From Luminiphilus sp. (GTDB lineage: Bacteria; Planctomycetota; UBA1135; UBA2386): 35,313 nucleotides of DNA. Location of the stretch: the NCBI GenBank assembly GCA_041236755.1, contig JBERSB010000236.1, forward strand, positions 1 to 35,313, in the 5' to 3' direction. The notes below the pieces were generated by a model. That model saw only the letters and a program-made list of their open reading frames with translations, ran no database searches and was not told the origin of the DNA. Positions 1 through 35,313 of this stretch are shown piece by piece. The translations under genes and the position numbers were made by a program. Each line of letters starts with the position of its first letter. Positions within the stretch are counted from its first letter, which is position 1.

Positions 1-1703
1 CGCTGGCCATGGCGGCCCGTGAATGGGACGCCGCGGAGCGCACCGCGAACGAGGCCGCAGCGTTGGCTGCCCACCGGATCAAGTCCAAGCTCCGGCTGGA
101 GCTCGCGCTGCAGAGCGCGAACTGCGACAGCGTCGCGGCGTTCTTCGCAGCCTCGGAGTATGTGTCCCGAGAGGAGTTCCACACGTTCGCCGACCGACTG
201 GTCGGGCCGGGCTCCGCGGTCCAGGCGGTGGAGTGGGTCGACGTCGTGCACGGTGACCTGCGCGAGTCCTGGGAGAGCGCGCGCGCGACGCAGATCTCGG
301 AGTGGCGTCCTTCGGGGAAGCTCGAGCGGGCTGGTGACCGCGGCACCTTCGCGCCCATTGTCTATGTCGCTCCTGCGATGGGGAACGAGCGCGCCGCCGG
401 TTTCGACCTGTTCTCGGAGCCACGGAGGAGGAACGCGCTGCTCCGCGCGGCCAGCGCGGGCCGGTGTACGGCGACGGCGCCGATCCAGATCGTCCAGGAC
501 GACTCGCGCGCCCTGCTGATCGCCAAGGCCGTCTACGGCTCGCCCGGTCTGCCCCCGAGTGGGGCCTCCGAGCTGGCGGGCGTACAGGGATGGGCCGTGA
601 CGGTCGTGCGCGGCGAGGACATCGTCTCAGTGGCGCTCGATGACGACGCGGTCGGGGTCTCGATCTATGACGTCACCGAGCTGCTCGGCGACCAAGTCCA
701 GCTCTACGCCGGCAGCACGGGAGACGGCGCGGGCCCGGACGTCCGACGCCACTCCGAGCATCTGGAGATGTGTGGCCGCACCTGGCGGATCGACTACCTC
801 TACGCGGGTGGCCAGGAATGGAACGCGTTCCGCTGGACGCTCCTGGCGGGGCTCTTGATCACGGCGCTGCTGACGTCGCACTTCAACGCGACGCGGAAGA
901 TCTACAACAACGAGCTGGCGCTGCGGGCGAAGAACGAGGAGATCCGGCTCCGCAACCGGGAGATCCGCGGCTTCTACCACGCCGTCTCGCACGAGCTGAA
1001 GACGCCGCTGGCGAGCGCGCGCGAGTTCGCGTCGCTCCTCCGTGACGGCGTGGCCGGCCCGGTCAACGACGAGCAGGTCGAGTACGGCGACTACATCCTC
1101 GAGAGCTGCGACCAGATGACGCGCTACATCAACGACATGTTGGACGTGACGCGGATGGAGACCGGGAAGTTCACGCTGGAGCGCGCGGTGTCCTCGGTCG
1201 CAGAAGTTGTCAAGCAGCCTGCTTGCGCAGCCGAGCGGATGTGCCGCGACAAGGGGATCCAGTTCTCCCTGCAGCTCGCCGCCGGCCTGCCGGACATCGA
1301 CGTCGACGCGCAGCGCATCCAGCAGGCGATCTCCAACCTCTTGACCAACGCCGCCAAGTTCACGCCGCCCGGCGGCTGCGTCTCGCTCAGCGTCATGCGC
1401 GCGAGCCGCGCCGAAGACGTCATGATCTCGGTCTCCGACACGGGCATCGGCATCGAGCCGTCCGACCAGGAGTGGGTCTTCGAGCGCCTTCGTCAGGCGC
1501 GGACGGAGGACGCCGTGCGCGGGGTCGACGGCGGCGGGATCGGCCTGGGGCTCGCGATCACGAAGGAGATCGTCCAGCTGCACGGCGGGAACATCTCGCT
1601 CGAGAGCGAGCCCGGCTTCGGCACGACCTTTCACATCCTCCTGCCTGTCGCGGTGGCATCAGAGGCTTCACAAACCCGCGAAATGCAGACCGTAAGGAGC
1701 TAG
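1..1703 (+). CDS. CHASE-domain sensor histidine kinase (5' partial; the frame is open to the window edge)
   Basis: ORF 9..1703 stays open upstream to position 3, and there is no TM1 before the CHASE-like sensor region (EEFHTFADRL...VEWVDVV...FAPIVYVAP...GFDLFSE). A TM helix (WTLLAGLLITALLTS) follows. The kinase motifs are present: H-box FYHAVSHELKTPL, N-box LLTNAAKFTPPGG, and G-boxes DTGIGI and GGIGLGLAI. Confidence 0.85.
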   Translation, partial: LAMAAREWDAAERTANEAAALAAHRIKSKLRLELALQSANCDSVAAFFAASEYVSREEFHTFADRLVGPGSAVQAVEWVDVVHGDLRESWESARATQISEWRPSGKLERAGDRGTFAPIVYVAPAMGNERAAGFDLFSEPRRRNALLRAASAGRCTATAPIQIVQDDSRALLIAKAVYGSPGLPPSGASELAGVQGWAVTVVRGEDIVSVALDDDAVGVSIYDVTELLGDQVQLYAGSTGDGAGPDVRRHSEHLEMCGRTWRIDYLYAGGQEWNAFRWTLLAGLLITALLTSHFNATRKIYNNELALRAKNEEIRLRNREIRGFYHAVSHELKTPLASAREFASLLRDGVAGPVNDEQVEYGDYILESCDQMTRYINDMLDVTRMETGKFTLERAVSSVAEVVKQPACAAERMCRDKGIQFSLQLAAGLPDIDVDAQRIQQAISNLLTNAAKFTPPGGCVSLSVMRASRAEDVMISVSDTGIGIEPSDQEWVFERLRQARTEDAVRGVDGGGIGLGLAITKEIVQLHGGNISLESEPGFGTTFHILLPVAVASEASQTREMQTVRS

Positions 1704-1705
1704 TC

Positions 1706-2083
1706 ATGAAGAAGATCCTCATCGTCGACGACGACCGGAAGATCGCGATCGCGCTCGCCGCCCGTATGCGCTCGCTGGGCGTGACCGTCGTGGTCGCGCA
1801 AGACGGGATGGGCGCTGTGATGACCGCGCGCAAGGAGCAGCCCGACGCGATCGTGATGGACATCAACATGCCCGCGGGCGGCGGCCTCGTCGCTGCGGAG
1901 CGCATCATGGCGCTCTCGGTGACGTGCGGGATCCCGATCATCTTCATCACCGCGAGCAAGGACTCCGAGCTGCTGAGTCGTGCGGCCGAGATCTCGGGCA
2001 TGAAGGTGCTCGAGAAGCCGTTCGAGGCCGCGGAGCTCATCCAGGTGCTGGAGGAGAGCCTCGGCGACCTGCAGCCGACCTGA
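1706..2083 (+). CDS. Single-domain (CheY-like) response regulator receiver protein
   Basis: The ATG at 1706 lies 2 nt after the kinase TAG stop. AAGGAG at 1694-1699 sits 6 nt upstream. Receiver motifs are ILIVDDD, the phospho-acceptor context AIVMDINMP, and LEKPF. The protein is 125 aa with no output domain. Confidence 0.9.
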   Translation: MKKILIVDDDRKIAIALAARMRSLGVTVVVAQDGMGAVMTARKEQPDAIVMDINMPAGGGLVAAERIMALSVTCGIPIIFITASKDSELLSRAAEISGMKVLEKPFEAAELIQVLEESLGDLQPT

Positions 2084-2089
2084 CCGCGG

Positions 2090-2119
2090 CTGGGCCGGCG
2101 CTCCGCCGGCTCGCCCCAG
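2090..2119. terminator. GC-rich hairpin between convergent genes (possible bidirectional terminator)
   Basis: GCCGGCG (2094-2100) / CTC / CGCCGGC (2104-2110) forms a perfect 7-bp stem. It can be extended by CTGG (2090-2093) pairing with CCAG (2116-2119) across a bulge. It lies between the response regulator stop (2083) and the argS stop (2122). There is no U-tract. Confidence 0.35.
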
Positions 2120-2121
2120 GG

Positions 2122-3852
2122 CTACATGCGGTCCGGCGCCGGGACCCCGATCAGGTGGAGCCCGGTCGTCAGCAGCTTGCGCGCAGCGTCGACGAGCACG
2201 AGGCGCGCGTCGCGCACCGCCTGTTCGGCGCCCAGCACGTGGTGGTCCACCAGGTAGCTGTGGATCTCGCCGGCGAGCGCGATCGTGTAGTTGGTGACGA
2301 CGCTCGGCTCGGACTGGTCGGCGGCGCGCTGCACCGCGCTGCCGAAGGCCATCATCGTGAGCAGCACGTTCTCGGCGTCTGCCAGGTGCGCGAAGTCGAT
2401 GCTGGCGACGTCCGGAACCTCGCCTCCTGCCTTGCGCAGGATCGAGCTCAGCCGCGCGCAGGCGTACTGCACGTAGGGGCCGGTCTCGCCCTCGAAGTTG
2501 AGCATCGTGTCCCAGTCGAACTTGACGTCCTTGATGCGTCCGTTCTTCAGGTCGTTGAACACGATCGCGGACACGCCGACCTGCTCGGCGACGGCGTCCT
2601 TGTCCTCGAGGTCGGGGTTCTTCTCGGCGATGACCTGCCGGACCTTGTTGACGGCTTCGTCGAGGATCTCGTCGAGGAAGACCGCGTTGCCGCTGCGTGA
2701 CGCGAACTTCTCCCACTTGCCTTCGGGGCCCTTGGAGAGCACGAGGCCGAACGGCACGTGCTCGACGGCAGTCGCGACGGGCTCCTTCATCTTCTCGAGC
2801 ACGCCCTTGAGCTGCGCGAAGTGCAGCTTCTGCTCGGCGCCGACGACGTACAGGATGCGCGCCGGGTGGAACTCCTGCTCGCGGTAGAACGCCGCGGCGA
2901 GGTCGCGGGTGTGGTAGAGCGTCGTGCCGTCGGACTTGCGCAGCAGGCAAGGCACCTTGATGCCCTGCTCCTTGAGCGTGACGACCTCGGCGCCCTCGCT
3001 CTCCTCGAGCACGCCGGCGGCCTCGACGCGCCGCATCGCCGCCTCCATCTTGTCCTCGAAGAACGACTCGCCCGTGATGTGGTCGAACGAGACGCCGAGG
3101 CGCGCGTAGGGGCCCTGGAAGGCCTGCAGCGACTCGTCGCGGAGCAGCTGCCACATGCGCCGCTCCTCGTTGTCCTCGCCGCTCTCGAGCGCCTTGAAGT
3201 GCTCGGCCGCTTCTGCGTCGAGCGCCGGGTTCGCCTCGGCCTCCTTCCCGTAGCGCTTGTAGAGCTCGAACATGTAGCGCATCGGCGCTGCGTGCAGCTC
3301 CTGCTCGTCGCCGAAGTGCATGTACGCCGTCATCATCTTGGCGAACGGCATGCCCCAGTCGCCGAGGTGGTTGATGCCGTGGACCTCGGCGCCGACGTGG
3401 CGGTGGATGCGGCACAGGGCGTTGCCGAGCACCGTGCTGCGCATGTGGCCGATGTGGAACGGCTTGGCGATGTTGGGGGAGCTGAAGTCGATGCACACCA
3501 CCTGGCCGTTGGACTCGGCGCGGCCGTAGGGTGCTGCGTCCGTGCAGATCGCGGTGAGCACCTGCGCTGCCATCGCGTCGCGGCGGAACCGGAAGTTGAC
3601 GAACGGGCCCGCGGCCTGCGCGGACGCCACGACCTCGTCGGGCGTGATCTTCTCGACCAGCGCGGCCGCGAACGCGGGCGGCGGCTGCTTGCTGAGCTTG
3701 GCCAGTTGGAACGCGCCCAGCGCCACGTCGCCGTGCTCGCGGTTCTTCGGCGGATCGAGCCGCACGAGGCCTTGCACGGCGTCGCGCTCGAGGCCCATGT
3801 CGACGGCAGCTGCGAGCACGCGCTCGCGCAGGTGTTGGTGCAGGTCGTTCAC
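2122..3852 (-). CDS. argS: Arginine--tRNA ligase
   Basis: 576 aa. Class I signature FSSPNIAKPFHIGHMRST (HIGH motif). The N-terminal Arg-tRNA-binding-like domain and the typical C-terminal DALR anticodon-binding region are present, ending in ...GVPAPDRM. Confidence 0.95.
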   Translation of the reverse strand: MNDLHQHLRERVLAAAVDMGLERDAVQGLVRLDPPKNREHGDVALGAFQLAKLSKQPPPAFAAALVEKITPDEVVASAQAAGPFVNFRFRRDAMAAQVLTAICTDAAPYGRAESNGQVVCIDFSSPNIAKPFHIGHMRSTVLGNALCRIHRHVGAEVHGINHLGDWGMPFAKMMTAYMHFGDEQELHAAPMRYMFELYKRYGKEAEANPALDAEAAEHFKALESGEDNEERRMWQLLRDESLQAFQGPYARLGVSFDHITGESFFEDKMEAAMRRVEAAGVLEESEGAEVVTLKEQGIKVPCLLRKSDGTTLYHTRDLAAAFYREQEFHPARILYVVGAEQKLHFAQLKGVLEKMKEPVATAVEHVPFGLVLSKGPEGKWEKFASRSGNAVFLDEILDEAVNKVRQVIAEKNPDLEDKDAVAEQVGVSAIVFNDLKNGRIKDVKFDWDTMLNFEGETGPYVQYACARLSSILRKAGGEVPDVASIDFAHLADAENVLLTMMAFGSAVQRAADQSEPSVVTNYTIALAGEIHSYLVDHHVLGAEQAVRDARLVLVDAARKLLTTGLHLIGVPAPDRM

Positions 3853-3992
3853 GGCGTGGTTCCCTCCAGCGGGGCGGACAGGATAGCGACGCGCGCGCGG
3901 AAGCCGATCGGCATCCTGCAGAACCTGCCGGCGGCTACAAGAACTGCCGCGCGTGCGTCGCAGCAGCTAGTCTGCACGCGTCCCCCGAGACC

Positions 3993-5822
3993 ATGCTGCG
4001 CCCACGCTCTGTGCTCCTGACGACCCTGCTGTGCACGCCGGCGGCCGCGCAGGCGCCGACGTGGGCAGGCGGCGTCGCAGCACTGGTGCACCGCGCGTGT
4101 ACGCCGTGCCACCGCCCGGGGCAGCCCGCGCCGTTCTCGCTGCGAACCTACGAGGACGTCTACAAGAAGCGGGCGTTCGTCGCCGAGGTCGTGGAGGACC
4201 GCTACATGCCGCCGTGGCAGCCGACGCACGGGGACTTCGAGGGCGACCGGCGGCTCGGCGACGAGGAGGTGGCGACGCTCCTGCGCTGGGTCGAGGATGG
4301 CGCGCCGCGCGGGGACCGCGGCAGCGAGCCGGCGCCGCCGCGGTTCGCGACGGGCTGGCAACTCGGCGCGCCGGACCTGGTCGTGAAGATGCCCGACGTG
4401 CTCGAGGTGCCTGCCGCCGGCCCGGACGTGGTGCGCAACTTCGTGGTGCCGGTCGCCGTCGAGCAGCTGCGGTTCGTCGCCGCCGTCGAGATCCTGCCCG
4501 GCAACGCGGCCGTGCACCACGCCGTGCTCGGCGTCGACCGCACGCGCCGGTCGCGGCAGGCAGACGCCATGGACGATTCGCCTGGCTTCTCCGGGATGAC
4601 GCTGGGTGCGGCCGGTCCACCGGACGGGCACTTCCTGGGCTGGACGCCCGGCAAGAGCGCGCGGCGCAGCGCGCCAGGGTTCGCGTGGCGGCTGTTCCCG
4701 GGTGACGACCTCGTGCTGCAGCTGCACGCCGTGCCCTCGGGCAAGGTCGAGCGGGTCCAGCCGGAGATCGGGCTCTGGTTCACGGACGAGCCCATGCGCC
4801 AGCCGCACGAGCTGCTGATGCTGTTCTCCGAGGCGATCGACATCGCGCCGGGGGTCGCTGACTTCCGCCTGCGTGACCACGTCGTATTGCCGGTGCCCGT
4901 GCAGCTGCACGCGATCTATCCGCACGCGCACTACGTGTGTCGTCGCATGCGCGCGACCGCGACGTTGCCCGACGGCACCCAGCGGCTGCTGTTCGCGATC
5001 GACGACTGGGACTTCGACTGGCAGGACGACTACCGCCTCCGCGAGCCGATGTCGCTGCCGGCGGGCACGCGGCTGTCGATGGACTACGGCTACGACAACA
5101 GCGCCGCCAACGACAACAACCCCGTGCGGCCGGTGCGGCGCGTGCGCTTCGGCCAGGAGTCGGCGGACGAGATGGGCACGCTGACGTTCTCGTTGACCGT
5201 CCGGAGTCCGCAGGACGGGAACGCGCTCGCGCTCGCGAGCGTGGAGCGCGACCTACAGAAGCTCCCCGACGCGTGGAACCTGCTGATGCGCAAGTCGCAG
5301 CTCGAGCGCGGGCGCGGCGACCTCGACGCCGCACAGTCCGCGATCGACAAGGCGTGCACGATTTCGCCCGGTGCGCCGGACGTCTGGTTCGAGCGCGGCG
5401 TGCTCGCAGAACTGCGGGGCCGCCCCGAAGCGGCTGCGCGTGACTACCAACGCGCGCTGGACCTCGACCCCGGGCACGGGGCAGCGCACCTGCAGCTCGG
5501 CGCGCTCTGTGGGCGCCGCGGCGACGACGCGGGCGCGCTGCGCCACTTCAGCGCGGCGGTCCGCGCGTTGCCGAACGCCCCGGAGGCGCACCAGAACTTC
5601 GCGACCGCCAACTTCGCCTCGGACCGGCTCGACGTCGCCGAGCGGCACTACCGCATCGCGCTGGGGATCGCGCCGGACTACTTCAACGCGCGCTTCAACC
5701 TCGGCCGCGTGCTGCTCGCGCAGGGCCGCAAGGCAGCGGCGAAGCGCGAGCTCGAAGCCGCGGCGAAGCTGCGCCCCGGCCTGGCAGTGGTCCAGGACCT
5801 GCTGCGCGAACTCGACCGCTGA
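3993..5822 (+). CDS. Exported multidomain protein with an N-terminal CxxCH heme-binding motif, a copper type II (PHM/DBH-like) monooxygenase-like core, and C-terminal TPR repeats
   Basis: Signal peptide MLRPRSVLLTTLLCTPAAAQA. CTPCH is encoded at 4098-4112 in the context HRPGQPAPFSLRTYEDV...RYMPPW. His motifs are spaced as in copper monooxygenases (AVHHAVLG, GHFLGWTPG, IYPHAHYVCRRM, ADEMGT). The C-terminus carries at least 4 TPR-like repeats (YQRALDLDPGHGAAHLQLG, etc.). Confidence 0.7.
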   Translation: MLRPRSVLLTTLLCTPAAAQAPTWAGGVAALVHRACTPCHRPGQPAPFSLRTYEDVYKKRAFVAEVVEDRYMPPWQPTHGDFEGDRRLGDEEVATLLRWVEDGAPRGDRGSEPAPPRFATGWQLGAPDLVVKMPDVLEVPAAGPDVVRNFVVPVAVEQLRFVAAVEILPGNAAVHHAVLGVDRTRRSRQADAMDDSPGFSGMTLGAAGPPDGHFLGWTPGKSARRSAPGFAWRLFPGDDLVLQLHAVPSGKVERVQPEIGLWFTDEPMRQPHELLMLFSEAIDIAPGVADFRLRDHVVLPVPVQLHAIYPHAHYVCRRMRATATLPDGTQRLLFAIDDWDFDWQDDYRLREPMSLPAGTRLSMDYGYDNSAANDNNPVRPVRRVRFGQESADEMGTLTFSLTVRSPQDGNALALASVERDLQKLPDAWNLLMRKSQLERGRGDLDAAQSAIDKACTISPGAPDVWFERGVLAELRGRPEAAARDYQRALDLDPGHGAAHLQLGALCGRRGDDAGALRHFSAAVRALPNAPEAHQNFATANFASDRLDVAERHYRIALGIAPDYFNARFNLGRVLLAQGRKAAAKRELEAAAKLRPGLAVVQDLLRELDR

Positions 5823-5829
5823 CGAAGCA

Positions 5830-7722
5830 CTACTGCCAGTTCTCCCACTGTTCGTAGGCCTCGGCCAGCTCCTGCTTGAGCCGCGCTTCGTCGGACTGCA
5901 GGTCGCGCATGCGCGCAGCGCTGCCGTAGTTCTCGGGCTCCAGCATCGAGGCCTGCACGGACTCGACCTCGCTCTCGAGGTCCATGATCCGCTGCTCGAG
6001 GCGCTCGAACATCAGCGGGTTGCGGATCTTGCCGGTGTCGCGCGCGAGCTTCGGCGAGGCCTCGGCGGCGGCGCGGTCCGCGGCGCGCTCCTTGGCCGCC
6101 GTCTCGGCGGCGCGTAGAGCGGAGCGCTCGTCGGCGAGCGCGCGCTGGCACTGCTCGAGGCCCTGGTCGAACGTGCGAACGGCGCCGGCCTCGACCCAGA
6201 GCACGCGGTCGGCGACCTCCTCAACCAGCTGACGGTCGTGCGTGATGAGGACGACGGTGCCGGGGAACTCCTTGAGCGCCTGCTCCAGGCCTTCGGTGCC
6301 GGCGACGTCGAGGTGGTTGGTCGGCTCGTCGAGGCACAAGAGGTCGAACTGCGCCCGGGTCATGCGCGCCAGCGCGAGCCGCTGCTTCTCACCGCCCGAC
6401 AGCTCCACGACCGGCTTCTCGACCTCGTGGCCGACGAACAGGAACATCGCCAGGTGATCCCGCAGCGTGCCGTCGTCGATCGTGCGGTCGAGCTCCCGGA
6501 GCGCGTCGAGCACGGTGCCGGACTGCGGGAGGTCGGACTTCTCCTGGCTGAAGTAGCCGATCCGAAGGTTGTGCGCGTGCTTGAGCGCGCCGCGCGCGGG
6601 CACGCCGTCGCGCGCCAGCAGCCGCAGCAGCGTCGTCTTGCCGGCGCCGTTGCGGCCCAGCAGCGCCGTGACCTCCCCGAACCAGACGCGCAGCGCGCCG
6701 CGCTCGATCAGGAGCTTGTCGCCGGCGCGCACCTCGAGCCCCTCGCCCTCGATCGCCACCTGTCCCTCTTGTCCGCGGGTGGTCTGGCCGAAGGTCAGCT
6801 TCATCTGGGCGCGCTTGCCCTTGGGCTTGCCGATCAGCTGCAGGCGCTGCAGGCGCTTCAGCCTGCCCTTGGCCTGCGCGGTCTTCTGGCCGGCGATGTT
6901 GCGCCGGATGAAGTCCATCTCCTTGGCGACGAACTCGGCCTGGTTCTGGTGCTGGCGCTGGAGCGCGAGCAGCGCCTGGTCCTTCTGCTTGCGGTAGGCG
7001 GAGAAGTTCCCCTTGTAGCGCGTCGCGACGCCGTCGGAGACCTCGACGACCGCGTCGGCGACCCCGTCGAGGAAGCGGCGGTCGTGGCTGATCACGACGA
7101 CCGCGCCCGGATAGCGCCGGACGAAGTCCTCGACGAACTCGATGCCCTGCAGGTCGAGGTGGTTGGTCGGCTCGTCCAGGATCAGCAGGTCGGCCGGCGT
7201 CGTCATCAGCACCGCCAGCTGCACGCGGGACTTCTCGCCGCCGCTGAGCACCGAGACGTCCTTGTGGAGGTCGCCGTCGGGGAAACCGATGCCGCTCAGC
7301 ACCTTCTCGACCTGGTGCTTGCGGTCGTAGCCGCCGCCCGCCTCGAAGGCCGCCTGCAGCTCGCCGTACGACGCCAGCGCCTCGTCGTCGCCGCTCGCCA
7401 TCCTCGCCTCGAGCTCTCGCATGCGTGCTTCCAGCGCCGCGTGCTCGCCGGTGCCGTGCTGCACGAGCTGCTCGATGGTCGTGCCCTCGGGCATGCGCGG
7501 CATCTGCTCGCCGTAGGCGATGCGCAGCTGGCGACGGCAGTTGCGCCCGCCGCTGTCGGCGTCGTCGACGCCGGCCAGGATGCGGATCATCGTGGTCTTG
7601 CCCGCGCCGTTGTCGCCCACGACCCCGATACGGTCGGATTCGTCGACGCGCAGCGACAGGCCGTCGAGCACGGGGAAGTCGCCGAAGCGGCGGGTGATCT
7701 TCTCGAGGCTGACCAGGGTCAC
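5830..7722 (-). CDS. ABC-F family ATPase (Uup/YheS-like, two ABC domains, no TM domain)
   Basis: 630 aa with a GTG start. Two Walker A motifs (GDNGAGKTT, GRNGAGKTT), two signatures (LSGGEKSR, LSGGEKQR) and two Walker B motifs (LLILDEPTNHLD, LLCLDEPTNHLD). The C-terminus is a coiled-coil tail. Confidence 0.9.
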   Translation of the reverse strand: MTLVSLEKITRRFGDFPVLDGLSLRVDESDRIGVVGDNGAGKTTMIRILAGVDDADSGGRNCRRQLRIAYGEQMPRMPEGTTIEQLVQHGTGEHAALEARMRELEARMASGDDEALASYGELQAAFEAGGGYDRKHQVEKVLSGIGFPDGDLHKDVSVLSGGEKSRVQLAVLMTTPADLLILDEPTNHLDLQGIEFVEDFVRRYPGAVVVISHDRRFLDGVADAVVEVSDGVATRYKGNFSAYRKQKDQALLALQRQHQNQAEFVAKEMDFIRRNIAGQKTAQAKGRLKRLQRLQLIGKPKGKRAQMKLTFGQTTRGQEGQVAIEGEGLEVRAGDKLLIERGALRVWFGEVTALLGRNGAGKTTLLRLLARDGVPARGALKHAHNLRIGYFSQEKSDLPQSGTVLDALRELDRTIDDGTLRDHLAMFLFVGHEVEKPVVELSGGEKQRLALARMTRAQFDLLCLDEPTNHLDVAGTEGLEQALKEFPGTVVLITHDRQLVEEVADRVLWVEAGAVRTFDQGLEQCQRALADERSALRAAETAAKERAADRAAAEASPKLARDTGKIRNPLMFERLEQRIMDLESEVESVQASMLEPENYGSAARMRDLQSDEARLKQELAEAYEQWENWQ

Positions 7723-7779
7723 GGCGCGCAGCCGATAGCCGAGGCCGCGCCGCGCGTCGCGACGCGACCGGTCCCCGCG

Positions 7780-9075
7780 TCAGCGCCGTCCCTGCAGCCG
7801 CTGCGCGCGACGCGCGATGCGCTGGTCCTGGTCTGCGGAGTAGGTCGCGAGCAGCTGGGCGCGCTCGGCGCCGGTCAGCAGGTTCGCGAGCGAGGTCAGC
7901 GCGCTGGAGCGCAGGCTCCAGTCCTGAGAGCTCGACAGCACGTCACGGAGGACGCCGAGCGAGTCTGCGCCAGGCGGCATCCGCATCAACAGGCCGATCG
8001 CGTGGTCGCGGATCGCGACGTCCGGGTCCGACGCCGCTGCGCGCACGATGACGGCGCGGCTGACGGGGTCCGCGGGCTGTTGGCCCAGCAGCATCGCGTA
8101 GGCGAACGTGCGCATCTCGAACGACATCCCGGGTTGCGCCCAGGTCTGCAGCTGCTGCTGGGTGTCGGCGTTGAAAGACGACTCGTGCAGCGCCGTCTCC
8201 ATGCGCAGGCGGTACTCGTCGAAGCCCGGGCGGCCGGCGGCCTGCACGACCTCGTCGACGATGTGCTGCGCCTCGTCGCCCAGCTTGCGTCGGGTCCAGA
8301 CGCCGAGGTTCTGGCCGAGCAGGGCCGCGATGCCGTCGTCCATCTCGTCGGCGAGCGCGGTCCTGAAGCGCGTGCGCGTGAACTCGCGGTCGACGCTGAA
8401 CTGCATCGCGCCGGCGGCCGCGAGGCGCACGCCGGGGCGCGCCCGGTCGAGCAGCAGTTCGCCGAGCTTGGCCTCGACGGCGGGGTCGTCGATCACGTTG
8501 CGGACCGTGATGCCCATTCCGCCCGGTCCGTGGACGGCGAAGTGCGGCGCGGCCTCCATGTCGAACACGTCGTCCTCGTCGGGGGGGTCGCGCAGCGCGC
8601 CGAGCGCCGCGATCAGCGTGATCAGGGTCGCCTCGTCCTCGGCGAACTGCTCGACTGCAGCGAGCAGCACCTCGTCGACACCGTCGACGGCGAGCGTGCC
8701 GAGCACCATGGCGAGCGCGCGGCGCTCGTCCGGCGCCGTGCCGGCGTCGAGCAGCGCGGCGTAGGCCGCGGCGAGCGCGCCCTCGTCGGTGCGCAGCAGG
8801 CGGCGCATGGCCGCGGCCGCGCCGGCGGCCTCGTTGCGCGCGATGGCTGCGCCGAGCTCGCGGAACGCCGCGTCGAACGGTTGCTCGACGGGGGCTGTGC
8901 TCGGCGCGACCTCGCGCCGGCTGTGTGCGGGCGCGTCGGCGGCCGGCGCCTCGCGTGCGGCCTCCGCTCGCTCCTCGGGCGCCGCAGCCGTGCGCGGGTC
9001 GTCGGTGAACGGCGACCACGCGAGCGCGGCGACCACGAGCAGCGCTGTGGCCGCGAGGAGCAGGCGTACCGCCAT
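7780..9075 (-). CDS. Membrane-anchored hypothetical protein with alpha-helical (HEAT/ARM-like) repeats
   Basis: 431 aa with an N-terminal anchor MAVRLLLAATALLVVAALAW, strong GC3 bias, and HEAT-like segments (DPDVAIRDHAIGLLMRM..., SLRSSALTSLANLL). It starts 10 nt after the subtilase stop. I do not recognise a specific family. Confidence 0.65.
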   Translation of the reverse strand: MAVRLLLAATALLVVAALAWSPFTDDPRTAAAPEERAEAAREAPAADAPAHSRREVAPSTAPVEQPFDAAFRELGAAIARNEAAGAAAAMRRLLRTDEGALAAAYAALLDAGTAPDERRALAMVLGTLAVDGVDEVLLAAVEQFAEDEATLITLIAALGALRDPPDEDDVFDMEAAPHFAVHGPGGMGITVRNVIDDPAVEAKLGELLLDRARPGVRLAAAGAMQFSVDREFTRTRFRTALADEMDDGIAALLGQNLGVWTRRKLGDEAQHIVDEVVQAAGRPGFDEYRLRMETALHESSFNADTQQQLQTWAQPGMSFEMRTFAYAMLLGQQPADPVSRAVIVRAAASDPDVAIRDHAIGLLMRMPPGADSLGVLRDVLSSSQDWSLRSSALTSLANLLTGAERAQLLATYSADQDQRIARRAQRLQGRR

Positions 9076-9085
9076 CAGGACGCGA

Positions 9086-10243
9086 TCAGTTGTTGACGTG
9101 CTCGGCGACGCCGTGGCCCCAGCCGTTGTCGCGGCCGGTCGGGCCGGCGTCGTCGGCGTAGTTGATCAGCGTGTTGAGCACGTTGTTCGGGCTGCCGTTC
9201 CAGAGCGCTGCTGCACAGCCCGCGACGTGCGGACAGGCCATCGAGGTCCCGGAGATCGTGTTGTAGCTGCCGTTCTTCCACGTGGACTCGACGTTGTGTC
9301 CGGGCGCCGAGAGCTCGACGTCCGGGTTGCTCGACGAGAAGCACATCAGCGCGTCCATGGCCGTCGGGTCCGTGGTCGTCGCGCCGACGCTCACCACGCT
9401 GCTGTAGTAGGCGGGGTAGTTGATCTCGTTGGTCGAGAGGTTGCAGTCCCCGTCGTTGCCCGCCGCGGCGACCAGGAGGCTGCTGCCGGCGGCGCTGTTG
9501 CACGCGTTCTGCATGGTCGCCGACGTGTAACCGCCGCCGAGGCTCATGCTGATGATGTCCGCGTTGCTCGCAGACCAGTTGATGCCGCTGATGACGTCGG
9601 AGTAGGAGCCGCTGCCGCGACGGTCCAGCACCTTGACGGCGAGCAGCGAGGCGTTGTGGGCGACGCCGACGACGCCGACGGTGTTGTCCGACGCAGCGAC
9701 CGTGCCGGCGCAGTGCGAGCCGTGGCCGTTGTCGTCGTCGGGGGCGCCGTTCTTCACGTAGTTGATGCCGCCCGTGATGTTGGCGATCAGGTCCGGGTGG
9801 TCCATGTCGATGCCGGTGTCGATGATCGCCACCAGGACGTTGCTGACGGGGATGGGGACAGCGCCGCCGACCCGGATGATGCCGGGCGGCGTCGTCTGGC
9901 CGCCACCGCCGCCGCCACCACCGCCGGTGTTGCCACCGCCACCGCCGCCACCGCCACCGCCGCCGCCACCGTTGCCCGGCTTGAACGCGGACACGACGTG
10001 ATCGAACTCGACCGACGCGATCTCACGGTCGCGACGCAGCTGGGCGACGATCGCCGCGGGCACGCGGGCCGTCACGGCTTCCTCGCCGTAGATGTGCTTG
10101 TCGATCCGGACGCCGTGCTCTGCGAGCAGCTGCTGCGAGACGACGTCCTTGAAGGAGATGATGACGGGGACGTCCCGGTCACCCTGGGCGAGCAGAGAAG
10201 AGCCGAGGCAGATCGGGAGGAGGAGCTGGCGAATGGGCTTCAT
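9086..10243 (-). CDS. Secreted subtilisin-family (S8) serine protease with an I9-like propeptide and a poly-Gly linker
   Basis: The signal peptide MKPIRQLLLPICLGSSLLAQG begins at ATG 10243 (the ORF track extends to GTG 10282). Propeptide-like region: VIISFKD...ASVEFDHVV. Catalytic triad motifs: AIIDTGID (Asp), HGSHCAGTVAA (His), SGTSMACPHVAG (Ser). Confidence 0.9.
   Translation of the reverse strand: MKPIRQLLLPICLGSSLLAQGDRDVPVIISFKDVVSQQLLAEHGVRIDKHIYGEEAVTARVPAAIVAQLRRDREIASVEFDHVVSAFKPGNGGGGGGGGGGGGGNTGGGGGGGGGQTTPPGIIRVGGAVPIPVSNVLVAIIDTGIDMDHPDLIANITGGINYVKNGAPDDDNGHGSHCAGTVAASDNTVGVVGVAHNASLLAVKVLDRRGSGSYSDVISGINWSASNADIISMSLGGGYTSATMQNACNSAAGSSLLVAAAGNDGDCNLSTNEINYPAYYSSVVSVGATTTDPTAMDALMCFSSSNPDVELSAPGHNVESTWKNGSYNTISGTSMACPHVAGCAAALWNGSPNNVLNTLINYADDAGPTGRDNGWGHGVAEHVNN
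9899..9970 (-). repeat. (GGY)n low-complexity tract encoding Gly13-Asn-Thr-Gly9 inside the subtilase gene
   Basis: Read directly from the sequence: 13 GGC/GGT codons (9932-9970), then AAC ACC (9926-9931), then 9 GGC/GGT codons (9899-9925). Confidence 0.95.
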
Positions 10244-10452
10244 GAGATTCCGTGTACCTACGTGTTCCATGACGTGACGCACGTCGCGTCGTTACGACGT
10301 AGGTGAGAACCCTAAAGTGCCGTCAGCTCGCGGAATATCCGCACTGGGGCGTATCTCCGCAGAGTCGGGAGCGGCTCCTCAGCACATGCGCGTAGACGCC
10401 GAGCGCACCGCTCGTCGATCACACGGATCGAATCGAATACCGTCGTCGCCGC

Positions 10453-11586
10453 GTGCTACTCCATCCCGAATACGCGCTCCGCGCGCTGTCGCTCGCCGCG
10501 ATCGTGCTCGCAGCAGCCCCGTGCTCGCCGGCCCAGAAGAAGCGGGGCAGCGCGATCGCCAAGGCGGGCCTCGAAGACCGGTTCACGTCGAAGGACCCGG
10601 TCGCGATGGCTAGGCTCGGCGTCGTCGACTACGGCCCGCTCGTGTGGGCTGACAACAAGCGGACGACCGACATCGAGAAGGTGCTGGGCGAAGGCCGGTT
10701 CCTCTGGATGGAAACGGAGCACTTCAAGATCGGGAGCAGCTTCGGGTTTGCGGCGGCGCCGAAGAACCCCCAGGCCCGACGACTGCTCAAGGAGGAGCTG
10801 AAGCGGCTCCACAAGAAGTGCTCCAAGATCCCCGCGAGCGCCAGCAAGCTCGACCCGTGGCTGCGCCTGCACCTCTACGCGCAGCGCGCCGAGGAGCTGT
10901 ATCACGAGTTCGCCGAGCTGGCGGGCAAGGCCGAAGGCGGGGCGCGTCTGGGCGAGAAGCAGAAGGTCCTGCTGCTCCTGTTCGAGCAGCGCTCCGACCT
11001 CGCGCGCTACTTCAAGTCGTTCTGCGGTCGCGAGACGCAGATGTCGCAGCGCCACACCCACTACGGGACCGGCCACCAGGCGCTGATCATGACGGCGGAG
11101 GGGGACGACGGTTTCCGTGACTCGGAGACCTTGCACGCGCAGTTCCGCTACCACGTGATGCAGCTGTTCACGAGCGTCGCGGGCGGCGGGCCGCTCTGGC
11201 TGCAGTACGGCCTCGCGCACGCCTACGAGCGCATGGTGCCGTGCAACATGATCAACTGCGGGGTGCGCGCCGACGAGAACGTAGACCGGACCAAGCTCTA
11301 CGAGTGGGACGAGAAGATCCGCAAGCGCGTCAAGCACGAGGCGCTCGTGATCCCGTTCGAGAAGCTGACGCGCGAGGTCGACCTCGGCTACTACGGCCAC
11401 CTGCAGGCGTGGGCGCGGGTCGAGTGGATGCTGCAGGACCGCGCGCGCTTCTCGCAGTTCCTCGGGCAGGTGTTGGGCGCGCCGTCACGATCGCGGCAGG
11501 TGGCCGCGCTGATGCAGGTCTACGACCTGAAGCCCGCGGAGTTCGACGACGCGTGGCGGGAGTGGTGCCAGAAGCACTACAAGTAG
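10453..11586 (+). CDS. Exported hypothetical protein, possibly a degenerate peptidase-MA-like (DUF1570-like) fold
   Basis: 377 aa with a GTG start and N-terminal hydrophobic signal ALSLAAIVLAAAPCSPAQ. Strong GC3 bias. Motif WMETEHFKI is present. The region RYHVMQLF...PLWLQYGLAHAYE resembles HExxH...WLxEGLAxY of MA-like peptidases, but the catalytic residues are substituted. Confidence 0.6.
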   Translation: MLLHPEYALRALSLAAIVLAAAPCSPAQKKRGSAIAKAGLEDRFTSKDPVAMARLGVVDYGPLVWADNKRTTDIEKVLGEGRFLWMETEHFKIGSSFGFAAAPKNPQARRLLKEELKRLHKKCSKIPASASKLDPWLRLHLYAQRAEELYHEFAELAGKAEGGARLGEKQKVLLLLFEQRSDLARYFKSFCGRETQMSQRHTHYGTGHQALIMTAEGDDGFRDSETLHAQFRYHVMQLFTSVAGGGPLWLQYGLAHAYERMVPCNMINCGVRADENVDRTKLYEWDEKIRKRVKHEALVIPFEKLTREVDLGYYGHLQAWARVEWMLQDRARFSQFLGQVLGAPSRSRQVAALMQVYDLKPAEFDDAWREWCQKHYK

Positions 11587-11602
11587 CCGCCGTAGAGCGT
11601 GG

Positions 11603-12865
11603 CTACATCAGGCGGTACTCGACCGCGTGCCGCTCGCCGTCGCGCACGTACTCGACGAACAGCCGGGTCGGCCGCGCGCGGCTGCAGAGCTTGCGCGCGA
11701 CCGCGAGCAGCGACGCTGCGCTCTCGACGGCGACGCCGTTGACCGACGTGATCACTGCCTCGGCAGGAATGGCGAGCGGCGCCAGCGCGTCGGGGACGCG
11801 CGCGAGGCGGTAGCCGGAGAACCACTTGCCGTCCTTGTCCTGGCCGCGGAACGGGTCGCCGATGCTGGACTGCTCGAGCGCTTGCACGCCTGCTGCGGCG
11901 ACCGCGTCGCGCTCGGCGCCAGGGAACAGCTGGATGATCGTGTCGTTCAGGTTCCGGATCGCCGGGAACAGGTGCTTGCCGGCGAGGTCGGCCCACGCGC
12001 GCAGCGCCGCCGCGTCCTCGGGCGGCGGCGCGAGGTCGGCCGGGCCGATCGACTGGATCAGCGCGATCGCCGCGTCCTTCACCGCCTCGTCGTCGTCCTC
12101 CAGCAGCTGTTGGACCCGGGGCAGCGCGGGCTCGAGCCACGCCTGGGCGAGGTCGATGCGTACGTCGAACACCTGACGCAGGAACCACAGCCCCTGCGCG
12201 CGGTCGATCGCGGCCTCGCAGTCGAGCAGCTGGAAGAACGGAACGAGCCGGAGCGAGTGGAGGTGGTCGCGCTCGTCGGGGGCGCGCGTGAGGCCGCGCG
12301 CCTTGGCGGCGGGCGAGCCGACCTGCGGCATGTTGGCGACGACCAGCGCGCGCTCCTCGTCCGTCAGGTCGCCGAAGCGGCGGCCGAGGTGGGCGCGCAA
12401 GAACGCCGCTGCCCGCGGCAGCGCCATCTCGCGGGTCGCGCGCACCGGCTCGCCGGGGATGTGGCTGATCAGCTCCATGACGTAGCCGATGTTGTCGCAG
12501 TAGAAGCTGCCGAAGTAGGCGGTCCTGCGCTGTCCGCCGTCGCGGTGCAGCCGCATCATCTGCGCGAGCAGGCCCGCGTCGATGCCGAGCTGCTGCACCC
12601 TGTCGTGCGCCGCGCGCCACGCGTCGTGGTCGACGACCTGCCGGCCCTTGTCGTCGTAGCGGGCCTTCTCGGGCATCTTGTCGGCGATGCCCTGCATGAT
12701 CCGAAGGTTGCGGAACAACTCGTCGGGCGGCGCGTAGACGTCGGCCGGCGAGCGGAACGGCGACAGGATGTCGCGCTCCGGGTAGCCGCAGCGCAGCGGC
12801 TCCTGCGAGACCGCAGCGGGCGCCAACAGCGCTGTGAGCAGGGTCGTCCGGGAAGCGACGTTCAT
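11603..12865 (-). CDS. Exported hypothetical protein with a C-terminal PDZ-like domain
   Basis: 420 aa with signal peptide MNVASRTTLLTALLAPAAVSQ. The C-terminus GYRLARVP...IPAEAVITSVNGVAVESAASLLAVARKL...LFVEYVRDGERHAVEY has a PDZ-like pattern. The N-terminal 300 aa are helical and belong to no family I recognise. Confidence 0.65.
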   Translation of the reverse strand: MNVASRTTLLTALLAPAAVSQEPLRCGYPERDILSPFRSPADVYAPPDELFRNLRIMQGIADKMPEKARYDDKGRQVVDHDAWRAAHDRVQQLGIDAGLLAQMMRLHRDGGQRRTAYFGSFYCDNIGYVMELISHIPGEPVRATREMALPRAAAFLRAHLGRRFGDLTDEERALVVANMPQVGSPAAKARGLTRAPDERDHLHSLRLVPFFQLLDCEAAIDRAQGLWFLRQVFDVRIDLAQAWLEPALPRVQQLLEDDDEAVKDAAIALIQSIGPADLAPPPEDAAALRAWADLAGKHLFPAIRNLNDTIIQLFPGAERDAVAAAGVQALEQSSIGDPFRGQDKDGKWFSGYRLARVPDALAPLAIPAEAVITSVNGVAVESAASLLAVARKLCSRARPTRLFVEYVRDGERHAVEYRLM

Positions 12866-12914
12866 GGGTGCTGCGTGCTAGTCCTCGAGGGGTGGGGTCG
12901 TAACGGCCTGCCGG

Positions 12915-13529
12915 TCAGCTCCTGAGCATCAGGAACCCGACCTGGGCGAGCCCTATCAGGGCGCCGAGCAGTCCGCCGAGCACGACGATCGCGCGCAGCT
13001 CGCGGCTGGCGACCTCGAGGATGAGCCGCTCGAGCTTGAGGACCTCGAAGGCGGCGACCTTCTCCTCGACGAGCTGAGGCACGTCGAGGCCCTTGCTCAG
13101 GCCCTTCTCGACCTCGTCGAGCACCTCCTCGCGGTGCTCCATGATGCTGTCGGTGATCGACTGCTTGATGTCGACGATCCGCTCCTCGGTCAAGAAGCCC
13201 CCGATCAGCGGCAGGCTCCTCAGCTCCTGGATCTTCGGGCCGAGGCCGCGGTCGAGCACCTTGCCCAGCACGCCGCCGAAGTCGAGCTTGTTCAGGCTCT
13301 TGACCACGTCCTTGTGTTCGACGAGGTGGTTGCCGACGACGCGACCGATCGCCTTGGCGAGGTCCTGCTGGCGCCGCGCGATCAGCCCGTGCAGGCGGAA
13401 GAACAGGATCCTGCGCGGCTTGACCGGCCGGAAGATCATCTTCACGGCGAGCCAGTTGGTGCTCAGCCCGATCACTCCGCCGATGGCGGGGATCGTGATC
13501 CAGGTCCAGACGTCGGGTGCGGTCGGCAT
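12915..13529 (-). CDS. DUF445 / UPF0754 (YheB-like) membrane protein
   Basis: 204 aa. The N-terminal motif IGGVIGLSTNWLAVKMIFRPVKP is characteristic of the DUF445 family. The C-terminus has a TM helix, VVLGGLLGALIGLAQVGFLML. Confidence 0.75.
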   Translation of the reverse strand: MPTAPDVWTWITIPAIGGVIGLSTNWLAVKMIFRPVKPRRILFFRLHGLIARRQQDLAKAIGRVVGNHLVEHKDVVKSLNKLDFGGVLGKVLDRGLGPKIQELRSLPLIGGFLTEERIVDIKQSITDSIMEHREEVLDEVEKGLSKGLDVPQLVEEKVAAFEVLKLERLILEVASRELRAIVVLGGLLGALIGLAQVGFLMLRS

Positions 13530-13600
13530 TCGGGGCGAACAGTATGGCCACCCCGGCCCGACGGCTCAACGGTTGCGCGCCCCGCGGCTCGCCGTTGCGC

Positions 13601-15142
13601 CTAGTAGCGGATCGTCTCCACCGTGGAGAGCGTCGTGCTCGCGCCCTGGCCGCCGAACAGCGCCAGCGTGCCGTCGGGCAGCAGGCTCGCGACGTGGCTG
13701 GCCCGCGGACCGTCCAGCGACGGCGCGCCGCTCCAGGAGTTGCTCGCCGGGTTGAACAAGTGCACGTCGGCGATCGAGACCGGGGCGGTCAGCAGACCCT
13801 GCGCGCCGCCGCAGACGGCGACCCGGCCGTCGGCGAGGACCGTCGCCGAGTGCAGCGCGCGGCTGACCGGCATGTTGACGGTCTGCCAGCTGTTGCTCGC
13901 GGGGTTGTAGAGCTCGGCGCCGTTGATCGGCGCGGCGTTGGTCGCGCCGAGGAGGCTCGGGACGTTGACCCCTCCGGTCATCAGGATGCGGCCGTCGTTG
14001 AGCCGGACCTGGTTGTACTGGTGGCCAGCGCGGCCCTGGGCCATGTTCGGCCCGCTCGACCAGCCGCCGTTGGACCAGCGCTGGACGTTGGTCGTGCTGA
14101 CCGCCGAGACCGGGATGCCGAAGAAGAACCCGATCTGCACGCCTCCCGAGACCATCACCTGGCCGTTGGGCAGCAGCGACAGCGCGGGCGCGAGCCGGCG
14201 GCCGCCGATCGACGCCGTGCCCGACCAGGAGCCGGTCGCCGGGTTGTAGATCTCCGCGCTGTTGAGCGTGCCGGTGACCACGTCGGTCACGTTGCTGCTC
14301 AGCGTGTCGGTGCCGCCGGCGACCATCACGCGTCCGTCGGCCATCAGCGCCGCGCCGTGCAGCACGCGCGGCGTGCCCATCGAGCCGGTGCCCGAGAAGC
14401 TGTTGGTCGCGGGGTCGTAGATCTCGCAGCTCGACAGCGTGTTCGCGTTCTGGTCGGCGCCGCCGATGACCAGCACGCGCCCGTCGTTGAGGCGCACGGC
14501 CGAGTGCAGCACACGCGCGGTGCTCATCGACGGACCGGCGGACATCTTCATCGTGCGGAAGTTCCAGAGCTCGGACGACGCGAGCCCGGTCGCGCTCGTC
14601 AGGGTCCCGGAGCCTCCGCCCGTGACCAGCACGTCGCCGCCGCTGGCGTTGTTGTCGGTGTCGACCAGCGCGGCGGCGAACGCCCGCGCGGTGGTCAGTC
14701 CGGACGGCGCGATGACGCCTTCGTCAGGGTTGCCGAGCAGCGTCACGGCGGGGTTGCTGATCTGCCCGACGAACGTCGCGCCGAGCGCGAGCGTCAGGGC
14801 CTGCCAGTTGAGCTGTGCGCCGCTCAGGCTCGCGGTGTTGGGCAGCGGGAGCGAGTAGGCGTAGCCGCCCGTCGGCCCGGTCACGAACAGCGGTGCTACG
14901 GAGAGCAGCTCGACGCCGACGGAGAGCACGCGGGGGTCGGCCGGATCGACGAGGGCCAGCGGCGTCGGCCCGGCCGTGGCCGAAGGGATCAGCAGGCCCA
15001 ACGACAGCGCCGGTGCTCCGACGATCTCGAGGTCGAGCGGGTCCCCGAGGCGTCCTCCGGTCCTCTTCTCGAGATCGAAGTCCGACTGTGCAGTCAGGGA
15101 AGCAGCGGCGAAGGTCAGACAGGCGAGCAGCTTGGCGTGCAT
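13601..15142 (-). CDS. Secreted Kelch-repeat beta-propeller protein
   Basis: 513 aa with signal peptide MHAKLLACLTFAAASLTAQS. Units of roughly 50 aa recur (ARVLHSAVRLNDGRVLVIGG...CEIYDPATNSF; PRVLHGAALMADGRVMVAGG...AEIYNPATGSW; GRAGHQYNQVRLNDGRILMTGG...AELYNPASNSW; SRALHSATVLADGRVAVCGG...VHLFNPASNSW). Confidence 0.85.
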   Translation of the reverse strand: MHAKLLACLTFAAASLTAQSDFDLEKRTGGRLGDPLDLEIVGAPALSLGLLIPSATAGPTPLALVDPADPRVLSVGVELLSVAPLFVTGPTGGYAYSLPLPNTASLSGAQLNWQALTLALGATFVGQISNPAVTLLGNPDEGVIAPSGLTTARAFAAALVDTDNNASGGDVLVTGGGSGTLTSATGLASSELWNFRTMKMSAGPSMSTARVLHSAVRLNDGRVLVIGGADQNANTLSSCEIYDPATNSFSGTGSMGTPRVLHGAALMADGRVMVAGGTDTLSSNVTDVVTGTLNSAEIYNPATGSWSGTASIGGRRLAPALSLLPNGQVMVSGGVQIGFFFGIPVSAVSTTNVQRWSNGGWSSGPNMAQGRAGHQYNQVRLNDGRILMTGGVNVPSLLGATNAAPINGAELYNPASNSWQTVNMPVSRALHSATVLADGRVAVCGGAQGLLTAPVSIADVHLFNPASNSWSGAPSLDGPRASHVASLLPDGTLALFGGQGASTTLSTVETIRY

Positions 15143-15361
15143 GGGGAACTCGGGGGTGGGGACCGGGACGCGGGCGAGCCCTTGGTCAGCAGGTGCGAGG
15201 TCATGTCATCTTACCGCTTCGCGCGGCTCGGTTGCGGGGCGGTGCCCGTCCGCGAATCCGGATGCCCACGGCATGGGGACTTGCGGGGCGAGATCACGGG
15301 GGGACGATGCTGCGGCGCGTCGGAACACGGGCGTATCTCCGCAACCTCGAAGTCGAAGCCC

Positions 15362-16429
15362 ATGCGAACCTTGCTCCTCCGTTCCCTTGTGTGTTCGCGC
15401 CTGCTCCTCGCCGGGCTGCTCCTCGCGGTCGCCGCGCCGCGCGCGCAGTCGTGGGATCCGCGCCCCAGCGAGAAGCTCGAGGCGCTCGCCCCGTTCGTGG
15501 GCAGCTGGCGCGGCGAGGGCAGGATGATCGAGCCCGGCGGCGTCGAGACGCCGTGGACTTCGCACAGCACCTACCGATGGGCGCTGAACGGGCACTTCCT
15601 GCAGGAGGACTTCACGATCACCATGCAGGGGCTCTCGACGCCGATGGTGATCCGCAGCTACGTCGGCTGGGACCGCGAGCACAGCCGCTACGTCGCGGTG
15701 ACGGTGCGCAGCGAAGGCGTCGCCGCGCTCAACGAGGTCCACCTGCTCGGCAGCGGCGAGATGCTGACGGTGCAGACGCACCACCTGCAGGGCGTGCCCT
15801 ACCAGGAGCGGGCGCGCGTCGTCGTCGACGGCGACGTGATGAAGATGCGCATCGACATGCTGCTGCACGAAGGAGACTCGCTGCAGGTGATCGACGGCGT
15901 CATGAAGCGCTGTGAGGATGCGTTCGACGGGGACTGGGACACGCCGACGTGGATGGGCGCGCAGCCCACAGCGCCGATGGCGAAGCTGGCGCGGATGGCT
16001 GGCTCCTACGTGACCAAGGGCGAGATGGCGATGGCGCCCGGGGCGCCGATGACGGAGATCGCCGGCGCGGACCGCTGGGACATGGTCTTCGGCGGAACGG
16101 TCATGCAGTGCCGCACCGAAGGCCAGGCCGGCGGCGGCGGCGGCGCGACCTACGAGTGCTACGCGTACTGGGCTTGGGACGCGCACCGCCGGCGTCTGCG
16201 CAACGTCTACGTCGACAACATGGGCATGGTCGGCGCGATGGACGGGTGGTGGCACCAGGACAAGCTGGTCAGCACGATGGCCGGGCTGTCGATGGGCACG
16301 CCGACGACGCAGCGCTTCGTGATCCACGTGGACGCCGACGGGGTGACGACCGGCTGCGAAGGGCACACGGCCATGGGCCTGATGGAGCCGTTCTTGAGCT
16401 TCCGCATGAAGTTCGAGAAGCAGAAGTAG
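15362..16429 (+). CDS. Secreted protein with two tandem DUF1579-like (lipocalin-like barrel) domains
   Basis: The real start is ATG 15362 (MRTLLLRSLVCSRLLLAGLLLAVAAPRAQS). The upstream part of track ORF 13517..16429 is the antisense shadow of the Kelch gene. The domain signature occurs twice (LAPFVGSWRGEGRM...YRWALNGHFLQ and LARMAGSYVTKGEM...WDMVFGGTVMQ). Confidence 0.65.
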   Translation: MRTLLLRSLVCSRLLLAGLLLAVAAPRAQSWDPRPSEKLEALAPFVGSWRGEGRMIEPGGVETPWTSHSTYRWALNGHFLQEDFTITMQGLSTPMVIRSYVGWDREHSRYVAVTVRSEGVAALNEVHLLGSGEMLTVQTHHLQGVPYQERARVVVDGDVMKMRIDMLLHEGDSLQVIDGVMKRCEDAFDGDWDTPTWMGAQPTAPMAKLARMAGSYVTKGEMAMAPGAPMTEIAGADRWDMVFGGTVMQCRTEGQAGGGGGATYECYAYWAWDAHRRRLRNVYVDNMGMVGAMDGWWHQDKLVSTMAGLSMGTPTTQRFVIHVDADGVTTGCEGHTAMGLMEPFLSFRMKFEKQK

Positions 16430-16504
16430 CAGCCCGACAAGGGCCGCAGCCGGGTAGCTGCACGCGGCGGGGGCATCGGGTCGGCGCCCTGCTAGGATCC
16501 TGCG

Positions 16505-17509
16505 ATGCTGTCCTTCGAGCAGATGATCCAGGCGGTCGACTCGCACACCGCAGGCGAGCCGACGCGCGTTGTCACCGGCGGGCTGCCGCAGGTCCCGGGC
16601 GCGACGATGGCCGAGAAGCGCGACGCGCTGCAGCGTGACCACGATCATCTGCGTCGCGCCCTGGTGCTCGAGCCGCGCGGTCACGACGCCGTGATCGTTG
16701 CCTACCTGCTGCCACCGACGCGCGAGGACGCCGACCTCGGCGTGGTCTTCGTCAACGACGCGGGCTACCTCGGTATGTGCGGGCACGGCTCGATCGGCCT
16801 CGCGACGACGGCGGTGGCGATGGGCATGGTCAAGCCGGTCGAGCCCTACACGACGATCCGGCTCGACACGACCGTCGGGCTGGTCGAGTGCAAGGTGCGC
16901 GTCGAGGGCGGCCGGCCGAAGAGCGTGACGATCACCAACGTGCCGTCGTTCCTCTACAGGCAGCGGGTCCGCGTGCCGGTGCACGGCTTCGGCGACGTGG
17001 CGGTGGACATCGCGTACGGCGGCAATTGGTTCGGCTTCGTCGAGGCCGACCAGCTGGGCCTGATGGTCGAGAAGGCGCACCTGCCGGTTCTGATGCAGGC
17101 GGCTACCGCGATCCGCGAGTCGCTGGTGCGCGAAGGGGTGCGCTGCGTGCACCCGGAGATCGGCACCGAGGACATCGTCGACCACATCAAGCTGTTCGTA
17201 CCGCTGGACGGCGACCGGCCGGGCGCGCGCGCGCTGACGCTTTGCCCCGGTACGGCCTACGACCGTTCACCTTGCGGGACCGGCACGTCGGCCAAGCTCG
17301 CGGTCGTGCACGCCAAGGGGGAGCTCGGCGTCGACGAGTGGTTCGACAGCGACAGCGTGCTCGGCACGCGGTTCGAGGCGCGCGTGCTCGGCACGACCAA
17401 GGTCGGCGAGTTCGACGCGGTGATCCCGGAGATCACCGGGTCGGCGTGGATCACGAGCATCGCGACGCACGTGATCGACCCGGACGACCCGTGCCGCTAC
17501 GGGAGCTGA
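16505..17509 (+). CDS. Proline racemase family enzyme (proline racemase or 4-hydroxyproline 2-epimerase; both catalytic Cys present)
   Basis: 334 aa. DSHTAGEPTRVV is at the N-terminus. The first catalytic Cys is in GYLGMCGHGSIG and the second in DRSPCGTGTSAK. This Cys/Cys pair is the racemase/epimerase type, not the dehydratase type. Confidence 0.9.
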   Translation: MLSFEQMIQAVDSHTAGEPTRVVTGGLPQVPGATMAEKRDALQRDHDHLRRALVLEPRGHDAVIVAYLLPPTREDADLGVVFVNDAGYLGMCGHGSIGLATTAVAMGMVKPVEPYTTIRLDTTVGLVECKVRVEGGRPKSVTITNVPSFLYRQRVRVPVHGFGDVAVDIAYGGNWFGFVEADQLGLMVEKAHLPVLMQAATAIRESLVREGVRCVHPEIGTEDIVDHIKLFVPLDGDRPGARALTLCPGTAYDRSPCGTGTSAKLAVVHAKGELGVDEWFDSDSVLGTRFEARVLGTTKVGEFDAVIPEITGSAWITSIATHVIDPDDPCRYGS

Positions 17510-17522
17510 TCGGCCGCGCCGG

Positions 17523-18845
17523 CTACTTCGTCAGGTTCTCGTAGAGCCACGTGAACGAGACGCGCTGCGGCCGCGGCTCCAGCTCGTCGAGCGCGGCCTG
17601 CGTCGGCGACAGCTCCTTGGTGATCTCGGCCATCTGCGGACGGATCTTGTCGTAGGCATCGGCGAACGCCTGCTGGGCCGCGTCGCCCTCGAGTCCCTCG
17701 CGGGCCTTCGCCGCGCGCGCGCTGAGCGTCCGCATCTCGGCCCGCAGCTCTTCGAGCCGCTCGCGCAGCTCGGTCGCGCGCTGCTTCTCCGCGTCGCTCA
17801 GGTCGCGCTGCGCAGGCTGCCACATCGAGTAGCCGCCGACGATCAGGTCGAGGTCACCGTCGCCGTCGAAGTCCACGGCGTCGGGGTGCAGGCCCGCGTC
17901 GGGCCGCGCGGGCGCGCCCTCGCTGTCCTTCGGGCTGGGTGCGATCAGCTGCACCGGCGTGCCGAAGCGCGACTCCCCGGTCGAGGTCTCGTTGAGGTAG
18001 ACGGCGACGCCTCCGCCAGCACTCTTGCCGTAGGGGTCGCCCATGCCGCTGACCATCAGGTCGAGCACGCCGTCGCGGTTCCAGTCGACCGCGCGGATCG
18101 TCGCGACCGTGCCCTCGTCGCGCATCGGCGCGCCGGCGGCCGAGACCAGCTCGTTGCGCGACGCGAACTTCGGTGCGCGGTTCGTGCCCTCGTTGCGGCG
18201 CAGGTAGACGTAGCCGCCCTTGTGGTCGCCGAGCACGAGGTCGTAGTCGCCGTCGCGGTCGTAGTCGAACGCGATCGCCGAGGTCAGGTGGCCGTTGGCG
18301 GGCGCGCCGCCCGGTGGATCACACCGGTCCGTCTCGTCCCACTTGCTCTCGTCGAAGTTCCACCACGCGTTGAGCACGATGCGTCGGCCCTCCTTGTCGA
18401 CGATGCCGACGGGCTGCAGGTAGCCCTCGCGCTCGTTGTCCCAGTAGCTGACGTGCGGAGAGCCGTCGAAGATCCCGCAGACGATGTCGTCGTCGCCGTC
18501 GCCGTCGAAGTCCACGAACTGTGGACTCATGCCGATGCATCACCAGTTGCCGAAGTCGAGGATCTTGCCCTCTACGTCCTTGAGCTTCTGCTCGGCGGCG
18601 AACGTGCCGTCCTCCAGCTGCCGGGCGTACGTGATGTGCCCGCGCAGGTCGCCGACGACGATGTCCGGGCGGCCGTCGCGCACCAGGTCGTAGGAGACCG
18701 GCGACGGGTAGAGCCGGCCCTTGCCGCAGACCTTCTCACCTGCGCGCAGCATCACAGGTGCTGCGAACAGGGCGCGCTGCGCGGTCGCGAAGGAGGAGAG
18801 GGTCGCGCCGCACGCGAGCGCGACCAGGAAGCGTGGGGTGTGCAT
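17523..18845 (-). CDS. Exported FG-GAP/VCBS-repeat beta-propeller protein with a C-terminal coiled coil; interrupted by one in-frame TGA (18540-18542), so either a candidate selenocysteine codon or a pseudogene
   Basis: Track ORFs 18540..18875 and 17523..18530 are in the same frame, separated by TGA plus 3 sense codons: ...KILDFGNW-TGA-CIGMSPQFVDFDGDGDDDIV. The signal peptide MHTPRFLVALACGATLSSFATAQ begins at ATG 18845 (GTG 18875 is an alternative start). Repeat motifs: FVDFDGDGDDD, FDYDRDGDYD, VDWNRDGVLD, VDFDGDGDLD. Confidence 0.75.
18508..18528 (-). promoter_or_regulatory. SECIS-like hairpin downstream of the in-frame UGA
   Basis: The mRNA reads UGA-UGCAUCGGCAU-GAGUCCAC-AGUUC-GUGGACUU. 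There is an 11-nt spacer, then an 8-bp stem (7 Watson-Crick pairs plus 1 G-U) and a 5-nt loop with G at loop position 2. Confidence 0.35.
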
Positions 18846-18900
18846 CGTATTCGTCGGAGGGCGAAAGGATAGCACGCCGCGCCCGGCCCGGGCCCCGCCC

Positions 18901-19281
18901 TCAGGCGAACCCGTCGTCGCGCGTGCCGAGGTGCGTCGACGCGAAGCCGGTGCGGGTCGCGACGACGCCGAGCGCGGCGAGCGCGAGGATGCCCTGCCGC
19001 GCGCTGTCCTGCGGCCAGCCCGTCTGGCCGTGCGAGAAGAGGTAGACGAGCCCGATCAGCGTGAGCTCTGCGGTGCACTGGGCGACGCCCTCGCGCTGCT
19101 GCACGAACGTCTTGACCAGCGTCGCCGCGACGTCGCCGAGCAGCACGCCGGTCAGGATCGCCTGGCCGCTCGGGAAGCGGCTCGCGAAGGACACGACCAG
19201 CGCATAGGCCACGACGCGGATCAGCAGGGCCGCGAACGAGACGGCGGCTTCGATCCTGGCGATGCTGGCTCGGTCCTTCAT
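18901..19281 (-). CDS. Small hypothetical integral membrane protein
   Basis: Most likely starts at ATG 19281 (MKDRASIARIEAAVSFAALLIRVVAYALVV...). GC3 bias is strong from that point on. There are 3-4 hydrophobic helices. The upstream part of track ORF 18901..19416 is Arg/Pro-rich and unlikely to be coding. I recognise no family. Confidence 0.5.
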   Translation of the reverse strand: MKDRASIARIEAAVSFAALLIRVVAYALVVSFASRFPSGQAILTGVLLGDVAATLVKTFVQQREGVAQCTAELTLIGLVYLFSHGQTGWPQDSARQGILALAALGVVATRTGFASTHLGTRDDGFA

Positions 19282-19349
19282 GGTGGCAGTGGCGCTGCAC
19301 CGCTCATCGTCCAGATGCCCGCGCCCGTTGAGTCCGCTATGTTGGGGTG

Positions 19350-20135
19350 ATGCGCAGAGCGGCGTTGGCGGCGGTGGTCTTGACCGGATGCGTGAGCTTC
19401 CACCCACGCAATCCACCGTGGCGTCAGCGCGCCGACGCCGACGGGCAGGCAGTCGCCGAGGCGGCTGCCGCGCGCCCGGCGTCGACGGTCTCTTCTTGGG
19501 AGACCATCGGCCGCAGCCACGAGGGCCGGCCGCTGCGTGTGCGTCGCGTCGGCGACGGGCCGCGCCGCGTGATCTGGATCGGCGGCATCCACGGCAACGA
19601 GCGCGAGGGCGTCGTGTCGACGGCGGAGCTCCCGGACGCGCTGGCCGCGGTTCCGGGCGCGCTCGAGCAGGTGACGCTGACGATCCTCGAGGACGTCAAC
19701 CCCGACGGCACCGCGGCGAACACGCGCGGCAACGCGCGCGGCGTCGACCTCAACCGGAACTACCCGGCCGGTAATTATCTTCCCGGGCCGCGCTACGGCG
19801 AGCGGCCGTTGGACCAGCCCGAAGCGCGCGCGCTGCACGACCTGATCCGCGCCGAGCGTCCGCACCTCGTGATCGTCGCGCACAGCTGGCGCAACGACCA
19901 CTTCATCAACTACGACGGCCCGGCAGTGCGCTTCGCCGAGCGGTTCTCGCGCCACTCCGGCTACCGGGTCAAGCCGTCGGACAAGATCGCGCCGACGCCT
20001 GGCTCGCTCGGCTCGTGGGTGGGCCGCACGCTGCAGGTCCCGATCCTGACCCTCGAGCACGAGCGCGGGTCCGACGCGCTGAGCTGCTGGCTCGACACGC
20101 GCGAGGCGATCCTGGCGGTGATCCTCTCCAACTGA
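19350..20135 (+). CDS. M14-family zinc carboxypeptidase/amidase-like lipoprotein (MpaA-like)
   Basis: Lipobox AAVVLTGC. Zn motif GGIHGNEREG (HxxE), plus NPDG, VDLNRNYP and LVIVAHSW. The start is ATG 19350, with an adjacent GTG at 19347 as the alternative. Confidence 0.85.
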   Translation: MRRAALAAVVLTGCVSFHPRNPPWRQRADADGQAVAEAAAARPASTVSSWETIGRSHEGRPLRVRRVGDGPRRVIWIGGIHGNEREGVVSTAELPDALAAVPGALEQVTLTILEDVNPDGTAANTRGNARGVDLNRNYPAGNYLPGPRYGERPLDQPEARALHDLIRAERPHLVIVAHSWRNDHFINYDGPAVRFAERFSRHSGYRVKPSDKIAPTPGSLGSWVGRTLQVPILTLEHERGSDALSCWLDTREAILAVILSN

Positions 20136-20148
20136 GCGTCGGTCGGCT

Positions 20149-21171
20149 TCAGCCGCCGCGCGTGTGCATCTCGAGGTGGGGGTTCGCGCGCATCGCGTCC
20201 GCGTGCGCCAGCGCCCCGCGGTCGGCGATGCCGGCGCGCACCTCGGCGCCGCGGTCCTGCCGCGCGCCCCAGACGCCCACGAGCTTCTGGCGCAGCGCCG
20301 CGTCGCTCGCGCCGGCGCGGAGCAGCCCTCTGAGGTCGACTCCTTGGGTGGCGTAGAGGCAGGTGAACAGCATGCCGTCGGCGGTCAGCCGGGCGCGGTC
20401 GCAAGTCGAGCAGAACGGCTGCGTCACCGAGCTGATGACGCCGAAGACGGTGCCGTCCTCGAGCCGGAACCGCTCGGCGGGCGCGCTGTCGCTGCGGGGC
20501 AGGGCCGTGATCGCGCCGAAGCGGTCGGCGAGCAGCTCGAGGATGCGCTGGCGCGAGACGACGCGGTCCATCTGCCACCGGGTCGCGCCGCCGACGTCCA
20601 TGTACTCGATGAAGCGCAGCTCCGCGTCCACCGAGCGCGCGTAGTCCAGCAGCTCGGGCAGCTCGCGGTCGTTGACGCCGTCGATCGCGACCGTGTCGAT
20701 CTTGGTGCCGCGGAAGCCCGCCTCGCGCGCAGCCTCGACGCCGTCGAGCACGCGGTCGAGCTGGTCACGGCCGGTCAGCAGCTCGAACGTGCCGCGGTCG
20801 AGCGAGTCGAGGCTGACCGTCAGCCTGCGCAGGCCCGCGCGCTGGAGCGCCTGCGCGTGCTCGCGCAGCAGCACGCCGTTGGTCGTCAACGCGAGGTCCT
20901 GCAACGGGCGCGCGGCGAGCATCTCGACGAGCTTCGGCAGCTCGCTGCGCAGCAGCGGCTCGCCGCCGGTGATCCGCACCTTGTCGACACCCAGCGCGAC
21001 GAAACCGTCGACCAGGCGCGCGGTCTCCTCGAACGACAGCACGTCCGACCTGGGCAGCCACGTGTACGACTCCTCCGGCATGCAGTACTGGCAGCGGAGG
21101 TTGCAGCGGTCGGTCACCGAGACGCGCAGGTTGCGCAGCGGGCGGCCGAGGCGGTCGGGCATGGCGGGCAT
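20149..21171 (-). CDS. moaA: GTP 3',8-cyclase (molybdenum cofactor biosynthesis protein A, radical SAM)
   Basis: 340 aa. Radical-SAM cluster motif VTDRCNLRCQYCMPEE. C-terminal auxiliary cluster Cys residues (CSTCDRARLTADG...C). MoaA-typical length and motifs throughout. Confidence 0.95.
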   Translation of the reverse strand: MPAMPDRLGRPLRNLRVSVTDRCNLRCQYCMPEESYTWLPRSDVLSFEETARLVDGFVALGVDKVRITGGEPLLRSELPKLVEMLAARPLQDLALTTNGVLLREHAQALQRAGLRRLTVSLDSLDRGTFELLTGRDQLDRVLDGVEAAREAGFRGTKIDTVAIDGVNDRELPELLDYARSVDAELRFIEYMDVGGATRWQMDRVVSRQRILELLADRFGAITALPRSDSAPAERFRLEDGTVFGVISSVTQPFCSTCDRARLTADGMLFTCLYATQGVDLRGLLRAGASDAALRQKLVGVWGARQDRGAEVRAGIADRGALAHADAMRANPHLEMHTRGG

Positions 21172-21232
21172 CGTGGCCCGACGAGGATAGCGGGGTCGGC
21201 GCGCTTGTGAACGCCCTCTGTCGTGGCCCCGA

Positions 21233-22984
21233 CTAGCCCGGCAGCTTCTTCGCGAGGATGCGCAGCTGGTGGCCGCGGCGTCGCGACAGCGGCTCGCCGG
21301 TCTCGGGATCAGTGGGGGGCTTCTGCAGGTTCAGCATGCGCTGCAGCGCCGCGGCCGCGGCGTTGCGCGTGTGGTCGGGCGTGCGGCCGTCCATGAGCAG
21401 GTCGATCAGCAGCATCGCGACGGGCTCCCGCGGCTTGCGCACGATGGCGTTCCACAGCGCCGGTGACACCGGGTTCTTGCGCAGCTCGACCTTGAGCTGA
21501 GGGCCGCCCTGCCGCACGACCGCGAGCGACGCGGTGTCGACCCTCCCGCGGCGCCTGGCGACGTCGCGGATCACGGCGTCGATGTCCTCGTCGAACTGGC
21601 TGCCGAAGGCCAGCGTCAGCACCCGCTGCAGCACCATGGTGTGGTTGTGCAGCGGCTCGCAGACGCCGCGGCCGGCCTTGGCGATGCGCTGGAACTGCGT
21701 GTGCGTGTCGTCCCCCGCTCGTTCGGGGCTGGTGACCAGCGTGTGCACGAACGACCTGCGGTCCCCGGTGAAGCGCCGCACCTTGCCGAGCAGCCGCTTG
21801 AGGTCACGCCGGTGCGTGGGCGCGTCGCCGGCGAGCACGATCACGCGGCGCGCGCCCTCGCGCCAGCGCTGGCCGATGGCCGACGACAGGCCTGCGGAGA
21901 CGTCCTCGGCGCGGTCGCCGCCGCCGCCGGCGTCGACGTACTGCACGAAGTTGCTGGCGCGCCAGTAGTCGAGCGCCAACGGCACCTGGCGGACGCGGTA
22001 GTCCTCCTTGTCGCCGTTGTCCCGGTAGGTCACGAGGCCGAACCGCGCGTCGGGGACCAGCGTGCGTAGCACGTCGCACATCTCGACGATCGTCGCCTTG
22101 GTGTCGTTGATCGTGCTGGTCATCGAGCCCGTACTGTCGAACACGAACACGATCTCGAGCCCGGTCTTCTGCAGCTCTTCGACCTCTCTGCGGAAGCTGC
22201 CCGACCCGACCTCCCCGCTGTTGCTCGCGCCGCGGACGCCGTCGCCTCCCTGCGGCGCGCGTCGCCGGGCGCCGATCTGCGGGTTCTCGAGCGGCTGCTC
22301 AGGCGGCTGGTCGCGGATCTCGAAGCTCGGGAGCGGCGGCTCCGGCGCGAGCGGGTCCGGCTCCTCGACGGCGTCGTCGACCTCTTCTGTGAGCACCTCC
22401 GGCGGGGCGGGCGGCCCCTCGCCACGCTCCGGGCTCGCGTCGACCTCGATCTGGATCGTCGCGACGCCGGCGCCGCCCGGGGGCGGCGTCTCGAGCAACA
22501 GCGCGAGCGCGAGCAGGACCAACGCGTGGATCACGGCCGAGAGCAGCAGCCAGGGCGCGCGGCGCAGGTGCTCGGCGACGAGGTCGGTGAAGGTGCGCTG
22601 TTCGTAGCGAAGCGCCGAGGCCGCTGCGCGCACGCTCTGCATGCGGCGCTGCTGCGCGGCCTGCCGGAGTGCTGGGATCGGGACCAGCGCTGCGGAGCCG
22701 TCGTCTGCGACGACCACCATCAGCTCGCCCGCGAGCGCGATCCGGTCGCCGGGGCGCAGCGCGGCCTCGACGACGCGCTCCTCGTTGACCAGGATGCCGT
22801 CGCCGCCGCCGAGGTCGCGGATGCGGGCGCCGTCGCCGACGTGGATGCACGCGTGCCGCGGGGCAGCGTCCGCGATCCGCAGGTCGCAGTCGTCGGCGCT
22901 TCCGAGCAGGTAGTCGCGGCCGGGCTCCAGCGCGTGGCACGCGCCGCCGAGTCGCAGCGCCAGCAGTGGGGAGCCTGGTTCCAC
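21233..22984 (-). CDS. FHA domain / single TM / von Willebrand factor A domain protein with a C-terminal helical-repeat region
   Basis: 583 aa. N-terminal FHA-like region (YLLGSADDCDLRI...HACIHVGDG..IRDLGGGDGILVNEERV). TM helix WLLLSAVIHALVLLALALLL. A Pro/Glu-rich linker follows. The VWA domain has MIDAS motif VFVFDSTGSM plus LAGDAP. Confidence 0.85.
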   Translation of the reverse strand: MEPGSPLLALRLGGACHALEPGRDYLLGSADDCDLRIADAAPRHACIHVGDGARIRDLGGGDGILVNEERVVEAALRPGDRIALAGELMVVVADDGSAALVPIPALRQAAQQRRMQSVRAAASALRYEQRTFTDLVAEHLRRAPWLLLSAVIHALVLLALALLLETPPPGGAGVATIQIEVDASPERGEGPPAPPEVLTEEVDDAVEEPDPLAPEPPLPSFEIRDQPPEQPLENPQIGARRRAPQGGDGVRGASNSGEVGSGSFRREVEELQKTGLEIVFVFDSTGSMTSTINDTKATIVEMCDVLRTLVPDARFGLVTYRDNGDKEDYRVRQVPLALDYWRASNFVQYVDAGGGGDRAEDVSAGLSSAIGQRWREGARRVIVLAGDAPTHRRDLKRLLGKVRRFTGDRRSFVHTLVTSPERAGDDTHTQFQRIAKAGRGVCEPLHNHTMVLQRVLTLAFGSQFDEDIDAVIRDVARRRGRVDTASLAVVRQGGPQLKVELRKNPVSPALWNAIVRKPREPVAMLLIDLLMDGRTPDHTRNAAAAALQRMLNLQKPPTDPETGEPLSRRRGHQLRILAKKLPG

Positions 22985-23060
22985 GGACCCTTTTTATCGT
23001 CTGTCGACGCGACTTGTCGGAGTTGCGTCGAGGGGATTCGCCTGCCACGATCCCACGGCA

Positions 23061-23744
23061 ATGAGCCTTCGCATCATCGGTGGCGAGTACGGCGGCCATC
23101 CGCTCAAGACGGTCCGGGGCCTCGGGACCCGGCCGCTCCTCGGGCAGGTCCGCGAGGCGGTCTTCAACATCCTCGGGGAACGGGTCGAAGACGCGTTCGT
23201 CTGGGATCTGTTCGCCGGGACGGGCGCGTCGGGCATGGAGGCGCTGTCGCGCGGCGCTGCGCGCGTCCTGTTCGTCGAGAAGAACGGCAAGGTCCTCGAC
23301 GTGCTCAAGTCCAACCTGCGCGAGCTCGGAGGAGACGCCGAGGACCGCGGCGTCGTCGTGCGGGCCGACGCGTGGGACCCGCCGGTCGTGCACCGGTCGC
23401 TGTTCGGCGCCGCTCGCGAAGACGACGACGACGACGCTCCGTCCGACGTCGAGGTGGCTCCCGACGTGATCTTCCTGGACCCGCCATACCCGATGGTCGC
23501 CGAGGACCCCGTCAAGTCGCTGGCGCGCGCGCGCCGGCTGCTCGACCGCACCGCGGACCGCGGCTGCGTGCTGTTCCACTTCCAGCGCGGCGTGCTCGAC
23601 GAGGACGACTTCGACGGCGACCTCGACGTCGACCTCCGCGAGTGGGGCACCTGCGTGATCGCGATGATGTGGCGCGAGGGCCAGGCGCCCGAGGTGGTGC
23701 ACAAGCGCCGCGAGAAGCAGCGCGCCAAGGACGCCCAGGCGTAG
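23061..23744 (+). CDS. rsmD: RsmD-family 16S rRNA (guanine-N2)-methyltransferase
   Basis: 227 aa. RIIGGEYGGHPLK, TRPLLGQVREAVFNIL, the SAM motif DLFAGTGASGMEALSRGA, and the catalytic motif FLDPPY. Relative to typical RsmD it has an acidic insertion (EDDDDDAPSD) and a basic C-terminal tail. Confidence 0.85.
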   Translation: MSLRIIGGEYGGHPLKTVRGLGTRPLLGQVREAVFNILGERVEDAFVWDLFAGTGASGMEALSRGAARVLFVEKNGKVLDVLKSNLRELGGDAEDRGVVVRADAWDPPVVHRSLFGAAREDDDDDAPSDVEVAPDVIFLDPPYPMVAEDPVKSLARARRLLDRTADRGCVLFHFQRGVLDEDDFDGDLDVDLREWGTCVIAMMWREGQAPEVVHKRREKQRAKDAQA

Positions 23745-24008
23745 GCAGCAGGCCCGCTCTCCGACGCTCTGCAGCGCTGCGGACCGGCGCCTGGCCGACT
23801 GTCGGAGATGCGGCCAGCTCCGCTGCAGACTGTCCGTTCCCTGGACAGTCGCCGGCAGCCCCCGTGCCGTGGGCTGCACGGTGGCCGCCCGCGACCCGGA
23901 CGGTATCGGGACGGACAGCGAGACAGGCGTCAAGGCGCGCCCGTTCCGAGGTCGATAGCTGAGGAGCGTGGACCTCCCGCGCCTCTGAACGCACCCGAGA
24001 TCCTTCTC

Positions 24009-24182
24009 TTGACCGAGTCGAAGCCCGACGTCGACCGCATCGTCGAAGACCTGATGCACCGCGACCTCCCCAAGGCGCAGCGCATCGCGTGTCTCCGCGA
24101 GTTGGCGCGCTCTGGCGACGACATCCCGGACGAGCTGATGGACGAGGCCCTGCGCAAGCTGATGGAGCGGATCACCGAGTGA
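24009..24182 (+). CDS. Small hypothetical protein (about 57 aa; start uncertain, with TTG 24009 or ATG 24054 as candidates)
   Basis: Third-position G/C content jumps from about 60% to about 95% near 24009 within track ORF 23808..24182. The product is helical and acidic: ...VDRIVEDLMHRDLPKAQRIACLRELARSGDDIPDELMDEALRKLMERITE. There is no clear ribosome-binding site and I recognise no family. Confidence 0.4.
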   Translation: MTESKPDVDRIVEDLMHRDLPKAQRIACLRELARSGDDIPDELMDEALRKLMERITE

Positions 24183-24226
24183 TCACCAGACCTTCCAACC
24201 GACCCGAGAGACGAATCAGAACCACC

Positions 24227-25048
24227 ATGAGGACTGCACTGCTGCTTACGTGCCTGGCCGGCGTCGCCGCGCTCCCCGCGCAAGACAACGAGTTCAGCGC
24301 TCCTGTCCGCACGACCATCGGGTCGATGCGCGCGAACCCCGACGCCTACCAGAACGTCAAGGTCGTGTTCACCGCGCAGTTCGCGTCGCTGGGCCGGATC
24401 TCGAACCCGTTCTTCACCCAGTTCACGCCGACGGACTACACCAACTTCTACGCGTGGAGTGACGACCAGCCGATCTGGGAGGAGAAGTCCTACAACGACG
24501 TGTTCGGGATGCTCTTCCTCAACAAGTCGAACCCGGAGCTCGAGCAGATCTACAAGATGCCGCTCTACGCGCGCATGCGCTGCACCGGGGTCGTCCGCAA
24601 CACGTTCCAGAACACGCCGTGGGTCGAGGTGCTCAGCTTCTCGGTGCTGGACGAGCGGCTCGACAACGCCGTGCTGACGCACCTGCACCGCGGCGAGAAG
24701 CTGATGGCGGAGCGCCTCTGGCAGCGCGCCGTCGGCGAGCTCTCGATGGTGCTCGGTGACGACGTCCCGGCCCCTGCGATGCAGACCGCGCACAAGAACC
24801 TCGGCATCTGCATGCTGCGCATGGGTGAGTCGAAGGCTGCCGTCGGCTACCTGCAGTCGGCCGTCGCCCTCTCGGAAGGCGCCGACATCGAGGCCAAGCA
24901 GCTGCTCCTGACCGCGCAGCGCAACCCCGAAGAGGCGATCGACCGGGTGGTGGACTCGAGCAGCCTCCGCGACAGCGAGCGCCCGATGTGGGAGGCGTTC
25001 GAGACGGCCGGCGCCAGCTCGGGCCCGACCCGCGTGCTCAGCCGCTGA
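24227..25048 (+). CDS. Secreted hypothetical protein with a TPR-like C-terminal half
   Basis: The start is ATG 24227 (MRTALLLTCLAGVAALPAQ signal peptide). The upstream part of track ORF 24089..25048 is non-coding. The C-terminal half has TPR-like helices (GEKLMAERLWQRAVGEL..., HKNLGICMLRMGESKAAVGYLQSAVAL). Confidence 0.7.
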   Translation: MRTALLLTCLAGVAALPAQDNEFSAPVRTTIGSMRANPDAYQNVKVVFTAQFASLGRISNPFFTQFTPTDYTNFYAWSDDQPIWEEKSYNDVFGMLFLNKSNPELEQIYKMPLYARMRCTGVVRNTFQNTPWVEVLSFSVLDERLDNAVLTHLHRGEKLMAERLWQRAVGELSMVLGDDVPAPAMQTAHKNLGICMLRMGESKAAVGYLQSAVALSEGADIEAKQLLLTAQRNPEEAIDRVVDSSSLRDSERPMWEAFETAGASSGPTRVLSR

Positions 25049-25071
25049 GGCGGCTGCCGCTCCGATCGACC

Positions 25072-25088
25072 GGCGGGGCCTCCCCGCC
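25072..25088 (+). terminator. Short GC hairpin after the TPR-like gene (weak terminator candidate)
   Basis: GGCGGGG / CCT / CCCCGCC forms a perfect 7-bp stem 24 nt after the stop at 25048. No U-tract follows. Confidence 0.3.
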
Positions 25089-25141
25089 CTCGACGCTGAA
25101 AATCCGTCCTCGGGCGGGCATTCTCTTGGGCCCAACAGCCC

Positions 25142-26068
25142 ATGAGCGCAACCCTTGCCCCCACCGAGTTGACGGCCCCTGCCGCCCGAGGCCCGCTCCG
25201 CCTCGCGGTCGCGCTGCTGGTCGCCATCACGGTGACCATCCTCTGGGGGGCCCTGACGACCAGCACGGGCTCGGGCATGGCGTACGCCGACTGGCCGCTG
25301 TCGGACGGTCAGGTGATGCCGGAGAGCAGCTACACGCAGCTGCCGCACTTCTTCGAGCACTTCCACCGGCTGTTCGCGTCCAGCGTCGGCCTGATCGCGC
25401 TGACGCTCTGGGTCTGGCTGTGGCGCAGCGGCGCGCCGCGCCGCGCGACGCTGACGGCCTTCGCCGGCGGCTGCCTCGTGCTCGTTCAGGGCCTCGTCGG
25501 AGGCACCGGCGTGCTGCTCAACCTGCCCGCGGTCACGTCGGTGACGCACGGCACGCTCGCGCAGCTGACGCTGGCGACCTTCGGGTGGCTGGTCTACCTG
25601 CTCTCGGACCGCTACCGGCGCACCGAGCCCGCCCGCGACGTGGCGCCGGGTGCCGGCCGCAAGCTGGCGCTGTTCGCGGTCGTGGTCCTGGTCGCCCAGA
25701 CGGTGGTCGGCGCGATCGCGCGCCACACCAACAGCAGCCACGCGCTGTGGACGCACGTCGGCAACGCGCTGGTCGTGTTCCTCGTCGCGGCCGTCGCGAC
25801 GGCGTTCGCCGTCGGCAAGCTGCGTGACACACCCGGCGTGCGCGGGCTGTCGCAGACGATCGTGGGGCTGTTGATCCTGCAGATCGCGCTCGGCTTCGTG
25901 GCGCTGGCGATCCGCAACGAGGCGGGCAAGACGCCCGAGAACGTCGACCGCCTGGGCGCAGCGACCACGATCTCGTTCCACGTGCTGCTCGGCGCGCTGT
26001 TGACGGTGCTCATGGCCGCGCTCGCGGCTCACGTCTTCCGCGCGACGCGCCGGCCGGGAACGCCATGA
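25142..26068 (+). CDS. ctaA: Heme A synthase (COX15/CtaA family)
   Basis: 308 aa with about 8 TM helices. Family motifs: GALTTSTGSGMAYADWPL, HFFEHFHRL, THGTLAQ, IARHTN and ISFHVLLG (conserved His ligands). There are no extracytoplasmic Cys pairs. Confidence 0.9.
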   Translation: MSATLAPTELTAPAARGPLRLAVALLVAITVTILWGALTTSTGSGMAYADWPLSDGQVMPESSYTQLPHFFEHFHRLFASSVGLIALTLWVWLWRSGAPRRATLTAFAGGCLVLVQGLVGGTGVLLNLPAVTSVTHGTLAQLTLATFGWLVYLLSDRYRRTEPARDVAPGAGRKLALFAVVVLVAQTVVGAIARHTNSSHALWTHVGNALVVFLVAAVATAFAVGKLRDTPGVRGLSQTIVGLLILQIALGFVALAIRNEAGKTPENVDRLGAATTISFHVLLGALLTVLMAALAAHVFRATRRPGTP

Positions 26069-26988
26069 CCGCGGCGACCGGCGCCGGGATCCTCCGAGCC
26101 TACTGGGAGCTCTCCAAGCCGCGGCTGTCCGCGCTGGCCGTATTCGCCGTGGTCGCCGGCGCCTACATGGCGTGGCCCGCGAAGACGTCCCACCCGCCGC
26201 TGGACCTGCTGGTCTTCACCACGCTCGGCAACTTCCTCGCCGCGGCCGGCGCCGCGGCGCTGAACATGTACCGCGAGCGCCACCTCGACCCGCTGATGGA
26301 GCGGACGCAGGACCGCCCGCTGCCGAGCGGTCGCCTGCAGCCGCGCAGCGTGCTGCTGTTCGGGCTCATCGCGTCGCTGCTCGGGGTGGTCCTGGTGCTG
26401 GTCGGGGCCGCGCCGTTGGCGCCCGACGGCTCGCGGCCGCCGGGCCAGTGGAACTGGACGGCTGCGGGGCTCTGCGCGCTGATCGTGCTGTTCTACGTGC
26501 TGGTCTACACGCCGATGAAGACCCGCACGCCGCTGAACACGCTGGTCGGCGCGATCCCCGGCGCGCTGCCGCCGGTGGTCGGACACGCGGCGGTCGCCGG
26601 CGAGCTGGCGATGCCTCAGGCGGTGCTGTTCGCGATCCTGTTCTGCTGGCAGATCCCGCACTTCCTCGCGATCGCCTGGCGCTACCGCGACGACTACGCG
26701 CGCGCCGGGATGCAGATGCTGCCGGTGCTCGACCCGACCGGGAGGCGGACCGGGACCACCATGCTGCTCTACGTCAGCGGTCTGGGCATCGCGAGCCTCG
26801 TCCCGTACGTGACGCAGATGTGCGACGAACGCTACGCAGTTGTCGCGGTTCTGCTCGACGTGCTGTTCTTCGTGCCTACGCTGATCGCTGCGTGGACGCG
26901 GCGCGACGTCGCGATGCGCATGACCTTCATCATGTCGATCATCTACCTCCCGCTGCTGTTCTCGGTCATGGTGTGGACGCGCAAGTGA
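26065..26988 (+). CDS. ctaB: Protoheme IX farnesyltransferase (heme O synthase)
   Basis: 307 aa UbiA-family prenyltransferase. Motifs: YWELSKPRLS, NMYRERHLDPLMERTQDRPLPSGRL, YTPMKTRTPLNTLVGAIPGALPP. Its ATG overlaps the ctaA stop (ATGA at 26065-26068). Confidence 0.93.
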   Translation: MTAATGAGILRAYWELSKPRLSALAVFAVVAGAYMAWPAKTSHPPLDLLVFTTLGNFLAAAGAAALNMYRERHLDPLMERTQDRPLPSGRLQPRSVLLFGLIASLLGVVLVLVGAAPLAPDGSRPPGQWNWTAAGLCALIVLFYVLVYTPMKTRTPLNTLVGAIPGALPPVVGHAAVAGELAMPQAVLFAILFCWQIPHFLAIAWRYRDDYARAGMQMLPVLDPTGRRTGTTMLLYVSGLGIASLVPYVTQMCDERYAVVAVLLDVLFFVPTLIAAWTRRDVAMRMTFIMSIIYLPLLFSVMVWTRK

Positions 26989-27944
26989 GCGACGGCCCGG
27001 CAGTGACAGCGGCTGACGTGCAGTTCGCCTACGGCGATCGTCAGGCCCTGCGCGGCGTCACCTTCGAAGTGCAGAGAGGCGCTGCATTCGGCTTCTTGGG
27101 TCCCAACGGCTCGGGCAAGTCGACGCTGTTCAAGCTGCTCTCGACGCTGGTGCCGCTCCAGCAGGGCGCGGTGTCGATCCTGGGGGCGGACCTGTCGCGG
27201 GAGGCCGCGGCGATCCGGCGGCGTATCGGCGTGGTGTTCCAGTCGCCCGCGGTCGACAAGAAGCTGACCGTGCAGGAGAACCTCCGCTACGGCGGGCTGA
27301 TGCTCGGGCTCGGCGGCGCAGAGCTGCACCGGCGCATCGACGCGTGCCTCGCCGCAGCGGACCTGACCGACCGGCGCAAGGACAACGTCGAGGACCTGTC
27401 CGGCGGCCTCCGGCGGCGCGTCGAGATCGCCAAGTGCCTGCTGTCGCAGCCCGAGCTGGTGCTGCTGGACGAGGCGAGCACCGGCCTGGACCCCGCGGCG
27501 CGCCGCGAGATGTGGAAGGTGCTCCGCGCGCAGGACGGGCTGACCGTGCTGTTCACGACGCACCTCATGGAAGAGGCCGCCGAGGCGGACCGGTTGATGC
27601 TGCTCGACGAGGGCAACGTCGTTGCGCACGGCCGCCCGGGCGAGCTGATGGAGGAGGTCGGCGGCCAGGTGCTAGAGATCGAGTCGGCGGCGGCCGAGGA
27701 GCTGCAGGCCCAGCTGCGCGCAGACCTCTCGATCGAGGCGACCCTGCTCGACCAGACGCTGCGCATCGACGGCGAGAGCGTGCACGAGCTGGTGCCCGAG
27801 ATCATGAAGCGCTGGGGCGACCAGGTGCGGCGGCTGCAGCTGGCGCACCCGTCGCTCGAGGACGTGTTCTTACACCGGACCGGCAAGCGCTTCGTCGTGA
27901 CCGCGCCCGAGGAGCCGAAGAAGAAGAAGCGGAGGCGGCGATGA
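26985..27944 (+). CDS. ABC transporter ATP-binding protein (ABC-2/DrrA-CcmA-like subfamily)
   Basis: The GTG start at 26985 overlaps the ctaB stop (GTGA). Walker A GPNGSGKST, signature LSGGLRRR, Walker B LVLLDEAS, H-loop TTHLMEE. The C-terminal tail is KKKKRRRR. The upstream part of track ORF 26172..27944 is a shadow frame of ctaB. Confidence 0.9.
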   Translation: MSDGPAVTAADVQFAYGDRQALRGVTFEVQRGAAFGFLGPNGSGKSTLFKLLSTLVPLQQGAVSILGADLSREAAAIRRRIGVVFQSPAVDKKLTVQENLRYGGLMLGLGGAELHRRIDACLAAADLTDRRKDNVEDLSGGLRRRVEIAKCLLSQPELVLLDEASTGLDPAARREMWKVLRAQDGLTVLFTTHLMEEAAEADRLMLLDEGNVVAHGRPGELMEEVGGQVLEIESAAAEELQAQLRADLSIEATLLDQTLRIDGESVHELVPEIMKRWGDQVRRLQLAHPSLEDVFLHRTGKRFVVTAPEEPKKKKRRRR

Positions 27945-28705
27945 GCAAGGCGGTCTTCTCTCTGTGGCACCGGGAGATCGTGCGGTTCCTGCGCGATCGC
28001 TCACGCCTCACGGGCTCGTTGATGCAGCCGATCATCTTCTGGCTGCTGTTCAGCGGCGCGCTGAACAACTCGGTCAACTTCGGCGGCACCGAGAGCTACA
28101 GCGAGTACTTCTTCAGCGGCACGCTGGCGATGATCACGCTGTTCACGGCGATCTTCGCGACGATCACGGTGATCGAGGACCGCAAGGAGGGCTTCCTCCA
28201 GGGCGTGCTCGTGTCGCCGGTCCCGCGATCGGCGATCGCGCTGGGCAAGATCCTCGGCGGCGCCACGCTCGGCGTCGGCCTCGCGGTGATCTTCCTCGTG
28301 CTCGCGCCGTTCGCCGGCATCCCGCTCGAGCTCGGCAACGTCGCCAAGGGCCTCGGCGTGCTGGCGTTGCTCGCGGTCGCGGTCACCGGGCTCGGCTTCG
28401 TGCTGGCCTGGCTGATGGACAGCGCCGCGGGCTACCACGGCATCATGATGCTGTTCCTGATGCCGATGCTGCTGCTGTCGGGCGCGTTCTTCCCGATCGA
28501 GCAGGCGCACTGGCTGATCAGCTGGATCCGGCACATCAACCCGATGACCTACGGCGTCGGCGCGCTGCGCCACGCGCTGCACGGCGCCGCGCCGGGTTGC
28601 CCTACGTTCGTGGTGTGCATGGTCGGCACCACGGTGTTCGCGGTTGCCACGTTCCTGCTGGGGACCTATGTGGTCACCCGCCGCAGCGCGCGCGACGCGG
28701 CCTGA
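27941..28705 (+). CDS. ABC-2 type transporter permease
   Basis: ATG 27941 overlaps the ATPase stop (ATGA), and GGAGG lies 5 nt upstream. 254 aa with about 6 TM helices. The N-terminus has the ABC-2 pattern LWHREIVRFLRDRSRLTGSLMQPIIFWLLF. Confidence 0.85.
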   Translation: MSKAVFSLWHREIVRFLRDRSRLTGSLMQPIIFWLLFSGALNNSVNFGGTESYSEYFFSGTLAMITLFTAIFATITVIEDRKEGFLQGVLVSPVPRSAIALGKILGGATLGVGLAVIFLVLAPFAGIPLELGNVAKGLGVLALLAVAVTGLGFVLAWLMDSAAGYHGIMMLFLMPMLLLSGAFFPIEQAHWLISWIRHINPMTYGVGALRHALHGAAPGCPTFVVCMVGTTVFAVATFLLGTYVVTRRSARDAA

Positions 28706-28709
28706 TGCT

Positions 28710-29165
28710 ATGACCTCGACCCACGACGTCGTCCCGCTCGGCTCGGCCGGCTTCGACTTCCGGGTGCTCGCGGACGTGGACGCGATGCTCAACGGGGTCG
28801 CGTTCGTGCTGATCTGCGCGGGTCTCGTGGCGATCAAGCGCGGCAACGTCGAGCTGCACAAGAAGCTCATGCTGTCCGCGGTGGCGACGTCGGCGCTGTT
28901 CCTGGTGTGCTACCTGACCTACCACGCCACCTGCGAGTCGGTGAAGTTCCGGGGCGAAGGCGCGATCCGCCCGGTCTACTTCACGCTGCTGATCAGCCAC
29001 ATCGTGCTGGCCGCCGTGCAGGTGCCCCTGATCCTCCGGACGGTCTACCTCGGCCTGAAGGACCGCCGCGAAGCCCACAAGAAGTGGGCGAAGATCACGA
29101 CGCCGATCTGGCTCTACGTGTCGGTCACCGGCGTCGTGATCTACTTCATGCTCTACTGGATGTAG
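28710..29165 (+). CDS. DUF420 family membrane protein (CtaM-like cytochrome oxidase accessory protein)
   Basis: ATG 28710 lies 4 nt after the permease stop. 151 aa with 4 TM helices. The family-typical pattern is NGVAFVLICAGLVAIKRGNVELHKKLMLSA...YFTLLISHIVLA...HKKWAKITTPIWLYVSVTGVVIY. Confidence 0.8.
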   Translation: MTSTHDVVPLGSAGFDFRVLADVDAMLNGVAFVLICAGLVAIKRGNVELHKKLMLSAVATSALFLVCYLTYHATCESVKFRGEGAIRPVYFTLLISHIVLAAVQVPLILRTVYLGLKDRREAHKKWAKITTPIWLYVSVTGVVIYFMLYWM

Positions 29166-29193
29166 CGCCCGGAGATCCGCCGCGCGCGCCGGG

Positions 29194-30468
29194 CTAGGCC
29201 TGGAAGTCCTTGGCGGTCCCCGTGGCTGCGTGCGCGCGGTCCAGGCGCTCGAGCGCGACCGCGTAGGCAGCCGTGCGCATCGGGGCGTCGAGTTCGGTCA
29301 TGCGGGCGTGCAGCGTCCGGTACTGCGTCTGCATCGTCGTGCGCAGCTTCTGGTGCACCTCCTCGAGCTCCCAGTAGACGCCTGCGCGGTTCTGCAGCCA
29401 CTCGAACCAGCTCACCGTGACGCCGCCCGCGTTGGCGAGCACGTCGGGCACGACGAGCGCGCCGCGTTCGTGCAGGATTGCGTCTGCTTCACCCGTGGTG
29501 GGGCCGTTGGCGAGCTCGATCAGGACCTTGGCCTTCACGTCGGCCGCGTTCTCGGCGGTGATCTGGTCCTCGAGCGCGGCGGGCACCAGCACGTCGACGT
29601 CGAGCTCCAGGAGCGCGCCGCTGTCGAGCTTGGTGCCGACTTCGGGCAGTCGGCGCGTCTCGTTCTTGGCTTCGATGACCGCGGCGATGTCGAGCCCCTC
29701 GGGCGCGTGGATGCCGCCTCGTGAGTCGCTGACGGCGACGACCTTGTAGCCGTCCTTGTGCAGCAGCTTGGCGATGTGCTGGCCGGCGTTGCCGAAGCCC
29801 TGGATGGCGACGGTGATCTCGCCGGGCTTCCAGTCGCGCTGCGCCTCGATCTCCTTGAGCACGTAGTAACCGCCGCGTCCCGTCGCGTCGTCGCGGCCGA
29901 GGCTGCCGCCGCGCCCGACCGGCTTGCCCGTGATCACGCCGGGCTCGTGCTGGCGCACGACGCTCGAGTACTCGTCGGCCATCCACGCCATCGTGCGCGC
30001 GTTGGTGTAGACGTCGGGTGCCGGCACGTCACGGTCGACGCCGATCACGTCGGCGATCGCGCGCACGTAGGCGCGGCTGAGCCGCTCGGTCTCGGCCAGC
30101 GAGAGCTTGCGCGGGTCGACCTCGACGCCGCCCTTGCCGCCCCCGAACGGGATGTCGACGACCGCGCACTTCAGCGCCATCCAGAGCGCCAGCGACTTGA
30201 CCTCGGCGAGGTCGACCTGTGGGTGGAAGCGGATGCCGCCCTTGAACGGTCCGCGCACGTCGTCGTACTGCACGCGGTAGCCGCGGAACATCTGCAGCGA
30301 CCCGTCGTCCATGCGCAGCGGCAGGGACACCTCGACCGTCCGCCGCGGCGCGGACATCCGCAGCAGCGTCTCGGGGTCGATCCGCGCGTGCTCGGCGGCG
30401 CGCTGGACCCGGGCGATCGAACGGGAGAACAGATCTGCGCCTGCGGCGCCCTTGCTGGCTTCACTCAT
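29194..30468 (-). CDS. gdhA: Glutamate dehydrogenase (Glu/Leu/Phe/Val dehydrogenase family)
   Basis: 424 aa. Catalytic motif FKGGIRFHP...LKCAVVDIPFGGGKGGV. Rossmann motif VAIQGFGNAG. AAGGAAAG lies just upstream of ATG 30468. Confidence 0.95.
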   Translation of the reverse strand: MSEASKGAAGADLFSRSIARVQRAAEHARIDPETLLRMSAPRRTVEVSLPLRMDDGSLQMFRGYRVQYDDVRGPFKGGIRFHPQVDLAEVKSLALWMALKCAVVDIPFGGGKGGVEVDPRKLSLAETERLSRAYVRAIADVIGVDRDVPAPDVYTNARTMAWMADEYSSVVRQHEPGVITGKPVGRGGSLGRDDATGRGGYYVLKEIEAQRDWKPGEITVAIQGFGNAGQHIAKLLHKDGYKVVAVSDSRGGIHAPEGLDIAAVIEAKNETRRLPEVGTKLDSGALLELDVDVLVPAALEDQITAENAADVKAKVLIELANGPTTGEADAILHERGALVVPDVLANAGGVTVSWFEWLQNRAGVYWELEEVHQKLRTTMQTQYRTLHARMTELDAPMRTAAYAVALERLDRAHAATGTAKDFQA

Positions 30469-30538
30469 GGCTTTCCTTGCAGCTCAGATCGTGCCTCCCG
30501 TCGGGTCGGGAGGAAAGTGTGGCTACGAGGAAAGACGA

Positions 30539-30566
30539 GCGGGCGCCCGACGGGCGGGCCGCCCGC
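30539..30566 (-). terminator. Candidate intrinsic terminator after the S1 protease gene
   Basis: GCGGGCG (30539-30545) pairs with CGCCCGC (30560-30566). On the minus strand the hairpin starts 10 nt after the stop (30577) and is followed by the weakly U-rich UCGUCUUUCC. Confidence 0.35.
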
Positions 30567-30576
30567 GGGCCGCGCG

Positions 30577-32910
30577 TCAGTTGATCGTGGCGACGCCGCC
30601 GTCGGACATCGTCCAGGTCGAGTCGAACGCGATCGACTGCATGTGCAGCTGCACGCCCGCCAGGTTCTGGTTGTTGGGCAGCGGCAGCTGGTAGATCGCC
30701 TGGTTGACGAACACGTTGAGGACCTCGACGGCGTCCGGGCGCGCCAGCAGCGTGCAGCCGGCAGCGAAGCCCGGCAGGTTCAGCGGCGTGTTGTCACCGG
30801 CGAGGCCGAGGATCATCGCCGTCGGCGCGTTGCCGAGGTTGGTCGTGCGCACGATGAACGTAGTGCCGAGGTTGGGAAGCGTCAGCGCGCTGAGCGACGG
30901 CGCGCTGGTCGCGTTGGTGCAGCCCGCGCCGTAGTTGGCGAACGTGCCGACGGCGCAGTCGGCGTCGTCGATCCGGAACGCGTCGAGCGCGGCCTCGGTC
31001 ACCGAGTTGTTCGGGTTGTCCGCGACCGAGAAGCGCATCTTGAACTGGTTGGGGGTCCCGAACAGCGCCTTGACGTCGATCGAGCGCGACTCCCAGTTGT
31101 TGGTCCCGGAGATCGACTCGATCGGGACCCAGCTGGCGCCGCCGTTGTTCGAGGCGCTGATGTCGAGCGTGTCGTCCGGCGTGGTGCCGCCGATCTCGAA
31201 CCAGACCTTGTAGCTGACGACCGGCGCGTTGGCGGTGGACAGGTCGACCGTCTCGGTCGTCAGCACGGTCGGACCGCCGTCGACGTCTTCGTTGTTGGCG
31301 TTGCCGGTGACCCAGCACTGCCCGCTGCCGTCGGCGTCCGCCGACGGGCCGCGCGAGTCGAGCGGGGTGGCGCGGACCCACGCGCCGGTCGCGAGCGCCG
31401 TGTTGGCCACCGTCCAGCCGGGCGGGCTGGTGTTGAAGTTGTAGTTGCGGATCGTCGTCAGCGCGGCGGCCGCCGTCGCCGTGTGGACCGCGCCCGGCGC
31501 GTTCTCGGGGCTCGTGTAGGTCACCGCGTTCTGCCCGACGGCGCTCACGTAGTAGGAGACGCTGGTGCCGCAGGTGGTCGCGGGGAAGGTCGCGTCGAAG
31601 GTGGTCGCGCTGATCGGCGTCGGCGTGATCTGCTGGAACGCTCCGCCGGTCGAGACGTTGAGCCGCAGCGTGCCCGCCTGCAGCGCGATCGGCCCCGACG
31701 TGGTGATGCGCAGGGTCGTCGTTCCGAGCGGGTCGATCACGTTGGGCAGGCCGTTGGGGAACGAGAACTCCAGCTCGGGGCAGTCACAGATGCCCTGGGG
31801 GTTCGCCAGCGCGCTCTGCAGCGCCGAGAGGTTCGCGCCCGTGCCGGCGTTGGAGCCGCCGGTCGACGTGCATCCGCCGTGGGTGTGGATGCCGATCGCC
31901 TGGTTGGTCCCGTCGAGGATCACCGGCGAGCCCGAGTTGCCGCCCGTCGTGTCCGTCGAGTAGCGCACGGTCGTGCCGGAGAACGACGCGTAGGGGCCGG
32001 CGTGCGTCTTCTGGACGAGGTACCAGGTCGGCGAGACCGGCGACGAGGTCGAGCCGTTGCCCGTGATGCGGATGAACTGGCCGCTGACCGACGGCGGGTT
32101 GACGACGTCGAACGCCTGGCTGCCCTGCGCCGCGTAGGGGGACAGGCCGGTGTTCGAGTTGTCGAAGACGCCGAAGTAGGCCCAGTCGTTGCCGACGCCC
32201 TGGCCGCCGTTGCTCTGCATCGACGACGCGTCGACGGCGTACTGGTCCGACGGCGGCGGGTGGTTGAACGAACCGTTCGAGTTGGAGAGCGGCACGTTGA
32301 ACTGCACGACGTTGAGGTTGCCCGTGCAGTGTCCGGCGGTCAGGAAGCAGTGCCGACAGTCGTTGATCATCCACGACGTGCAGCCGGTGGGCTGGTTGCG
32401 CGCGACCCGCGGGTCGCTGCTGAGCACGCGGTCGTCGTTCGAGCCGCAGATCGTGTCGGGCTGCGGCGGGTCGTCGGGGCCGGCCTGCGCCGCGTGGAGC
32501 ACGATGCGGTTGTCCCCGGTCCCGGGCTGCGCGAGCAGCTCGACCAGCACGGACTCTCCGTTGAAGTAGGCCGACGTGTCGCGCCACTCACCGACGTGCC
32601 GCAGGTGCTGGGTCTGCACCGCGCCGTCGCGGACCGAGGTGATCCGCAGGAACGAGCCGTCGCTGCCGGGCTCGGGGCTGCCGGAGAGCAGCACGCCCTG
32701 GTACTCGAGGCGGAGCCAGGACGCGCCGGGCACGGTCACGACCTTGGACCAGACGACCTGCGGGATACCGACAGCGGCGGGGGACGGCGCGTCGTTGCGC
32801 ACGACGCCGGAGTCGACGTCGAGGTAGTGCGTGCTGTGGACGGACGGGACCGCCTGCGCACAGATCGAGGAGGCGAGCAGGAGCGCGGCTGCGATGCGGG
32901 TGGAGACCAT
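30577..32910 (-). CDS. Secreted multidomain trypsin-fold (S1, Glu/V8-like) serine protease with N-terminal pro-region and C-terminal beta-sandwich-like domains
   Basis: The start is ATG 32910 (signal MVSTRIAAALLLASSICAQA); the track ORF extends to 33066 through an Arg/Pro-rich non-coding stretch. Catalytic triad motifs: FLTAGHC (His), GNDWAYF (Asp), TTGGNSGSPV (Ser). About 400 aa of extra domains follow, including a 121-aa C-terminal module (YGAGC...LPLPNNQNLAGVQLHMQ). Confidence 0.85.
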   Translation of the reverse strand: MVSTRIAAALLLASSICAQAVPSVHSTHYLDVDSGVVRNDAPSPAAVGIPQVVWSKVVTVPGASWLRLEYQGVLLSGSPEPGSDGSFLRITSVRDGAVQTQHLRHVGEWRDTSAYFNGESVLVELLAQPGTGDNRIVLHAAQAGPDDPPQPDTICGSNDDRVLSSDPRVARNQPTGCTSWMINDCRHCFLTAGHCTGNLNVVQFNVPLSNSNGSFNHPPPSDQYAVDASSMQSNGGQGVGNDWAYFGVFDNSNTGLSPYAAQGSQAFDVVNPPSVSGQFIRITGNGSTSSPVSPTWYLVQKTHAGPYASFSGTTVRYSTDTTGGNSGSPVILDGTNQAIGIHTHGGCTSTGGSNAGTGANLSALQSALANPQGICDCPELEFSFPNGLPNVIDPLGTTTLRITTSGPIALQAGTLRLNVSTGGAFQQITPTPISATTFDATFPATTCGTSVSYYVSAVGQNAVTYTSPENAPGAVHTATAAAALTTIRNYNFNTSPPGWTVANTALATGAWVRATPLDSRGPSADADGSGQCWVTGNANNEDVDGGPTVLTTETVDLSTANAPVVSYKVWFEIGGTTPDDTLDISASNNGGASWVPIESISGTNNWESRSIDVKALFGTPNQFKMRFSVADNPNNSVTEAALDAFRIDDADCAVGTFANYGAGCTNATSAPSLSALTLPNLGTTFIVRTTNLGNAPTAMILGLAGDNTPLNLPGFAAGCTLLARPDAVEVLNVFVNQAIYQLPLPNNQNLAGVQLHMQSIAFDSTWTMSDGGVATIN

Positions 32911-33057
32911 GGCTACGTGATCAGGGGCGAGATTGCTCCAGAAGTGTAACCGCGATCGCCGGACCGCACCGAAGGATGTGCCGTCCAGGGACTGCGCCGG
33001 CGCGCGTGGCGGCGATGGCGCCGGCGACGGTCTGGCGGCATGCTTCGTCTCGCGCCC

Positions 33058-34767
33058 ATGCTGCACACGCTACACATCCGAAACCTCGCTCTCATCGAGC
33101 GCGCCGAGCTCCGCATGGCGGACGGATTGTCCGTGGTCTCCGGCGAGACCGGCGGGGGCAAGTCCCTGCTGATCACGGCGCTGAAGCTGCTCCGCGGCGA
33201 GAAGGCGCAGGGCGGCCTCGTCCGCCACGGCGCAACGGAGCTGCAGGTGGACGGGGAGTTCCGTCTCGGCGGCGGCGCCCGCAGCGCGGCGATCGAGCGC
33301 TTCGTCGAGCAGGCGTGCGGTGGCGCAGTCGACGACGACCTGCTGCTCGTGACGCGGATCGTCGACAAGGGCGGCCGCACCCGCGTGCGGCTGGGTGGCC
33401 GGCCGGCGACGCTCTCCGCGCTGCGTGAACTCGGCGGGATGCTGCTCGAGATCCACGGCCAGGGCGACTCGCGCGCGCTGATGCGTCCCGAGATCCAGTG
33501 CGAGACGCTCGACGCGTTCGCCGGGACCGCCCAGCTGAGGGGCGCGTTCGCGGCGGCCCTTGAGTCGGCGCGCGAGCTGCGCGCGCGCATCGCGCGGCAG
33601 GTCGAAGGGGAGCGCGAGCGCAAGCAGCGGCTCGAGTTCCTGCGCTTCCAGCACGCCGAGATCGAGCAGCTCTCGCTCGGCGAAGGCGAGCTCTCTGAGC
33701 TCGAGCAGGACTACCAGGTCCTGAGCAACCTGGACGCGATGCGGCTGCAGCTCGACGACGCGCTCGGGGCGATGCAGGACGGCGAGCACAACGTCACAGA
33801 CCAGCTCGCGGTCGCGGCGCGGGCGCTGCGGCAGGCGGCCGCGATCGACAGCCGCCTGGACGAGGCCTCGGAGCAGCTCGCGCAGATCGAGGACCTGGTC
33901 GCGACTGTGTGCCGCGAGCTCCAGTCGGGCCAGGCGCGCCTCGAGCTCGACCCCGGCAGGCTCATGGCGGTGCAGGAGCGGCTCGACGAGGTGCACACCG
34001 CGCTCAAGCGCTTCGGCCCGACCGAGCAGGACCTGCGCGACAACCACGCAGAGACGCGGCGCGAGCTGGACGAGCTGGAGGCGGCGGACACGGCGCCAGA
34101 GGCGCTGCTGGCCGAGCAGCGCGAGGCGACCGACCAGGTCGTCGAGCTCGGGCGCAAGCTGCTGCGCGCGCGCAAGAAGGCGGGCGTCGCGTTCGGCGCG
34201 GCGATCATGGGCGAGCTGCGGGACCTCGGCATGAAGCACACCGAGGTGCGCCTGGCGATGGCGAGCACCTTCGCGGCCGACCGCGTGCTCGACGAGGCCA
34301 CCGAGCACGGGCCCGCCCCGGTCGACATCGAGGTGCGGATCAACCCGGGCGAGCCTTGGCAGTCGCTGCGCGAGACGGCGTCCGGCGGCGAGCTGGCGCG
34401 CGTCGTGCTGGCCGTCAAGAAGACGCTCGCCGACCAGGACCGCGTGCCGCTGCTGGTGCTGGACGAGATCGACGCCGAGATCGGCGGCCGCCTCGGCCTG
34501 CAGGTCGGCAAGAAGCTGCACGAGGTCGCGCGGCACCACCAGGTCGTGATCGTCACGCACCTGGCACCGGTGGCGGCGTTCGCGCAGCAGCACTTCCTGG
34601 TCAACAAGGTCGTCGGCGAGCGCACGACTTCGGACGTGCGCCAGCTGCCGCCGGGCGAGGTCGAGAAGGAGCTGGCCGCGATGGCGACCGGCGACGGCGA
34701 CGACGGCGCGGCGCTGGAGCAGGCGCGCCGGCTCGTCGAGAAGGCGCGCGGCGAGGCCTCGGCCTGA
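33058..34767 (+). CDS. recN: DNA repair protein RecN
   Basis: The typical N-terminus MLHTLHIRNLALIERAEL begins at ATG 33058 (the track start 33040 adds 6 aa). Walker A GETGGGKSL, a long coiled-coil middle, signature ASGGELARV, Walker B LLVLDEIDAEIGG. Confidence 0.93.
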   Translation: MLHTLHIRNLALIERAELRMADGLSVVSGETGGGKSLLITALKLLRGEKAQGGLVRHGATELQVDGEFRLGGGARSAAIERFVEQACGGAVDDDLLLVTRIVDKGGRTRVRLGGRPATLSALRELGGMLLEIHGQGDSRALMRPEIQCETLDAFAGTAQLRGAFAAALESARELRARIARQVEGERERKQRLEFLRFQHAEIEQLSLGEGELSELEQDYQVLSNLDAMRLQLDDALGAMQDGEHNVTDQLAVAARALRQAAAIDSRLDEASEQLAQIEDLVATVCRELQSGQARLELDPGRLMAVQERLDEVHTALKRFGPTEQDLRDNHAETRRELDELEAADTAPEALLAEQREATDQVVELGRKLLRARKKAGVAFGAAIMGELRDLGMKHTEVRLAMASTFAADRVLDEATEHGPAPVDIEVRINPGEPWQSLRETASGGELARVVLAVKKTLADQDRVPLLVLDEIDAEIGGRLGLQVGKKLHEVARHHQVVIVTHLAPVAAFAQQHFLVNKVVGERTTSDVRQLPPGEVEKELAAMATGDGDDGAALEQARRLVEKARGEASA

Positions 34768-34920
34768 GCGCCGCCTCGGCCGGAAGCAGGCCAGCTGCGC
34801 TGCGAGCCAGGCGGCTACATCGCGCCTTCGTTTCGACATCGAAGCGGCGATTTGCCGCGTCGCCTCCGCGATCGCGTCGGTAGACTCGAAGCGCCGTTCA
34901 GACTCAGGAAGCTCCGTACG

Positions 34921-35313
34921 ATTTCTCTCCCGCTGGCCCCGTTCCTGCTCGAACGCGAGCTGCTCCCCAAGGTCTGGGGAGGGCGCGCGCTGCGTGATCA
35001 GCTCGGCATCCGCGTCGAGGACGACGCCGGTCCGATCGGTGAGTCCTGGGAGCTCTACGACCGCCCGGCGGGCTCGTCGCGCATCCGTGGGACGAGCGAG
35101 ACCCTGGCGGCGCTGACGCGACGCTGTCCCGAGGAGCTGGTCGGACCGGGTGTGCGGCTCGGCCACGAGGGCGCGTTCCCGCTGATGCTGAAGTTCCTCG
35201 ACGCACGAGAAGCCCTGTCGCTGCAGGTGCACCCCGACGACGCGCGCGCCCGCGGCGACCTCGGCAAGGACGAGTGCTGCCTCGTGCTCCACGTCGAGGG
35301 CGACGCCCGGTTC
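34921..35313 (+). CDS. manA: Type I mannose-6-phosphate isomerase (3' partial; start codon uncertain)
   Basis: My own translation of the + frame, which is absent from the ORF track because no stop falls in the window: ISLPLAPFLLERELLPKVWGGRALRDQLG...GESWELYDRP...FPLMLKFLDAREALSLQVHPDD...GKDEC. These are the diagnostic class I PMI motifs. The frame runs off the window end. Confidence 0.8.
   Translation, partial: MSLPLAPFLLERELLPKVWGGRALRDQLGIRVEDDAGPIGESWELYDRPAGSSRIRGTSETLAALTRRCPEELVGPGVRLGHEGAFPLMLKFLDAREALSLQVHPDDARARGDLGKDECCLVLHVEGDARF

Follow-up and report, generated by a model that had tools for sequence, protein, structure and literature searches.

A gene for an exported FG-GAP repeat protein that is interrupted by a single in-frame TGA raises the question of whether that codon ends a small gene, marks a decayed or wrongly sequenced one, or is translated as selenocysteine (Sec). 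On the minus strand of the window, by which we mean the whole 35,313-nucleotide stretch of DNA that was analyzed, an upstream open reading frame (ORF) starts at the ATG at 18845-18843 (MHTPRF...) and runs to ...GKILDFGNW, where it meets a TGA at 18542-18540; the frame then continues unchanged as CIGMSPQFVDFDGDGDDD... until a TAG at 17525-17523. The initial annotation had described two ORFs in one frame split only by this TGA (18540-18542), which our analysis confirmed (ORFs at 18543-18845 and 17523-18539), and two of its further statements, that TGA is an ordinary stop in the window and that one FG-GAP unit extends across it, were likewise upheld: TGA ends 12 of the 28 ORFs supported by GC3 (the GC content of third codon positions), with TAG ending 16 and TAA none, and the Pfam FG-GAP_3 match at residues 53-122 of the joined protein crosses the TGA.

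The reading that we favor, at a probability of roughly 0.92 and on the strength of sequence comparison, is that this is one gene encoding an exported selenoprotein of about 440 residues, in which the UGA is decoded as Sec with the help of a bacterial SECIS (bSECIS) hairpin. The complete coding sequence would occupy 17523..18845 on the minus strand, with 440 codons from the ATG at 18845-18843 through the Sec-UGA at codon 102 to the TAG at 17525-17523, a delineation based on the single frame and on tblastn matches in 80 loci and a Pfam FG-GAP_3 match that cross the TGA. Its upstream piece (residues 1-101; 18543..18845) is usually annotated as a separate small ORF. The putative Sec residue, U102 (18540..18542), is encoded by TGA in 79/79 unique family loci and aligns with Cys in full-length homologues, and the vicinal Cys103 (18537..18539) is encoded by TGC in 79/79 loci and in 70/70 full-length codon-aligned sequences. 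The downstream piece (residues 103-440; 17526..18539) is begun by gene callers at the invariant Met106 (ATG 18530-18528), giving a 335-aa protein. During translation, the UGA at 18540-18542 would be recoded as Sec, the hairpin at 18508-18528 serving as the SECIS element that brings SelB with GTP and Sec-tRNA(Sec) while the UGA is in the A site; for the window organism itself, we infer that decoding depends on SelB. Three features of the comparative data bear directly on this reading, namely the conservation of the in-frame UGA, constraint on the hairpin at the RNA level, and the alternation of Sec and Cys among homologues.

The conservation of the TGA speaks most immediately to the possibility that the gene is a recent pseudogene, which the initial annotation had kept as its alternative, or an ordinary FG-GAP gene whose TGA stems from faulty sequencing or assembly. 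Seen by itself the window could accommodate either, as it offers one in-frame stop in DNA of 70.5% GC in which TGA is a normal stop, together with a hairpin that is statistically ordinary in a single sequence. A tblastn search of species-representative genomes, however, showed that 80/80 independent related loci with 38-76% protein identity (subfamily 1) share the codon position of the window's TGA, and the conservation in relatives that had been proposed as a test extended to further loci from metagenome contigs and cultured strains, including two complete genomes of the latter. Pairs of paralogues inside one metagenome-assembled genome (MAG) kept the TGA in both copies, and a shared systematic artefact of assembly is implausible because the sequencing technologies and projects are independent. 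The 80 loci have in common the context N-W-TGA-C-I-G-M-S-P-Q-F-V-D, in which the protein sequence is conserved on either side of the TGA while flanking codons vary synonymously (AAC/AAT, TTC/TTT). The dN/dS values of the two pieces (0.44 and 0.59) are inflated by extreme GC3 codon bias and saturation and show only that both halves are under similar constraint. These comparisons refute the recent-pseudogene alternative, and we regard decay or error as having a negligible probability. No Cys form was found in subfamily 1 among the 80 species and the scored database hits.

The hairpin, GAGUCCAC-AGUUC-GUGGACUU (18508..18528, minus strand; 5' arm 18528-18521, loop 18520-18516, 3' arm 18515-18508), begins 11 nt past the UGA and has an 8-bp stem of seven Watson-Crick pairs and one G-U pair; its 5-nt loop begins 19 nt past the UGA and has G at position 2, followed by U. 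Both the sequence and folding reproduced this structure as first described, the hairpin being present in the minimum free energy (MFE) and the centroid fold and reaching -10.9 kcal/mol alone. The published bSECIS model specifies a loop of 3-9 nt that lies 16-37 nt from the UGA and has a G at one of its first two positions, a stem of 4-16 bp, and an MFE at or below -7.5 kcal/mol, and the window hairpin lies within every one of these limits (19-nt spacing, 8 bp, -10.9 kcal/mol); the rules cited in the initial annotation (a stem that starts after 11 nt, a G among the first two nucleotides of the loop, and a loop at 16-37 nt) agree with those published. The 81-nt region folded no better than its shuffles (z = +0.49), and hairpins of SECIS-like geometry with 8 bp or more occur after about 4.9% of all 649 TGA triplets in the window. 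A hairpin of this kind is unexceptional in one sequence; its significance comes from the comparison of homologues and not from the window alone. Searches of Rfam returned nothing relevant at the gathering threshold, nor at E-values up to 10 around the site.

Among 70 full-length genes, the codons TGC, AGT, CAG, and GTG that follow the UGA were identical in 70/70 and CCA and GAC in 69/70, corresponding to a codon entropy of about 0 bits; about 60 other conserved columns in these genes had entropies of 0.3-1.7 bits. The frozen codons of the hairpin (AGT, CCA, GTG) are seldom used in the rest of the gene. Only two changes were found in the stem within subfamily 1, A-U to G-U and G-C to G-U, both of which preserve pairing. 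Covariation was minimal, with five to six core pairs constant and an A-U to G-C replacement at one outer pair in three sequences, since the element is nearly invariant. Support for an RNA structure comes from frozen synonymous sites and not from compensatory changes, and the near-invariance is probably due to the conserved strand and the start of a calcium loop (SPQFVD) that are encoded in the same nucleotides. The arrangement resembles that of fdhF of E. coli, where an in-frame UGA is likewise followed by a stem-loop within the coding region that starts 11 nt 3' of it, but the stem and loop sequences are unrelated, no bulged U is evident, and the element here is nearly invariant over more than 80 species.

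A sister subfamily, about 30% identical, has the hairpin core GUCCAC-AGUUN-GUGGAC at the same 19-nt spacing. Its Sec forms occur in metagenome loci and in two cultured organisms with complete genomes, Gemmata obscuriglobus and Frigoriglobus tundricola; the G. obscuriglobus gene lies at about 6,144,623-6,145,861 of CP042911.1 and has the junction ...GTIEPG-U-DIGFCPQLVDLDGDGK. The Gemmata group reads U-D, with a Cys five residues later, so strict adjacency of Sec and Cys is not required. The stem of one Sec-form locus, L090, contains a C-U mismatch. When metagenomes were scanned with the alignment of the sister subfamily, the scan settled on generic DWDGDG patterns; about 70/80 of the loci returned are unrelated FG-GAP proteins, and only L085-L092 were useful. 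It had been proposed that homologues might carry Cys at the aligned position, and such forms were found: Cys aligns with Sec in P0226 and in other full-length forms, mostly inside a CC pair, and three full-length Cys forms of the sister subfamily read CC[IV]GFTPQLVD or close variants. Their codons for PQLVD break the hairpin (for example, CCG CAG CTT GTC GAT), and the hairpin was lost in 3/4 Cys-form loci. The check on conservation of the hairpin over orthologues favors a selenoprotein, as do the other refuting checks that were carried out: Sec forms keep the hairpin, and Cys forms have lost it although the peptide they encode is the same. L168/P0275 appears to retain a remnant SECIS.

The same homologues bear on whether the locus comprises two genes, a small exported protein that ends at the TGA and a second protein that re-initiates at Met106, with the hairpin serving in translational coupling or regulation. 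In favor of such an arrangement are the invariance of Met106 (ATG 18530-18528) in subfamily 1, where it is the start chosen by gene callers, and the overlap of its ATG with the base of the hairpin. The sister subfamily, however, has Phe where Met106 stands, and in the Gemmata and Frigoriglobus genes no ATG follows the TGA before the called start, for which callers use an internal TTG. The full-length Cys forms are colinear over the junction, a single FG-GAP repeat and a single Pfam match cross the stop, and a signal peptide is present only in the upstream piece, such that the downstream piece alone would be a cytoplasmic partial propeller. We consider two genes very improbable, and the view of the initial annotation that this is one gene is borne out by the colinear Cys forms, the repeat that spans the stop, and the position of the signal peptide.

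The genetic machinery for Sec offers a further line of evidence. No selA, selB, selD, or tRNA-Sec gene was found in the 35-kb window or the flanks examined: tRNA-Sec was absent from the window and from 81 loci, and sel genes from Pfam scans of 20 window ORFs. Read-through of the UGA that does not involve Sec, by a near-cognate Trp or Cys tRNA or a lineage-specific suppressor, would be compatible with this absence from the window and with the flanking residues, which are Trp and Cys. Against it, the geometry and loop sequence of the hairpin fit a bSECIS, the hairpin is lost in the three of four loci already mentioned in which a Cys codon replaces the UGA, and these genomes use TGA as a normal stop. 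A deiodinase-like gene (PF00837, 69 bits), of a known selenoprotein type and with an in-frame TGA at FGSYT-U-PPF, is located on the contig of one family member (L014) at a distance of about 3.1 kb from the propeller gene, and selA/B/C/D genes are recorded for G. obscuriglobus (Table S8, PMC4807772). The last two observations lend indirect support to Sec decoding in carriers of the family, and read-through of another kind appears very improbable.

If the UGA is read as Sec, the product would begin with a predicted Sec-pathway signal peptide, MHTPRFLVALACGATLSSFATA followed by Q (residues 1-22; 18780..18845, minus strand), which was read by eye from the sequence. An ATG start and a signal peptide of the AxA-Q type lie 5' of the TGA in 62/70 full-length family members, and the equivalent n-region, h-region, and AxA-Q site in these members bear out the claim that the upstream piece alone carries the export signal. 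Five FG-GAP/VCBS repeats, all of them containing a calcium loop of the DxDxDG type, would follow at residues of about 45-345 (17811..18713, minus strand), as assigned from Pfam and motifs; the joined protein matches PF13517 at 79.7 bits (cut-off 26.9) and PF01839 at 30.5 bits (cut-off 22.1), and five DxDxDG-type motifs are readable in it. Next would come a helical hairpin (coiled-coil) insertion at residues of about 350-423 (17577..17798, minus strand) and conserved C-terminal strands, QRVSFTWLYENL (17532..17567, minus strand), which probably rejoin and close the propeller; in the family alignment R428 and W433 are invariant in these strands, and L434, Y435, E436, and N437 nearly so. The region of the helical insertion also gives weak WXG100/SMC-like matches.

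Statements on structure are drawn from the AlphaFold model (pLDDT 93) of a Cys homologue, P0282, which stands in for the window protein and comprises five four-stranded FG-GAP blades plus a helical hairpin (helices 316-348 and 354-381; terminal strands 384-394). Sec102 and Cys103 would lie in the second repeat, in the loop that joins its 'FG' half to its 'GAP-like' (MSP) half, just before its innermost strand. The top fold matches of the model in the PDB were Psathyrella velutina lectin (PVL), ITFG2, UmbA4, and CRTAC1, with TM-scores of 0.36-0.40. These proteins share FG-GAP/FG-GAP_3 repeats and DxDxDG calcium loops with the window family, which differs in having five repeats instead of seven and a long helical hairpin before the last strands, and none of the known propellers of these types is a selenoprotein. 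Two familiar architectures were considered and rejected, the first being the canonical seven-bladed propeller of the integrin-alpha/PVL type, given the five blades and low best TM-scores of the P0282 model, and the second a redox selenoprotein of thioredoxin fold with a UxxC/CxxU motif, given that the motif here is W-U-C-I-G in a propeller fold with no thioredoxin-like Pfam or NCBIfam match.

As for what the Sec-Cys pair does, we infer, with about even odds, that it may form a reversible selenenylsulfide and act as an extracytoplasmic redox or catalytic center. Adjacent Cys and Sec residues occur in mammalian thioredoxin reductase, which ends in GCUG. By way of analogy only, the PQQ methanol dehydrogenases have a vicinal Cys103-Cys104 disulfide near a Ca2+-containing active site on the face of a beta-propeller, though they belong to another propeller superfamily with eight W-motif blades, depend on PQQ, and contain no Sec. 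The pair in a true selenoprotein might instead constitute a site for soft metals or metalloids (Hg, Cu, As, and others) on an exported binding or sensing propeller. Adjacent Cys and Sec in the 2026 catalogue of prokaryotic selenoproteins are found mainly in metal-related families, as GxUC in CopZ-like proteins and as CU in SaoL, HgcA, MbdU, and SaoC (PMC13188914), and the best structural neighbors are binding proteins (PVL and UmbA4, both lectins, and CRTAC1) and not enzymes. In Gemmataceae the genes on either side encode WD40 proteins with a fused ECF-sigma or BlaR1-like (Peptidase_M56) domain, a setting that suggests sensing. Against a metal site stand the U-D motif of the Gemmata group, with its displaced Cys, and the lack of conserved metal-handling genes beside the window's subfamily; all-against-all clustering of flank ORFs found no neighborhood in subfamily 1 shared beyond close relatives, so the context gives no functional clue. 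Taken together, we consider a metal site possible but unlikely. The likeness of the window protein to form 1 of the CopZ-family (2Fe-2S)-binding proteins (GxUC) and to SaoL, HgcA, MbdU, and SaoC (CU) is confined to the vicinal chalcogen pair, for which a selenenylsulfide or the chelation of soft metals is possible; here the order is U-C, the pair would belong to an internal loop within an exported beta-propeller, the sequences are not homologous, and the context is not ferredoxin-like, MerB-like, or that of a flavoenzyme.

Existing annotations divide these genes at the TGA. The best 120 database matches were 329-358 aa long and all covered only the C-terminal 75-76% of the joined protein, and when the exact N-terminal piece was searched exhaustively against 1.84 billion representative proteins, it recovered dozens of clusters (50% identity) whose proteins are 95-156 aa long and all end at the Trp before the TGA. 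In total, subfamily 1 comprised 1265 clusters at 90% identity (E-values up to 0.001). NCBIfam release 20.0 gave only weak coiled-coil matches below cut-off and no selenoprotein family model, and none of the 119 prokaryotic selenoprotein families in the 2026 catalogue is an FG-GAP, VCBS, or propeller family (Table 1, PMC13188914). The statement that no similar selenoprotein family is known holds against both resources, with one exception: our literature search found no description of an FG-GAP selenoprotein family beyond the 'ASPIC UnbV / FG-Gap repeat' candidates in the 2016 supplement of Kim et al. (Table S9, PMC4807772), which were never followed up and are absent from the 2026 catalogue (PMC13188914). 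Those candidates, too, are FG-GAP-repeat genes of planctomycetes that an in-frame TGA divides, and a bSECIS is predicted for most of them, but they carry an ASPIC/UnbV domain, and the aligned residue in their closest homologue is Gly and not Cys (PMC4807772); the joined window protein had no Pfam match to UnbV_ASPIC at E-values up to 0.1. As judged from sequence, the genes described here almost certainly make up a large planctomycete family of exported selenoproteins with an FG-GAP beta-propeller, which is so far uncatalogued and is annotated as gene pairs.

Understanding of Sec decoding itself is unchanged by these results, and their interest is thus mainly for specialists, although the chemistry of the U-C site could prove new. 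If the reading is true, a near-invariant SECIS over two subfamilies that are about 30% identical would show sequence freezing by overlapping RNA and protein codes, and the contrast between Sec forms, which have the hairpin, and Cys forms, which lack it but encode the same peptide, would make a clean benchmark for tools that predict SECIS elements. More than 1000 entries of subfamily 1, and many more of the sister subfamily, are now split into two hypothetical proteins, including in the complete genomes of the cultured G. obscuriglobus and F. tundricola, and a Sec codon would correct them. The prokaryotic selenoproteome would gain an exported, calcium-loop propeller outside the thioredoxin fold, and Planctomycetota would gain a widespread marker selenoprotein that is accessible in culturable strains. 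We suggest only tentatively that these proteins represent the first beta-propeller class of selenoproteins, exported FG-GAP proteins that are Sec-obligate in subfamily 1 and whose vicinal Sec-Cys or Sec...Cys pair is a new extracytoplasmic selenium center. In Gemmataceae a sensing role is possible, as the gene there would belong to ECF-sigma/WD40 or BlaR1-like/WD40 modules and its product could sense for a cell-surface system of redox or metal signaling.

Read on the minus strand, the gene consists of an upstream ORF extending from an ATG at 18845-18843 (MHTPRFLVALACGATLSSFATAQ...) to ...GKILDFGNW, an in-frame TGA at 18542-18540, and a downstream piece that continues in the same frame from CIGMSPQFVDFDGDGDDDIV... 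to a TAG at 17525-17523, confirming the arrangement described in the initial annotation. A Pfam scan of the joined protein placed an FG-GAP_3 match (79.7 bits) at residues 53-122, crossing the TGA. The window has a GC content of 70.5%, and of the 28 ORFs in it that are backed by GC content at third codon positions (GC3), 12 end in TGA and 16 in TAG; genome-wide recoding was set aside because TGA serves as an ordinary stop here, as had been argued. The neighboring genes encode a member of the proline racemase/hydroxyproline epimerase family (16496-17509, plus strand), a Peptidase_M14 (19332-20135, plus), and a MoaA (20149-21330, minus), an arrangement that is syntenic with the related locus L001 and is not conserved across the family. 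Four further long ORFs with a strong GC3 coding signal (7780-9165, minus; 10396-11586, plus; 11603-12877, minus; and 23963-25048, plus) had no Pfam match at E values up to 1e-5.

When the joined protein was searched against 5.8 billion proteins, the best 120 matches (329-358 aa, 97% down to 47% identity) covered solely the 75-76% of its length past the TGA, and when the upstream piece (exactly these 101 residues) was searched exhaustively, the proteins recovered, of 95-156 aa and falling into dozens of clusters at 50% identity, all ended at the Trp before the TGA; evidently, gene callers split the whole family at this codon. A Planctomycetota MAG contains, on a contig of 6.59 Mb, a syntenic orthologue in which the junction is identical. 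GTDB species, each represented by a single genome, were scanned with two peptide patterns, both located past the TGA. The scan yielded 80 loci with identities of 38-76%; nearly all come from MAGs of Planctomycetota, and in several cases a single MAG contributed a pair of paralogues. Two paralogues of subfamily 1 (the window gene and its related loci) occur per MAG in L013/L046, L014/L069, L029/L065, L058/L070, L037/L080, and L008/L073, with the TGA and hairpin in both copies.

The TGA occupies the same codon in 80/80 loci, in the context N-W-TGA-C-[I/T]-G-M-S-P-Q-F-V-D, and the codons just 5' of it vary synonymously (AAC/AAT and TTC/TTT; 79 unique loci). Values of dN/dS, both inflated by codon bias, are alike in the upstream (0.44) and downstream (0.59) pieces. 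In 62 of the 70 members, a signal peptide bearing an AxA-Q site follows an ATG located 97-122 codons before the TGA. The invariant TGA, its synonymously varying flanks, the similar dN/dS, and the conserved upstream start and signal peptide together exclude the pseudogene and base-call error that had been raised as alternatives.

The hairpin GAGUCCAC/AGUUC/GUGGACUU (18528-18508, minus strand) begins exactly 11 nt past the UGA, as initially reported, and appears in both the MFE and centroid folds, with an energy of -10.9 kcal/mol when folded alone. In a single sequence this hairpin is weak evidence, since the region folds no better than its shuffles (z = +0.49) and approximately 4.9% of the window's 649 TGA triplets have a downstream hairpin of SECIS-like geometry and 8 bp or more. 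Across the 79 unique loci, the codons past the UGA are frozen both at the amino-acid level and at synonymous sites (Ser AGT 79/79, Pro CCA 78/79, Gln CAG 79/79, Val GTG 79/79, Asp GAC 78/79), and in 70 full-length genes codon entropy at these positions is ~0 bits versus 0.3-1.7 bits at ~60 other conserved columns. The frozen codons are rare elsewhere in the gene, where conserved Ser is TCG, Pro is CCG or CCC, and Val is GTC. The sole two stem substitutions in subfamily 1, A-U to G-U and G-C to G-U, preserve pairing; covariation is scarce, with 5-6 core pairs invariant and one outer pair changing from A-U to G-C in 3 sequences. The motif CCACAGTTNGTGG was found nowhere else in ~1 Mb of fetched sequence, and no Rfam family matches the hairpin. 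In the bacterial SECIS model (PMC13188914), the stem has 4-16 bp and the MFE is at most -7.5 kcal/mol; the loop has 3-9 nt, lies 16-37 nt from the UGA, and carries a G within its first two positions, usually with G or U as the next base. The window hairpin agrees with every one of these features and shares its 11-nt offset with the E. coli upper stem-loop (PMC8659212), bearing out the proposed fit to bacterial SECIS rules.

Homologues carry Cys at the UGA-aligned position, the comparison suggested at the outset. The N-terminal search yielded only one relative that is both full-length and colinear, P0226 (406 aa, 30% identity), which has Cys there, and searching with it revealed a sister subfamily centered on Gemmataceae and Pirellulales that comprises full-length proteins of ~400-437 aa and many fragments of ~285-305 aa covering 71% of P0226, which are Sec forms. 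The junction of the full-length proteins is mostly CC[IV]GFTPQLVDLDGDG; therefore, the U-C of the window protein corresponds to C-C. In Gemmata obscuriglobus (CP042911.1) and Frigoriglobus tundricola (CP053452.2) the junction reads ...EPG-TGA-DIGFCPQLVDLDGDG, followed by the hairpin GUCCAC-AGUUG-GUGGAC, whose loop starts 19 nt after the UGA, as in the window; the metagenome loci L085-L092 are further U-C forms with the same hairpin core. Three Cys-form loci encode the shared PQLVD as CCG CAG CTT GTC GAT, CCA CAG TTG GTC GAT, and CCG CAA TTG GTT GAT, abolishing the hairpin, which is thus tied to the UGA and, as previously claimed, not forced by the peptide. A fourth, L168 (1001-2239, protein P0275; A-G-C-S-V-G-F-R-P-Q-L-V-D), near the Gemmata group, has CCC CAG TTG GTG GAC, and its hairpin looks like a SECIS remnant from a putative recent Sec-to-Cys conversion.

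Neither sel genes nor tRNA-Sec were found in the 35-kb window or the fetched flanks; support for Sec decoding in carriers is indirect and twofold. First, selA, selB, selC, and selD are listed for G. obscuriglobus (Table S8 of Kim et al. 2016, PMC4807772). Second, when in-frame TGAs lying between stretches of high-GC3 coding sequence were sought, another such gene was identified on the contig of L014, ~3.1 kb from the propeller gene (L014:1906-2856, minus strand; TGA at 2347-2349). It encodes a deiodinase-like protein with N-terminal EF-hands whose PF00837 match (69 bits) spans the TGA, which sits at the canonical active site FGSYT-U-PPF; the catalogue of prokaryotic selenoprotein families includes deiodinase-like proteins (PMC13188914). 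The putative SECIS of this gene differs from that of the propeller gene, its loop being of the CGGU type. On the GC-rich MAG contig of L004, ARAGORN called a 91-nt 'tRNA-Pyl' (L004:6331-6421, anticodon CTA) ~300 nt downstream of the propeller gene, probably a false positive. The best-supported mechanism, to which we assign a probability of roughly 0.92, is that UGA would be decoded as selenocysteine by standard SelB/SECIS recoding, which would yield a single exported propeller.

In the window protein, a signal peptide precedes five FG-GAP/VCBS repeats that carry DxDxDG loops; a helical region comes next, and QRVSFTWLYENL is conserved at the C-terminus. A structure model of the CC-form homologue P0282, built from a 38-sequence alignment and standing in for the window protein (mean pLDDT 93.1, pTM 0.88), comprises five blades of four strands each, together with a helical hairpin at 316-381 and a terminal pair of strands, and its CC pair is predicted to lie in the loop right before the innermost strand of blade 2. 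Its closest PDB neighbors are FG-GAP propellers, namely PVL lectin, KICSTOR complex chains (which we take to be ITFG2), UmbA4, and CRTAC1; the low TM-scores (0.36-0.40) are consistent with a non-canonical blade number. In integrin-type propellers, the loop leading from a blade into the innermost strand of the following blade lies on the ligand-binding face, so the Sec may be positioned near the usual functional surface. No conserved neighbors of the propeller gene were found in subfamily 1. In the sister subfamily it lies between two WD40 genes (L082:765-6110, L084:756-6133, L165:1-5557, L168:1-3239), the upstream one encoding a large fusion of WD40 with either ECF sigma-70 domains or a BlaR1-like Peptidase_M56 domain and the downstream one a WD40 protein of ~400 aa, in what looks like a conserved signaling-type operon.

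The likeliest role of the U-C pair, at about even odds, would be a reversible selenenylsulfide redox or catalytic center. A soft-metal binding site is less probable and is taken seriously because adjacent Cys/Sec dipeptides cluster in metal-handling families of the selenoprotein catalogue (PMC13188914).

The family has no NCBIfam model, is not among the 119 families tabulated in the 2026 review (PMC13188914), and is not mentioned in the texts on deep-Sep and BSepDB or in the review text; full-text literature searches for FG-GAP, VCBS, or Gemmata selenoproteins returned nothing relevant. The statement that no similar selenoprotein family is known thus holds for the table and NCBIfam but must be qualified by the related planctomycete ASPIC/UnbV FG-GAP-repeat candidates in Table S9 of Kim et al. 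2016 (PMC4807772), although these differ in architecture and their closest homologue has Gly at the aligned site. We classify the family as a new selenoprotein family of a known recoding kind, not a new mechanism; it is of interest to specialists, relevant to annotation, and directly testable in cultured Gemmataceae.
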